A DNA stretch of 64,000 nucleotides from Nitrospirota bacterium. GTDB taxonomy: Bacteria > Nitrospirota > UBA9217. A model generated the notes under the pieces. It saw only the letters and a program-made list of their open reading frames with translations, was not told the DNA's origin and did no database searches. Numbering within the stretch: the first letter of the stretch is position 1; every line of letters begins with the position of its first letter. The translations under genes and the position numbers were made by a program. The DNA lies in the NCBI GenBank assembly GCA_963754875.1, contig CAVWHO010000016.1, positions 288,001 to 352,000 on the forward strand. Direction: 5' to 3'. Below, piece after piece: positions 1-64,000 of this stretch.

Positions 1-136
1 TTTTCTTCAGCGCCCATTCATTTTCTCGTTTTAAAGCCCAACTTGTTTATCTTCATGTTATCGTGAGAAATATGATAGCATGCGTTACAGGTGTGGTCAA
101 TGCTTTAAAGAAAAACTTGGTTCTGCGCCGTTCTGT

Positions 137-547
137 TTACTTGAGGTCAATGCGGCGCCTTTGCGCCAGATACCCCCCGGCCATCCCGGCCGGAAGCATA
201 CCAACGAACCCTGCGATATCGAACCATGTCGGGATGCCGCCTTCCCGGAAGATCAGCGCAACGATCATTCCGAGGGCCGCGACCAGCACTCCGTGCAGGA
301 CCTCTGCCCGGTCTGCCATTCTGCCGGCGACGTACCCGCCAAGGACAGTGCAGCCCAGGCCGACGATGAGTCCCAGCAGCAGGCCGCTCATGCTCTTCAT
401 CCGGTTCATGACCTCTCCCTCGGAAAGGCCTTTTGACAAAAGCGTGCTCGCCAGGATCGCCATAAAGAGCAAGGTCCCTGCGTTGTCCACGAGTGCCCCG
501 ACAATGACAGCCTTGAACTTGATATCGGAAAGTTTAGGCATCGGCAT
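137..547 (-). CDS. Small integral membrane protein (about 4 TM), unknown function
   Basis: ORF 137..571; ATG at 547 follows GAGGA; four hydrophobic Gly-rich segments. Confidence 0.6.
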   Translation of the reverse strand: MPMPKLSDIKFKAVIVGALVDNAGTLLFMAILASTLLSKGLSEGEVMNRMKSMSGLLLGLIVGLGCTVLGGYVAGRMADRAEVLHGVLVAALGMIVALIFREGGIPTWFDIAGFVGMLPAGMAGGYLAQRRRIDLK

Positions 548-580
548 ATACGTCCTCAGTTCGTAGGTCACGTTTCGAGA

Positions 581-600
581 CGTTGCTCTACCCGACCTAC
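581..600 (-). repeat. Partial GTAG-family REP-like element
   Basis: Minus strand GTAGGTCGGGTAGAGCAACG; same GTAGGTCGGGTA head as 23358. Confidence 0.35.
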
Positions 601-635
601 CCGGCTGATGTGTGTGAGCCTCCAGCGCAGAGCGC

Positions 636-1094
636 TTAGACTGCTACCTTCACCACGATCTTTCTCACCAGGCACACCCGTTCAGTTGCAAGTCGCGGTG
701 CATGGCCATCTTCGGGCCAGAGCACGGCAAGCTGCCCGGCAACGAGACGTACGGGCGACCATTTCCCCGGCTCCATCAATCCGTAACAGACGTCCTGGCC
801 TTCGTCATAGTTGAACGACGCAGTCATCCCGTCCGCTGGCGCCCATCCTATGATCTCCTCGCCGGAAAGAATGTACTGCAGATCAATGTACTTCCGGTGG
901 TATTCGAACTTCGGCGCCTCGAAGTGGGCGGTCCGATACCGCTGGAGAATGGCAAAGACGCGCTTCTCCTCGATGGGAACGTTACCGTCCGGTAGGTCAA
1001 GAAGGTCCGTTCGGCGCAGGAAATCGATGGCCTGCTGCATCGAGTGGGTCATCAGTATCTGCCGATCAATATGCTTGAGGTCCGTGACGATCAT
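636..1094 (-). CDS. YhcH/YjgK/YiaL (DUF386) family protein
   Basis: EYHRKYIDLQY and WPEDGHAP...RKIVVKV motifs; SD GGGAGGAG before ATG 1094. Confidence 0.85.
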   Translation of the reverse strand: MIVTDLKHIDRQILMTHSMQQAIDFLRRTDLLDLPDGNVPIEEKRVFAILQRYRTAHFEAPKFEYHRKYIDLQYILSGEEIIGWAPADGMTASFNYDEGQDVCYGLMEPGKWSPVRLVAGQLAVLWPEDGHAPRLATERVCLVRKIVVKVAV

Positions 1095-1285
1095 CGCTCT
1101 CCTCCCTGCCGCACAGAAGAATCCTCGTCCTTGGGACTCGTAGTCTTCGGAATAAGTCCACTTAGGACACATCGTCCAAAAATGTCCATTTCTTTAGGCC
1201 AATGCCGCTGCGTTCAACCAAAAACGGCGGTTTCGATCACCGTAGGTTCAGCAAGAGAAATGTACAGGGGTCGTTCAATAGACGT

Positions 1286-1594
1286 TCAGAAAGTTTCGTA
1301 GACCTCGTACATTCCCGGCTCGAATCTAGCTATTGATAGTGCCTCTTCCAGATAAGGAGTAGGAGTCTTACGCATGGTTTGATAGTCGTCTGCGCTCTGC
1401 CATTGTGCATACATGGTGACCTTGGTACCGTCAAGACCGCGATGAAGGCTGGCTGAAACAAAGCCCTTGGCGCGACGTACAGAGGTCTCTGTGGCTCTGG
1501 CAAGCAAATCCAGAAGCTGTTGCTGGTTTACAGGCTCAACGATGAAGACGTTGATGATTGTTATAAGTTTATTGTTTTTTGAGATCGTTGGTAT
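1286..1594 (-). CDS. Antibiotic biosynthesis monooxygenase (ABM) family protein, apparent ATA start
   Basis: INVFIVEP, GFVSASLH, MYAQW motifs; AGGAGG 7 nt before ATA at 1594. Confidence 0.75.
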   Translation of the reverse strand: MPTISKNNKLITIINVFIVEPVNQQQLLDLLARATETSVRRAKGFVSASLHRGLDGTKVTMYAQWQSADDYQTMRKTPTPYLEEALSIARFEPGMYEVYETF

Positions 1595-1670
1595 GGCTAA
1601 TCCTCCTATTGTATTGCTGTAGTTGGCAGCCAAAAGTTGCGTGTCAAGTCATAGCCTCGTTTTTTTGGAA

Positions 1671-1724
1671 GCCTAACGCGAGGGTCAGGCGCTGTCAAGC
1701 GTCGCCTGCACCTTCTTGTTGGCC
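1671..1724 (-). mobile_element. Integron attC recombination site (no integrase in window)
   Basis: GGCCAAC-5nt-GGTGCAGG...CCTGACC-5nt-GTTAGGC; L boxes pair with one extrahelical G; R' fits GTTRRRY. Confidence 0.75.
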
Positions 1725-2231
1725 ATCCGCTTTGAATGCTTCATGGAACGTGACGGTTCCCTGCGGAATATGTCCATCAAAAGACAGAGCGAAGAAGACC
1801 TCCTGTGGCACTCCCTCATGCACAAGTCCCGGCACGTTCTTGAACCCGAATTTTCTGTAGTAATCCGGATGCCCCACAAGACACACTCCTTGAGCATGCA
1901 GGCTTTTCAGCCGTGACAAACCCTCCTCGATCAACGCTTTGCCTATACCCTGCCGCTGGTACTCCGGCAACACTGACACAGGTCCAAGCCCGTACCAGTT
2001 CTTAGTCCCGTCCGAAATGGTCACGGGTGAGAAGGCGATGTGTCCTACAACCCGGCCATCAACTTCTGCGACCAGCGATACTGTTAGGGACTTAGCGGCG
2101 CGTAGTGCCGCGATGATGAACTGCTCTGTGTGACTGCTGATCTCCAGGGTCTTAAATGCAGAGACGGTCACATCCCTTATCGTGTCAACATCAGCGGCTG
2201 TCTCGCACCTGATAACGACCTTTGGATTCAT
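1695..2231 (-). CDS. GNAT N-acetyltransferase (YhbS-like)
   Basis: LGPVSVLPEYQRQGIGKAL acetyl-CoA motif; GHPDYYRKFGF. Confidence 0.9.
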   Translation of the reverse strand: MNPKVVIRCETAADVDTIRDVTVSAFKTLEISSHTEQFIIAALRAAKSLTVSLVAEVDGRVVGHIAFSPVTISDGTKNWYGLGPVSVLPEYQRQGIGKALIEEGLSRLKSLHAQGVCLVGHPDYYRKFGFKNVPGLVHEGVPQEVFFALSFDGHIPQGTVTFHEAFKADGQQEGAGDA

Positions 2232-2319
2232 AGATTCCGCCTTGATTAAAGGTGATGCCTATTGATCGTCCACAATGACGAACATGCGGGTTACTTACAG
2301 TTCTTTTTTATAGTTTTTT

Positions 2320-2544
2320 TTACTTTGAAATAAGCAGAGGCAATAAAACTTCTAAAAAGAAAAGTCCCCCGAGAATGATAAAGACTATCAGCATTATACG
2401 ATTTGTCTTCTTGACAGTTTTCTTAAGTTCATTTTTTGGCATCGGCGATCGTTTGATTCCTGCATCTCGCAGTATTTCTCCTGCACGATCTGTACAGGGC
2501 ATGGTCGGATCGTGATGCGCTCCGCATATAGGGCAGAAACTCAT
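2320..2544 (-). CDS. Small protein with N-terminal CxxC/His/Cys cluster and C-terminal TM helix
   Basis: CPICGAHH...C; hydrophobic C-terminus; SD GGAG. Confidence 0.55.
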   Translation of the reverse strand: MSFCPICGAHHDPTMPCTDRAGEILRDAGIKRSPMPKNELKKTVKKTNRIMLIVFIILGGLFFLEVLLPLLISK

Positions 2545-2758
2545 AGCTGACTCCGTAAGAGATAATTCATAGTAGATCTTTCATTTAACCAGTGATTGAG
2601 CAGTTAGCGCCTGGCATCCAATATTAGATACTTTCGAGGCATATAGTATTATATGCTTTTGAATCTTTCAGTTGCTTGCAGAGGCATCTAATACTATATG
2701 CTTTTTACGTACAGTACCTGCCCTTTTGAATGAGTCAGTCCGATCACGGTCTTCCGGT

Positions 2759-4132
2759 CTAAAATAGCCTTTCCATCGCCTCATCCACAGTCCGCACACC
2801 CATGAGTTCCATCTTCTTAACCGCTGCGGACTTCTCCATCTTCTCGACGTTGAGCATCGGCAGCACGCAACGCGTAAACCCGAGCTTCGCAGCGTCTTTG
2901 ATCCTCGACTCCGCCTGGCTGATGGCGCGCACTTCGCCTGCAAGTCCCACCTCGCCCATAACCACGGTCTGGGCATTGATGGCCTTCTCACGGAAGCTCG
3001 ACGCCACGGCAGCGATCACGCCGAGGTCGATGGCAGGCTCATCGATCTTCAGCCCGCCTACGATGTTCACGAACACATCCATGCCCATGAGGTGCATGCC
3101 CACACGCTTTTCAAGCACAGCGAGCAGAAGAGAGACACGATTGAAGTCCACGCCGATGCAGGTCCGCCTGGGCATGGTGAGCTTCGACGGCGCCACGAGC
3201 GCCTGGAGCTCGGCAAGGATCGGCCGAGAGCCTTCCATAGACGAAACCACGACCGAGCCCGTGGCATCGGCAGGCCGCTCGGCAAGGAACAGCTCCGACG
3301 GATTGGCCACTTCGGCAAGGCCGCCCTCCTTCATTTCGAACACGCCGATCTCGTTCGTGCTTCCGAAGCGGTTCTTGACTGCCCGCAGCACGCGAAACGA
3401 ATGTCCCTTATCTCCCTCGAAATAGAGCACCGTGTCCACGATATGTTCGAGCACCCGCGGCCCGGCAATCGCTCCGTCCTTGGTCACGTGTCCGATGAGG
3501 AACGTGGGCACGCCTGTTTTTTTGGCGTGGATCATGAGCCTGCCCGAAACCTCGCGTACCTGGCCCACGCTTCCCGGTGCAGACGGAAGCTCAGGCGTGA
3601 ACATTGTCTGGATGGAATCGATGACAAGCACCTGCGGCTGGAGACCGTCGGAAGCGTGGAGAATATCTTCAAGCTGCGTCTCGGCAAGGACATAGAGGTT
3701 GTCGGTCTTAACGCCGAGTCGCAGCGCGCGCATTTTGATCTGGGACGGCGATTCTTCGCCGGACACGTAGAGCGCCTTGCCCCGGAGCTCCAAGACCTGT
3801 TTGAGCATCTGAAGGACAAGCGTGGACTTCCCGATGCCCGGGTCACCGCCGATAAGGACCACGGAGCCGGCAACGATCCCGCCGCCGAGCACGCGGTCCA
3901 GTTCGCCGATCTTCGTCACGAAGCGGTCTTCGTCCTTGGCCTGGATCTCTCCGAGCAAGAGCGGCTCCGACCCGGCCGCTCGCTTCGCGCTCCCGAGGTC
4001 CTTGGGCCGTTCCATCTGCTCTTCGACCATGGTGTTCCACGCCCCGCAGTCCGGGCACTTGCCCATCCACCGCGGAGACTGGCTGCCGCAGGACTGGCAC
4101 ACATAAACGGTTTTGGTTTTCGATGGCTTCAT
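2759..4132 (-). CDS. radA: DNA repair protein RadA/Sms
   Basis: C4 zinc finger, Walker A GGDPGIGKST, KNRFG motif. Confidence 0.97.
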   Translation of the reverse strand: MKPSKTKTVYVCQSCGSQSPRWMGKCPDCGAWNTMVEEQMERPKDLGSAKRAAGSEPLLLGEIQAKDEDRFVTKIGELDRVLGGGIVAGSVVLIGGDPGIGKSTLVLQMLKQVLELRGKALYVSGEESPSQIKMRALRLGVKTDNLYVLAETQLEDILHASDGLQPQVLVIDSIQTMFTPELPSAPGSVGQVREVSGRLMIHAKKTGVPTFLIGHVTKDGAIAGPRVLEHIVDTVLYFEGDKGHSFRVLRAVKNRFGSTNEIGVFEMKEGGLAEVANPSELFLAERPADATGSVVVSSMEGSRPILAELQALVAPSKLTMPRRTCIGVDFNRVSLLLAVLEKRVGMHLMGMDVFVNIVGGLKIDEPAIDLGVIAAVASSFREKAINAQTVVMGEVGLAGEVRAISQAESRIKDAAKLGFTRCVLPMLNVEKMEKSAAVKKMELMGVRTVDEAMERLF

Positions 4133-4139
4133 GCAAAGT

Positions 4140-4168
4140 ATTCTATTGGTTCATGGCAGGATTGTCAA
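4140..4168 (-). promoter_or_regulatory. sigma70 promoter of radA, likely leaderless
   Basis: TTGACA-17-TAGAAT, then 7 nt to ATG; no SD. Confidence 0.7.
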
Positions 4169-4234
4169 CGCCATTTGCAGCGTGCGTGGTGCGGTACGGG
4201 ATGAGGCGCTGTCACTTTTCATAATTTACCGCCG

Positions 4235-4460
4235 CTACAGCGGGTCGTTGTCCAGGGCTTCCCGCACCCGTGCGACGAGATCTTTCGAGGAAAAAGGTTT
4301 CATGTTAAACCGCTGCCCCTTATCAAGCAATCTCCCTGTTCTGGATCAGGTCCTCAGAGTATCCGCTCGCAAACAACGCTTTCACTTTTGACTTTTTTTC
4401 CCTGTTCGCAGTGTAAGCCTCTATGCCGTTCATTCTCGGCATGATCACGTCGAGGATCAA
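4235..4460 (-). pseudogene. Remnant of a response-regulator receiver domain
   Basis: Reads LILDVIMPRMNG...ALFASGYSED, frameshift, ...MKPFSSKDLVARVREAL*; no start. Confidence 0.7.
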
Positions 4461-4488
4461 ATATCGAAACAAAAGAATAGGCCCGGCA

Positions 4489-4504
4489 GGGTATTTTTAG
4501 GGTA
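4489..4504 (-). promoter_or_regulatory. TACCC-N6-TACCC direct-repeat motif, copy 1
   Basis: TACCCTAAAAATACCC, identical to 51452..51467. Confidence 0.5.
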
Positions 4505-4511
4505 TGGTTGG

Positions 4512-5000
4512 TCAGAGGCTTAATACGCGGTCTTTCCGCTTAAACAGGACGACATCATAGGGCATGATGTCGTCAACTGACCTACGTTCCAGCTCAACGA
4601 ATTGAGCAGGGATGTCGGGGAAAAAAGCGTCCCCCTCGATCTCCCGGTGGATAATAGTGAGATAAATTTTATCCACCTGGGCAATAGTCTCGCGAAAAAC
4701 GACTTCACCACCGCAGATGAATGCCTCGTTCGCCCCGGCGCATGCGGCAAAGGCCGCGGCCAGGTCGTGGACGACAGTACACCCGGGAGCGGAATAGTCC
4801 TTTCGGTGTGTAAGTACAATGTTCGTTCTCAGGGAGAGCGGCCGACCGATACTTTCGAAGGTCTTTCTTCCCAGGATGACCGGATGCCCCCGGGTGATCC
4901 TGTGGAACCGTCTCCGGTCCGTGGGCAGGTCCCAGGGCATTTTATTATTCAGACCGATCACGCGGTTCTCGGCCATGGCGGCGATGATGGAAATGATCAT
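4512..5000 (-). CDS. folA: Dihydrofolate reductase
   Basis: ENRVIG..MPW.LP.D, GRKTFESIGRPL, EGDAFFP. Confidence 0.95.
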   Translation of the reverse strand: MIISIIAAMAENRVIGLNNKMPWDLPTDRRRFHRITRGHPVILGRKTFESIGRPLSLRTNIVLTHRKDYSAPGCTVVHDLAAAFAACAGANEAFICGGEVVFRETIAQVDKIYLTIIHREIEGDAFFPDIPAQFVELERRSVDDIMPYDVVLFKRKDRVLSL

Positions 5001-5076
5001 GGTCCTCAGTGCTAAGATGGCGATTCCTGAGAAATGCGGCCTCTTTTCAGTATTTAATCATATTATACCTGATTAT

Positions 5077-6327
5077 TCAACATGAACAAGTGTCCTCCTC
5101 GATAAACCTCGCACAGACAAAACAAAAAACCGCCGCCACCAGGATCATACCGGGTGTAATCATGAGCGCGGCCCTCAACCCTCGCAAATCCGAGATCCAC
5201 CCGAGCACGGTGGGCGAAACAGCGTCTCCCAGCGCGTGGATAAAAAAGATGTTCAGGGCAAAAGCCATGGCGCGCATACCCGGCCGGGTCACGTTTACAA
5301 TCACGGTGTTGAGCGGCCCCGTATTCAGGAACAGGAAAAATTCTGCAAAGAACATTGCCGCGATGCATCCGGAGAGCGAATGCGTAAGCAGCGACCATGC
5401 CGTGATCGGCGCACCGAGGAGGAACCCCCAGCCTGAGACCATCAAATACCCTCTGCCGTGCTTCTTCTGAAAATGATCGCCGAGCCACCCGCCGGTCAGC
5501 GTGCCGCTTATCCCTGCAACTACCGTGATGCCTCCGAACAGCGTATTCGCTTTTGCCACATCCAGCCCGTGTTCACGAAAGAGGAACGTGGGCATCCATT
5601 GGGCAAGCCCTCCAAGCGCGAACGTCATGGCCGCCATGGCCAACGTGTTCAAAACGAACGAGCGGTTCGAGAAGAGCGATCGGTAGCTGTTTCCCGTACC
5701 CGCTGCGGGGTACGGTGCATGCGCTTCCCTTCCTCCCCGGACAGGCTCGTGCAGAAGCCAGAGTGGGATCGTAAGCAACAATCCGGGAACGCCTGTTAGG
5801 AGAAAGGCCGCATGCCAGCCGAACAGGTGTCCTAAAACGCCGCCAAGGAGATATCCCAGCGCACTGCCTACGGGAATCGCAAGAAAGAAATAGGACAAGA
5901 CGCGGCCGCGAAGTTCCCGGGGGTAGTAATCGGCAAGGAGTCCCGGCGATACGGTGCCGAAGCTTGCCTCGCCGATGCCCACGGTCGTGCGGGCAGCAAA
6001 GAGCGCTGAGTAGCCGGCAGCAAAACCGGCCCCGCCAGTGGCAAAGCTCCAGATTGCAAGGCCTCCTGCAGCGAGCTTTACCCGGCTCATCCGGTCGCCG
6101 AGCCATCCGAGAATCGGCGCAGATACCATGTAGCAGACCATGAAAGCGCTGCCGAGAAAGCCAAGAGCGGTATCAGAAAGATGAAAATCTTCTTTGATCA
6201 AAGGAAAGACTGCATACAGGACCTGGCGGTCGATATAGTTCAGGAGGTTGACGGAGAGGAGAAGCAACATGGCGTAGCGGCCATAGTTAGCAGGCATTTG
6301 ATATTTTTCAGATTCATCATATCGCAT
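5077..6327 (-). CDS. MFS transporter (Spinster-like)
   Basis: NYIDRQ, GWLGDRMSR motif A, about 12 TM. Confidence 0.9.
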   Translation of the reverse strand: MRYDESEKYQMPANYGRYAMLLLLSVNLLNYIDRQVLYAVFPLIKEDFHLSDTALGFLGSAFMVCYMVSAPILGWLGDRMSRVKLAAGGLAIWSFATGGAGFAAGYSALFAARTTVGIGEASFGTVSPGLLADYYPRELRGRVLSYFFLAIPVGSALGYLLGGVLGHLFGWHAAFLLTGVPGLLLTIPLWLLHEPVRGGREAHAPYPAAGTGNSYRSLFSNRSFVLNTLAMAAMTFALGGLAQWMPTFLFREHGLDVAKANTLFGGITVVAGISGTLTGGWLGDHFQKKHGRGYLMVSGWGFLLGAPITAWSLLTHSLSGCIAAMFFAEFFLFLNTGPLNTVIVNVTRPGMRAMAFALNIFFIHALGDAVSPTVLGWISDLRGLRAALMITPGMILVAAVFCFVCARFIEEDTCSC

Positions 6328-6452
6328 GAGTTATTTACAGTGATGTTCGTCATCAAGAATCAGCGATTGAGCACGGGTTTTGTAAACTGCGTCGAAATTT
6401 CTATGGTACGTTTTTCGACTTTCGACGGTACGCTGGCCACTCTTGTTCGAAA

Positions 6453-7157
6453 TCACATCTTTCCCTCAAGGTACTTTTTCCTTTTTCTCTCAGGGAACCG
6501 CTCGATCGCATACCGCAGCATGGTTCGCGGCATTATTCTATAATGCCGTTGCAAGAACTTCTCCTCGGCTCGCAGATCGCGCTTCCCGACCTCTCGCAGC
6601 ATCCAGCCGACCGCCTTGTGGATCAGGTCATGTTCATCGTTCAGGAGTAGTCGGGAGATCTTCAGCGTGTCCGAAAAATCATTCTGCCTGATGAATGCAG
6701 ACGTTGCCAGGATCGCTATCCGCTTCTTCCAGAGGTCTCGTGAGGTTGCAAAGCGGTAGAGCGGCTGCCTGCCTTTGTCAAGGAGGTGCTGTCCCACGAT
6801 GTTCGGGGCTGAAAGATCAACAAGGTCCCAGTTGTTGATAAAGCGCGTATTTTTGAGGTAAAGGGAATAGATTTTCTTTTTTTCTGCATCATCGCCGTGA
6901 ACGTAAGCGCCCACGAGCAGGAAGAGCGCGAGCACCCTCTCTTCGTGAATTGACGATTGGAGAAGCGTCATCATATCGTCAACGGATGTATTTCGGCAGT
7001 CTTTGACAATTTTTCTGAGCACGGGAACGGTAAGACCCAGGAAAACATCGCCCTCGCCGTACTGTCCCGGCCCGGTTTTGAAAAAACCCTGAAGTAACTT
7101 GGCCTTATTCTTGTCAGCAAGTTTGCGGACTTTCTTTCGGATTTCAAGTAGCGTCAT
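6453..7157 (-). CDS. DNA alkylation repair protein (AlkD-like)
   Basis: FFKTGPGQYGEGD, INNWDLVD, KAVGWMLRE. Confidence 0.9.
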   Translation of the reverse strand: MTLLEIRKKVRKLADKNKAKLLQGFFKTGPGQYGEGDVFLGLTVPVLRKIVKDCRNTSVDDMMTLLQSSIHEERVLALFLLVGAYVHGDDAEKKKIYSLYLKNTRFINNWDLVDLSAPNIVGQHLLDKGRQPLYRFATSRDLWKKRIAILATSAFIRQNDFSDTLKISRLLLNDEHDLIHKAVGWMLREVGKRDLRAEEKFLQRHYRIMPRTMLRYAIERFPERKRKKYLEGKM

Positions 7158-7208
7158 GGAAACCCTCTGAATATCTTGGCCTCAATGCAAATAGAGAATA
7201 ACTTCATC

Positions 7209-7988
7209 TTATGTGCAGTTTCCCGCTGGCTTTTGCCGTATCTCCGAGGACTTCCGCGGCAACTGAGAGGCCTGTATGTTCTTCTCCTGATCCAAACGGC
7301 CCACAAGCGCAGGAAAAAAGGGCGGTACTTCTGAAGTGAAGGAGAGTTCCTTCCCGCTGAAGGGGTGCCTGAAAGATATCGACCGGGCGTGAAGCGCCAT
7401 GCGCGGCTGCGCGTCGTCTGCTTTTCCGTACTTGATATCGCCGACGATCGGGTGCCCGATGCCGGCCAGGTGGACCCGTATCTGGTTCTTCCTGCCCGTG
7501 TGGAGGGTGAGTTCCAACAAAGAATATCTTTTCGTCATCCGAAGCACGGTATATGCGGTTTGAGAGAGCTTGCCTTTGGTGCTGTCCGATGTCGTATAAA
7601 CGTTATACTGTTTATCCTCCGCCAGGTACGAAGTAATCGTGCCCGAACTCTTTTCACACCTGCCGTGCACAACGGCAAGGTACTTCTTCTCGGTCTCTTT
7701 CCATCGGTCCTGCAAACGGAACTTCGCTTCTTCGCTCTTCGCAAAGATAAGCGTCCCCGAGGTGTCCCGGTCCAGCCGGTGGACGACGAAAAGCTGTTTC
7801 CTGGATCTGCCGCAGCCCTTGCGGATGTAATCCGTCAGGATAGAATGTGCAGTGCGCGATTTTTCCCGTTCCGTCGCAACGGTCAGAAGGCCGGCAGGCT
7901 TGTCCACCACGAGGATGTCTTTGTCCTCGTACAGGACTGCGAGTCCTTTCGGCAAAAATTTCAAACTTGAGGATAATGGTTTCCGCAT
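7209..7988 (-). CDS. RluA family pseudouridine synthase
   Basis: VDKPAGLL, HRLDRDTSG, GRKNQIRVH, GHPIVGD. Confidence 0.92.
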   Translation of the reverse strand: MRKPLSSSLKFLPKGLAVLYEDKDILVVDKPAGLLTVATEREKSRTAHSILTDYIRKGCGRSRKQLFVVHRLDRDTSGTLIFAKSEEAKFRLQDRWKETEKKYLAVVHGRCEKSSGTITSYLAEDKQYNVYTTSDSTKGKLSQTAYTVLRMTKRYSLLELTLHTGRKNQIRVHLAGIGHPIVGDIKYGKADDAQPRMALHARSISFRHPFSGKELSFTSEVPPFFPALVGRLDQEKNIQASQLPRKSSEIRQKPAGNCT

Positions 7989-8133
7989 AGCAAATATTCT
8001 CTTATCAATTATCGGGTGTACTTGGGAAGTCGCAAAAGATTTAGCTGCCCTTCGGAAAGGACCCAATCGCGGCAAATTTCATCTAGGAAAAAGAACTGTC
8101 TCCAAACTCAATTAGCTGCGATATCATCTCGAC

Positions 8134-8952
8134 TTACGCGTATTCCGCGTGGTCCTCGCCGAAAACATAGTGGATGATCTCCCATGCTGTTTCTTCGATG
8201 GATTTATTCGTCGTGTCCACGACTTTCCAGCTCCGGTGTCGCTTAACGAGGTCCTGGACGAACTCGACTTCGGCAAAGACTTTCCTGAAGTCGCTGTAGC
8301 TGGATTTAAGCCCGAATTGTTTTTGGCGGGCCAGTCTCACTTTCTGGAGGGTCTCAGGGTCGACACTGAGACAGACGATCTTGTATTGGTCGATCTTGAA
8401 GAGCTCCTCCGGCAGGTCGATGCCCGGAACGATCGGCACGTTGGCGACCTTGTAACCCTCCTGGGCCAGGAAGAAGGAAGTCGGCGTCTTTGACGTCCGC
8501 GAGAGACCGACGATGACGATGTCCGCCTCCCTGAGGCGCTCGGCATCCCTGCCGTCGTCGTGTCCGAGCGTATATTCGATCGCCTCAATGCGTTTAAAGT
8601 ACCGTTCATCGACCTTTCTGAGCAGGCTCGGGGTTTCGAGCGGTTCCTGCTGCAGATAGGACCCGAGATTGTTTATGAGCGGACCTAATATGTCGAGATA
8701 GAACATGCTGTTCTTCACGCAATACTCGCTGGCGGAGTCCCTCATCTCTTTTTTGACGAACGTAAACGCGATCAGTGCCTTCTCGGACTTGGCCTGGAGA
8801 AGGACCTTTTTCAGACCGGCTTTTGAATCGATATCGTGAAAAAGTATTATCTTGGTGTGGGCATGTTCGAACTGCACCAGGGCCGCCCTCAAAATGTGCA
8901 GGCCGCTCTGGCCCGTGGCATCGGAAATGATATAAATTTTTTTTGCAGGCAT
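8134..8952 (-). CDS. PEP synthase/PPDK regulatory kinase-pyrophosphorylase (DUF299)
   Basis: SDATGQS, HDDG, GLSRTSKTPTS. Confidence 0.9.
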   Translation of the reverse strand: MPAKKIYIISDATGQSGLHILRAALVQFEHAHTKIILFHDIDSKAGLKKVLLQAKSEKALIAFTFVKKEMRDSASEYCVKNSMFYLDILGPLINNLGSYLQQEPLETPSLLRKVDERYFKRIEAIEYTLGHDDGRDAERLREADIVIVGLSRTSKTPTSFFLAQEGYKVANVPIVPGIDLPEELFKIDQYKIVCLSVDPETLQKVRLARQKQFGLKSSYSDFRKVFAEVEFVQDLVKRHRSWKVVDTTNKSIEETAWEIIHYVFGEDHAEYA

Positions 8953-9136
8953 TTTATGTTCTGTCCGTGAATCGATAATAGGATTACAACGTCTTTTTCT
9001 CCCGTAGTACCAGCGGGGGAAGATAATGGATACAGCGGGATGCTGCTTTCATAAATGACCATAGCAAATCAAAAACAGCCTGTCAACGAAAATAGGAACC
9101 AGGGCTTCAGCTCATCGGTCGGAGCTGGACAAAGAC

Positions 9137-9173
9137 CACGGGCGCAGAACATAATGTCCGCCCTGCGCCCGTG
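9137..9173. terminator. GC-rich hairpin, probable terminator of the hydrolase gene
   Basis: CACGGGCGCAG...CTGCGCCCGTG perfect 11-bp stem; weak U tract. Confidence 0.5.
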
Positions 9174-9187
9174 AAGAGAGGTACCTT

Positions 9188-9994
9188 TTATTTTTTGAAA
9201 ATTTCTCCAAGGAACGTCTTCATCTCTTTCCACGACTCCTCGTCGGCCTTTTTGTTGTACGCCAGTGGAATATTAAACTTCTTCCCGTAAGCAGTCGCGT
9301 CGGGATTGGTGAAGCTATGAAGTGCCCCGGGATAAGCGATGAATTTATAATCTGCCTTCGCGTCGGTCATTTCTTTCTTGAACGCCTCGATCTGTTCCGG
9401 GGTCGTGAACTTATCGTCAGCGCCGTGGAGCACGAGGACCTTTGCCTTGACCATTCCCGGTTCCGCCGGTTTGACTGCTCCCAGCATGCCATGGAAGCTG
9501 ACGACCCCTTTCAGGTCCGCACCCTGCCTCGCCATATTCAACACGACACCGCCGCCGAAACAGTAGCCGATGGCCGCGATGCGGTCGGGATCAACAGTCG
9601 GCTGTTTCTTTAACAACTCTTCCCCGGCCATGAACCGCGCTTTTGCCGTATCGAAGTGCATCATGACTTCCGAGGAGAATTTCCCAGCATCATCGGGATG
9701 CTTTGCCTGCTTTCCTTCTCCGTACATATCGACGGCAAGGGCCGTGTACCCGAGTCCGGCAAGCATCCGCGCACGCTTCCGGGCATAGTCGTTCAGGCCC
9801 CACCACTCGTGGACCACCAGAATACCGGGGGCTTTGCCCATTATTTTACTGTCATAGGCAAGGTACCCTTTCAATGTCACGCCGTCGGCCGTGTACTCGA
9901 CATTCTTTCCAACGACCTTGGCATGCGCTGATGATAATCCCATTGCCATGATCATCACTGTCACGGCAACTGCAAAAATTGTAAATCGTTTCAT
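9188..9994 (-). CDS. Dienelactone hydrolase family protein, secreted
   Basis: Signal peptide; HEWWG, GYCFGG, HSFTNP; SD AAGGAGG. Confidence 0.9.
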   Translation of the reverse strand: MKRFTIFAVAVTVMIMAMGLSSAHAKVVGKNVEYTADGVTLKGYLAYDSKIMGKAPGILVVHEWWGLNDYARKRARMLAGLGYTALAVDMYGEGKQAKHPDDAGKFSSEVMMHFDTAKARFMAGEELLKKQPTVDPDRIAAIGYCFGGGVVLNMARQGADLKGVVSFHGMLGAVKPAEPGMVKAKVLVLHGADDKFTTPEQIEAFKKEMTDAKADYKFIAYPGALHSFTNPDATAYGKKFNIPLAYNKKADEESWKEMKTFLGEIFKK

Positions 9995-10163
9995 AACCGC
10001 CTCCTTGATGTGGTTTTTGTGTGACTTAAGACATAGCACAGGAGCGAGTTGGAGCATCCTTGCCCCGCAATCTTCTTTCTCGAAGCAAAGCACCACCCAT
10101 CGCCGTGCCTCTGCGTTATCGTTTTATGACTTAATTGTACCAGAAGAGAAAAGCAGGTGGGGG

Positions 10164-10631
10164 TTACCGGTTACGCTCTTTTACGACACGTTCTACTTCG
10201 CGCTTCGATTCTTTTTCCTTGATCGTCTCTCGTTTGTCAAATGCCTTCTTGCCCTTGGCGAGACCGATCAGGACCTTGGCCTTGCCCCGCACGAAATAGA
10301 TCTTGAGCGGGATGAGCGTGAACCCTTTCTGTGTCATTTTCCAGGTAAGTTTGCGGATCTCCTCCTTGTGAAGCAGGAGCTTACGCGTCCGGAGCGGCTC
10401 GTGGTTCATGATGTTGCCGTGGGGATAAGGGCTGATGTTCGCGTTGAAAAGGAACATTTCCTCGTTCTTCACGAGGGCGTAGCTGTCCGTCAAATTCGCG
10501 AGGCCCAGGCGCAGCGACTTCACCTCCGTGCCCTGGAGCGACATTCCTGCCTCGAAGGTCTCTTCGATGAAGTAGTCGTGGTATGCCTTGCGGTTCGAGG
10601 CGACCGTGGTGTCTTTTTCTTTTTCAGCCAT
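10164..10631 (-). CDS. smpB: SsrA-binding protein
   Basis: NRKAYHDY, GTEVKSLR, RKLLLHK, KGKK.FDKR. Confidence 0.97.
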   Translation of the reverse strand: MAEKEKDTTVASNRKAYHDYFIEETFEAGMSLQGTEVKSLRLGLANLTDSYALVKNEEMFLFNANISPYPHGNIMNHEPLRTRKLLLHKEEIRKLTWKMTQKGFTLIPLKIYFVRGKAKVLIGLAKGKKAFDKRETIKEKESKREVERVVKERNR

Positions 10632-10691
10632 GGTATGAGTTATTCAGATCCCGAACGTCAAGTTCCCGGTGCAGATTCATGTCAGGACAGA

Positions 10692-11111
10692 TCAGGGGTG
10701 CAGCATTTCGATTCCGTCAATACCCTTGAAATGCTTCCGGTCAAAGGTAAAGACCGCCCGGACTTCAGCTGCTTTGGCAAAAGCGACAATCCACGCGTCG
10801 ATAAAATCGGCCGTCCCGTCCCGGTACAGAGCAATAGCGTCAGAGACGACAGGCCTGTCGCTGACGTCGACGCCGTGCGTATGCAAAATCGCGTTCAGAA
10901 GCGGCACAATCTCTCCGCGCTCGAGTTTATAAAAGCTTTGAAGCACCCAGACCAGCTCCGCGATCACCACAGAAGGAATGAGGAGCCTTACCTCGTCCTG
11001 CGCCGCCCTGATCAGAAGGCTCTTGACGTCGTTTGCCTTGGACGGATCGTCCTCGGTCAAGTAACGGACCAGAATATTGGTGTCGATGACGGCGCGCTTA
11101 CGATCGTCCAC
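10692..11111 (-). CDS. vapC: PIN-domain VapC toxin
   Basis: IDTNILVR, AELVWVL, DFIDA, TFD; overlaps the antitoxin. Confidence 0.88.
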   Translation of the reverse strand: MDDRKRAVIDTNILVRYLTEDDPSKANDVKSLLIRAAQDEVRLLIPSVVIAELVWVLQSFYKLERGEIVPLLNAILHTHGVDVSDRPVVSDAIALYRDGTADFIDAWIVAFAKAAEVRAVFTFDRKHFKGIDGIEMLHP

Positions 11112-11358
11112 CGCGCTTGCCCGCCTTTCTCCCGACATACGTTCTGGCCGTTTCCCGGACAATGTCGACGTCGGCGGATTTGGTCCGTCCCCTGAGGTAC
11201 CCTTTATAATCCAGAAGGGATTGAGCTGGCTTGATCACGATCCTGTCATCTTCCTGCTCGAAAACAACCACGCCGCCCTCCCGGAGATGAAGGAGATCCC
11301 GTACTTTTTTGGGAAGCGTAATCTGACCTTTCGACGTTATCTTCGCCGTAACCGTCAT
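11098..11358 (-). CDS. AbrB/MazE/SpoVT family antitoxin
   Basis: KITSKGQITLPK. Confidence 0.88.
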   Translation of the reverse strand: MTVTAKITSKGQITLPKKVRDLLHLREGGVVVFEQEDDRIVIKPAQSLLDYKGYLRGRTKSADVDIVRETARTYVGRKAGKRGGRS

Positions 11359-11483
11359 AGTCTGGCTCCTTACTTTTGCTCTACTTCCTTACTTATGATT
11401 GTAACCAATGCCGGGGGAATTATCAAGCGGAAAGCAGGTCGTAACTATACCGGAGTTCAAAGTGCGGACTACTCCCAAGCATC

Positions 11484-13658
11484 CTACATTAGATTCACTG
11501 GGTCGACATCAATAATCACCTTGCACTTCCTGCCGTACTTCTCTTCCACCGCCTTTTTCCCTTCGAGGGCAAGCATTCTTATCTTGTCGCGCTGCTGCGA
11601 CAGGAGCAGGAGCTGGAACCGGAATTGACCGCGCACGCGGGCGATGGGCGCCGGGGCCGGTCCGAGGAGCATGGTGTCTTTTCCCCGCATCAGGTGACGG
11701 ATGCGGTTCTGGGCCGTCGTCGCCGCCTCCGACGCCTGCTCTTCTTTCGGGCTTTTGACCTCGATTTTGATGATCCTGCCTATAGGAGGATAGTGAAGTT
11801 CCTTGCGGAAAACGATCTCTTCGTCATAAAACCCCTCGTAGTCGTGGGTCGTGCTGTGTCGGATTGAATAGTGGTTCGGGTTCATGGTCTGGATGACCAC
11901 CTCGCCGCCCAATTCGCCCCTGCCTGCCCTGCCTGCTGCCTGGGTGATGAGCTGAAACGTCTTTTCCGCGGACCGGAAATCAGGCAAATTCAGGCCCACG
12001 TCCGCATCAATGACGCCCACGAGCGTTACAGCGGGAAAGTCATGGCCTTTTGCGATCATCTGCGTCCCGAGAAGGATGTCCACTTCCCGTTGGTCCACCT
12101 GACGTAATAATTTTTCGTAGGCATCTCTCCCCTTGACCGAGTCGCTGTCCATGCGTCTAAGCCGCGCGTCGGGAAAAAGCGCCTGCAGTTCTTCTTCGAT
12201 TTTCTGGGTTCCGGAACCGATCAGTTTCAGTTCGATACCCTGGCATGAGGGGCACCTGTCCGGAGGCTGCGAAAAAAAACCGCAGTAATGGCATTTGAGC
12301 TTCCCTTCGCTCTTATGAAAAGTGAGCGATACACTGCAGCTCGGGCATCTGATGGCTGTTCCGCAGTCCCGGCAGATGAGTACCGATGAAAATCCCCGGC
12401 GGTTCAGAAGGAGCAGCGTCTGTTCGTTCTTTTCAAGCCGCTTCTTGATGTCTTCGATGAGCCTCGGTGAATAGAGATTGTTTCTCGGGAGCGTCTTGAC
12501 ATCGATGATCAGCACGTCGGGCATGGGGCGATGGTCCACCCTGTTCGCCAGCCGGAGATAGCGATACTTTCCGTTCTTCGCATTGTAAAAGCTCTCCAGG
12601 GACGGCGTGGCGGAGCCGAGCACGGCAACGGCATTCTCGAACTTGGCCCGCACGATTGCCACGTCCCGGGCATGATAGCGGAGCCCTTCGTCCTGCTTGT
12701 AGGAGTTCTCGTGCTCTTCGTCGACGATGATGAGCCCGAGTTTTGCAAAAGGCGCAAAGATCGCGGACCGCGCACCGACGGCCACGTCCACCTGGCCTGC
12801 CTGGATGCGGCGATACTCGTCGGCTCGCTCCCGGTCGGTGAGGCCGCTGTGCAGGACTGCCACGCGGTCCCCGAAGCGGCCGCGGAACCTGTTCAAGAGC
12901 TGCGGAGTGAGGGCGATCTCCGGAACGAGCACGATGGCGCCCTTGCCGGTCCCTGCCAGTCCTGCAATCGCGCGAAGATAGACCTCGGTCTTGCCGCTCC
13001 CGGTAACGCCGTGAAGAAGATAGACTGCGAAAGTTTCACTGGCAAGCGTTTCATGGATTCTGGCTACTGCTTCTCCCTGCTCGGCCATAAGCTCGGGAGA
13101 TGTTGTGAGCAGGACCTTGTCCTGCTGTGCAGCCGGTGCTTCCTGTTCGAAGATTTCGATATGACCCGCGTGAGCGAGCGATTTGATCGTTGCCGACGAA
13201 AATCCCGTTAACCTGTCAATCGCTGTCTCGCCCTGCTCCCTCAGCACATCGAGCAAGGCAATCTGCTTCTTCCCCTTCACCCGTTCCTTGTCCGGGGCCG
13301 AGGCCGGCACGAGGCGGATGAATTTTTGCATTTTCGGTTTCGCACGGCCCACGGCTTTCGGCACAACAGCCTCAATGGTCTGGCCGAGCGGGTGCAGGTA
13401 GTAGTCCGCCATCCAGCGGGCAAGAGCGAGGAGTTCGGGAGAGAGCGGGTTGTCGAGGATTTCGATGACGGACTTCAGGCCTGCGACGTCAGCCCTGGCC
13501 GGGAATCCGACGACTGTGCCGATGATGCGCCTGCTGCCGAAGGGGACGAGCACGCGCGTACCGGGCGCAAGGGTGCCCTTCATCTCTTCCGGGGCACGAT
13601 AGTGAAATGTTTTGTTTACGGAAACACCGACGGCTATATCAACGACGAGGTCGGTCAT
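11484..13658 (-). CDS. priA: Primosomal protein N'
   Basis: GVTGSGKT, DEEH, four CxxC, GTQMIAKGHDF. Confidence 0.97.
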   Translation of the reverse strand: MTDLVVDIAVGVSVNKTFHYRAPEEMKGTLAPGTRVLVPFGSRRIIGTVVGFPARADVAGLKSVIEILDNPLSPELLALARWMADYYLHPLGQTIEAVVPKAVGRAKPKMQKFIRLVPASAPDKERVKGKKQIALLDVLREQGETAIDRLTGFSSATIKSLAHAGHIEIFEQEAPAAQQDKVLLTTSPELMAEQGEAVARIHETLASETFAVYLLHGVTGSGKTEVYLRAIAGLAGTGKGAIVLVPEIALTPQLLNRFRGRFGDRVAVLHSGLTDRERADEYRRIQAGQVDVAVGARSAIFAPFAKLGLIIVDEEHENSYKQDEGLRYHARDVAIVRAKFENAVAVLGSATPSLESFYNAKNGKYRYLRLANRVDHRPMPDVLIIDVKTLPRNNLYSPRLIEDIKKRLEKNEQTLLLLNRRGFSSVLICRDCGTAIRCPSCSVSLTFHKSEGKLKCHYCGFFSQPPDRCPSCQGIELKLIGSGTQKIEEELQALFPDARLRRMDSDSVKGRDAYEKLLRQVDQREVDILLGTQMIAKGHDFPAVTLVGVIDADVGLNLPDFRSAEKTFQLITQAAGRAGRGELGGEVVIQTMNPNHYSIRHSTTHDYEGFYDEEIVFRKELHYPPIGRIIKIEVKSPKEEQASEAATTAQNRIRHLMRGKDTMLLGPAPAPIARVRGQFRFQLLLLSQQRDKIRMLALEGKKAVEEKYGRKCKVIIDVDPVNLM

Positions 13659-13676
13659 GGGGTATGATCACGGCGG

Positions 13677-14229
13677 TCAGGAATCCAGGGGCAAGGATAA
13701 CTTTTCCGGTTTCTGACTTTTGTCTTCGGTCTTTTGCTGTTTTTCTGCAGGGATGTCTTTCACCGTCTTCGTTTCCTTGTTGTTCAGGATGTCCTTCAGC
13801 TCGCTCATGAACTCGTTGATGTCCCGGAACGAGCGGTACACCGAGGCGAACCGCACGTAGGCCACCTCGTCGAGTCCGTGGAGCCGTTCCATCACTTCTT
13901 CGCCGATGGCAGTGCTCGGGATCTCCTTGAACCCTTTTTCCTGGAGCGCTTTCTCGATCTCATCGACGGTCTTCTTCGAGCACGTCCAAGCTGATCGGCC
14001 GCTTCTCGCAAGCCTTCTTGAGGCCGTTCAGGATCTTGATGCGGTCGAAAGGCTCGCGCCTGCCGTCCTTTTTTATGACCGACGGCAGCACATCTTCGAC
14101 GCGCTCATAGGTCGTGAACCTGCCCCCGCACATGAGACATTCACGCCTCCTTCGGATGGAATCCCCTTCCTTTCCCATCCGTGAGTCGACGACTTTGTTG
14201 TCCATACTGGAACAATGGGGACAGCGCAT
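13677..14229 (-). CDS. nrdR: Transcriptional repressor NrdR (one +1 frameshift near 13970)
   Basis: MRCPHC..RRRREC..RFTTYE; C-terminal [10 protein letters not shown] in another frame. Confidence 0.9.
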
Positions 14230-14247
14230 AAATCTCCGCAAAAGAAC

Positions 14248-14322
14248 GACGGGTGATAGACGATGGACGCTTCTGGACGATGCGTTTGCGCCTCTTTCGT
14301 CCTTCGTCACTCGTCTCGCGTC
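14248..14322. repeat. Bipartite inverted heptamer array (GGACGAT / TCGTCCT family)
   Basis: agacgat ggacgct ... tcgtcct tcgtcac tcgtctc gcgtcac. Confidence 0.6.
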
Positions 14323-14779
14323 ACTGTTTTTTATACTGCGTGATCTTGATGCCGGACTCTTTCAGCATCTCGGCGGCGAGCGCGTCGGGGTAACCGTCCT
14401 CAAAGATGAGGTGTTTGACGCCCGCGTTGATGATCATTTTGGCGCAGATGCCGCAGGGTTGGTTCGTGCAGTAGAGCGTCGCGCCGTCGATGTTCGTCCC
14501 GTGCTTGGCGGCCTGAATGATGGCGTTCTGTTCGGCGTGGAGGCCCCGGCAGATCTCGTGCCGTTCGCCGGAGGGGATGCCCATCTGCTCACGCAGGCAC
14601 CCGCGGTCGAGGCAGTGCGTAATGCCGGAGGGCGTGCCGTTGTAGCCCGTGGCAAGAATGTTCTTGTCCTTGACGATCACGGCTCCCACCTGGCGGCGAA
14701 GGCAGGTGGCGCGCTTCTTCACCAGGTGTGCAATTTCCATGAAATATTCGTCCCACGAAGGGCGGGTATGTTTATCCAT
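14321..14779 (-). CDS. dCMP/cytidine deaminase family protein (ComEB-like)
   Basis: HAEQNAI and PCGIC zinc motifs; GYNG. Confidence 0.92.
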
Positions 14780-14829
14780 AATTCACCTTTGCTACTGAAG
14801 CACTGAGACATGAAAGAAACAAACATTTT

Positions 14830-14895
14830 TAACAGGATAACAGGATGAAATCTGATTAAGGCTCCAAGCCAAATCTTGTTAATCCTGTGATCCCG
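14830..14895. repeat. Inverted short-repeat array (ACAGGAT / ATCCTGT family)
   Basis: aacaggataacaggat ... atcttgttaatcctgtgatccc. Confidence 0.5.
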
Positions 14896-14933
14896 CCGAA
14901 GAGAATTCAGCTTTCCTCTCTGCAGTAAGTAAT

Positions 14934-16187
14934 TTATACCTGTACTTTTTCCATCGCGAACATCGGGAACTTGCTGCAGAACGCCTTGGTCCGTTCCTTG
15001 ATCGCGGCGAGCTTTTCCAAGGAATGGCCGTTGGCGAGCGTGTCGCAGATGAGATCGCCGACCACCTTCATGTCGGCCTCGCGCATGCCGCGCGTTGTCA
15101 CGATCGGCGTGCCGAGCCTGATGCCGCTCGTCGTGACCGGCGGCTTCTGATCGAAGGGGATGCTGTTCTTGTTGCACGTGATGCCCGCCGCATCGAGCCA
15201 GGTTTCGGCGTCCTTGCCCGTGATGTTCTTGGGAGTGAGGTCCACGAGCATGAGATGGTTTTCCGTGGTGCCCGAAACAATGCGGAACCCGTCTCCCGTC
15301 AGGCGCTTTGCCAACGCCTGCGCGTTTTTCTTCACCTGACGCTGGTAGTCCTTGAACTCGGGAGCAAGTGCTTCCTTGAACGAGACCGCCTTGGCCGCGA
15401 TCACGTGGACAAGCGGCCCTCCCTGGATGCCCGGGAAAATGACCTTGTCCACGGCTTTGCCGAACTTCTCTTTGCACATGATCATGCCGCCGCGCGGGCC
15501 GCGCAGGGTTTTGTGCGTCGTCGTGGTGACGAAGTCGGCCACAGGCACCGGGTTCGGGTGTTCATCCGCCGCGACCAGTCCTGCTATGTGCGCGATGTCG
15601 GCCATCAGGTACGCGCCGACCTTGTCCGCGATCTTCCGGAACCGGGCGAAGTCGAGGATCCTCGAATAGGCGCTGTAGCCGCACACGATCATCTTGGGTT
15701 TGTGCTCGACAGCCAGCCGCTCAACCTCGTCGTAATCGAGGAGTTCGGTTTTCTTGTCCACGCCGTAGGAAAAAGATTTGTAGAGCTGGCCCGAGAAACT
15801 GACGCTTGCCCCGTGGGTCAAATGTCCGCCGTGCGGGAGCCCCATGCCGAGGATCGTGTCTCCCGGCTGGAGCACGCTGAAGTAGACGGCCATGTTCGCC
15901 GAGGAACCGGAATGGGGCTGCACATTCACGTGCTCAGCGCCGAACAGCTGCTTAGCCCGCTCGATCGCCAGCGTTTCCACGGCATCCGCGAACTGGCACC
16001 CGCCGTAGTAGCGGCGGTTCGGGTAGCCTTCCGCGTATTTATTAGTAAACACCGAGCCCTGCGCTTCGAGCACGGCATTGCTCACGTAATTCTCTGATGC
16101 GATGAGAACGATCTTGGAGAGCTCGCGCTCCTCCTCGCCTTTGATCGCGTTGTAGACTTCGGGGTCCGTTTCTTTCAGTTCTGACAT
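14934..16187 (-). CDS. glyA: Serine hydroxymethyltransferase
   Basis: [26 protein letters not shown]. Confidence 0.97.
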
Positions 16188-16393
16188 GGTGTTGTCCTTT
16201 TTATCCTGAGAAAACATGCAACCACGGATGAACACGGATGCGGCGTTGCCGCACGCACGGGAAAGGTTCCAGGATTTTAAAGCCAAGGCCTTGGTTCTAT
16301 CCGTGTGGCGAAGCCCCGTGTGAGCGCCCGCCCCGGTTCACAATCAGCATATGACGCGGGCCGGGGAAGCTCCTGTGGTTATCGCTGCTTGTT

Positions 16394-16846
16394 CTACAGG
16401 TTGAGTGATTTTTCGATGTCGCGTATCTTGTCGAGCCGCTTCTGGTGCCTGCCGCCGGCGAACTCCGTATCGAGCCAGGTCTTCGCGATCTCCAGGGCCA
16501 CGCCCTTGCCGATGACCCGCTCGCCCATGACGAGGACGTTCGCGTCGTTGTGCTCACGGCTCATCTGCGCTGTGAAGTGATCATGGCAGAGCGCGGCGCG
16601 CACGTTGGGGTAACGGTTCGCCACGATCGACATGCCGATGCCGGTGCCGCAGATCAAAATGCCACGGTCCATCGCGCCCTTTGACACGGCCTCGGCCACC
16701 TTGGCGCCGAAATCCGGGTAATCAACGGACTCCTTCCCTGCAGGCCCGAAATCAGAGACCTGGATATTGGCTACCGTCTTGATGAATTTGAGGATTTCTT
16801 CCTTGAGTTCAAAGCCGCCGTGATCGCAGCCGATCGCCAGTTTCAT
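16394..16846 (-). CDS. rpiB: Ribose-5-phosphate isomerase B
   Basis: DHGG, CGTGIG, HNDAN, GGRH. Confidence 0.95.
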
Positions 16847-16934
16847 GCACTGCCCGCCTTTCCGGTGAAAGTGATATTAACATCTCAGCTGTTTTTGTGT
16901 CAAGGAAAATACCCGGGGGAAATACTCATGTCCG

Positions 16935-17000
16935 GTAGCCGCAGGCTGAAGCCCGGTTGATTATGAAGGGATTTCGCACACCCTGAGCGGCGCGGCTGCC
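16935..17000. repeat. Degenerate GTAG-family REP doublet
   Basis: GTAGCCGCAGGCTGAAGCCCG ... CACCCTGAGCGGCGCGGCTGCC, inverted ends. Confidence 0.5.
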
Positions 17001-17009
17001 TGCCGGATG

Positions 17010-17780
17010 TTAGAGAAACTCGTATACGATCATGCTGAGCACTGCCACTGCAGCAGTCTCGGTACGGAGGATGTTCGGCCCCAGGCTGACGAGATGGAAG
17101 CCCTTGTCTTGCGCCGCCATTGCCTCGGCTGACGAATACCCGCCTTCAGGCCCGATGAGGACGACAACGTCCTGCGCTTCAGGATTCTGACGCAGGATAT
17201 TTTTGATAGGCTCGGTCCCCTCTTCCCAGGGAAGCAGTAACAGGGGCCGGGGTTCAGGGACTGGTGATGCGGGGTCAAGGGTCAAGGGGCCGGGGGCCAG
17301 GGAAGAAATAAAATCACGGAATGAACGGATCTGTTCTACTTGCGGTATGTTAGTCCTGTTGCTCTGCATGGCCGCTTCCCGGGCGATCTTCTGCCACCGG
17401 CTAATGCGCTTCTCTTCGTCTTTGACCTTTACGATCGTTCGTTCGGTGATGATCGGAGCAATTACGGCGACACCTAGTTCCGTGGCTTTCTGCACGATAA
17501 AATCCATTTTATCTGATTTGGGCAGGCCTTGTCCGAGAGTAATCCGAAGATTAGGAAGCTCTTCTTCCGACTGGTTCACGATCTCCGTTTTGATATCAGA
17601 TCTGCCGATAGTAACGATCTCGACCGTATACTCGGTCCCCTTACCGTCGCACAGCAGGAGTTCCTCGCCCGGCTTCATACGCATGACCATCGCGATATGC
17701 CGGACGTCTTCGCCGGCGATCGTAATAGCGTTGCCGGAGACCTGGTTGGGCGATATGAAAAACCGGGGAAGTCTAGACAT
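17010..17780 (-). CDS. rsmE: 16S rRNA m3U1498 methyltransferase
   Basis: KATELG, EAAMQS, IGPEGG, LGPNILRTETA. Confidence 0.95.
   Translation of the reverse strand: MSRLPRFFISPNQVSGNAITIAGEDVRHIAMVMRMKPGEELLLCDGKGTEYTVEIVTIGRSDIKTEIVNQSEEELPNLRITLGQGLPKSDKMDFIVQKATELGVAVIAPIITERTIVKVKDEEKRISRWQKIAREAAMQSNRTNIPQVEQIRSFRDFISSLAPGPLTLDPASPVPEPRPLLLLPWEEGTEPIKNILRQNPEAQDVVVLIGPEGGYSSAEAMAAQDKGFHLVSLGPNILRTETAAVAVLSMIVYEFL
17240..17302 (-). repeat. Nine degenerate heptamers (63 nt) in-frame inside rsmE
   Basis: CCCTGGC CCCCGGC CCCTTGA CCCTTGA CCCCGCA TCACCAG TCCCTGA ACCCCGG CCCCTGT. Confidence 0.65.
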
Positions 17781-17848
17781 AGGACATAGGTCTTAGTGCA
17801 AAGCGCAGAGTTCAACGTACGAAGGCTGTGTTACAGAACGCCTCATGC

Positions 17849-17920
17849 CGTCATTCCGGACTCGATCCGGAATCCAGTTATTTTTAGAACCTCTGGATTC
17901 CTGCCTTCGCAGGAATGACG
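17849..17920. repeat. CGTC-family palindromic REP doublet
   Basis: CGTCATTCCGGACTCGATCCGGAATCCAG...CTGGATTCCTGCCTTCGCAGGAATGACG. Confidence 0.75.
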
Positions 17921-18015
17921 AACGAAGCGACCACTTTTTTCCTCAGATCTTCGAGTCCTCTGCCACCCGGCGTTTACGAGTGCATGCGAGAGTGCAGGGT
18001 TCGGTAAATTACTTC

Positions 18016-19530
18016 TCAGCTCTTCGGCTTCGGCCCTTCCTGCTTCCCTCTTCTGCCGCTTCTCCGCCTGCGCCGCATCGGCCGTGCTTTGTGCCCGGCT
18101 CTTTTCTGCTTTTCCTTTTCCTCGCTGCGCTCCTCGCCGGCTGGGACCGGATTGGCCTTGATAAAATCCTTCCACCAGGACCGAAGCTCTTTCCGTTCGC
18201 CCGTGACCTCGCTGGTAAAACGCAGATACTCATAGGCGTCTTCAAAACCCGGCCGCCGCAGGAAGTAGCGGGGATGCCGCCCCTCCCGCTTCTCGAACCG
18301 GTGCTGGTTCCAGTACATGTCTCGCATCGGCAAGCCGACCTTTCGCGGGATCATCACTCGCCGCGCCTGCTCGGAAAGGGACTCTGCAACTGCCTTCGTC
18401 ATGGCGTCCAGCGCAGGGGAACCGGATTCCATAAGAGCAGCGGATTTTCCCTCGATGTACTGGCCGAACATCAGGCCGAAAAGGATATGGGGCTCTACCT
18501 TCCGGCCTGCTTGCACGCACGTATCGACCCATTCCAGGGCCTTGCCGATCCATATGTGCGGGAAACCGCTTTCCTCGGTATCCACCCATTCATTGAGACG
18601 CGGAAAGATCACTCCAAAGAGTCCGGTCTTGCGCAGGAGCTGGTAAGTCTTTTCTCCCTCGCCGAGCAGGAAGAGCTTCAGCACTTCTTCGTACATGCGC
18701 GCGGGCGAGGCGAGCGCCACCTTGTCCTTCAGCTCGAGCATGGCATTATACGTTTTCTCTTCGATCTCGAACCCGAGCATGGCGGCAAAACGCACGGCGC
18801 GCACCATTCGCACGGGGTCCTCGGTGAACCTTATGAGAGGATCGCCGATGGTCCGGATGAGCCCGTTTCGCAGGTCTTGCATGCCTCCGACATAATCGAT
18901 GACCGAGAAATCAGCGATGCTATAGAAAAGGGCGTTTACCGTGAAGTCACGCCTGAGGGCATCTTCTTCGGGTGTACCGAAGACATTGTCGCGAAGGATC
19001 ATGCCGCCCTCGGTCTTGAGCATGCGTGGAGTACGGGGTTTGGCGGGGACTGCTGCGGAAACCGCACCAGCCAGGGCTTCCGGTTCAACCGCCGAAGGCT
19101 GCATCGTGCCTTGTCCAGGCGGTTCGGAGGAAGTCGGCGCTTCCCGTCCTGTTTGTCCGGGGACGAGGACCGGCGGTACCTGCTCAACAGGCACTTCCGC
19201 TGCCTCTGCTTCTTCCGGGGCATTGGAGCGAAAGGTGGCGACCTCGATAATTTCGTCGTGGAAGTGGATATGGGCCAGGCGAAAACGCCTGCCGATGAGC
19301 CGGCAGTTGCGGAAGATTTTCTTCACCTCGTGCGGCTTGGCGTCCGTGGCAATGTCGAAGTCCTTCGGCTCGCGCCCGAGCAGGAGGTCGCGCACACCGC
19401 CGCCGACGAGGTAGGCATAGTATCCCTGCTCTTTCAGACGATAGAGTACCCGGACTGCGTTAGGACTGATCCACTTGCGTGAGATGTCGTGTTCATTTCG
19501 GGGGGTGATTGCAGGTTGAATAGGACTCAC
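18016..19530 (-). CDS. pcnB: Poly(A) polymerase I
   Basis: GGGVRD..DFD, PAP signature LIGRRFRLAHI, RRDFTVNA, EDPVR, Arg-rich tail; start uncertain (19530 or 19548). Confidence 0.9.
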   Translation of the reverse strand: MSPIQPAITPRNEHDISRKWISPNAVRVLYRLKEQGYYAYLVGGGVRDLLLGREPKDFDIATDAKPHEVKKIFRNCRLIGRRFRLAHIHFHDEIIEVATFRSNAPEEAEAAEVPVEQVPPVLVPGQTGREAPTSSEPPGQGTMQPSAVEPEALAGAVSAAVPAKPRTPRMLKTEGGMILRDNVFGTPEEDALRRDFTVNALFYSIADFSVIDYVGGMQDLRNGLIRTIGDPLIRFTEDPVRMVRAVRFAAMLGFEIEEKTYNAMLELKDKVALASPARMYEEVLKLFLLGEGEKTYQLLRKTGLFGVIFPRLNEWVDTEESGFPHIWIGKALEWVDTCVQAGRKVEPHILFGLMFGQYIEGKSAALMESGSPALDAMTKAVAESLSEQARRVMIPRKVGLPMRDMYWNQHRFEKREGRHPRYFLRRPGFEDAYEYLRFTSEVTGERKELRSWWKDFIKANPVPAGEERSEEKEKQKRAGHKARPMRRRRRSGRRGKQEGPKPKS

Positions 19531-19607
19531 GGGAAGGTATACTATCACACCAGGGTAGGGAAGGTAAAGGGGGAAGTGCAGGAAAGGCCGTAGGACAGGG
19601 GCTCTTG

Positions 19608-21215
19608 TTAAAACAATCCCATTTGTTTATCCGGCTCTTTCTTCTTTTTCACCTTATCCGGCACAACAATGTTTTCTTTGATTTCATCGGGAATCTCTCT
19701 GAGAAACGGCGACGGCGACGGCGAAAGCCGCTGGCCGTACAAAAAACGGCTTCGAACATGAAGCAGAAAGAGCTCTTCCTTTGCCCGTGTCATTCCCACG
19801 TAAAAAAGCCGCCGCTCCTCTTCGATGTCCGTATCGCCCTTCGTTATGGTAAAGGGCACGAGGCCGTCCTCAACGCCTGTTATGAACACGACCCTGAATT
19901 CGAGCCCCTTTGCCGTATGCATTGTCGTGAGCGTGACTGCGTTGGCCCGGGGATCGAAAAAATCAGCAGCGGTCAGCAGCTTTGCTTCATTATGCTCGGA
20001 CTTGTTGGATTCTGATTCATCAAGACCAGCCAGGGAATGCAGATAGGCAACGGTCGCCTCCAGTTCCTTTGACTGCAGGCTGCTCTTGCGGCCTATCACC
20101 TGGTAAGGAATTCCCGATGCGCTGAATGCTTCCTCGATGGCCTTTGCCTGGGCATTTGTCCGATAGACCACGCAAAAGTCGGAGAAACAGAACGACGCTG
20201 AGGAGCTGTCCTTCTCCCGATTGGACCGTGACATCTGGTAATGGCTCGTTCCGCCGATCTTCTCCTCGATCTCCTGAACGATGACCTCACCTTCAGTACG
20301 TTCATCCGGCAAAGAAAGCACATTGATCCGGCTTCCCTGCCCCAGAACAGGGATGATGGTTTTATCGATCCTTTTTTTATTATTTTTGATCACGCTGTTC
20401 GAAGCAGAGAGGATGCCGGCAGAGGACCGGTAATTTTTCGTAAGCAAGACTGTTGCGGCGTTGTTGAAATCCGAACTGAAGCTCAAAAAGCTGCTTGCGT
20501 CAGCGCCCCGGAAGCCGTAGATCGCCTGGTCGGAGTCGCCGATCGCACAAGTGCTGTCGCTCTTTTGAGAGAGCAGCCTGATCAGTCGGTACTGCGCAGG
20601 GTTGATGTCCTGGTACTCGTCAACCATGATGTGGGTGAATTTGCTTACGAACGGGGCTGAAGAATTCTGCTGAAGGATGGTTATGGGTGTGCAGATGAGG
20701 TCGTCGAAATCAACAGCATGATTGTTCTTGAGTGCAGTTTCATACTCGTCGAACAGCTCCTTAATTTCTTCATCAAGCTGATCAACGAAGTTCTTGATTC
20801 CAAAAATTTTTTCTACAAGATCCCGGACGCGAGCATTCGTCTTTTTTGAGAGGTTTTTTATCAGCTCGATCTGCTCTTCCCTGCCATACACCGTGAAGTC
20901 GACGGACGAGGCTTCCCTGATGATTTTGAGCCCGAGCAGATGGAGCGTGCCGATGAATATCTTCGATGCAGCGCGTCCGAGGAGCGTTTCAGTGCGCTCC
21001 CGCATCTCCCGAGCCGCGCGGTTGGTAAACGTCACGGCAAGAATGCTTTCCGGTTTTACTCCCTGGTTGATGAGCCACGCAATCCTGCGGACAATGGTCA
21101 GCGTCTTGCCTGCCCCCGGTCCGGCCACGATCAAGAGCGGGCCGTCAGTTGCGGTCACGGCCTTTCTCTGAGATTCATTCAGGCCGTCGAGTATGAGAGA
21201 GGCATCCGGGTTCAT
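19608..21215 (-). CDS. Compact UvrD/PcrA-like SF1 helicase
   Basis: AGPGAGKT, TFTNRAA, DEYQD, GDSDQAIYGFRGA, HTAKGLEF, EERRLFYVGMTRA; ends QMGLF. Confidence 0.9.
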   Translation of the reverse strand: MNPDASLILDGLNESQRKAVTATDGPLLIVAGPGAGKTLTIVRRIAWLINQGVKPESILAVTFTNRAAREMRERTETLLGRAASKIFIGTLHLLGLKIIREASSVDFTVYGREEQIELIKNLSKKTNARVRDLVEKIFGIKNFVDQLDEEIKELFDEYETALKNNHAVDFDDLICTPITILQQNSSAPFVSKFTHIMVDEYQDINPAQYRLIRLLSQKSDSTCAIGDSDQAIYGFRGADASSFLSFSSDFNNAATVLLTKNYRSSAGILSASNSVIKNNKKRIDKTIIPVLGQGSRINVLSLPDERTEGEVIVQEIEEKIGGTSHYQMSRSNREKDSSSASFCFSDFCVVYRTNAQAKAIEEAFSASGIPYQVIGRKSSLQSKELEATVAYLHSLAGLDESESNKSEHNEAKLLTAADFFDPRANAVTLTTMHTAKGLEFRVVFITGVEDGLVPFTITKGDTDIEEERRLFYVGMTRAKEELFLLHVRSRFLYGQRLSPSPSPFLREIPDEIKENIVVPDKVKKKKEPDKQMGLF

Positions 21216-21754
21216 CAGCGCTTATGGCCGTCGTCGATCACGATTTCATAAGACGTGAAGCTCTCCCGGGAATAAAGGCCGGGCATGGCATGATCGCCGG
21301 CATTAAATATGAAGTTGACCGCTTTGATGCCGGGATTTTCAGTAAGCGTAAAGGTGACTTCGGCAAGATAGTCCTGCGCCCCGTCTGAGCCCATGTTCTG
21401 CGTCAGATACCGATCGTTCGTGATCTCGACATTCGCTGTCTGCTGTTCGATCTTCTGCAGATTGATCTGCGGAAATTCCGTTTTCACCGCGTCCGTTAGT
21501 GGATGGGTCGTTTCAAAACCTTCTACGGACTTATTAAGGGCGCTGACCAATTTGCGTGCGTCATTCTTGATATGATCAATTTTATTTCCACGGACCAGCG
21601 TCTCGACACCGGCAGCCGTATCCAGCTCAGCATGCCAGGTGTAGTTCTTGTTATAGACTACGGTTTCGTTGTTCTTGAGCAAGTTCATGACGATGAAGAT
21701 TGCGCCGATGAACGCCACAGCCAGCATAGCAGCGACAACCATTTTTTTTGCCAT
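21215..21754 (-). CDS. Membrane-anchored protein with GerMN-like C-terminus
   Basis: N-terminal TM; GAQDYLAEVTFTLTE.PGIKAVNF; TGATG overlap with the helicase. Confidence 0.55.
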   Translation of the reverse strand: MAKKMVVAAMLAVAFIGAIFIVMNLLKNNETVVYNKNYTWHAELDTAAGVETLVRGNKIDHIKNDARKLVSALNKSVEGFETTHPLTDAVKTEFPQINLQKIEQQTANVEITNDRYLTQNMGSDGAQDYLAEVTFTLTENPGIKAVNFIFNAGDHAMPGLYSRESFTSYEIVIDDGHKR

Positions 21755-21774
21755 ATACCCTTCGTCCTCCCCGA

Positions 21775-23051
21775 TTACAGCAGCTTCAATTGCCCCTTGA
21801 TCTCTTTTCTTTCCACTTCCTCAAAAATCCTGACTTTCCCGAATTCGCCGTCATACCCCGGCGCGATATGGACGTTGCCCGCGCGCATGCGCGAGATCGC
21901 CTCGCGGATGAGCGGCGTGCCTGCGCGCTCGATATCGTCGAGCGGAACGTCCAGGAGAATCTTGAATTCGTTGCCGAGCTGTTCGAGCAAGGGGAAATAC
22001 AGCGCATTCACTTTTTTCGTGTTCACGCCGCACTTCCAGGCCTTCGGCAATGATCTCCGGCAGGGGAATGATGGACGTAAATGACAGGCGCGTTCGGGAG
22101 CCTGAAGCCTTCTTCCCGGTCCGCAAGCTTTTCGACGCGGTGCATCACGCCGACGGTCACCTTCCTGTCGCAGACCGGGCAGAGGTAATCATGATGGATC
22201 GTTTCTTTCGGCGTACAGGCTCACGCCGCAGTCCCGGTGGCCGTCGTAATGATACTTCCCCTCTTCGGGAAAGAACTCGATGGTCCCGAGAAATCCTTTT
22301 CGCGTCTTGATGGCTTCATGATCGCCGGATAGGAGATTTCCGTGTCGAGGATATTCGCTTCGCGCCCGATCTTTGCCGCCGAGTGGGCGTCGGAGTTCGA
22401 GACGAGCGTGATCCGGTCGAGAGCGGAAAGCCGCCAGTTCATGAGCGGGTCGGACGACAGGCCGGTCTCGATGGCGTAAATATGCGGCGTCAGTTCTTCG
22501 TAGCATTCTTCGAGGGAATCGAAACCCGAGGCCGCGCCGAAAACGGAAAAGTGCGGGCGTCCAGGCATGGGCGGGGATGAGCAGAGCCTCGGGCGACGCG
22601 TCGAGGGTGATCCTCAGCAGCTTCTTTGCATCGAGCCCCAGGATCGGTCTGCCGTCGGACTTGAGGTTGCCGATCTTCGAGAGCGCGAGATTCAACCGTG
22701 CAGCAGCTGCGAAGTCCGGCGCGAGGATGACGGAATGGACCTTCCGCGTCTTTCCGTTCTTGCTGTAGATGCAGCTGATCTCGGCGGAGAGGATGAATGA
22801 GACCTCCGCCTTGCAGGAAGCGGGAACATCATCCGGTCTGATATTCCTTTTTGAGTGTGAACAAACCATTGTCCTGCCGGTCAAGCTTCTCGTCAAGCTC
22901 CTTGAGCCAGCCCGGATGGGTGAAGTCCCCGGTGCCGATGACCGGTGATGCCCTTGAGCTGCGCCCATTTCCAGATGCCTTCAGGGCACATGTCTTTGCT
23001 CGTTGCGCGGGAGTAGTGGGAGTGGACGTGGAGGTCGGCAATAAAACGCAT
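21775..23051 (-). CDS. Endonuclease Q family PHP-domain protein (about six or more frameshifts)
   Basis: DLHVHS, GTGDFTHP, PAHAWTP, ETGLSSD, SNSDAHS, GKYHYDGHR, PGYDGEFG across frames. Confidence 0.85.
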
Positions 23052-23357
23052 GGGGGATTATAGCATGAAATTTATTTTTTGCCACGCTTATCAAGAACTA
23101 CTAATCCATGGTTTGGCCGATTTAAGGTTAGCGGACTGACGGTGTGTTGAAAGATGACAATTTGCTTGCAATTTGCCATGCGAAACGACATACCCGCATT
23201 ATTATATCGATATTTTAAACGAAATCGATTTTACAAAAAAGGTCATTTCTGCTACACTCACAAATGTTGCGCAATAACATAGTTAGCTACTATTTTTAGG
23301 ATGTCAGGTTGAGTGAAGCACAGCCCACTGGATTTTATCGGATTTCTTTTCAGTTTC

Positions 23358-23388
23358 GTAGGTCGGGTATAACAAAGTGAAACCCGAC
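23358..23388 (+). repeat. GTAG-family REP
   Basis: GTAGGTCGGGT-loop-ACCCGAC hairpin. Confidence 0.6.
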
Positions 23389-23442
23389 AAATGATTCTAT
23401 CCATTCACGTCAACACATAGCAGACCGCAAGTAAGGTTTCAC

Positions 23443-23835
23443 ATGAGTAGAGAAATAAGAACATTTGCAAAAAGTGCCATCATCACAGGTTATGCGCTGA
23501 TTGGATGGCTGTACTGCGCTGCTCTTATCGGGATTGGAAGGCAGTTCATGTCTTTGCACGCAACTCTTATCCTGCACGCGATTGGAGCACCTCTCGGTTT
23601 TTCTCTTGTATCTTTTCTCTATTTCAAGCGCTTTGCCTTTACCAGCCCGCTTCAAACAGCATTCTTATTTCTGGGCATAGTCGTCACAATGGATGTCTTT
23701 GTGGTAGCATTACTCTTAGAAAAAAGCTTCGCAATATTTACAAGTATCATCAGCACGTGGTTGCCCTTCGCTCTCATTTTCAGTGCAACCTATCTGACCG
23801 GGACACTCACAAAATTTACAGAAAAACCTTCTTAA
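23443..23835 (+). CDS. Small 4-TM membrane protein
   Basis: 130 aa hydrophobic ORF, first gene of a + strand operon. Confidence 0.7.
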   Translation: MSREIRTFAKSAIITGYALIGWLYCAALIGIGRQFMSLHATLILHAIGAPLGFSLVSFLYFKRFAFTSPLQTAFLFLGIVVTMDVFVVALLLEKSFAIFTSIISTWLPFALIFSATYLTGTLTKFTEKPS

Positions 23836-23846
23836 GGAGATTAGTC

Positions 23847-24617
23847 ATGAACGTGAAGAGTATGATTTTCGGGTTGTTCATTGTTGTTATGGCTGCAACG
23901 TCTGCACTGGCTATCCCGACGCAGATCACCGTGCGCGTGAAAGCCAAGGATGCCAAGTTTGTGGGGACCAGCATGGGAGGCGTCCTGATCACATTGAGGG
24001 ACGTGCAGACAGGAGAACTCCTGGCCAAGGGCTACACTTCCGGCGGTACGGGCAACACCGTCAAGATCATGAACACACCACTATCGCGAGGCGCCGCTAT
24101 TTCCGATGAGAGCGCCGCCAAATTCACGGCCACCATCGATATCGCTGAACCGACCAATGTCGAAGTGACCGCCTACGGTCCTTCGGCAGGCCTGCAGTCC
24201 GCGAGCAGGGTTTCCGCCACCCAGTGGGTGGTGCCGGGAAAAAATATTATAGAAGGTGACGCCTGGCTGCTGGAGATGCCCGGGTTTATCGTAAACGTCC
24301 TGGCCCCTCCCACACACTCGATGCTTTCAGGTGCGCCGCAGGTCATTACCATTAAGGCCAATATCATGATGATGTGCGGTTGCCCGATCACTCCGGGCGG
24401 CATTTGGGATGCGAATAAAATAGAAGTAAAAGCCCTTTTGAAGAAAAACGGGCAACAGGTCGGCGTCCTGCCCATGCAATATGCCGGCAGTCCCAGCCAG
24501 TTTTTGGGGATCTGGGATATACAGAACGCAGGGACATATGAAGCGACGGTGTATGCCTACGACGCCGCCACTGGCAATACCGGAATAAACAAAGTGACAT
24601 TCATGGTCGGACAGTAG
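23847..24617 (+). CDS. Secreted protein with MMMCGCP motif, unknown function
   Basis: SD AGGAG; signal peptide ending ALA; beta-rich; MMMCGCP. Confidence 0.75.
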   Translation: MNVKSMIFGLFIVVMAATSALAIPTQITVRVKAKDAKFVGTSMGGVLITLRDVQTGELLAKGYTSGGTGNTVKIMNTPLSRGAAISDESAAKFTATIDIAEPTNVEVTAYGPSAGLQSASRVSATQWVVPGKNIIEGDAWLLEMPGFIVNVLAPPTHSMLSGAPQVITIKANIMMMCGCPITPGGIWDANKIEVKALLKKNGQQVGVLPMQYAGSPSQFLGIWDIQNAGTYEATVYAYDAATGNTGINKVTFMVGQ

Positions 24618-24647
24618 CGCTGGCTGATACAAGGAGGGCAACGTTTC

Positions 24648-25082
24648 ATGGCAGAACAACTGGAAGTTGCTGTCGAATTAACGAACCAGAAGGTGCAGTT
24701 TAACGGTATCTCGATGTCCAATCCCGACATGCCGATAACGTTCGACTATAAGCCGCCGATCGGTGACGGACAGGGTTACACGGGCCTCGAACTGCTGCTC
24801 ATGAGTTTTGCCGGCTGCAGCGGCACGTCGGTTGTGTATTTGCTCAGAAAAATGGGGAAGAACATATCCGGGTTTAATGTTCGTGCGAAAGGCGTAAGGC
24901 GCGACCAGCCGCCGTTGACGTTTCAGAAAATATTCCTGGAATTCATCATCCATTCCAAAGACACGGAGGACGCGAACGTTCAAAAGGCAATCGAGATGTC
25001 AGAGGAATCAGTCTGCCCGGTGTGGCAGATGGTGAAGAACAATGTCGAGGTTGAAACGGGATTTAAAGTCATCGCTCACTGA
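24648..25082 (+). CDS. OsmC/Ohr family protein
   Basis: ELLLMSFAGC and CPV cysteines. Confidence 0.88.
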   Translation: MAEQLEVAVELTNQKVQFNGISMSNPDMPITFDYKPPIGDGQGYTGLELLLMSFAGCSGTSVVYLLRKMGKNISGFNVRAKGVRRDQPPLTFQKIFLEFIIHSKDTEDANVQKAIEMSEESVCPVWQMVKNNVEVETGFKVIAH

Positions 25083-25143
25083 AGAGCAAAAGACTGAAGC
25101 CGACTGTCAGGCTCCGGCTCAGCCCCTCTGTCTTCCTGCCGTT

Positions 25144-25174
25144 ACAAAAAAAGGGATGGCCATGCCATCCCTTT
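25144..25174 (-). terminator. Intrinsic terminator, copy 1 of a duplicated hairpin
   Basis: AAAGGGATGGC/GCCATCCCTTT stem with T7 on minus. Confidence 0.75.
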
Positions 25175-25248
25175 TCGCGTTTCATCTTGCTTCCGACTCC
25201 TTGTGCCGTTGTTTCCAGCAGCACATGCGACGACGCAGCATGCCGGGG

Positions 25249-25728
25249 TTACATGTGATGATGGTCCATGGGCATGTCCATATTCATGTCGCCCTCAAGC
25301 GTGAGGGGTATTGTCTTTTCTCCCGACTTTTGAAAGACCAGAGTCAGGTTGAATTTGGAGTCTTTTTTCATGGTCTTGGGCAGAGCTTCAATCATGACGT
25401 GGCTGCCCCCCATCTTGAATTCAAGGTTGCTCTTGGACAGCACTTCCACCATGTCTACAGCCACCATGCGCTGTCCTTGCATCACATGGAGTGATACCTT
25501 TGCCCCGGGAATGTCCGTCTTCACCGCCTTGAGAACGTCCGAGCCGCCCTGGTTGACTATGTTCATGGTCACCATTGCCTCGCCTATGATCGCCGGCGAC
25601 AAAACGGCCTTGGCGTCCGTGATCGATATCTGTGGCGGCCCGCTGTGGCATGAAGCGAAGATTGCCATTGAAGAAAACAAGACCAGCGAACCTAACAAGA
25701 ACTTTCCCGGTTTTTTCATTGCTCTCAT
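25249..25728 (-). CDS. PCu(A)C copper chaperone lipoprotein
   Basis: Lipobox FASC; HxM..M and GGSHVM; Met/His-rich tail. Confidence 0.82.
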   Translation of the reverse strand: MRAMKKPGKFLLGSLVLFSSMAIFASCHSGPPQISITDAKAVLSPAIIGEAMVTMNIVNQGGSDVLKAVKTDIPGAKVSLHVMQGQRMVAVDMVEVLSKSNLEFKMGGSHVMIEALPKTMKKDSKFNLTLVFQKSGEKTIPLTLEGDMNMDMPMDHHHM

Positions 25729-25827
25729 GATACCCCTCCTTCTGATTTTCTAACTGGATACCTGTTGAGAAATTACTACAAACAGGAGGAAAAGGCAAGC
25801 AGAGTTCGCGGCTTGTCTTTCTCTACG

Positions 25828-25858
25828 ACAAAAAAAGGGATGGCCATGCCATCCCTTT
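25828..25858 (-). terminator. Intrinsic terminator, copy 2
   Basis: 31 bp identical to 25144..25174. Confidence 0.75.
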
Positions 25859-25887
25859 CGCATATCACCTTTGCAAGAAGCCCGCCC

Positions 25888-26208
25888 CTACTTACCGTAG
25901 ACATGGACCGTATACTGGTTCCAGATGTGAAGAATGCTGAAGTACTCAAGGTCCGCAAAGTAGAGTTCATTGAGCCCCTTCTTCTTTGCTATGTCTCCGA
26001 TGGACGCATCATCCCATGCCGCACTGAGCGGCGGGTACAGAAGCACTAAATGTTTGATGTCTCCTTCGCCGCTGGTGGACGCGACTTTGGTAGAGTGCAT
26101 ATCGAGCGTCAGCGGCTGCCATGTGTGAGTATAGATAATGCCCACGCTGCATCCCGACGCCAGCAGGGTCACGGCCAGAGCAAGCAGCAGGAACTTGACC
26201 TTTTTCAT
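25888..26208 (-). CDS. TRL-like family lipoprotein
   Basis: Lipobox ASGC; WDDASI..AKKKGL; ends VYGK. Confidence 0.7.
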   Translation of the reverse strand: MKKVKFLLLALAVTLLASGCSVGIIYTHTWQPLTLDMHSTKVASTSGEGDIKHLVLLYPPLSAAWDDASIGDIAKKKGLNELYFADLEYFSILHIWNQYTVHVYGK

Positions 26209-26220
26209 GGCCCGCCTCCC

Positions 26221-26517
26221 TCAGTCGCCGTACACGATCGTCGTCGTCTCGGTATATATACCGAAGAGCACGTTCAGGAACTCCCGGTCCATGTGGTTCA
26301 CGACTCCGAGCCCTCCATCCTTGGCCGCCGCTGCAGTGCTTGCATCACCCCAGGCAACAAGCCAGAGGACGGAATGCATCGCAGCTGTCCCCTTTTTCTG
26401 GCCGAGGACCGTTTTGTCGAGGTTCGTATCATAGGGCGTCAGCACATGAGTGTAGACACAACCGGTCACGAGAAACATCGCAAGAATTGCCGCCATAAAA
26501 AGTTTAACTATTTTCAT
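26221..26517 (-). CDS. TRL-like family lipoprotein
   Basis: Lipobox VTGC; WGDAST.AAAK.GG; ends TIVYGD. Confidence 0.75.
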   Translation of the reverse strand: MKIVKLFMAAILAMFLVTGCVYTHVLTPYDTNLDKTVLGQKKGTAAMHSVLWLVAWGDASTAAAAKDGGLGVVNHMDREFLNVLFGIYTETTTIVYGD

Positions 26518-26583
26518 AATCTGCCTCCTGTTGGACGATGAAGTGGCTAGCAGAAGTATAGCATATTATTTTATGAAAAAAGA

Positions 26584-27684
26584 TCAGCGGGAATGCGCAA
26601 ACTGCGCGACAATAGAGGACAGGCGCTCCTGAACAACCTCGATGCTTTCAAGCAGCTTGAACTGCACCCGTGCGCGATGAAGGTTGTGGTCGGGATAGGT
26701 GGTCCTGAAGTAGGTGTCGCCCCGGAGATAATCGGCGAGAAAACGTATGCCCAGTTCGAAGGTGATGACCTTTACTGACAGCGGCAGCAGCGCGATCTCC
26801 GTTTTCGTGAGGAACGCTCCGGCCTCGCGAAGATAGCCGCCTGCAACGGCTTCAAAAAGCGTCAGATCGATCCTGACGGCAGCGAGGTCAAGTGCGTCCT
26901 CTCCCTCGGGGTTTGCCGCGGACCGGATGCAGTCTCCGAAATCGAAATGCACGATCCCCGGCTTTACCGTGTCCAAATCGAGCATACACAGGGCCTTGCG
27001 CGTGTCAACGCGGATCATGACATTGTTCACCTTGGGATCATTGTGGACGACCCGAATCGGTATCTCGTTCGACGCGATATGGCCGGTCAGCGCCGGTGCA
27101 AGCGACCTGCGCAGGTCAACGAACTCCTGTTCAGCCACGGTCCCGCCCATCCTGTCTTGCACACCGGTCTTGAGCGTATCGTCGAATTCACTCAGATATT
27201 TCGGCGTATCATGAAAACCCGGGAGCGTATCGTACAGTTTAGCGATCGGCAGATCGGCGACAAGTGCCTGAAACCTTCCGAGCCCGCGGCCGACTTCGTA
27301 GGCATGCTTCACGTCCACGATCGTGTCGAAGACCGTGCCGGACTCGATGAAATGGAACATCCGCCAGTATGCGGCCGAATCGTCGCGAACGTACGGTTTG
27401 CCGTTTTTTGTACGGACAAGCGCGGGCGTAACCAGGGAAGGGTCTGCGATGCCCTCGGCACGCAGCTTTCTGTCAATATGTTCGGTCACAATCTCCACAT
27501 TTTCCATGACCTGATCAGGACGGGTGAAGACCGATGCGTTGATGCGCTGAAGGATGTATTTGCGGGTAGTTCCGTTGTCATTGAACTCGCAGAGGTAGGT
27601 ATCATTGATCAGCCCCGTGCCGAAGCGCCCGACCTTCCGGAAGATTCCAGTGACGGAGAATTGTGAGATGATGGAGTCAAGCAT
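26584..27684 (-). CDS. Aminoglycoside phosphotransferase-fold kinase (N-acetylhexosamine kinase-like)
   Basis: GLINDT, LQRIN, HNDPKVNN, DLDT, DFGD. Confidence 0.85.
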   Translation of the reverse strand: MLDSIISQFSVTGIFRKVGRFGTGLINDTYLCEFNDNGTTRKYILQRINASVFTRPDQVMENVEIVTEHIDRKLRAEGIADPSLVTPALVRTKNGKPYVRDDSAAYWRMFHFIESGTVFDTIVDVKHAYEVGRGLGRFQALVADLPIAKLYDTLPGFHDTPKYLSEFDDTLKTGVQDRMGGTVAEQEFVDLRRSLAPALTGHIASNEIPIRVVHNDPKVNNVMIRVDTRKALCMLDLDTVKPGIVHFDFGDCIRSAANPEGEDALDLAAVRIDLTLFEAVAGGYLREAGAFLTKTEIALLPLSVKVITFELGIRFLADYLRGDTYFRTTYPDHNLHRARVQFKLLESIEVVQERLSSIVAQFAHSR

Positions 27685-27702
27685 ATATTCTGAAAGGCTT
27701 GT

Positions 27703-27727
27703 CCTTCGACAAGCTCAGGATGAACGG
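27703..27727 (+). repeat. Short interspersed palindromic repeat
   Basis: CCTTCGACAAGCTCAGGATGAACGG; resembles a common intergenic element. Confidence 0.5.
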
Positions 27728-27758
27728 ACATTGCCCCGAAGGAAAGCTAAGGCTATTA

Positions 27759-28391
27759 TCACTTCTTCGCTGTAATCAAAAATACGGGGAATTCCCCCCC
27801 CCTTTTTCCCGGGACATCCTTGATCATCGTCGTTGCCGTCATATCCAGAACATCGTGGAAGCCGGCTTCCTGAAGCATCGCCTTGAGCTTCGATCGGGCG
27901 AAGCCGAGATGAAACACTCCGGTATTATCGCCGTGGAACGAACCGTCCTCACTGTCAAGATCGGCAAAACACAACCAGCCACCCGCGGCAAGAAGGTGGT
28001 TCCACTGGCGGAACAGGGCGCCGGTATCAGGCACATGATGCAGCGTCATGCTGCTCACGATCACGTGAAACACGCCCTCGATTCGATCGCCTTTTTCGAA
28101 ATCGACAAGCCGGGTCTGCACGTTCGTCAGCCCCCCGGCCCTGACCTTGCCCCGAAGAACTTCGAGCATGCCCTCGGAACTGTCAACGCCGGTGATGGTC
28201 TTTACCAGCGGCTGGAGCCTGAGCGTCACCAGCCCGGTGCCGCAGCCGAAATCGAGCGCGTCCATATCAGTCGTAAGCACCATTGTCCTGAGGACCGCGT
28301 CTGCCACGTCGTTCGCGAGTTTCACGCGCCCCGGATTTGCGTCCCACTGCGCGGCTTCCCGGTTAAAATCTTTCCGTTCTTCTGTTTTCAT
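27759..28391 (-). CDS. Class I SAM-dependent methyltransferase
   Basis: LDFGCGTG, SMTLHH. Confidence 0.9.
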   Translation of the reverse strand: MKTEERKDFNREAAQWDANPGRVKLANDVADAVLRTMVLTTDMDALDFGCGTGLVTLRLQPLVKTITGVDSSEGMLEVLRGKVRAGGLTNVQTRLVDFEKGDRIEGVFHVIVSSMTLHHVPDTGALFRQWNHLLAAGGWLCFADLDSEDGSFHGDNTGVFHLGFARSKLKAMLQEAGFHDVLDMTATTMIKDVPGKRGGEFPVFLITAKK

Positions 28392-28596
28392 GATCCACCC
28401 TGCCTCACTTTTTGCTGGATGTCATCGCGGTCTGATGATCGGTATTATAGCACGATGGCGTTTTCCATACAAAAAATTCCCTTTTATTCTGTGCAACGGG
28501 TTGGGCAGTAGTGTTATAATAACATGCTAGAAATCGATGCCCGGGAAGGATTTCAAATCACCGACCGCATTTCGCTTCTGCCATGAGATCCATGCC

Positions 28597-29244
28597 ATGA
28601 TATTTAAGGACCGTACACAGGCTGGTGAAAAGCTCGCGCAGGCACTGAAGGACCTCGCACTCAGTGACCCCATCGTCCTTGCTCTTCCCCGGGGAGGCGT
28701 TCCCGTGGGGAAAGCCGTCGCGCACGTGCTAAACTGCACGCTCGACGTTATCCCGCTCATGAAAATCCCCATCCCCTGGAGTCCTGAGGCGAACTACGGT
28801 GTTGTGGCAATGGATGGGACCATTGCATTGAACTCACCGCTGGTAAACAGGCTGGAGTTGTCGGAACGGGAGCTTGAGGTCGCCACGTGCATGATGTTGC
28901 AGGAAGCTCAGAGGAGAGAACAACTTTACCGCCGGAGAAAACCCTTTCCCCATCTGGAAAACAGGACCGTGATCCTTATCGATGACGGGCTTGCCTCGGG
29001 CTACAGCATGCTGGCCGCCGTCAGCGTTGTGAAGAAACGGCGGCCCCATTCTATCATTGTCGGCGCACCCATAGCATCCGATGTTGCTTTTCGCATGCTT
29101 ACCGCTGACAAGGAAATTGCCGCACTCGTCACCCTCGTGAATGATGCAGAACCGTTCTTTTCACTCTCGGCATATTACCGGGAATTCGGTTCACTTACGG
29201 ACGACGACGTACTCCGTGATCTGGCCTCATCAACACCGTCATAG
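28597..29244 (+). CDS. Phosphoribosyltransferase family protein
   Basis: FKDRTQAG, LPRGGVP, IDDGLASG. Confidence 0.88.
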   Translation: MIFKDRTQAGEKLAQALKDLALSDPIVLALPRGGVPVGKAVAHVLNCTLDVIPLMKIPIPWSPEANYGVVAMDGTIALNSPLVNRLELSERELEVATCMMLQEAQRREQLYRRRKPFPHLENRTVILIDDGLASGYSMLAAVSVVKKRRPHSIIVGAPIASDVAFRMLTADKEIAALVTLVNDAEPFFSLSAYYREFGSLTDDDVLRDLASSTPS

Positions 29245-29373
29245 CCGTGACCGCTGCCAACACCACGTTTTCGTCATACTACCTGTTATCCGCGGGATTT
29301 AGTGAATCTTACAACCGTAATGCTGTATTCTGCCTTGGAATGTCGGCAACAGATGTTGACGGAGAAGGAGTGG

Positions 29374-29718
29374 TCAGCAGGTGATATGGAAAGCGGCAAT
29401 GACGGTGTTCTTCTTGCCCTGTAAGGAATTGTATAATTCGACAGCCTTTGCTGTTCTGGAGACCCGGACTTCAATCCCTGAGGAGGTGATGCGGTCCAAG
29501 GTGCTCTTCGGCACCGTCATCATCCCAAAGTATCCCGTTCCTATGATCAGGATATCGGGCTTCGCGTGCAATACATCAGTGATGTCTTCCGGATACAGAG
29601 TGTGGCCTTCCTTCCTCCACCACGACGAATCCACGCGGTCGAGAAAGATAATGACATCTGAAGTAAATGCTTTCCCTTCAATTTCGATATGCCCGAATGA
29701 GTAAGAACCGATCTTCAT
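29374..29718 (-). CDS. Mth938-like (DUF498) protein
   Basis: WWRKEGH, IIGTG, terminal HITC. Confidence 0.85.
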   Translation of the reverse strand: MKIGSYSFGHIEIEGKAFTSDVIIFLDRVDSSWWRKEGHTLYPEDITDVLHAKPDILIIGTGYFGMMTVPKSTLDRITSSGIEVRVSRTAKAVELYNSLQGKKNTVIAAFHITC

Positions 29719-29822
29719 GATGCTTCTCCGGGTGAAATCCAGATCCACTCCGATAGGCTTCTCTGCTCAGCCCCGGCTCCCGTTTATCCGATAGATAGCG
29801 CCGTGGTAGTGAAGTCGTCCTG

Positions 29823-30143
29823 TTATAGTTGCGTAAAAAATTCCTGATACTCTGAACCGCTTACCATCACGTAGAATACATTCACCGACCTGCTGATTCG
29901 CCTGATAGGTAACAATCCGTCATTTCGCTTTACCTGACCGGTAAAACTATAAATTTTGCCGCCATTCTTGGCCGTAATCTTCATCCGCTCTCCTACCATA
30001 AGTTTAAGTGTTGTTCCGCCTAAACGAAGTCCCTGGGGAGAAAAATCTAATGTATAGATCTGACTATCCGAATCGTTGATCGTGATTTGAAACTCACGGG
30101 CCGGTCGATTTCTGGAACGCCTGTTAGGACCGTAAATCGTCAT
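29823..30143 (-). CDS. Stand-alone PilZ domain protein
   Basis: RxxxR (RSRNR) and DxSxxG (DFSPQG); SD AGGAG. Confidence 0.75.
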   Translation of the reverse strand: MTIYGPNRRSRNRPAREFQITINDSDSQIYTLDFSPQGLRLGGTTLKLMVGERMKITAKNGGKIYSFTGQVKRNDGLLPIRRISRSVNVFYVMVSGSEYQEFFTQL

Positions 30144-30349
30144 ACTGATCTCCTGATAGGTTAGGGAAATTTCCATTAAAGAGCCTCACTAGTGGAGCCT
30201 GCTCTTGCGAAAATGCGGCCATGAATGAGTGCAGGGCTTGGTATTCGACGCATTCCCCCGGCAAGGAGCCGGCGGATTACAAGTCGCGGGATTCAACAAA
30301 CAACATGATTACATAATTTGTTCATTAATAAGGTATGTCTTATGAATAG

Positions 30350-30415
30350 AGCTTAACAACAATTTTTTGTAAAGTCAATAAATTTATGTAATTTGGGCGG
30401 GGTATTTTCAGGGTA
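30350..30415 (-). promoter_or_regulatory. sigma70 promoter with upstream TACCC-N6-TACCC motif (copy 2)
   Basis: TACCCTGAAAATACCC-21-TTGACT-17-TAAGCT. Confidence 0.6.
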
Positions 30416-30631
30416 TATGTTCCAAATTTAAACGCTGGACAATAGTTTCGAAAGATTTGAATAACGATCAGGTAAAAAGAACCGCCAAAACAGCGAGAAG
30501 GGCCTGGCCAATCTTCCTCATCTGTCCAGGCTAAACATTATTTGTAAGCCAAGAAAAGGCTAGAATAAATAGCAATATTAATGATATTGCATTGTCTCCT
30601 ACTCGCGGCCCTCAGGTCTGAGCAAACATAC

Positions 30632-31012
30632 TCACTGGTTGGTTGTGTGGCTCATGCTGTCCATGGCCCGGACGCCCATTTCAGTCTTGGCCCTATCTTT
30701 CACTTCGACGAGCTGTAGTTGCGCCACATTACTGATCACTCTCCCCATCACGACCGCTGCTTTAACAATGAGAGTGAGATCGTCTGTGCCACCCAGCAGC
30801 TTATGAAAGGGTCAGCGTCCTGCACTGCCAAAGTTATTGGTTCATCCACGAGAGATGAAGTAAGCTAAACCAGTTAACATGAGTTCAACTATTACGATCG
30901 GCGTGACAGCGCGAGCCAAAGAGAACCCCGGCATCATTACGAACACGAGGAACACTAACCCTCCAATTGTTGCGCCTATCTTCACTCCCGTTACTATCGA
31001 CTCGTTCTTCAT
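30632..31012 (-). pseudogene. Disrupted small membrane protein gene (ORF 30842..31012 plus downstream remnant)
   Basis: KIGATIGGLVFLVF..PGF, then after the stop NFGSAG/TL/HKLLGG..LTLIVKAAVVMG. Confidence 0.45.
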
Positions 31013-31412
31013 GATTTTTTCTTCTTGTATTTGAATTTTTTTATTCATTTTATGGCTCTTTTGTTATTTTGCTGCAGCCATCGATGTCTTTTCTGACTTT
31101 TGCCAACCCTCAGCACTCTGGCGACGAGCCAGCCCATTGTGGCAGTGGCAATTACGATCGTGTAACATTGTCCGCATATTCGGAAAACAGACTTCCAAAA
31201 GCCATTATTTCCGAGCCACGGTGAGGAATATAGTGTCTATTTTAGCAAATTACCATGCAACCTTGTGTTTACTGACGGCATGCTATACTGTGTTCATGGA
31301 CTAACCGTACTGGCGTTCAAAGAAAATCTGCTGTTTGCGAAGAATGGGGAAATTAGTAAATGACCGTAAGGATCAGGATCTCCCTAAACCCAATGCCGCA
31401 CACGAAAAAGTG

Positions 31413-32660
31413 ATGAATAGGATAAAGATAGCCTTCTTCGTGGCCAGCACAATGTTAGTATTCCTCCTGATGACCGCGCCTGTTCTTGCACAGGGGTCAA
31501 TTGATGCGGAGAGCCGGCTGAGGCACGGCATATCGCTGTTCGCGCGTGGCAGAATTGATGATGCCATAGAGGAATTTCAGAAAATCATTACGGTAAGGCC
31601 GGAATATGTACCGGCATACGTGAATCTCGGTTCTGCTTATCGTCAGAAAGGCCAATTCGAGAAGGCTCTTGCAGTCCTCGGGAAAGCGAAAGAAGTCGAT
31701 CCGAAAAACGCTGTGGTACACTCCCAGGTCGGAGCCGTCTATTTAGACCTTGGGAAATTTGATGATGCCGCAAAAGCATACGGGACCGCGATAGAAATCG
31801 ACCCTGCCGACGCAGACGCCCTCGCAAATCTGGGTCTCGCCCTCGCCCAAGACGGAAAAATCCAAGGCGCATTACCCTATTTCAAGAAGTCCCTTTACCT
31901 CAATCCCAACTCCCCTTCGACGAGAAAAAGTCTTGGATACGCCTATTCGCTCGTGAAGAACTGGCATGCAGCGATTGACGAACTTTTACGTGCACGAGCC
32001 CTCGACGCGGCGGATCCCGGTGTGGAAAAGACGCTGTCTGCAATATTACGAAAGGCGCTTAACGACCTGGATGCGGCGAGGCGTGACGATCCGAAGGACC
32101 CCCGTGCTCATTATTATTATGCCTACGCCGCAGCCGCAAAAGGAAATTGGCAGGAGGCGCTCGACGAAATTGATAAAGGAATCGAGTTGAATGGCCTGGA
32201 CAGCACTTTTCTGAAAGCAAAAGGATTGTTTTCTCTAGAGCTAGGAAAGTTGAAGCAGGCTGAAGCAGCGTACCACGCGTGCATTGAAAAAGACGCTTCA
32301 GACTGGGACTGCTATAAGTCCTTGGCCGTGGTTTATATAAGAATGGGCAAGCCGGAACAGGGGCTTGAGGCCGCGCTCCGGGCGGCTGAATTAAACCCAG
32401 ACGCTATTGGCGTTCAGGCCGTTCTCGGAATCGCCTATGCAAAAAACAATGCGCAAGAAAAGGCTCTTGCCGCGTTTCAACGGGCAGTCTCGCTAGGCGG
32501 ATCAAATCCGCTCCTCTATTTTGACTTGGCGGTAACAAACTTTGTGCTGAGAGAATACGACGCCTCCTGGGAATATGCTCGGAGAGCGGAATATCTCGGC
32601 TACCCTAAGGGGAGTCCCCTTATCAAAATGCTCAAGGATGTGTCTCAAGAACCTAATTGA
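31413..32660 (+). CDS. Secreted tetratricopeptide repeat protein
   Basis: Signal peptide and many TPR repeats (AYVNLG..A...DP). Confidence 0.88.
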   Translation: MNRIKIAFFVASTMLVFLLMTAPVLAQGSIDAESRLRHGISLFARGRIDDAIEEFQKIITVRPEYVPAYVNLGSAYRQKGQFEKALAVLGKAKEVDPKNAVVHSQVGAVYLDLGKFDDAAKAYGTAIEIDPADADALANLGLALAQDGKIQGALPYFKKSLYLNPNSPSTRKSLGYAYSLVKNWHAAIDELLRARALDAADPGVEKTLSAILRKALNDLDAARRDDPKDPRAHYYYAYAAAAKGNWQEALDEIDKGIELNGLDSTFLKAKGLFSLELGKLKQAEAAYHACIEKDASDWDCYKSLAVVYIRMGKPEQGLEAALRAAELNPDAIGVQAVLGIAYAKNNAQEKALAAFQRAVSLGGSNPLLYFDLAVTNFVLREYDASWEYARRAEYLGYPKGSPLIKMLKDVSQEPN

Positions 32661-32785
32661 CGCTGATGGCTCGGCCGTATTTATTTGGGGGTATTTTAGT
32701 GCGTTAATGAAGGCAGAGCAGGTGAACTTAGTCGGATAGAGAGTTTGAGCTGGTACGCAGAGGCACTGATGGAATAGGAGTGACA

Positions 32786-33040
32786 ATGTGGAAAAGGCTA
32801 AGTATAGAATTTAAATATTTCTTATTGATTCTCCTCGTAATGTGTGTTTTGGCGGGGGCTGTATATCTCACAAAATACGGGAATCCCTTTATAGGGATTC
32901 CGTTGTTGCTACTATTTGTTTTCCTGATATTTGGCGGTTGGCATTGGATAAAAGATGATAAAAAGAATGCGCTATTATATCTAGCTATATTATTGGTTAT
33001 TTACTTAATTATTATTTATGCTGCAATCCGAAATAGTTGA
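32786..33040 (+). CDS. Small AT-rich 3-TM protein
   Basis: SD AGGAG; three hydrophobic segments. Confidence 0.55.
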   Translation: MWKRLSIEFKYFLLILLVMCVLAGAVYLTKYGNPFIGIPLLLLFVFLIFGGWHWIKDDKKNALLYLAILLVIYLIIIYAAIRNS

Positions 33041-33095
33041 AAAAAATGGAATTACGACTTAAAGCAATAACAAAAATCCCACAGGAGGATGGAAA

Positions 33096-34025
33096 ATGCC
33101 GCAACGATCAATTTTAGTTGCTGACGACATTGAAAATCTGACAGACTCCGGCAAGAGACGTTCGCAAGCAATACGGAACGCTGCCATTTTTTTAGCCCAG
33201 CGGCTTAAAACAGGCATCAATTTACTTTATGTGGAAGATCTAAAAACTTATCCATCCAGTAAACTCAGTTTATTCCGTTACAAGGCATGGCACACAACGC
33301 ATCAGGAAAGACTCGAAAAAATAGGCAGGCAATATACCATACCGGTTTCATCTTCCATAATGAGCGGTTCTCCGGCTGAACAGATCCTGAAGGTATTACG
33401 CTCCAGGCCATCACCTGAGCTTGTCGTTGTGGGAACGCAAGGACGGAAAGGTGTGAAGCGTTTGTTCATAGGTAGTGTTGCGGAAGAAGTGGTCCGTCAC
33501 TCCAAGCGACCTGTGATGGTGATCGGACCAATAGCCCAGGAAGTGGGCCGGGATATTTCCGGCCAAAAGCAGCTAAAAATACTCGTGCCGACTGATCTCG
33601 GAAAAAACAGCCGGGCAGCCGAGCACTATGCACTTTCATTAGCAAAACGCATTGGTGCGAGAGTAAGCCTGTTTCATTGTCTGTGGGACAGTATCAATGC
33701 CATTATAGTCAATACTGGAGCCTCGGAAATGGCCGCCTACAATCTGGATGCGATTTTCGACGAGTCTCGGTATTATGCGGTCAAATCTATGAAACGGAAG
33801 GCTGGCTTCTTTCAGGAGCGCGGCGTGCCGTGTGAATACAAGGTCGAAGAGAAGAAGATCGTTTCCCAGTGCGCGGTGTATCAGGAGGTCGAAAGCGGCT
33901 ATTCATTCGTAGTCATGGGAACTCATGGAAGAAATGTGGCGCTCAATGCCTTTTTCGGAAGCACGGCCCGGGAAACGATCTTGAACGCGGCAATTCCGGT
34001 GATTGTCGTTCACTCCGGAAGATAG
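33096..34025 (+). CDS. Tandem-domain universal stress protein
   Basis: Two G-x2-G...GS motifs (GTQGR..GSVAE; GTHGR..GSTAR). Confidence 0.9.
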   Translation: MPQRSILVADDIENLTDSGKRRSQAIRNAAIFLAQRLKTGINLLYVEDLKTYPSSKLSLFRYKAWHTTHQERLEKIGRQYTIPVSSSIMSGSPAEQILKVLRSRPSPELVVVGTQGRKGVKRLFIGSVAEEVVRHSKRPVMVIGPIAQEVGRDISGQKQLKILVPTDLGKNSRAAEHYALSLAKRIGARVSLFHCLWDSINAIIVNTGASEMAAYNLDAIFDESRYYAVKSMKRKAGFFQERGVPCEYKVEEKKIVSQCAVYQEVESGYSFVVMGTHGRNVALNAFFGSTARETILNAAIPVIVVHSGR

Positions 34026-34068
34026 GTTTTCCGGATCTTAAAGATTCAGAAAACGGGGTAAAAGAAAA

Positions 34069-34905
34069 ATGAAAGATCAGCATCGAGACGATAAAACGGA
34101 CTTCACAAGCGACCTCGCCATTCAGACGATGAACCTGACTCGAAAGTTCGGCCAACAAACAGCAGTCGATGGGGTCAATCTCCAGGTCAAGTACGGCCAA
34201 ATCTACGGTCTCCTCGGTCCGAACGGCGCCGGCAAAAGCACGACGATTAAAATGCTCACGACTATCCTTGATCCGACTTCCGGAGAGGCAACCATAGCCG
34301 GCTTTAATATTGTCACTCAGCCCGCTCAGGTACGGAGGCGGATCGGGTATGTTCCGCAAATGCTTTCCGCAGATGGCGCATTGACAGGACGTGAGAATTT
34401 AGTGCTCTCAGCCAAACTCTATCGAATGCCGAGATCAGAGAGAGCTGACCGCATCGACGAAGCTTTGAAGTTTATGGGACTCGAAGACTCGGCAAGCAAG
34501 CTCGTCAAGACGTATTCGGGTGGGATGATTAGAAGACTGGAACTTGCACAGGCGATGATCCACCATCCCACGGTCCTCTTTCTTGATGAGCCGACTATTG
34601 GGCTCGACCCGGTGGCGAAGCGGATTGTATGGGACCGGTTGCTGGATCTAAGACAGGATTACAACATGACGGTCCTCATCACGACGCACGATATGGAAGA
34701 GGCGGACCATCTCTGCGATGAGCTTGCTATTTTGCATGAAGGAATAATTGCCATCACCGGCCGACCGAACGATTTAAAAACAGCGATCAGCCCCACGGCC
34801 ACACTGGATGATGTTTTTGCTCAGTGCTGCGGGGTCCTGATCACAGAAGGAGGAAACTATCGTGACGTCCGGCAAACACGAAGTACGGTCACTCGACTCG
34901 GCTGA
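34069..34905 (+). CDS. ABC exporter ATP-binding protein (DrrA-like)
   Basis: GPNGAGKST, YSGGM, LDEPT, THDMEEA. Confidence 0.93.
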   Translation: MKDQHRDDKTDFTSDLAIQTMNLTRKFGQQTAVDGVNLQVKYGQIYGLLGPNGAGKSTTIKMLTTILDPTSGEATIAGFNIVTQPAQVRRRIGYVPQMLSADGALTGRENLVLSAKLYRMPRSERADRIDEALKFMGLEDSASKLVKTYSGGMIRRLELAQAMIHHPTVLFLDEPTIGLDPVAKRIVWDRLLDLRQDYNMTVLITTHDMEEADHLCDELAILHEGIIAITGRPNDLKTAISPTATLDDVFAQCCGVLITEGGNYRDVRQTRSTVTRLG

Positions 34906-35686
34906 CACCTTTTCCCTTGCCGACTTCATAGGACAGAGCATTGCGATAGGAGAATCCGAGCTGAAGAAGCTCCTCCGCGATCCTACCGAACTTTTTTCTC
35001 GCGCTGTCCAGCCAATCCTCTGGCTGGTGATTTTCGGCCAGGTTTTCAGCCGGGTCCGGGGCATACCCACCGGCAACATCAGTTACCTGGCCTTTATGTG
35101 CCCCGGCATTTTGGCGCAAAGCGTACTGTTCAGCGCGATCTTTTACGGGATTGCGGTCATTTGGGAGCGGGACCTGGGGATCGTTCATAAACTTCTGGTG
35201 AGTCCGGCCTATCGGGGCGCTCTGGTATTTGGAAAGGCAATTTCCGCCGGATTCCGAGGGTTGATCCAGACGCTTATCATCTACGTTGTCGCTTTCATCA
35301 TGCGGATCGAGATCAGCTTGAGCCCGCATACAATCCTGGGCGTGCTTTTGGCCGTTATGCTCGGATCGGCGATCTTTTCGACTTTTTCTCTCATTATCGC
35401 CTGTATCGTGAAGACACGGGAACGCTTCATGGGAATAGGTCAAGTGCTCACCATGCCCCTTTTTTTTGCAAGCAACGCCATTTACCCGCTCGAACTCATG
35501 CCAGGATGGTTACTGGTGTTTGCGAGGATTAACCCTCTCACCTATTTGGTGGATATATTACGAGGACTCATGATTCAGGGCGGTCACAGCGTGTACGGGT
35601 TCGCGTTCGATTTTGGCGTTCTCGGACTGATCTATGTAGTCTTAGTAGCTATCGCGTCGAAGCTTTATCCCACTTTAATTCAATGA
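34862..35686 (+). CDS. ABC-2 type permease (DrrB-like)
   Basis: PGILAQ, WERDLG, NPLTY; 6 TM. Confidence 0.9.
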   Translation: MTSGKHEVRSLDSADTFSLADFIGQSIAIGESELKKLLRDPTELFSRAVQPILWLVIFGQVFSRVRGIPTGNISYLAFMCPGILAQSVLFSAIFYGIAVIWERDLGIVHKLLVSPAYRGALVFGKAISAGFRGLIQTLIIYVVAFIMRIEISLSPHTILGVLLAVMLGSAIFSTFSLIIACIVKTRERFMGIGQVLTMPLFFASNAIYPLELMPGWLLVFARINPLTYLVDILRGLMIQGGHSVYGFAFDFGVLGLIYVVLVAIASKLYPTLIQ

Positions 35687-35948
35687 GGCTCGTCTCTTCG
35701 GGAAAGTTCGACAGCAATCTCTGCTATTTCATCAGAAACTTGTAAAGCAGTCATACACCTTGACGTGGAAGGACAAACGCCATGCTTTGTCCTTTCTCAA
35801 CTGGTTATGTTGTCTCGCTCCTGACTTGACTAACCATTGTCGGATCCTTAGAATCGAAATTATTATAACATGAATTTCAAATAAGACGGTTATGCCTTTT
35901 TGTCCGACTCTCTCTTTGCAGCATCGATGTTTGTGCGGAGGGCCTGTT

Positions 35949-36000
35949 TTATAACGGCGGGGCAGGAGACCAGTTTACATCCCGCGCCTGATTGTTGAAT
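35949..36000 (-). mobile_element. Degenerate attC-like site directly after the DUF2950 stop codon
   Basis: ATTCAAC-5-GGCGCGGGA...TCCTGCC-5-GTTATAA. Confidence 0.4.
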
Positions 36001-36978
36001 TCAAGGAAAAACAGTTTCTGTTTGTTCCACCTTTTTCCATGTTTTATCAGGGTCATACTCTGTAATAGCCTTTGCTATCTCTTCTGTCTTGGGCCCAAGG
36101 TTTTTTTCGTATACAACACCCTGTTGGTTTACCATGAAGGTCATAATTCCCGAAACGCCGTACTGTGCAGGGTATGCCACCAGGCCAAAACCTTTTACCA
36201 TTTTGCCGTTGACTACGTAATCGAGTTCACCACCGGGAGCATTGCTGCCCTGACTTTTCAGGATCTTGTAATAATACCCGTGGTAAGGTGAGGGCTTTTC
36301 TCCTTTCCTAAATGTGTATCCTTCTTCCGTTGCACGGGCAATTAGTGGCCCCAGAGGGCTACTTTTTTCTCCGGATGCAGCTTCCCAGTAGAGACCATCC
36401 TTCTTCTCCTTCTGGCTCAGAAAGTGTTGCGCGTATTGTAATACTGCGTCGCCATTGCGGTCCTTGCTGGCATACTCACGCTGGGCATCCACATAAGCGA
36501 GAGAAACCTGAATGGTATTCAATTCGTTTTTGCCTATTCTCCGATTTATAATCTCTTCCTTGCCATCTTCTGTAGAAAAAGTCCATCCCTGTCCTGACTT
36601 CACAATGGGGATGGGGAAGCACCATTCGTCTTTTCCGATGAGTACTAATTGTGTCTCGTCGTCATATTTTGAAAACTTAACTCCTTCTGCCGCAGCCATA
36701 GAGAAATGTTCACGGGCCTGCGTATCGGCAACAACATCGCCAGAGGATATGACATCCTTACTCTCTGGCCCGAAGACGGCCAGTAATCCTTTGGTGTCAT
36801 TGTTCTTGGCAGCCTCCAAGAGTGCATTGAATGCATCTTGTGGAGACTTGAACTCTCTTTGCCTTATATCCTGAGCAGAGGCGAGAATACCAAAAGTCGT
36901 TACTACGATTAAGACTATGAAAGCTGCTACATCACGGCAAAAGAGACGGTTTTTGGGTTTTGCTACACTCCTAAGCAT
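36001..36978 (-). CDS. DUF2950 family protein
   Basis: W.FPIPIVK, RRIGKNE, DGLYW, PYHGYYYKIL, YGVSGIMTF. Confidence 0.88.
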   Translation of the reverse strand: MLRSVAKPKNRLFCRDVAAFIVLIVVTTFGILASAQDIRQREFKSPQDAFNALLEAAKNNDTKGLLAVFGPESKDVISSGDVVADTQAREHFSMAAAEGVKFSKYDDETQLVLIGKDEWCFPIPIVKSGQGWTFSTEDGKEEIINRRIGKNELNTIQVSLAYVDAQREYASKDRNGDAVLQYAQHFLSQKEKKDGLYWEAASGEKSSPLGPLIARATEEGYTFRKGEKPSPYHGYYYKILKSQGSNAPGGELDYVVNGKMVKGFGLVAYPAQYGVSGIMTFMVNQQGVVYEKNLGPKTEEIAKAITEYDPDKTWKKVEQTETVFP

Positions 36979-37069
36979 TGTTCCTTCCTCCATAAATCGG
37001 GCCCCTGATAATTCTCATTTATAGTTACATCCGAAAGATGCCGGCGGGACGCCGAGACGCTACCTAGTC

Positions 37070-38131
37070 TCACCTGGAACGCCCGCTACCATGGTATCCT
37101 CCACCACCGCCACCACCACGGGGAACTCGCCCACTGCCACCGCGGACAACTCCCCCACGGGTGGAGCCTCTAGCGGGGATTTGACCGGCCCTGGAGCGGC
37201 TTTGGAATCCACGATCGCTCGCGGCCCGCTCAAACCGGCTGTTAGGGGAGCGCTCAAAGACACTTGAGCGAGTTGCAGCAGAAGGTCTTGATATACCGTA
37301 GCCCCGGGATTGTCTATATGCTTCTGGCCTGTTAAGAATTCCCTGTGCACCTCTCTGCGCAGAAGGACTGGTCCTTCGCGTTCTTCCCGTTTCCGCGAAA
37401 GTTCCACCACGAACTCTGTTTGTGGGATCTATGCGCGATATCCTGCCAGTCCTGCGATCGCGAAAATGATTGCTGATGAATTCTCCTCCGTGCCAGCGCT
37501 CATGCTCATGCCTATGCACTCTCATGTCAAAGTCAACGAGAACAAAGAACCCCGGGTACCAGAAATCCCACCACCAAAATGGATAAGGCACCCACGTATA
37601 AAGGTATGCATAATCAGGAGGCGGAGCGTAGTACGTTACAGGGGGGGCGCCTTCATTAGAGTAATAGTTGTTTATAACTGTGGATTCAGGGGAGTTCATG
37701 GGGGCGGGCGTCTCACCCGACCTCTGGCCCTCGGCAGCCCTGACAGGCATATTATATCCCTTTATTACCTCCCCGAATGCCGCCATTGCCGCATCTTTTC
37801 CCATGGATAATTTGCCGGAATCAGCAGTCGTACTAATTGAATCCTGTACCTCTCCTATAATGTCCGGCGTAACCGGGTAATCGGCGATCCATCCGTTCCG
37901 GGGTGTAATGCCGACAGAACTCAATGCACTCTCCGCCTCGGCTTCACTCGTCGCCGTGCCAAGTTTAAGTGCTTCCGCGAGATCTGCCGCAAAATCTCCT
38001 TCACGGATAAGGGGCTGTGCTATAGGCGGGTTTGCGGCTGTCGTCTGCTCTGATTGTGCAGTCGCCACCGCAGGGATAAATAAAAAAACACCAACGATGA
38101 TAATAAATGCTCTGAACAATGAACTCTTCAT
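37070..38131 (-). CDS. Secreted protein with aromatic/Pro segment and Arg/Gly-rich tail
   Basis: Signal peptide; YYAPPPDY..WVPYPFWW; RGG-rich C-terminus. Confidence 0.7.
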   Translation of the reverse strand: MKSSLFRAFIIIVGVFLFIPAVATAQSEQTTAANPPIAQPLIREGDFAADLAEALKLGTATSEAEAESALSSVGITPRNGWIADYPVTPDIIGEVQDSISTTADSGKLSMGKDAAMAAFGEVIKGYNMPVRAAEGQRSGETPAPMNSPESTVINNYYSNEGAPPVTYYAPPPDYAYLYTWVPYPFWWWDFWYPGFFVLVDFDMRVHRHEHERWHGGEFISNHFRDRRTGRISRIDPTNRVRGGTFAETGRTRRTSPSAQRGAQGILNRPEAYRQSRGYGISRPSAATRSSVFERSPNSRFERAASDRGFQSRSRAGQIPARGSTRGGVVRGGSGRVPRGGGGGGGYHGSGRSR

Positions 38132-38499
38132 ACCCATTCTCCTTCGCCTGCTGAACCACCTATATTCTATCAAATAAAACGTCACCTGCGATAATTACAT
38201 ACAGCAGTTTTCCTTTGGAGTAGAAGTAAGTCTTTTTAGGTAACAACGGGAGTATGTGAACTTTCGTAAAGTGAGTCTGAGAAGCAACAGCTATTTTTGC
38301 AGTCTGCAACGTGTTGTACTTTATAAATCCTATTTTTACAGTCACATGTCAATGTGCTTGGATGTTACCTTAGTACACGGGAGGATATCCAGGCACGAAA
38401 AAGTAATCTCTGGAAATATGCTATCATTAAAAAAGTTTTATGATGGCGGGTATAAATAAGTTGCAATGTATTTTAATTCACGCATAAAAGGAGACGAAT

Positions 38500-38823
38500 A
38501 TGGCAGCGTTAGAGGTCGTCAAGAGCATGAAGGGGTCCCTTACCAGACGTCCAACTATGAACACAAAGCATGAGGTTGAGTTTTCATTTGCTGCTCCAAA
38601 AGCCAAGAAAGTCTGCATCGCGGGGAATTTCAATGATTGGAATATGACATCGATGCCAATGAAAAAAAGCGCCGACGGTACCTGGAAAATAAAGCTTAAG
38701 TTTTCACCGGGGAAGTACGAGTATAAGTATGTGGCGGACGGGATGTGGGTTCAGGACATGTCGTGCTCCGAGACAGTGCTGAATCCTTACGGCACATGTA
38801 ATAACGTCATTGGCATCGAGTAA
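38500..38823 (+). CDS. Stand-alone glycogen-binding (CBM48/AMPK-beta-like) domain protein
   Basis: AGNFNDW, GKYEYKYVADG.W, NPYG..NNV. Confidence 0.88.
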   Translation: MAALEVVKSMKGSLTRRPTMNTKHEVEFSFAAPKAKKVCIAGNFNDWNMTSMPMKKSADGTWKIKLKFSPGKYEYKYVADGMWVQDMSCSETVLNPYGTCNNVIGIE

Positions 38824-38869
38824 AAAAGCAGGGGGGAGTTAAATTCTTCGTGAGGAACGCGACAAGTTC

Positions 38870-39226
38870 ATGTTAATCAGCGACCACCATTCCAAAACTC
38901 AATGGCTCTTTACAGACAAGCCCAGTACGGCGGTTTATACAGCTCGGGATATCATCGAGCTCTGGAACCCAATTTTGTTCGTTACCCATGACCCAGACGA
39001 TGGGTCATGGCATTTTTTCTCGGGTCCAACTGTTCCAGACACTGATGCTAGGATCGTTGCTCTTGATGAAATCATCTACGGTGATCCGAGCGTGATCGAG
39101 CTGGCTGATCTGCCGCGCGGATGGATTGCTGTTCGAGGGACCATTGAGACGCCTTGGCAACGGACAAATTTTTCCCACTACATCTTGCACACGATGTGCG
39201 CAAGTTCCTTGGAAAATGTCTCATAA
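38870..39226 (+). CDS. Hypothetical protein (DUF2185/Imm33-like)
   Basis: VTHDPDDGSWHF, DPSV..LADLP.GW; 3' end overlaps the convergent gene. Confidence 0.6.
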   Translation: MLISDHHSKTQWLFTDKPSTAVYTARDIIELWNPILFVTHDPDDGSWHFFSGPTVPDTDARIVALDEIIYGDPSVIELADLPRGWIAVRGTIETPWQRTNFSHYILHTMCASSLENVS

Positions 39227-40812
39227 TTGACCGAATAGTCGATAGGGCATTCGATGAGGACCACTGTTTTCAGGGAGAATGCCTTTCGCAGCAGTTCCGA
39301 TAAATCATCGCCCTGCCTCACTTTCATGCCCACGGCCCCGTAGCTTTCGGCGTACTTTACGAAGTCAGGGTTCCGGTAGTCGAGGCCGAAGTTCTCAAAT
39401 CCCTTGGCCTGCTGTTCCCACTTGATGAACCCGTAAGCATTGTCATTCAGCACCAGCACGACGATCGGAATCGAGTAACGAAGCGCGAGCTCGAGCTCGC
39501 GCGAGTTCATCATGAACCCGCCGTCGCCCACCACGGCGAGCACGTTCCGGTCGGGTCTCACCATCTTGGCCGCTATGCCGGTAGAAAGGCCCGCTCCCAT
39601 GGTTGCAAGGGCATTGTCCAGTAGAAAGGTATTGGGTTTATACGTACGATAGAGCCTTGAGAACCACAGTTTGTAGATCCCGTTGTCCAGGGTCACGATA
39701 TCCTCGTGCGACAGAACCTCACGCACGTGCCAGACGACTTCCTGCGGCGTCAGGGGATACTGTTTCTTAAAATCGAGCGACAGTTTTTCATCCAGGAATT
39801 CCCGGACCGCCGAAAAGGTTTCTCCGCTCTTTCTTCCCGCTATCAGCTCCCCGAGTTGCCGGAGGGAGCAGGAAATGTCGCCGATAATCTCGATGTCCGG
39901 GTTGTAGAAGGCATCGATTTCCGCGGCTGCAAAGTCGATGTTGATGATCTTTTTATCGAGGTCGCGGTTCCAGACAAAGGGCGGATACTCTACGATGTTG
40001 TACCCGATCGTGATGATGAGGTCTGCCAGGTCGATCCCGCAGTTCACATAATCGCGCCGGTGGATGCCTGTTGCGAAAAGGCTGTATTTCGATGCATCGC
40101 TCACCACGCCCTTACCCATTTGCGTATGGACCGCGTAAATGCCGGTCTTCTCGATGAATTGCATGAGCTGGCGCGTGATCAGGTTGCGGTTCGCGCCCGA
40201 TGAGAGAATGATGAGCGGATTTTTTGATTGATTGATCAGCTCTGCGGCCCGCAGGAGGGCCTTGGGATCGGGTGCAGGTCTGCGTACGAGACCACGCTTC
40301 TGCACCCGCGCTTCGGTCTTGCTTTCCGCGACATCTTCGGGAAGCTCAATGTGCACTGCGCCGGGCCGTTCGGCCTGGGCGAGTTTAAATGCGTTCCTAA
40401 CGATCGTCGGGACAGTCCCCGGGTCGATTATGGAGACGGCTTCCTTTGTAATCGGCCGCATCATGCTTACAATGTCGATAAGCTGGAACCGGGCCTGCCG
40501 GTTCCCGCGGACCGCCTTTTGTCCCGAGATGGAGATGAACGGCGCGCCGATCAGTTGGGCATGGGCAACGCCCGTCACCAGGTTCGTCGCCCCCGGGCCG
40601 AGGGTCGAAAAGCACACGCCGGCTTTTCCCGTCAAGCGGCCGTAGGTGGCCGCCATGAACGCCGCGGTCTGCTCGTGGCGCGTGACAATGAGCTTGATCT
40701 TCGACGTACGGAGCGACTCGAGAAAATCGAGGTTCTCCTCCCCGGGCACACCGAAGATGTATTCCACGCCCTCTTCCTCCAGCTGCCTCACGAACAGGTC
40801 CGATGCTTTCAT
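39178..40812 (-). CDS. ThDP-dependent enzyme of the acetolactate synthase-like family; candidate 2-oxoglutarate decarboxylase
   Basis: PGEENL, RHEQ, GPGATN, GDGGF...ND ThDP motif; no ilvN; follows SSADH. Confidence 0.85.
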   Translation of the reverse strand: MKASDLFVRQLEEEGVEYIFGVPGEENLDFLESLRTSKIKLIVTRHEQTAAFMAATYGRLTGKAGVCFSTLGPGATNLVTGVAHAQLIGAPFISISGQKAVRGNRQARFQLIDIVSMMRPITKEAVSIIDPGTVPTIVRNAFKLAQAERPGAVHIELPEDVAESKTEARVQKRGLVRRPAPDPKALLRAAELINQSKNPLIILSSGANRNLITRQLMQFIEKTGIYAVHTQMGKGVVSDASKYSLFATGIHRRDYVNCGIDLADLIITIGYNIVEYPPFVWNRDLDKKIINIDFAAAEIDAFYNPDIEIIGDISCSLRQLGELIAGRKSGETFSAVREFLDEKLSLDFKKQYPLTPQEVVWHVREVLSHEDIVTLDNGIYKLWFSRLYRTYKPNTFLLDNALATMGAGLSTGIAAKMVRPDRNVLAVVGDGGFMMNSRELELALRYSIPIVVLVLNDNAYGFIKWEQQAKGFENFGLDYRNPDFVKYAESYGAVGMKVRQGDDLSELLRKAFSLKTVVLIECPIDYSVNYETFSKELAHIVCKM

Positions 40813-40837
40813 GAAATCTCCCTATAAAAAAGTAGAA

Positions 40838-40947
40838 GGACGATAGACGACCGCTTGTTTCACGCGCTAAGACGATGGACGTGTAAAGCATGACCCTGCC
40901 CTTTGGTCCACTGCGTCCATCTTCCCTCGTCCCTCGTCCTTCGTCTG
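40838..40947. repeat. Bipartite inverted heptamer array (GGACGAT / TCGTCCC)
   Basis: ggacgat agacgac..agacgat ggacgtg ... gcgtcca tcttccc tcgtccc tcgtcct tcgtctg. Confidence 0.65.
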
Positions 40948-40952
40948 CTATG

Positions 40953-42458
40953 CTACTCCCGCACCAGGACCGTCTTGATATTCACGAACTCCTTCAGGCC
41001 GAAATGCGAAAGTTCCCTTCCGATGCCGGACTTCTTCACGCCGCCAAAAGGCAGCCGCGGGTCAGATTTTACCATATCGTTGATCGTCACGGTCCCGGTC
41101 TCGATCTGCGTTGCAAGCCGTTCTGCCCGGTCGATATTTCTGCTCCAAATCGAAGCTCCGAGCCCGAATTCGGTGTTGTTCGCCACTTTGATCGCTTCAT
41201 CCTCGCTCTTAACTGTGATTATCGGAGCGATCGGTCCAAACACCTCTTCGGTCATGATCTTCATGCTGTCCGAGGCGTTCACCACCGCGCAGGGCGAAAA
41301 GAAATATCCCTTCTTGAAGGGAGCTTGGTCCGTCTGCAGCACCTTTGCGCCTTTCGCCTTGGCGTCTTTGAGCTGCTCGTTCAGGGACTGGAGAATGTCC
41401 TTCCTGGACAGCGGGCCCACGTCCGTGGTCTCGTTCATGGGATCGCCGACCTTGAGCTCCTTGAGCCGCGCCATAAAGTGCTTCGTGAATTCATCGGCCA
41501 CCTTGTCCATGACGATGAAACGCTTTGCCGCGATGCAACTCTGGCCCGCATTGATCATGCGCGCATTGGCCGCCGTCCGCGCCGACTTCTCGATGTCCGC
41601 GTCGTCAAGCACGATATAGGGGTCCGAACCGCCGAGTTCTAGCACGACCTTCTTGATTCTGGCCCCTGCATGGGCGCCGACCTCTTCACCGGCCTTGTTG
41701 CTGCCCGTGAGCGACACCGCGTCCACCTTGTCCTCGTCGATGAGTCTCAACGTTTCCACCGAGTTTATAAGCAGGGTCTTGAAGACACTCTCCGGGAAGC
41801 CCGCCTTCTTGAAGGAATCTTCGATGGCAAGCGCCGTCATCGGGACGTTTGACGCATGCTTCAGGACGACCACGTTCCCGGCTGCGATCGACGGCACGCC
41901 GAACCGGAAGGCCTGCCAGAACGGAAAGTTCCAGGGCATGATCGCGAGCACGACGCCGAGGGGCTGGAACATGACATAGCTCTTCTTTGCCTCCGTCTTG
42001 ATCTCCTCGGGCTTCAGAAACGCCTCCGCATTGTCGGCATAATAATCCGCGAGCCAGGCGCACTTCTCGACCTCGGCGAGCGATTCTTTAATGGGCTTGC
42101 CCATTTCCTTCGTAATGAGCTCGGCGTAATTGCGTTTCTCCGCCCTGAGCACCTCAGCCAGCTTCTTCACGTATTTCACGCGCTCGGTCACCGGGATGTC
42201 GCGCCATTTCAAAAATGCGTTTCGCGAGGCGTTCAGTTGCCAGTCAACCTCCTGCCTGCTCATGAGATTGAATTCTTTTATAATCTGTTCTGTATAAGGA
42301 TTAATCGACTGTATTTTCGTCGGTTTCCGAACAACTGATTTTAACGCAGATCCTGTTTTCATTTTTTTCACCCCCTGGGAGGATACGGCTCGTTTCTTTT
42401 TGGGGCGTGCAGTTCCTTTTTTCATTGCCGCCTTAGTACGTGCTTTCGTAGTCGCCAT
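40953..42458 (-). CDS. Succinate-semialdehyde dehydrogenase (Sad/GabD1-type) with Lys-rich N-terminal extension
   Basis: MPWNFPFWQ, LKHASNVP, LELGGSDP, NAGQSCIAAKRF, SDPRLPFGG. Confidence 0.9.
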   Translation of the reverse strand: MATTKARTKAAMKKGTARPKKKRAVSSQGVKKMKTGSALKSVVRKPTKIQSINPYTEQIIKEFNLMSRQEVDWQLNASRNAFLKWRDIPVTERVKYVKKLAEVLRAEKRNYAELITKEMGKPIKESLAEVEKCAWLADYYADNAEAFLKPEEIKTEAKKSYVMFQPLGVVLAIMPWNFPFWQAFRFGVPSIAAGNVVVLKHASNVPMTALAIEDSFKKAGFPESVFKTLLINSVETLRLIDEDKVDAVSLTGSNKAGEEVGAHAGARIKKVVLELGGSDPYIVLDDADIEKSARTAANARMINAGQSCIAAKRFIVMDKVADEFTKHFMARLKELKVGDPMNETTDVGPLSRKDILQSLNEQLKDAKAKGAKVLQTDQAPFKKGYFFSPCAVVNASDSMKIMTEEVFGPIAPIITVKSEDEAIKVANNTEFGLGASIWSRNIDRAERLATQIETGTVTINDMVKSDPRLPFGGVKKSGIGRELSHFGLKEFVNIKTVLVRE

Positions 42459-42537
42459 CTGCGCCCTCCCTAGAAATAGTTCAAAGTTTAAAAAGCAAAA
42501 AAGCAGAAATATGATTCAACCGCAAATTGCATCCGCT

Positions 42538-42553
42538 TGTGACTCACATCAAC
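42538..42553. promoter_or_regulatory. Possible Crp/Fnr-family site upstream of SSADH
   Basis: TGTGA-N6-TCAAC. Confidence 0.35.
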
Positions 42554-42555
42554 TT

Positions 42556-43776
42556 CTACTTCCTCTTCTCCATCGGCTCATACGTGCACCCTATCTTGCC
42601 GCAGTAGTTGCCGATGTACTCTGACGACGGCCGGTAGAGCGCCGGTTTTCCCTGGGCGTCGCCGAACTTCTCCTCGATGATGTGCGCGGTCCAGCCCGCG
42701 ATCCGGGCCACGGCAAAGACCGGCGTCATCAGGTCCTGCGGGATGCCCATCATGTGGTAGACCGAAGCGCTGTAAAAGTCCACATTCGGCTTGATCGTGG
42801 TCTTCCCGCGTTTCTTGAATTCGGCCACCGCAGTCTCCTCGATCTGCGTGGAGAGACGGTACCACTGCTCCTGTTCCAGCTTCTCCCCAAGCCGTTTGCC
42901 CATCTCCTTCAGGAATTTCGCCCTTGGGTCGGTTGTCTTGTACACGGCGTGGCCCATGCCCATGATCTTCCGGCCGCTGTCGAGCTGCTTTTTCACCCAA
43001 CCAGCGACATCCTTCTCATTTTGAAGCTCCATCAGCATCTTCATGACCTGCGCATTGGCCCCGCCGTGCAGGCTTCCGGAAAGGGCGCCCACTCCTGCGG
43101 CGACGCCGGCGTACATGTGCGCCTGCGTCGAGACCACCTCTCGGCAGGCAAAGGTCGAGGCATTGAATGAATGGTCCGCATGGAGCACGAGCGCGGTATC
43201 GAGGTCTTTCGCCGTCTCCGGATCCGGCTTGATCCCGCTCAGTTGCCAAAGAAAGTTCGCGGCATGAGAAAGCTTGTCATCGGACGGGAGCGGTTCCAGT
43301 TCCAATCGTATCCTCTGCCAGGAGGAGACGATTTCAGCTACCCGCGCGATGAGCCGGATGGCCTTCGACATGTTCGCCTCCCGCGTTTCCAGCACAAGCT
43401 CGGGATCAGTCGTTGCCAGCAGCGGTATCGATGCCTGGAGCACATCCATGGGTTGCGCCGCTGGGGGCAGTCGCTTCATGTTCTCAATCACGAAGCCCGG
43501 CAAGCGCCTCGCCTCGACGAGCCGCCGTGAAAAATCCTTGAGTTGCTCAGGCGTGGGCAGGCTGTCGTGGAGCAGGAGATAAGTGGTTTCTTCGAACGTA
43601 GAATATCTTGCCAGGTCTTCTATCCGATAACCGCGATAGATAAGAACGCCATTCTCACCATCCACGTCGGAGATCTTCGTATCCGCAATGGTGACACCGC
43701 GCAGGCCGACGTTTTTTGTTGTTGCATCCTCGGTTGTTCTCTGTTTCATTTCTCTTGTTTGAGCATTTGCAACCAT
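42556..43776 (-). CDS. gltA: Citrate synthase (or 2-methylcitrate synthase)
   Basis: HADH..NAST, LHGGAN, GMGHAVY..DPR, PNVDFY. Confidence 0.92.
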   Translation of the reverse strand: MVANAQTREMKQRTTEDATTKNVGLRGVTIADTKISDVDGENGVLIYRGYRIEDLARYSTFEETTYLLLHDSLPTPEQLKDFSRRLVEARRLPGFVIENMKRLPPAAQPMDVLQASIPLLATTDPELVLETREANMSKAIRLIARVAEIVSSWQRIRLELEPLPSDDKLSHAANFLWQLSGIKPDPETAKDLDTALVLHADHSFNASTFACREVVSTQAHMYAGVAAGVGALSGSLHGGANAQVMKMLMELQNEKDVAGWVKKQLDSGRKIMGMGHAVYKTTDPRAKFLKEMGKRLGEKLEQEQWYRLSTQIEETAVAEFKKRGKTTIKPNVDFYSASVYHMMGIPQDLMTPVFAVARIAGWTAHIIEEKFGDAQGKPALYRPSSEYIGNYCGKIGCTYEPMEKRK

Positions 43777-43798
43777 GGCTGACACCTTCCTTTTTGAA

Positions 43799-45742
43799 CT
43801 AAGCTGCCATGAGCAGTTCTCTCTTCACAAAATTCAGCGTGCCGCCTGCCAGCAAATGCCTGCGCTGGCGGTCGGACACGTCCAGGAACGTGATGATCGT
43901 TTCTCCGTCCACCTCGACCGGGATCTCCCGATCTCCCCGCTCCAGCCGTCGTTTTACATCGGGAAACGCGACCTTCGTGCCTTTGTTCAGCCTTTCGTAG
44001 TCCGCAGGATCTTTGAACGTGAGCGGGAGGATGCCGAAGTTGCAGAGATTGGACTTGTGGATCCGGGCAAAGCTCTTGACGATCTTTGCGCGTACGCCGA
44101 GATAGCGCGGCGCCAGGGCCGCATGCTCGCGGCTCGATCCCTGGCCGTAGTTCTCGCCGCCCACGACGACCACCGTACCCCGGGCCCGGCACTCTTTCGC
44201 GAAATCGGGATCGACCTGGGAAAACACGAACTCGGACAGCGCTTCGATGTTCGAACGGAACGGCAACACGCGGTTGCCTGCCGGCATGATCCCGTCCGTC
44301 GACATGTTGTCTCCCACTTTCAACACGACCTCGGCTGCGAGCGTGTCAGGCAGCGGACCGAGCTCCGGCAGCGGCTTGATGTTCGGCCCGCGGACGATCT
44401 CCGTCTTTTTGAGTTCGTCTGATGGGAAGACAATCGACTTCTCGTCGATCAGATACTGTTTCGGGTCTTCGATCGCAGGATACGCCATCTCTTTTGCCAG
44501 ATCGCGGGGATCGGTTATGACGCCCTTAATGGCTGCCGCGGTCGCTGTCTCGGGCGAGCAGAGATAGATCTTGTCGTCCTTGGTCCCGCTTCTTCCCGGA
44601 AAGTTCCGCGGAAACGTTCGCAGGCTCACTTCGCCGGTGCCCGGCGCCTGGCCCATGCCGATGCATCCCTGGCACCCGGGCTCGTGCACCCGCGCGCCCG
44701 AGGTGAGAAAGGAGAGGAGACCGCCTGCCTGATAGACATTTTCGAGCACCTGACGGCTGCCGGGGTTCACGTGGAACGACGTGTCGGGATGAACGCGCCT
44801 GCCTTCGAGCATCTTGGCGGCGATCATCAGGTCCCGGAAGGAGGAGTTCACGCTGCTGCCCACGATGGCCTGGTCGACTTTGAGGCCTGCGATCTCCCGC
44901 ACCGGCACAATATTTCCCGGCGACGACGGCTTGGCAATCAGGGGCTCCAGCTTCGAAAGATCGATCTCGGCATATTCATTGTACAGGGCGCCTTCGTCGG
45001 CAGAAAGCGGGACCCAGGAAGCGCCCCGTCCCTGGGCGATCATATACTCCCGCGTACGTTCATCGGACGGGAAGATCGAGGTCGTGGCGCCCGTCTCGGT
45101 TCCCATGTTGCCGATGGTTTCCCGGTCCGTGGCTGAAAGGGTTTTCACGCCCGGTCCGTAATACTCGATGATCTTTCCCACGCATCCCTTGACGTCGTAG
45201 CGCCTGAGCATTTCGAGGATCACGTCTTTCGCACTCACCCAATCGGGAAGCTTCCCAATGAGCTTCACCCCGAGGACTTTGGGGCAGGGGAGAAAGTAAG
45301 GGTAACCGGCCATGGCCAGTGCCACGTCCAGCCCGCCTGCGCCGATGCCGAGCATCGAGATGCCGGCGGCCCCCGGGGTATGACTGTCCGCGCCGAGGAG
45401 GGTCTTGCCCGGGACGCCGAAACGCTCCATATGCACCTGGTGGGAAACGCCGTTACCGGGCCTGCTGAAATTGACGCCGTACCGGGCGGCCGCGGTCTGG
45501 AGAAATTTATGGTCGTCCGCGTTCTTATTGTCCGTCTGGAGGAGGTTGTGGTCCACATACTGCGCGGCGAGCTCGGCTTTCACCCGGTCGATGCCGATTG
45601 CTTCAAACTCCAGCATCGCAAGTGTGCCGGTCGCGTCCTGCAGTAAGGTATGGTCGATCGTGATGCCGATCTCCCTGCCCGGGACCAGCTCTCCCTCCTT
45701 CAGATGGGCTTCCAAAATCTTATTCGTAAGGTTTTTTTTCAA
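43799..45742 (-). CDS. Aconitate hydratase, short single-chain type
   Basis: QDATG, DHN, DSHT, GCQGC, RNFPGR, STD, GSSREHA; TTG start. Confidence 0.9.
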   Translation of the reverse strand: MKKNLTNKILEAHLKEGELVPGREIGITIDHTLLQDATGTLAMLEFEAIGIDRVKAELAAQYVDHNLLQTDNKNADDHKFLQTAAARYGVNFSRPGNGVSHQVHMERFGVPGKTLLGADSHTPGAAGISMLGIGAGGLDVALAMAGYPYFLPCPKVLGVKLIGKLPDWVSAKDVILEMLRRYDVKGCVGKIIEYYGPGVKTLSATDRETIGNMGTETGATTSIFPSDERTREYMIAQGRGASWVPLSADEGALYNEYAEIDLSKLEPLIAKPSSPGNIVPVREIAGLKVDQAIVGSSVNSSFRDLMIAAKMLEGRRVHPDTSFHVNPGSRQVLENVYQAGGLLSFLTSGARVHEPGCQGCIGMGQAPGTGEVSLRTFPRNFPGRSGTKDDKIYLCSPETATAAAIKGVITDPRDLAKEMAYPAIEDPKQYLIDEKSIVFPSDELKKTEIVRGPNIKPLPELGPLPDTLAAEVVLKVGDNMSTDGIMPAGNRVLPFRSNIEALSEFVFSQVDPDFAKECRARGTVVVVGGENYGQGSSREHAALAPRYLGVRAKIVKSFARIHKSNLCNFGILPLTFKDPADYERLNKGTKVAFPDVKRRLERGDREIPVEVDGETIITFLDVSDRQRRHLLAGGTLNFVKRELLMAA

Positions 45743-46098
45743 TCCTGAGCACCCGCTTTCTTGATCGCCGTCCCTTTAACAGGGATTGAATTTGTCCTTT
45801 TTTCAAGTATCTGCATCCGTAGCACTCAAAACGGCCGTACGCTTGTTCGTTTTTTTTCTTTAATATAATTTTACCACGGTTAGAAGCCCTTTGGGGAACA
45901 AGGCTGGATATTGCGGCGGGCTGATGCCGATCCTATCCGGAAAAGCGACATGACCGCTCAAAAAATGGTCATAAGGGGTCACAGCGGCACGGCGCGCCGG
46001 ACGTTTCCGCGGTACGTAGTTCCTCGTGAGCTTGGTGTCTTCGTATGAGAATATGGTTGCAGGATCCCGAGTACATTCCGCAAACCCTTTAGCGTTCC

Positions 46099-48768
46099 CT
46101 ACTCCGGATTCGGCCCGACCGTAATCTGGACGAAATCCGCGGGCCGGACCCATTTGGCAAATGCGTCTCGCACCTGGTCCGCTGTTGTCTCCAGAAACTT
46201 TCCCGCAGCCCGGACAGACTCGTCGAGCGGCAGATCGTCGAGTGAACGGGAGAGCAGCGTTCCGGCGATGCCGTCCATGCTCGCTTCCCCGAGCGGGACC
46301 TGTCTTACCAGGAGCGTCTTGGCACGCCGCAGTTCCTCCTCCGTGACCGGCGTCGTCTGCATCTCGCGCAGGTTGCGCTCCACCATGGCCCGTGCTTTGG
46401 ACGCATTCGGCGGGTCACAGGCATAGGCGACGCCAAAGAGTGACCTGTTCTTTCCCGCCTCAATGAACGAGTCCACGGTATAGACCAGGCCAGCCTTCTC
46501 GCGCAGGTCGCGGTACAGCCGCGTGGCATAGAATGCGCCGGACAGCACGTGGTTGCCGAGCTGGAGTTTATAATAGTCGGGATGTGTGCGCGTCACCCCG
46601 ACCGTCTCGGCGAGCGTCACCTGGTCCTGGACCCTGCTCGCGTCGGGTATGACGGGACGTTGATGGTTTGTTCGGCGGCACCGGCGGGAGGTCTGTTTGA
46701 GGCTTTTTCCCCGCTGCTTTCCATGCGCCGAAATATTTTTCAACCGCTGCCCGCGCCCGCTCAGGCGTCACCTGCCCGATGATCACGATGGTCGTCATGT
46801 CCGGACGGAAGGCCTTTGCGTAATAGGCCTTTACGTCCTTGAGAGTAAGCGTTGCCACAGACTTCGGCGTGGCGTCGCGGAGGACCGGGTCGTCCTTGGG
46901 ATAGAGAGCTTCGCGCAGCGCTCGTTGCGAAAGATAGGCTGGGCTCTGGATCTGCCCCTGAAGAGAGCCGATCGTTTCCTGCTGACTCACGGTAAATGCT
47001 GATTCGGGAAGCGCCGGGTGCAGCAGGTTGTCTGCAAGGAGCTCCATTCCGCGCTCGAATCGGTCCGAAAGGACCCTGAGCGAGAACGACGTGCCCGCTG
47101 ATATGTCCGCCGCAATGTCGTCCTGGGCCTTCTGGAAGGCGATCCGATCAAGGGACGTCGTCCCGTATGAGAAAAGGCCCCCCAGCACGTCCGAAACCCC
47201 TTCTTTGTCCATCGGCTCCTCAAGATCGTCGTTGTTTTTCACCTGCCCGATGAGGCTGACGGTGGGGCTTACACTCTCCGGCTGAACGATCAAGCGGATC
47301 CCGTTGGGGAGGATGGTCACGACGGGGCTTAACTTCGACGTTGGAAGGACAGGCACTGCCTCCGCCTTCTTGGCCCAGGCGGGAAGTTCAACCGGCTTGG
47401 TGCCGCTCGGCGCGAAGGACTCCCTGCCCCCGAAGCCCTTCGAAGCCACGGGTTTGCCCGAGGGGCGAGGTGTGAGAACGGCCGTGATGGCCGTATCGTT
47501 AATCAGGTACTGTCTGGCCACGCGCTTCACGTCCTCTACCGTCACCTTCCTGATCGCATTGATGTCGTCATCAGGAGAGCTGCGGCCCTCGATTGCGACG
47601 GCCTCGGACCAGGCGGATGCAAGTCCTGCCACGGAATTCTTCTGGAATTCCGCATCTGCTATTTCATGCCGCTTGGACGCTTCGACAAGGTCGGCCGGCA
47701 CGCCGTTCTTCAGGTACCCGGCAATGATGTTCTTTAGCATGCTTACCAGCGCCGCTCCGTCCCCTCCCTGGGGAAACGCAGCGAGCGCATAGCCATACCC
47801 TGCCTTGGGCAGAATGCCTCCGTCGAAGGTGGTAAAGAGCGCTTTCCCCTCAGGGACCAGGGCGTAGAGATTTCCTCTCTTACTGTCCAGCACATCGGCA
47901 AGAATCGTTCCTGCAGCGAAATCCGGGCTGTCATATCCCGGCAGACGATAGGCCACGACCGCAAGTCCGTAGGGAAGATCGGTATCGAGGGCGATGGACG
48001 CCGCCTTGGGCGGCTGCAGAGTGATTGCTGGCCGTGCTGGCACGAGACCGCCGGGGGATCGGCTCGAACAGTTCCTTCACCTTTGCCAGCGTTTTCTGCG
48101 GGTCTGACGTCGCCTACGATGACGAGGACGGCATTGTTCGGAGCGTACCAGGTATCATAGAACTGCTTCAGCATGGCGCCCGTTGTCTTCTGGAACGAGG
48201 GGCGCGTGCCGAGCGCGTCATGGGCATAGGGCGTCCCCGTGAACATCGCCGCCAGGAGCTGCATGGAAAAAAGATAATCCGGGCTCGACAGATCCTGCGC
48301 CACCTCCTGTTCGATCGCACCCCGTTCCTGCTCCCAGAGCTCCTGCGAGTCGAGCACGCCGTGCATACGCATGGCTTCCACGTTCAGGGCCACGTCGAGG
48401 TCGTCCTTCGGCACGGTAAAAAAATACTGGGTCACGGTCTGCTGCGTGTCGGCGTTAAACTCGCCGCCCATGAGCGCCATGATGTTCGAGAGCTGGGCCG
48501 CGGACAGCCCCGGGCTCCCGCGAAACATCATGTGTTCCTGCGCGTGCGCCGTGCCCGGGAACCCCTCCGGCGCTTCATTGGAACCGACGAGATAGTTCAC
48601 CTCCGTGGTCACCACCGGCGCCAGTTGGTTTTCCACGATCACGACGCGCAGGCCGTTTTCTAAAGTCGCGCGCAGCACAGCACCGTTCGCGGCATACAAT
48701 GTTGAAACAATGACTATCAGAAATAATGTACTGAACGAAAAGAAGAGAAGTGACTTACAAGTCTTCAT
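46099..48768 (-). CDS. M16 (pitrilysin-like) zinc peptidase, secreted (three frameshifts)
   Basis: HAQEH (HxxEH), YAPNNA; frame breaks near 48105, 48045 and 46636. Confidence 0.85.
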
Positions 48769-48907
48769 GATGATCTCCTGCGGGAAGGCAAGGTACTTAC
48801 GCCGGGATAAACGCGTATACTAAATTGTAGCGCAGACGAACGGAATGTCAACAACGGAGAGAGTGGCTATGGGCAAATAAAAAGTATGCCTCGATTTTAT
48901 GTCTGTA

Positions 48908-49444
48908 TCAATTCGGGAGGAGAGTAATCTGGGCGGCCTCGATGACTGGCTTCCCCTTCCTCGTGGTAATCACCCTGCCCTTCACGAGGACACGCTCGCC
49001 CTTCGGCTGTACAGGGGAAAGAGAATTCGGGATCCGTCCGGTTATATAGATGCACCCCGTTTCATCTTCCAACACCCAGTCGCTTCGGGTGATGAACGGC
49101 GAAACACATTTGCCTGTCCATCCACGGAACACGCCTTCCAGCACGATCTCCTTTTCGGTGAAAAGAGTTGGATTTTCCTGGATTGCCCTGACCGTTACAC
49201 CACTGCCCGAACGTGCAGGCTGCGAGGGTGGAACAGCGTCTTTGCTTTGTTCCACGGGTTGCTTCGCACCCATTGCGAACAGCGGTGTGGCCGGCATGAT
49301 GACAAGCGCTGCCACTGCAGCTGCCTGGATGATGCTCATGGCAAAGCATCGAGCGCCGCCGACAAGGTCGCCTATGTTCGCTCCGGCCCCCTCCTTCACA
49401 GGGAGAGGGCCGGAAGGCGGTGATGTGATCCTATTGTTCTTCAA
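48908..49444 (-). CDS. Secreted OB-fold-like protein
   Basis: TRSDWVLEDETGCIYITG; start uncertain. Confidence 0.55.
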   Translation of the reverse strand: MKNNRITSPPSGPLPVKEGAGANIGDLVGGARCFAMSIIQAAAVAALVIMPATPLFAMGAKQPVEQSKDAVPPSQPARSGSGVTVRAIQENPTLFTEKEIVLEGVFRGWTGKCVSPFITRSDWVLEDETGCIYITGRIPNSLSPVQPKGERVLVKGRVITTRKGKPVIEAAQITLLPN

Positions 49445-49472
49445 AGCCCGATTACCTCATTGTCCCGAGCTC

Positions 49473-51365
49473 TCACTTCCCCAACCCGAACAGCAGTCGA
49501 GACCCCTTTTTGTAACGAAGGATATACTGGCTGCTCTTGTCGACAGTCGGCGGATTACTCCCCAGGGGGAACGAGGAAGTCAATGCTTTCGTAATCGAGA
49601 AAGGGACCCACCAGTCGGAGTAGTTATTCAAATCTGCCACGCTCGTAAGGGCCTGCCCCTGCCACGGACTCGAAAGATTCAGGATTATCGGGGAAGGATA
49701 TTGCAAGGTCACTCCGAGGCCTGCGGTGTTTGCTTCATGCCAGTTACTGTCTCCCAAATTTACCGGATCATACATATAGAGACGCGCGAGGGCCGTCGTG
49801 CAGGTGGGTCCGCTGGCATAATCGTTGACTAAGAAGTAGTAGTCCCCTGCCAGTACCTGGTCGTTGGCAAGATAATATTCCTCCGACTTGTCGGAAACGC
49901 TGGAATCCTGCGAGAAGAATCCATTGGGGCTCGTTTGCCCCATATAGGGAGCATGCAGGCTGCCGTTACCGGTCGTAGCAAAATCGACAGCAGGCTCCCA
50001 CACATAGAGGTCAAGATCGGCATCGCAAGCCTGACCGCTCACGTAATTGGTCCAGGTAATCTTGATGCCGAAGTTGCCCGGCTTGTAGACAGCCGTACCT
50101 CCGCCGGAGCCGGTCAGAAGGTAATTGATGTATGATCCCCACGTGCCGCTTGCCGACGTTCGTGAAGTGAGATTACACTTGAGCTGACTATACTGGGCAA
50201 GTTCGGTTGAATTTGTTTCATTAGCCTGAGGCACGTAGATCGCCAAACCATGGGAGTTCGCTACGCTAGTCCCTGTCGTTTTACTGTCAACCACGACACT
50301 GCCCATCAAGGTCATGATTTCCGCACTGAGCGTTTTTGCCGTTCCCGATGTCCCGGAGGAAAGATTTGTGTTCAGGCTCTTGCAAAATTCATAGAGATCA
50401 TGGTTCGCGGTATACTCATAATTCTGGGTATTATTCTGTGCGTTTTGCACCGCTGCCGTTGCCGTAGTATCGTTTGTCAGCGCCTTGGCGAGTGCGACGA
50501 CTTTAGCGTCCAGCGCGTCGATCTGTGACATGTCAATAGCCGACTTTGTCGTACCTTCCCGCGTGTCGGGAACGTAAAAAGCATTGTAGTTGTCAACGAT
50601 CGTGGCCGCCAGGGTTCGGCCTGTCATGGATGGATTTGCCGACAAGGCGCCCAGGATCGTATCGTAGGGGTCCCCGGTTCCCGGCTCGGTCTGCTCGGAG
50701 AGGGCCATATAGTCTGTCAAGCCTCGGAACTCATAGGCGACTTCATACATGGCCATGAGGCAGGCGTCAAAGTTGATAACGTCGAAATGGACGCCGGAAT
50801 CCGCAACGCCTTTTGCCAAATCGGGAAGGCTCATAAAGTTACCGCTCGTGTCATCCAGGACCGCTCCTTTCAGCGGGCTCCGCAGCTTGTTCGTTTTCCA
50901 GCCGCCGCCGTGGTCCCAGATAACCAGGGCATAGTGCTGTGCCGGATAGTTCGTTTTGGCCCAGTTGATGAAATCCGTCAAGGCCGCAGGCGTAGCCATA
51001 TCGACATACCCGATGCCCGTACCGGCATTCAGATTCACGGCGTTCGGATTGCCGTCGTTCTCGACATAGATCCTGCCGGCAACAGCTTGTGTTATGCCGG
51101 AAGCGGCAGAGTATTGCGGGCTGAATTCCGCCTGCACAACGATCGCAAGTGGACCCGACGAGCCGACCTTTTCCATGTCGTTCAAGTTATACAGGCCCGC
51201 ATCGGACAAATTGTTGTTCGCGCCCATATAGACCATGTAGGTCCACTGGCGCGTACCCGAATTTGTTGACGGTGAAGAACTGCCACCTCCACCGCCGCAA
51301 GACCACACACCAAGAGATAGGAACAGGATACCAATGATATGCAGATGCAATCTTCGTCTTTTCAT
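49473..51365 (-). CDS. Clostripain-family (C11) cysteine peptidase lipoprotein
   Basis: Lipobox VWSC, WTYMVYM..NNL, catalytic WDHGGG and FDACLM. Confidence 0.88.
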   Translation of the reverse strand: MKRRRLHLHIIGILFLSLGVWSCGGGGGSSSPSTNSGTRQWTYMVYMGANNNLSDAGLYNLNDMEKVGSSGPLAIVVQAEFSPQYSAASGITQAVAGRIYVENDGNPNAVNLNAGTGIGYVDMATPAALTDFINWAKTNYPAQHYALVIWDHGGGWKTNKLRSPLKGAVLDDTSGNFMSLPDLAKGVADSGVHFDVINFDACLMAMYEVAYEFRGLTDYMALSEQTEPGTGDPYDTILGALSANPSMTGRTLAATIVDNYNAFYVPDTREGTTKSAIDMSQIDALDAKVVALAKALTNDTTATAAVQNAQNNTQNYEYTANHDLYEFCKSLNTNLSSGTSGTAKTLSAEIMTLMGSVVVDSKTTGTSVANSHGLAIYVPQANETNSTELAQYSQLKCNLTSRTSASGTWGSYINYLLTGSGGGTAVYKPGNFGIKITWTNYVSGQACDADLDLYVWEPAVDFATTGNGSLHAPYMGQTSPNGFFSQDSSVSDKSEEYYLANDQVLAGDYYFLVNDYASGPTCTTALARLYMYDPVNLGDSNWHEANTAGLGVTLQYPSPIILNLSSPWQGQALTSVADLNNYSDWWVPFSITKALTSSFPLGSNPPTVDKSSQYILRYKKGSRLLFGLGK

Positions 51366-51411
51366 ACCAGCCTCTCCCTTCGAATACCATAAGGTTGCGA
51401 TGGTGAGCCTG

Positions 51412-51467
51412 ATTCTATACTGGACAATCGAACTGGTCAAGGAAAGAAGTAGGGTATTTTTAGGGTA
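51412..51467 (-). promoter_or_regulatory. sigma70 promoter with upstream TACCC-N6-TACCC motif (copy 3)
   Basis: TACCCTAAAAATACCC-11-TTGACC-17-TAGAAT. Confidence 0.65.
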
Positions 51468-51580
51468 GGCAATGATTAAGGAGGGGAGGGCACAAATGCA
51501 AAATCACAATTTTACCCATGGCCAGGCAGGCGCTTTTTCAAGATCTCGCAGGCGCCCCTCCCTGCATCAAGAGTGTCGGA

Positions 51581-51946
51581 CTAATTCTCTTCCGATAGTT
51601 CGGTCCGTACGAGCGCCAGTATTGCCGAATGCGGGACGATGAGGTACTTCTTTTCTTCAAACTCGATCTCCATGGCAGAGTCCTTGAGAAAGATCGCATA
51701 GTCGCCCTCCGCTGCCTGGAGAGGAACATATTTTACGTCCTTCTTCCCCGTTTGCCACGACTCATCGGGCGTTGTATCTGGGATCGCATAGCCGGGACCG
51801 GTCTTCACGACGTGGCCGCCCAGGACCTTCTCCTTTTCCTTGACTGTGGGCGGGAGGTAGAGCCCCGAAGGGGTCTTGTCCATGCGCTCGTCAGGATCGA
51901 TGAGGACACGATCTCCGACAATAATAAGGTTCTTCTTCGTTTTCAT
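51581..51946 (-). CDS. Orphan GroES/Cpn10 family protein
   Basis: GDRVLI, TPSGLYLP, GPG; no groEL adjacent. Confidence 0.85.
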   Translation of the reverse strand: MKTKKNLIIVGDRVLIDPDERMDKTPSGLYLPPTVKEKEKVLGGHVVKTGPGYAIPDTTPDESWQTGKKDVKYVPLQAAEGDYAIFLKDSAMEIEFEEKKYLIVPHSAILALVRTELSEEN

Positions 51947-52150
51947 GATCAGCATTATAATCGTTTTTTTAAATACCGCAAGAGTCGTATCACGGGGGTC
52001 AGAAACGTTGACACGAACGAATGCGGAGAAGAGTCGGATAAGATCGGAACTTTTCCCGGAAAAGGATTCATGCTAGTCCTTGTCTTTTTTTTCCGCCTTT
52101 AGAAGTTAATCCGATTTTTCTGTATCCAAAATGCTCTTTAGGTTTATGTA

Positions 52151-52543
52151 CTATCGTTTTTTTGTAATGCCCATGAAGTGTGACAGGATCGCCGCAATTT
52201 TGTATCTCCGGTCCGCGAACCATTGGTATGAGACGCGGGAGATCGTCCGTGCACCGGGAAGTTTGAATAGGAGGACTGCGAAGCGATAGTGTTTGAGCCG
52301 TGTGAAGACTTCGGGCAGGGCTTGTTCGCCGACGAGGACCGTGCCGTCGGGAAGGACTAGGTGCATCGCGTTCATGCAAGCCGCGCGCTCTATATCAGGG
52401 AACCGGGACGCAGTCTCTTCGGCTTGGCACAGCAATAGGGTAAAGGAGTTTTCAATCTCGTTCTCCCTGATCCACCCGATAGCCCCGGAGCAAAGCGGAC
52501 AGGACCCGTCGTAGATGAGCGTTGCCTGCTCCTGTTTTTTCAT
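52151..52543 (-). CDS. DCC1-like thiol-disulfide oxidoreductase (DUF393)
   Basis: YDGSCPLC; Y.W.A.RRY. Confidence 0.88.
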   Translation of the reverse strand: MKKQEQATLIYDGSCPLCSGAIGWIRENEIENSFTLLLCQAEETASRFPDIERAACMNAMHLVLPDGTVLVGEQALPEVFTRLKHYRFAVLLFKLPGARTISRVSYQWFADRRYKIAAILSHFMGITKKR

Positions 52544-52593
52544 GGTTCTGCCTCATAACGGAATATGTTTCATCCCGCTATGCCCCTGGAAAC

Positions 52594-52944
52594 TCAGCAG
52601 TAGACATAGGTCCGAGCCAGCTTCGGCAATGACTCATCGTCGACGATGAAGGAACAACTGCGGAAATCATCCCGCAGCCCGTCAAGCGCCTGAATAAAAT
52701 CAAAGAGCCGCAGGTTCGGGTGTGCGTTCAAGCCGGCCCGGAGCAAAGGAATGCTTTTGATCAGCAGTTCGAACGCCCCCTTGCATTCGCGCCGGATGTA
52801 GTGATGAAACGAGCCGGTCACCATTAGCAGCCCCTGGAGGAAGTTTGTCTCATCCGGGTCTTTTTCATCGAGCCAGATGTCCTCCCACGCTTCATGGGCA
52901 TCGAAATATTTTCCATCATTGAACAGGGAAATGCCTTTCTCCAA
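52594..52944 (-). CDS. DUF309 domain protein
   Basis: LFNDG.YFDAHEAWE..W, QGL; true start may be an out-of-frame ATG near 52964. Confidence 0.82.
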   Translation of the reverse strand: MEKGISLFNDGKYFDAHEAWEDIWLDEKDPDETNFLQGLLMVTGSFHHYIRRECKGAFELLIKSIPLLRAGLNAHPNLRLFDFIQALDGLRDDFRSCSFIVDDESLPKLARTYVYC

Positions 52945-53009
52945 TCGCCTGCTTCAGATCTCATGGTTTTCACTGCCTTTTCCCCCCTTCTTCTTTTGCG
53001 TCTCCAGAG

Positions 53010-53120
53010 AAAAAAACCGGGATGCCCGATCGAACTGTCCTTCGGCAACCCGGCATCTTTCGGAAAGGGAAGATCCACGACTTTCCGCCCCCTCCTCACG
53101 AAGGGTTGGGTTTTATCGGG
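53010..53120 (-). ncRNA. GEMM-I cyclic dinucleotide riboswitch with overlapping terminator; A20 variant
   Basis: CGAUAAAACCCAA CCCUUC-GUGA-GGAGGG GGCGGAAAG...GCCGGGUUGCCGAA, then GGCAUCCCGG-U7. Confidence 0.82.
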
Positions 53121-53140
53121 ATGGCGTCTATCCTGATTTA

Positions 53141-53170
53141 TTTATAGCTCTCCGGGGTCCACGCTGTCAA
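53141..53170 (-). promoter_or_regulatory. sigma70 promoter for the riboswitch transcript
   Basis: TTGACA-18-TATAAA. Confidence 0.55.
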
Positions 53171-53237
53171 GTTCCGGTTCGGGGCGAGTGGACCTTGTAA
53201 GCTCGAAGCCTGAATCGGGGGGAAGATTACCCCTAGA

Positions 53238-53681
53238 TTACGCCGCGTTTCGTTCGCCTTGTACGGCATAGCTCCGGAAATCCTGCTCGATGCCCTTGAT
53301 AAAATTTTCGCGCCGTCTCTTGTAAGAAAAGGTCTTGATCCCGATAAACATCCGGTAATCGATGTAAAAATAGAGTTCAAAACTGCTCACTGCCACTGCC
53401 GACAGGATGAAGCCGCTCTTGAGCCTCAACAATTCCGTATGGACCTGGAAATCCACGTTGAACAGCACAATTACGGCCAGGACCAGAGCGGCGAGAATGA
53501 GATTGAAGACAGTGAAGAACCTGCGCTCGAGCTCCCTGAACTCGATGGACTCCACATAATCGAACAGCCTTCCGGCCTTCTCATCAAACGTTTCCCAATC
53601 GCGTTTTCGCGCGTAATAGAGCAGCCCATTGCGGTAACTCTCCACTTCCTGATTGAATAGTTCGGCAAGCTCCTTTTTCAT
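53238..53681 (-). CDS. 2-TM hypothetical protein
   Basis: 147 aa ORF, two hydrophobic segments, SD AGGTG. Confidence 0.65.
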   Translation of the reverse strand: MKKELAELFNQEVESYRNGLLYYARKRDWETFDEKAGRLFDYVESIEFRELERRFFTVFNLILAALVLAVIVLFNVDFQVHTELLRLKSGFILSAVAVSSFELYFYIDYRMFIGIKTFSYKRRRENFIKGIEQDFRSYAVQGERNAA

Positions 53682-53726
53682 GCCAAATCACCTGCACTTT
53701 CCTTCAAAGTTGATTTAACAGGAGTA

Positions 53727-54071
53727 TCAACAATGCCCGCTATATTGTATGTTTTCCTCCGTTGGAACGTGCTCGACGGTCCCGCTGCTGCCACACTCGC
53801 TGCACCGTTCTATACCTTGGATGATCAGCTTTGCGGCGCATTCCCGGTATTCCTCAATAAGCCCCCGGTCCGAAAGGCTCTTCAGCAACAGGGCCTTGGG
53901 TTCTATGTAGGAAGCACCACAATGCATGCAGACCCAGATAAAGTTCTGTTTTGCTGATGCAAGACACTTTGTACAAACAAAGATATGCTGCCTTGGCGCG
54001 ATCTCCGTACTGATCGGCGTCATCTCTTCCCTGCAAATATGGCAAAGGGTTGTGAAATATCGGTTGTCCAC
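53727..54071 (-). CDS. Hypothetical protein with four CxxC motifs
   Basis: CHIC, CTKC, CMHC, CSEC; SD GAGG. Confidence 0.6.
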   Translation of the reverse strand: MDNRYFTTLCHICREEMTPISTEIAPRQHIFVCTKCLASAKQNFIWVCMHCGASYIEPKALLLKSLSDRGLIEEYRECAAKLIIQGIERCSECGSSGTVEHVPTEENIQYSGHC

Positions 54072-54125
54072 CAAGTACGCCTCACTTTCACGATAGAGAT
54101 ACATAATATATATATTATACAAAAA

Positions 54126-54141
54126 AGCAAAAACCATGCCT
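54126..54141 (-). promoter_or_regulatory. sigma54 (-24/-12) promoter
   Basis: AGGCATGGTTTTTGCT = GG-N10-GC. Confidence 0.55.
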
Positions 54142-54285
54142 GACTAGATTTGAGATAGGCGGGTGGAAAAGGGGGCGGGTTGAAATAAACCAGTTCTTCG
54201 GTTTATCAAAGGGATAATTCGTTTCAATAATCAGGGCATTGTTAACAGCAGCATACATCGAGAAAAATAGCCCAAAATAGGTAGG

Positions 54286-55615
54286 TCAAAATTTTTCTCC
54301 TGTGGGAAAATTGACACTATATTCTGTTCCGTAATGGGCAGTTACAAGGTTTCCCCTCAACTTCTCGGCATGCAATATCCGTTTTACAGCCAGTTCGTAT
54401 GCCGCCTTGCGCATTCTGCATCGGGTTTCCCGACAGCGGCTCTGGACGTCGTTGAAGGCCGTGGTCATGATCTCCTTCAGCCGGGCAAGTACTTTTTCTT
54501 CAGGCCAGGCGTCTCCGTTCAGGTTCTGGCTCCATTCGAAGTAGCTGACCACAACGCCTCCCGCGTTGGCGAGAATGTCCGGGATGAGGAGGATGTCCCG
54601 GTTAAAGAGAATATCATCAGCTGCCGCAGTCGTCGGCGCATTGGCGAGTTCAAGAATGAACTGCGCTTTCACGTCCTTTGCATTGTTCGCGTCGAGCTGG
54701 TTCGAAAGCGCCGCGGGTATCAGCACATCGCAATCGATTGTAAGGAGCTCGGAGTTGGTGATGTCCCGTGCGCCGGGAAAGTGAACGATGGTGCCCGTCT
54801 TTTTTTTGTGCTCTCTGATCGCCGGGATGTCGAGGCCCTGCGGGTTCAGGATGCCGCCGTTGACATCGCTCACGGCCATGACGTTGTAGCCTCGTTCATG
54901 AAGGATACGCGCTGCGTTTTCACCCACGTTGCCGAACCCCTGGACCGCAACGCGAAGCCCGCGGGGATCCATGCCGCGGTCCTTCAGGGCCTGTTCGAGC
55001 ACATGGATACCACCCAGGGCAGTGGAATATCTGCGCGCCACGATGCCGCCCAGTTCCGGAGGTTTGCCCGTGACCACGGCGGGCACATGCTCGCGCTTGA
55101 TCCGTTCGAATTCATCGAGGATCCACGCCATGATCTGTTCGTCGGTGTAGACGTCCGGCGCGGGAATATCTTTGAACGGGCCGATGTAGTCGGCGATGGC
55201 CCGGATGTAGCCGCGCGTCACAAGTTCGAGGTCCCGCCGGGAGATGTCCATCGGGATTGACGACCACGCCGCCTTTTGCGCCGCCGAAGGGAATGTTCAC
55301 GACCGCGCACTTGAGTGCCATGAGAAAGGCCAGTTCGCTGGCATGCTCTGCGTTCATCTCCGGGTGGAACCGGATGCCGCCCTTGGCCGGCCCGCGGGCG
55401 TCGTTGTACTGCACGCGAAAGCCCGTGAACATCTGCGTCTTGCCGGTCGTCATCTTGACCGGAAAGCTTACCGTAAAGGACTGCCGCGGCACGGACAGGA
55501 GATCAAGTGCGTCCTGGGTAAGTCCCAAGTCGGTGTAGATCGTCTGCAGTTCGGTCATGCCGACGCTGCGGAGATCTTTTTCGTCTCGGTGGAGCCGGTC
55601 GTGGTTGCGGTTCAT
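54286..55615 (-). CDS. gdhA: Glu/Leu/Phe/Val dehydrogenase (frameshift near 55250)
   Basis: [37 protein letters not shown]. Confidence 0.88.
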
Positions 55616-55630
55616 GAACACCTCGAAGGC

Positions 55631-55710
55631 AGTTCAAAGTTCAGCGATCATAGTGCAAAGTAAAAATCTTGCTTCTTCAACTCGGAACTGTGAACTTTGA
55701 ACTCTGAACT
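55631..55710. repeat. Bipartite inverted heptamer array (AGTTCAA / TGAACTT)
   Basis: agttcaa agttcag cgatcat agtgcaa ... ggaactg tgaactt tgaactc tgaact. Confidence 0.7.
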
Positions 55711-55711
55711 A

Positions 55712-57135
55712 TTATTTTGTCAGTCCCGTCTTCTTCGCCGTTTCAGAAACGGCCGCGGCAACGCGGGCCGGGACTTCCCGGTCAAAGGGGCTGGGAATGA
55801 TGTAATCTTCGTGCAGCTCTTCGGTCTCGATACACATGGGCTATGGCCTTGGCAGCCGCGAGTTTCACGGCTTCGTTCACGCCATGGGCCCGCACGTCGA
55901 GGAGCCCGCGGAACATGCCGGGGAAGCCGAGCATGTTGTTGATCTGGTTCGGGTAGTCGGACCGTCCCGTTGCCATGACCCGCACCAGGTCGTGGACATC
56001 CTCGGGCGAGATCTCCGGGTCAGGGTTTGCAAGGGCGAAGACAACGGGGTCCTTTGCCATTTTCCTCACGTCGTCGGCGGAGATCACGTTCGGAGCCGAA
56101 AGACCGATGAAGACGTCAGCTCCCTTCATGGCGTCCGAAATGCGGCCTTTCAGTTTCCGCGGGTTCGTCACTTTCGCGAGCTCGCGCTTGGCGGGGTCCA
56201 TACCCTGCTTTCTGCCGACGGAGAGGACGCCGGTGCTGTCGCACACGGTGATGTCCTTGACGCCCGAGGCCAGGAGGATTTTGGTCACTGCCGTGCCCGC
56301 GGCGCCTGCGCCGACCACGACGACCTTGAACTTTTTGATGTCCCGCTTCAAGAGCCGCGAGACGTTGATGAGCGCGGCCAGCGCAACGACCGCGGTCCCG
56401 TGCTGGTCGTCATGGAACACGGGGATGTCGAGCAGCTTTCTGAGCCTTTTTTCGACCTCAAAACAGTGGGGCGCGGAAAAATCTTCCAGGTTGATGCCGC
56501 CGAAGGCCGGCGCTATGTTCTTCACGGTCTCGACGATCTCGTCCACGTTCTGTCGTGGCGAGCACGATCGGGAAGGCATCGATATTGGCGAACTCCTTGA
56601 AGATCATCGCCTTGCCTTCCATGACGGGAAGCGCTGCTTCGGGCCCGATGTCGCCGAGGCCCAGGACAGCAGTGCCGTCGGATATGACGGCAACGGAATT
56701 GCCTTTTATGGTGTAGCGGTAGGCATGCTCTTTATTCTGAAAGATGTCCATGCACACGCGCGCCACACCCGGGGTATAGACCTTGGAGAGGTCGTTCCGG
56801 TCCCGTAGCGGCAGCTTGTTTTTGATCTCGATCTTTCCGCCTTCATGGGCCAGGAACGTGCGGTCCGAGACCCTGATGACCTTGACGCCCGTAACGGTCC
56901 TGATCGCTTTTACAATGGCCTTTTCGTGTTCTTCGTTCTGGGCGTTTACGGTGATGTCGCGGATGATCTTGCCCTTTTCCACGCGCACGATGTCCACGGA
57001 GCCCAGGTCGCCGCCTGCGCTCGAAATGGCCGTGGCGATCCTCGCGAACATCCCGATCCTGTTCTCAATCTCCACTCTGATGCTGATGCTGTAGCTGGGA
57101 CTGCAGCTGTAGTCGGACGTGCATGCGTCGCTCAT
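55712..57135 (-). CDS. NAD(P)-dependent malic enzyme with N-terminal ACT domain (two frameshifts)
   Basis: YTPGVA, DGTAVLGLG, PVMEGK, HDDQHGT, GAGAAG, NQINN. Confidence 0.88.
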
Positions 57136-57467
57136 AGATGGTCTCCTTTTGACTAATTATAGAAGCAATATCCCCGATGGTCAACTCTGGTTCGCATTAT
57201 AATAATAAATAATAGAGGAAGACGAACGACGTCTTGTCGGCAATAATTCCAAGTTGAGTTTTTCTCTTTTTTAAAAATCACGGTGCAAAAAATAAATGAA
57301 GCAGGTATAATTCCCTCCGTAATTTTTTCGTACGGCGTTTTATTGCAAAGATGCGCGGCTTCGAAACCAATCCGAAGCCGTTCCTCTGGACATTTTTTGA
57401 CTTTGCGATTATACTGCCATTGTTCCGCGATTCATTATTCCGGCGCCGGAAGTGATAAAGGACGACT

Positions 57468-58863
57468 ATGACCGACTTTCGCATCGAAAAAGATTCCCTC
57501 GGGGAAGTAAAGGTCCCGAAAGATGCGCTCTACAGCGCCCAGACGCAGCGGGCTGTAGAAAACTTTCCCGTGAGCGGCATCGGCTTTTCCCGCGCCTTCC
57601 TCCGCGCCCTCGGGCTCATCAAGGCCACGGCCGCAGAGGTGAACGCCGGGCTCGGGTCTGCTCGATGCCACGATCGCCCATGCAATTCATCTCGCTGCTC
57701 TCGAAGTGTCTGACGGAAAATGGGACGACCAGTTCCCGCTCGACATTTACCAGACCGGCTCCGGCACGTCCACAAACATGAACGCAAACGAGGTGATCGC
57801 GAGCCGCGCGACCCAGATCCTCGGCGCTTCGGCAAAGCCCGTCCATCCGAATAATCATGTGAACATGGGCCAGTCGTCGAACGACGTCATTCCTGCCGCC
57901 ATCCATGTGAGCGCTTATCTCGAAGTAAGCGAAAAACTTCTGCCTGCGCTCAGGCACCTTCAGGGAACGCTCAAGAAGCGCGAAGCGGAGTTTCATGATA
58001 TAGTAAAAACGGGCAGGACCCATTTAATGGACGCCATGCCGGTAAGGCTCAGCCAGGAGATAAGCGGCTGGGCGTACCAGGTTGAGCTTGCAGTCGCCAG
58101 GATAGAATCCACCCTGCCCCGCCTGGCACAGCTCGCTATCGGCGGCACTGCCGTAGGCACGGGCATCAACGCACCTAAGGAGTTCGGCAAGATCGTGGCG
58201 AGCAGGCTTGCAGGCAGCACCAAGCTCCCCTTTGTCGAAACAGCGAATCATTTTGCCGCGCAGGCAACCATGGATTCCGCAGTCGAGCTCTCCGGGCAGT
58301 TGAAGACCACTGCATCGTCATTCATGAAGATGGCCAACGACCTCCGCTGGATGAACAGCGGTCCTATCGCAGGACTGGGTGAGATCTCCCTGCCGTCACT
58401 GCAGCCGGGATCGAGCATCATGCCCGGCAAGGTAAACCCCGTTATGTGCGAGATGATGATGATGGTCTGCGCCCAGGTCACGGGGAATGACGCCGCGATC
58501 ACGATCTGCAACCAGCAGGGCAATTTCGAGCTGAACGTCATGCTCCCGGCCGTAGCGCATAACCTGCTGCAGTCCATACAACTCATGGGGAACGCGGCGC
58601 GGCTTCTTGCGGACAAGGCCGTTGCCGGCTTTATTGTGAACAAGGAACGCATTGCGGGCCTGGTGGACCAGAACCCGATCCTCGTGACAGCGCTCAATCC
58701 CGTGATCGGTTACGACAAGGCCGCGCAGATCGCAAAAAAGGCTTATGCAGAAAAACGGTCCGTAAAAGACGTTGCCGCGGAAATGACGGGTCTGTCGAAG
58801 GCTGAATTGAACAAACTTCTCGATCCCGTGCCCATGACCGAGGGCGGGATCACCCAGGAGTAG
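57468..58863 (+). CDS. fumC: Class II fumarate hydratase (frameshift near 57655)
   Basis: [31 protein letters not shown]. Confidence 0.92.
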
Positions 58864-58890
58864 TTTATCTTTTTCATTCGAGGGAACAGG

Positions 58891-59567
58891 ATGAACTATC
58901 TTACCCACTTCCACAGTAAGCAGAAAGATCCTCATGGCCGTTTCCGGCCAGATACTCGTCTTCTTCATCCTCTTTCACATCGTTGGCAACTCTACGATTT
59001 TTTTCCACATGCTGAATGCCTACGTCGTCGGCCTCCACCATTTGCCGCTTCTGGTCTGGGGAGGCAGGCTCGTTCTCCTCGCTGCCTTCGCAATCCACAT
59101 CTATTACGGCATTGTGCTCAAGCTCGAAGAATTATGCCGCAAAGCCCCAGGCCTACGCCATGACCCGTTTCCGTCAGGCCACGTTCTCAGGCAGATACCA
59201 GATCTGGTCCGGCGTCGTGCTCCTTGCGTTTGTCGTTTACCATCTGCTCCAGTTCACCTTCCTGGTCCTCATCGACCCCTCGATCGCGCCGGCATCCCAT
59301 CCGGACGCGATGGGCAAGCCCGACGTGTTCACGATGGTCGTACGCAGTTTCCAGGAACCGGGAATCTCTCTGGCGTACCTCATCGCCCTGGGGGCGCTGA
59401 TGCTGCACCTGCTCCACGGCATCCAGAGTTCGTTCCAGACCTGGGGCCTCACCAGCGAGACAGCGCTCCCGGTGATCGAAACGTCCGGGACCATCGCGTC
59501 GATCATGCTGTTTCTGTGGTATATAGCGATCCCCGGCGTGATTGTTTTGGGAATATTGAAAGGTTGA
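58891..59567 (+). CDS. sdhC: Succinate dehydrogenase/fumarate reductase cytochrome b subunit (two frameshifts)
   Basis: [30 protein letters not shown]. Confidence 0.85.
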
Positions 59568-59570
59568 AGA

Positions 59571-59647
59571 AGCAGAGCGCATGGCGCAGAGAGCAGAGGG
59601 GATGAGGAATCAGGCTACCCCATGCTCCATGCGCTATGCTCCCTGCA
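59571..59647. repeat. Bipartite inverted heptamer array (GCAGAG/GCATGG / CCATGCT)
   Basis: agcagag cgcatgg cgcagag agcagag ... ccatgct ccatgcg ctatgct ccctgca. Confidence 0.7.
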
Positions 59648-59661
59648 CGGAGCATACGACT

Positions 59662-61575
<1,914 letters not shown>

Positions 61576-61660
61576 CGAACCGTTTAAACGTTAAAACGGT
61601 CAAGCGTCAAACGATCTACACCTTAAAGAACGAACACACTTTTTTCGAAGAGGTTGAAAC

Positions 61661-62401
61661 ATGAATCTGACATTATACGTCTGGCGACAACGCAACTCCG
61701 CGGACAAAGGCAAACTCGTTCAGTACGAAGCGAAGGACATCGAGAGCGACGTGTCCTTTCTTGAAATGCTCGATGTCCTGAACCAGGAATTGATTAAAAA
61801 GGGTGAAGAGCCCATCGCCTTCGACAGCGACTGCCGGGAAGGCATCTGCGGCATGTGCGGTCAGGTCGTGAACGGCATACCGCACGGCCCGCAGAAAAAG
61901 ACGACCGTCTGCCAGCTTCACATGCGCCACTTCAAGGACGGCGATACGATCTACATCGAACCCTTCCGCGCCAAGGCCTTCCCGGTCATAAAGGACCTCA
62001 TCGTTGACCGCGGCGCCTTTGACAAGATCATCCAGGCCGGAGGCTACGTCTCGGTCCACACCGGAGGCGTGCCTGACGGGAACACCATCCTGATTCCCAA
62101 ACAGGACGCGGACACGGCCATGGATGCTGCCGAGTGCATCGGCTGCGGGGCCTGCGTTGCTGCCTGTCCGAACGGCTCGGCAATGCTCTTTACCTCGGCC
62201 AAGGTGTCCCATCTCGCTCTGCTGCCGCAGGGAAAAGTAGAGGCCGCCAGACGCGTCTGTGCCATGACCGAGGAAATGCTGAACCAGGGCTTCGGCAACT
62301 GCAGCAATCATTATGAGTGCGAAGCGGTCTGTCCCAAGGGCATCAAAGTCAAATTTATCGCAAAGCTGAACCGGGAGTTCATCAAGGCCCAGATCACGTA
62401 G
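61661..62401 (+). CDS. sdhB: Succinate dehydrogenase/fumarate reductase Fe-S subunit
   Basis: [22 protein letters not shown]...ECEAVCP. Confidence 0.95.
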
Positions 62402-62475
62402 AGCTGCCTTCCAGCATCGCCGTGTTGCTGGCTTTTCCGCTTTACTTCCCGTTCGGCTTATATTATCATTGCCCT

Positions 62476-62866
62476 ATGAGAAAGACGCGGAAAACTTCGT
62501 GATTTCTGCGGAATATGACATCGTCACTGCCGAGCACATGCATAAACCGGACGGTATATTTATGTGGTCTTTATGTGCCATCTGGCAATCGAGAAGATGT
62601 TTAAAGCTGTAGCCGTCGAAGTCACGAACAAGCCTGCGCCAAGGACTCACAACCTTCTCTATTTAACGAAGCTCACAGAAATCAATTTCCCCTCTAAACA
62701 CATTGAATTCGTGTCCAAGATAAACAACGCAAGCATTATCACGCGATATCCGGAAGACTTTTCAAAACTCGTTGAAGTATATCCTGCCGACGTTTCAGCC
62801 TCATACCTGGAGCAGACAAAGGATGTGATCGTATGGTTAAAACAGAACGAGAGATTAAAGAAATAA
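62476..62866 (+). CDS. HEPN domain protein (5' part frameshifted)
   Basis: FMCHLAIEK..KA, THNL, RYP; N-terminus restored by two 1-nt corrections. Confidence 0.78.
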
Positions 62867-63147
62867 TCGACAAATACCAGAAGGAAATCGAAAAGCTGGG
62901 CGTGCAGCCGAAGAAGATCATCCTTTACGGTTCTTACGCAGGCGGTACGCCGCGAGAAGACAGCGATATCGACGTCATCGTGGTCGCCGATGAGTTCAGA
63001 AAGATGAATCTGCGAGAGCGGCTTGAACTCCTCGGCCTCGCAGCAGGCAGGGTCTTAGAGCCCATCGAGGCCCTTGGCTATACGCAGGAAGAACTGGATT
63101 CCCGAAAGAAAGAATCGTTTCTGGAAGCTATACTAAAGTCCAAGTAA
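62833..63147 (+). CDS. Minimal nucleotidyltransferase (MNT)
   Basis: LYGSYAGG..REDSDIDV. Confidence 0.88.
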   Translation: MVKTEREIKEIIDKYQKEIEKLGVQPKKIILYGSYAGGTPREDSDIDVIVVADEFRKMNLRERLELLGLAAGRVLEPIEALGYTQEELDSRKKESFLEAILKSK

Positions 63148-63281
63148 TGCTTTTCTAAACAAAACGTTGATTTCACGCTAACCATGATATCATAAAACTG
63201 CAGCTTTGCAGTATTTGACACGACGGTTCATAAATTGATGAGAAGGCCCACACCATAAATACCATCAGGGAGTGTAACATC

Positions 63282-63848
63282 ATGGCCCAAATCTTTCGTA
63301 TTTTCGGCTTTGCCGGCAGTTTAAGAAAAGGTTCTTACAACAAAGCCCTCCTGCGCGCTGCAGCAGAACTTCTTCCAGGCAGCGTAGAGCTCGAGGTCTT
63401 CGACCTCGAAGGCATCCCTCCGTTTAATCAGGATTTGGAGCAACAGCCCCCGACGAAGGTAAGGGAATTCAAGACAAAGATCAGGGCAGCTGATGCGCTC
63501 CTGATCGCAACACCGGAATATAATTATTCGATTCCCGGCGTCTTGAAGAACGCCATCGACTGCGGCTCTCGGCCCCATGGCGATAATGTCTTCGACGATA
63601 AGCCCGTGGCCATCATGGGCGCTTCCATCGGCATGCTCGGCACTGCCCGTGCCCAGTACCACCTCCGCCAGTCCTGCGTGTATCTCAACATGCATCCTCT
63701 GAACAAGCCGGAAGTCATGGTGACCTTTATTAAAGACAAGATCGACGCCGGCGGCAGGCTGACCGACGAGCCGACCCGGGCAAAGATAAGAGAGTTGATA
63801 GAAGCCCTCGTGGCCTGGACCCAGCGGCTGAAGAAAGCACAGAATTAA
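63282..63848 (+). CDS. NADPH-dependent FMN reductase (ChrR-like)
   Basis: GSLRKGSYN, TPEYNYSIPGVLKNAID. Confidence 0.92.
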   Translation: MAQIFRIFGFAGSLRKGSYNKALLRAAAELLPGSVELEVFDLEGIPPFNQDLEQQPPTKVREFKTKIRAADALLIATPEYNYSIPGVLKNAIDCGSRPHGDNVFDDKPVAIMGASIGMLGTARAQYHLRQSCVYLNMHPLNKPEVMVTFIKDKIDAGGRLTDEPTRAKIRELIEALVAWTQRLKKAQN

Positions 63849-64000
63849 GGCCGTCGGGTCTTTAAAAAAACCTTTAAGCCTTCCCGCACTTTTCCACATC
63901 CATGCTACAATAATAGTAGGTGCTTGCCTCAAGACCGATAGATCCTTCTTCGTTTCTAACCGTGTTCATCTGTGGTTTAAAAAGTTTTTCGAGAAGTTAA

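Follow-up and report, generated by a model that had tools for sequence, protein, structure and literature searches.

The window, a stretch of 64,000 nucleotides of DNA from an uncultured Nitrospirota bacterium of the class UBA9217, carries a cluster of four genes, the last two of which probably encode a bypass from 2-oxoglutarate via succinic semialdehyde to succinate, formed by a ThDP-dependent enzyme and a dehydrogenase. Our analysis supports the interpretation given in the original prediction. The bypass pathway itself is not new, and its occurrence beyond cyanobacteria had been anticipated in 2011; the new point is a branch of candidate 2-oxoglutarate decarboxylases which, as judged from sequence comparison, is sister to the cyanobacterial enzyme OgdA.

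The four genes had been predicted to be co-directional, and they are indeed intact open reading frames, all on the minus strand. The first encodes an aconitase of the Aquifex type (PRK07229 / TIGR01342; positions 43799–45742, 647 aa, TTG start), which scores 956 bits against the PRK07229 cut-off of 612 in NCBIfam. It is followed by a type II citrate synthase (42556–43785, 409 aa), whose TIGR01800 score of 422 is barely above the NCBIfam cut-off of 421.3; the methylcitrate synthase of the organism is a separate gene on contig C8. The third gene encodes an SsaD/Sad-type dehydrogenase (40953–42458, 501 aa) that has a basic extension at its N-terminus, and the fourth a PRK08322 ThDP-dependent enzyme of the LDNG-x-YK sub-branch (39178–40812, 544 aa), the candidate 2-oxoglutarate decarboxylase. 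From the aconitase to the ThDP gene, the intergenic gaps measure 13, 97 and 140 bp. A scan for promoters and terminators was uninformative (6 promoter-like sites against 2.7 ± 1.6 in shuffled sequences, with no minus-strand promoter-like site upstream of the aconitase gene), so it is from spacing and conservation only that we infer co-transcription of the four genes. A look for RNA data sets holding the region listed none, a result that carries no information on expression.

The linkage is conserved in relatives, as the original prediction proposed to check. The four-gene order is kept in 25 of the 30 loci of the host's family, which argues against a chance arrangement, and the dehydrogenase and ThDP genes are adjacent in all 30. 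All four genes are also found together in two Nitrospirota genomes of other families and in two deltaproteobacterial MAGs. The conserved cluster often has gdh, icd, fumC or sdh in its neighbourhood; at one locus outside the host's family (L044), gdh lies upstream of the four genes, and icd, a putA-like gene and sdhAB lie downstream. Against the bypass reading, icd is outside the cluster in the host's family. Close orthologues of the ThDP enzyme (68–79%) stand without an adjoining dehydrogenase in four genomes of other families (L041, L274, L276 and L277), and the most distant members of its branch pair with an unrelated type of ALDH (~25% identity). One of the orphan orthologues is directly behind a transaldolase-transketolase pair.

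The database label of the ThDP gene is 'acetolactate synthase large subunit' (PRK08322), as had been expected. In NCBIfam the protein scores 789 bits on PRK08322 (cut-off 509), whereas it falls below the cut-offs for AlsS (TIGR02418, 422 vs 551; PRK08617, 455 vs 510) and for biosynthetic IlvB (TIGR00118, 370 vs 538). A Microcystis-type OgdA (L215) scores 872 on PRK08322; this stand-in was taken from metagenome contigs, and its length, termini and numbered residues match those of the characterised MaKGD. The window enzyme is 43% identical to OgdA and 29–32% to AlsS; the host genome has a paralogue of it on contig C20. In a tree of 32 rows (LG+G4), in which AlsS and IlvB attach as long branches, the 28 PRK08322-type rows form one group (97/96) to the exclusion of AlsS and IlvB, and the window enzyme belongs to a 14-row branch (100/100) that contains no cyanobacterial enzyme. 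The same separation from the cyanobacterial enzymes was seen in a 71-row quick tree. No named cyanobacterial protein was among the best 120 matches listed, the query being from the other sub-branch, nor was there a cyanobacterial protein among the matches listed in plasmid searches. The proposed kinship with OgdA thus holds at the level of the family, outside AlsS and IlvB, but not at that of OgdA's own branch. The PGEENL start, which had been taken as a feature of OgdA, is present; since the two sub-branches of the family share it, it does not identify OgdA and was dropped as a marker. The supposed likeness of the C-terminus (IVCKM) came down to little beyond one aligned cysteine.

The enzyme keeps E47, K381, A403, M405, D430 and D457. 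Five of the six residues that have been mutated in MaKGD (E50, M410, D435, D462, Y465 and L467) are identical, L467 being replaced by F462, although most of these residues are generic to ThDP and Mg binding. The contacts of MaKGD with 2-oxoglutarate (Q254, V382, K386, A408, L467 and K471) come from docking on a model, and just one of the six has been mutated. The window enzyme retains two of them, A408 and K386, and the others are changed (V382 to N, L467 to F, Q254 to H and K471 to E, a charge reversal, at E466 of the window enzyme). Several orthologues in the family retain K at position 471 in MaKGD numbering. The residue corresponding to K386, K381 in the window enzyme, is invariant in 64 of 64 aligned family sequences; at this position AlsS has H and IlvB has Q. 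A predicted model (pLDDT 91.8) found catabolic acetolactate synthases as its closest folds (TM 0.95 to AlsS), with no OgdA structure among the matches listed; by sequence, the closest solved protein is PDB 13bb. True OgdA also has catabolic acetolactate synthases as its nearest structures, and the model and the fold search, which return the acetolactate synthase fold, do not distinguish between substrates.

The neighbouring dehydrogenase is likely a succinic-semialdehyde dehydrogenase with a preference for NADP. Its best NCBIfam match is the succinic-semialdehyde dehydrogenase profile PRK09406, at 547 against a cut-off of 730; this cut-off is not decisive, since a cyanobacterial SsaD (from L256) misses it too (686). 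Its best solved relatives are the cyanobacterial SSADH structures 3vz1/4it9 (443 bits). With the numbering transferred through the L256 protein, the enzyme keeps 11 of the 11 residues mutated in a study of cyanobacterial SsaD (PMC7510979), among them W135/R139/S420, which bind the semialdehyde; the catalytic C262/E228/N131 and the NADP determinants K154/S157 are kept as well. The matching residues in its own numbering are C308, E274, N177, W181, R185, S465, K200 and S203. The claim that the ThDP gene follows a succinate-semialdehyde dehydrogenase gene is supported by substrate and NADP residues alike, though non-SSADH members of the Sad group may share them.

In the host genome, which is 90% complete, neither sucA nor sucC was found, in agreement with the absence of sucAB and sucCD noted for the window, and sucA was not found in any of the 41 genomes searched. 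Searches of the host genome also found no succinate CoA-transferase, glutamate decarboxylase or acetolactate decarboxylase (budA). A two-subunit Kor was likewise not found there, while a Kor-like enzyme of two subunits is present in 8 of 24 relatives. The genome does encode a split Vor-type 2-oxoacid:ferredoxin oxidoreductase, which could act on 2-oxoglutarate, so the absence of any Kor-like enzyme cannot be claimed. A separate ilvD-ilvB-ilvN-ilvC-leu cluster lies on contig C17, and the window gene is hence not the only IlvB of the genome. NADP isocitrate dehydrogenase (Icd, contig C22), malate dehydrogenase (Mdh) and all other enzymes of the citric acid cycle are encoded, together with acsB (acetyl-CoA synthase) and dsrA. 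We rejected the idea of the operon as a diagnostic replacement of sucCD, because the distribution of sucC shows no such pattern: it is missing from families without the operon (0/6, 0/5 and 0/14) and from all four host-family genomes that lack the ThDP gene, while the seven of 37 host-family genomes that have it all keep the ThDP gene. Basal Nitrospirota commonly lack sucCD, whether they have the operon or not.

From gene identities, order, conservation, genome inventory and tree position we infer the substrate of the ThDP enzyme and the direction and size of the flux. Citrate synthase and aconitase of the cluster, with Icd, would supply 2-oxoglutarate, a pool that the glutamate dehydrogenase encoded nearby could either feed or draw on. 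In the predicted next step the ThDP enzyme decarboxylates 2-oxoglutarate, and the dehydrogenase would oxidise the resulting succinic semialdehyde to succinate with NADP+, the whole conversion requiring no coenzyme A. SdhCAB, FumC and malate dehydrogenase could then return succinate to oxaloacetate, closing the oxidative cycle on paper.

The chemistry may be as proposed with a cycle that is not closed for energy, citrate synthase and aconitase feeding glutamate synthesis and the pair serving overflow, NADPH supply or the breakdown of glutamate or proline. This is compatible with the enzyme functions of the preferred bypass reading, and we hold it to be possible in a Wood-Ljungdahl organism with acsB and dsrA, all the more as gdh is upstream in several relatives, a putA-like gene is present in L044, Sdh/Frd may run in either direction, and flux-balance calculations cited in PMC5160925 give a minimal flux through the cyanobacterial bypass under illumination. 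Against it, the enzymes of the full oxidative cycle are all encoded, and 25 of 30 genomes keep the pair in one cluster with the entry enzymes.

Two other readings concern the reaction itself. The changes in four of the six docked contacts, including K471 to E, the branch apart from OgdA, the unrelated ALDH partners of its most distant members and the orphan orthologues, with the one behind transaldolase-transketolase, would suit an enzyme that decarboxylates a different 2-oxo acid, or more than one (pyruvate, 2-oxoadipate, or branched or aromatic compounds), the dehydrogenase oxidising the resulting aldehydes. We consider this unlikely, given that the dehydrogenase retains the carboxylate-binding W/R/S set, that K381 is kept, and that the conserved setting (citrate synthase, aconitase, gdh, icd and sdh) points to the 2-oxoglutarate node. 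Still more improbable is a carboligase, either a catabolic acetolactate synthase or an enzyme joining activated 2-oxoglutarate or pyruvate to an acceptor. The database label and the nearest folds would agree with it, but OgdA shares these nearest folds, the protein scores below the AlsS cut-offs and stands apart from AlsS on the tree, ilvBNC is elsewhere in the genome, budA is missing from the host and gave one strong match in 24 relatives, and the fixed dehydrogenase neighbour would be left unexplained.

The OgdA/KGD plus SsaD bypass has been described in cyanobacteria (Synechococcus 7002 A2770/A2771, Synechocystis Sll1981 and Microcystis MaKGD; PMC10418658, PMC5160925). For its expression MaKGD required a chaperone plasmid, pTf16. 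The window system has in common with it the PRK08322 family, a neighbouring SsaD-type dehydrogenase gene whose product has the same residues in its active site, the ThDP/Mg residues and the K386 equivalent, and a host without SucA. It differs in the motif LDNG-x-YK in place of DVGAHK, in its own branch at 43% identity, in the changed docked contacts, in the fixed position of the pair behind aconitase and citrate synthase, and in a host with dsrA and acetyl-CoA synthase. With AlsS/BudB and IlvB, the source of the automatic label, the enzyme shares the fold and generic ThDP motifs, but it differs from them in identity and pocket residues and has no budA or ilvN neighbour. A kgd/sad bypass has reportedly been found in Methylomicrobium buryatense as well. 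Related to the window pair are dehydrogenase-ThDP pairs of Methanosarcina (L042 and L053), whose ThDP enzyme is 68% identical and falls in the same 5-row branch (100/100); they share gene order and dehydrogenase type with the window but, unlike it, lack adjoining citrate synthase and aconitase genes in the loci examined. Zhang and Bryant 2011, as quoted in PMC12214013, noted 'closely related genes in methanogens and anaerobic bacteria', and these pairs are presumably among them. PMC12137691 names the enzyme within a reference only. A literature search covering mostly open-access papers found no paper on this Nitrospirota operon and no assay of the sub-branch or of the Methanosarcina homologues.

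If the bypass operates, the host family could close an oxidative cycle without succinyl-CoA, which would change metabolic reconstructions of common subsurface sulfur and nitrogen cyclers; in a genome survey (PMC11033732), the basal Nitrospirota classes UBA9217 and Thermodesulfovibrionia are assigned incomplete rTCA cycles. A large mislabelled ThDP branch, including the Methanosarcina homologues, is also at stake. It is quite possible, if a little short of an even chance, that Wood-Ljungdahl, sulfite-reductase-bearing basal Nitrospirota run a complete oxidative cycle by way of a CoA-free bypass, and that the decarboxylase belongs to a second subfamily, its substrate pocket remodelled, which occurs across Methanosarcina, deltaproteobacteria, Proteobacteria and Bacteroidota as 'acetolactate synthase'.

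The related genes predicted near the cluster were all located, 8.5–16.7 kb from the aconitase start. On the minus strand are a glutamate dehydrogenase gene recognised by profile (gdh, 54286–55621), split into two open reading frames by a frameshift, and a malic enzyme piece (55782–56579), a partial match to PRK12861 profile positions 118–359 with an overlapping open reading frame upstream. On the plus strand are a class II fumarase (fumC, 57706–58863), whose reading frame corresponds to profile positions 79–456, and sdhCAB / frdCAB (58934–62401), with a b558 subunit, a PRK07573 flavoprotein and a PRK07570 iron-sulfur subunit. In several relatives, gdh is found upstream of the operon.

The four co-directional genes of the original prediction lie intact on the minus strand of the window: an aconitase (PRK07229, 43799-45742), a type II citrate synthase (42556-43785), an SSADH-like aldehyde dehydrogenase (40953-42458) and a ThDP enzyme of family PRK08322 (39178-40812). 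These names follow the profile matches of the products, and an ORF reading of the window leaves gaps of 13, 97 and 140 bp between the genes. The neighbours that had been proposed are also present, 8.5-16.7 kb from the operon, namely gdh (frameshifted), a piece of malic enzyme, fumC and sdhCAB. Gdh and malic enzyme (54286-57135) are split into overlapping ORFs, as are a peptidase-like gene region (46099-48768) and, in a methylcitrate cluster elsewhere in the genome, an aconitase (within contig C8:251360-254119); these splits are probably assembly indels. An 871-bp block at 38293-39159 recurs at C16:361601-362470 with 95.8% identity and carries two small plus-strand ORFs, the second of which extends into the end of the ThDP gene.

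Among named relatives the closest are Nitrospirota MAGs (69-88% identity), one of them of class UBA9217. Of 24 relatives in the host's own family, 23 have a close orthologue, and in a larger draw 33 of 37 genomes had a match. We examined the surroundings of all 23 loci of the first set plus seven additional family genomes. The operon linkage is conserved as predicted: the SSADH-ThDP adjacency occurs in 30/30 loci and the full four-gene order in 25/30, the exceptions being two loci truncated at a contig edge, two lacking aconitase and one lacking both upstream genes. Further genes accompany several operons, with gdh upstream at L039 and L280-L282, and malic enzyme and fumC at L281 and L287. Beyond the family, the four-gene set also occurs in two further Nitrospirota genomes and in two MAGs of deltaproteobacteria. 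Among these, L044 has gdh on the upstream side and is followed downstream by an NAD isocitrate dehydrogenase gene, a putA-like gene and sdhAB; L043 has gdh and icd. The SSADH-ThDP pair occurs in Methanosarcina as well (60% and 68% identity). Counting against the conserved-linkage argument, four genomes of other families carry a 68-79% ThDP orthologue without an adjoining dehydrogenase. At the Nitrospirota locus L041 (3379-8638) one such orthologue, 68% identical, follows a transaldolase-transketolase pair (identified from sequence likeness) at a distance of 11 bp. At many loci of Proteobacteria, Bacteroidota and others (L059-L110), the same decarboxylase branch mostly precedes a different ALDH type, about 25% identical to SsaD, two scanned copies of which fall below every NCBIfam cut-off listed.

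The best solved relatives of the window dehydrogenase are cyanobacterial SSADH structures, and it shares 47% identity with a cyanobacterial SsaD adjoining ogdA (L256). Eleven residues have been mutated in the Cyanothece enzyme, including three that bind the substrate carboxylate and two NADP determinants (PMC7510979); all 11 are present here, and these motifs are nearly unchanged across family copies. The protein scores below the curated SSADH cut-off, and so does the cyanobacterial control SsaD. In the window dehydrogenase, some 45 residues rich in lysine and arginine extend the N-terminus (42320-42458); family orthologues have this extension too, and it is absent from the cyanobacterial and Methanosarcina dehydrogenases.

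For the decarboxylase, our OgdA reference was the L215 protein, which agrees with the characterised Microcystis MaKGD in its length, at its two ends and at the numbered residues. The predicted relationship to OgdA held in part. The reference also falls in PRK08322 (43% identity to the window protein), and in a tree of 32 rows chosen from a 71-row set all PRK08322-type proteins group together, separate from AlsS and IlvB (97/96); the window protein, however, sits in a 14-row branch (100/100) without cyanobacterial enzymes. In this branch LDNG-x-YK stands in the place of OgdA's DVGAHK. Five of the six residues mutated in MaKGD, mostly ThDP- and Mg-binding, are kept, as are two of the six 2-oxoglutarate contacts, which are docking results. 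One docked contact, K381 (MaKGD K386), is invariant in 64/64 aligned family members and replaced by other residues in AlsS and IlvB. The MaKGD K471 position holds E in the window protein and K in several orthologues and Methanosarcina; H251, R252 and R108 could be alternative binders of the distal carboxylate. The predicted structure has an ALS fold, which does not discriminate between substrates. The closest solved sequence, PDB 13bb chain A (383 bits), shares the LDNG motif and was deposited as 'acetolactate synthase'. A second PRK08322 paralogue (C20:185994-187616; 45% identical, over the cut-off) has its own pocket motif, lies on the OgdA side of the family and has no neighbouring aldehyde dehydrogenase; several relatives have similar copies.

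It is probable, owing to the gene context and the partner dehydrogenase more than to the decarboxylase's own pocket, that the two enzymes form a 2-oxoglutarate-to-succinate bypass. The ThDP enzyme would release CO2 from 2-oxoglutarate non-oxidatively, leaving succinic semialdehyde, which the dehydrogenase would oxidise to succinate with formation of NADPH; the route would bypass succinyl-CoA and yield no substrate-level ATP. This OgdA/SsaD chemistry is established in cyanobacteria (PMC10418658, PMC5160925). The pathway itself is known (PMC9768450); according to a memorial article (PMC12214013), Zhang and Bryant reported in 2011 that some methanogens and anaerobic bacteria carry closely related genes. 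PMC11033732 describes incomplete rTCA cycles in UBA9217 and Thermodesulfovibrionia, and the examined passages of PMC10203281 make no mention of the 2-oxoglutarate-to-succinate step. No paper describing this operon, or an assay of the window protein's sub-branch, came up in our literature search. New here are the conservation count, the placement in a sister branch, a split Vor-type enzyme and the failure of a sucC-replacement test.

The host genome (4.3 Mb, 90% complete) encodes acetyl-CoA synthase and dsrA. As the prediction required, the ThDP gene is not the only candidate for IlvB: a biosynthetic acetolactate synthase is encoded in ilvD-ilvB-ilvN-ilvC-leuA on C17. Searches of this 90% complete genome found no budA, glutamate decarboxylase or two-subunit Kor, no succinate CoA-transferase over the cut-off and, extending the noted absence of sucAB/sucCD from the window, neither sucA nor sucC. 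Since the genome encodes both malate dehydrogenase and an NADP isocitrate dehydrogenase, the 2-oxoglutarate-to-succinate step is the sole gap in the citric-acid cycle. This argument is weakened because the absence of sucC is not tied to the operon and because, although a two-subunit Kor was not found, a Vor-type 2-oxoacid:ferredoxin oxidoreductase that could act on 2-oxoglutarate is present, split between C14:60668-61837 (alpha) and C21:68940-70293 (beta and gamma). Replacement of sucC by the operon failed as a diagnostic: many families that lack the operon also lack sucC, as do all four family genomes that have no ThDP gene, and the sucC-bearing family genomes (7/37) all retain that gene. In both sucC-bearing genomes checked, sucCD is set among methylmalonyl-CoA mutase genes. 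The cycle may run as an energy cycle or may instead provide for overflow and the breakdown of glutamate. The single isocitrate-lyase-family match, upstream of the methylcitrate synthase gene, is most likely prpB, in a cluster of prpB-like, prpC, prpD and aconitase genes (C8:251360-257567); a second PRK07229 aconitase, 54% identical, is at C22:101520-103460. The Vor alpha gene follows a recN-like gene in the host and in 5/5 relatives examined, usually with cysK next, and the beta and gamma genes adjoin purF-like and aroQ-like genes.
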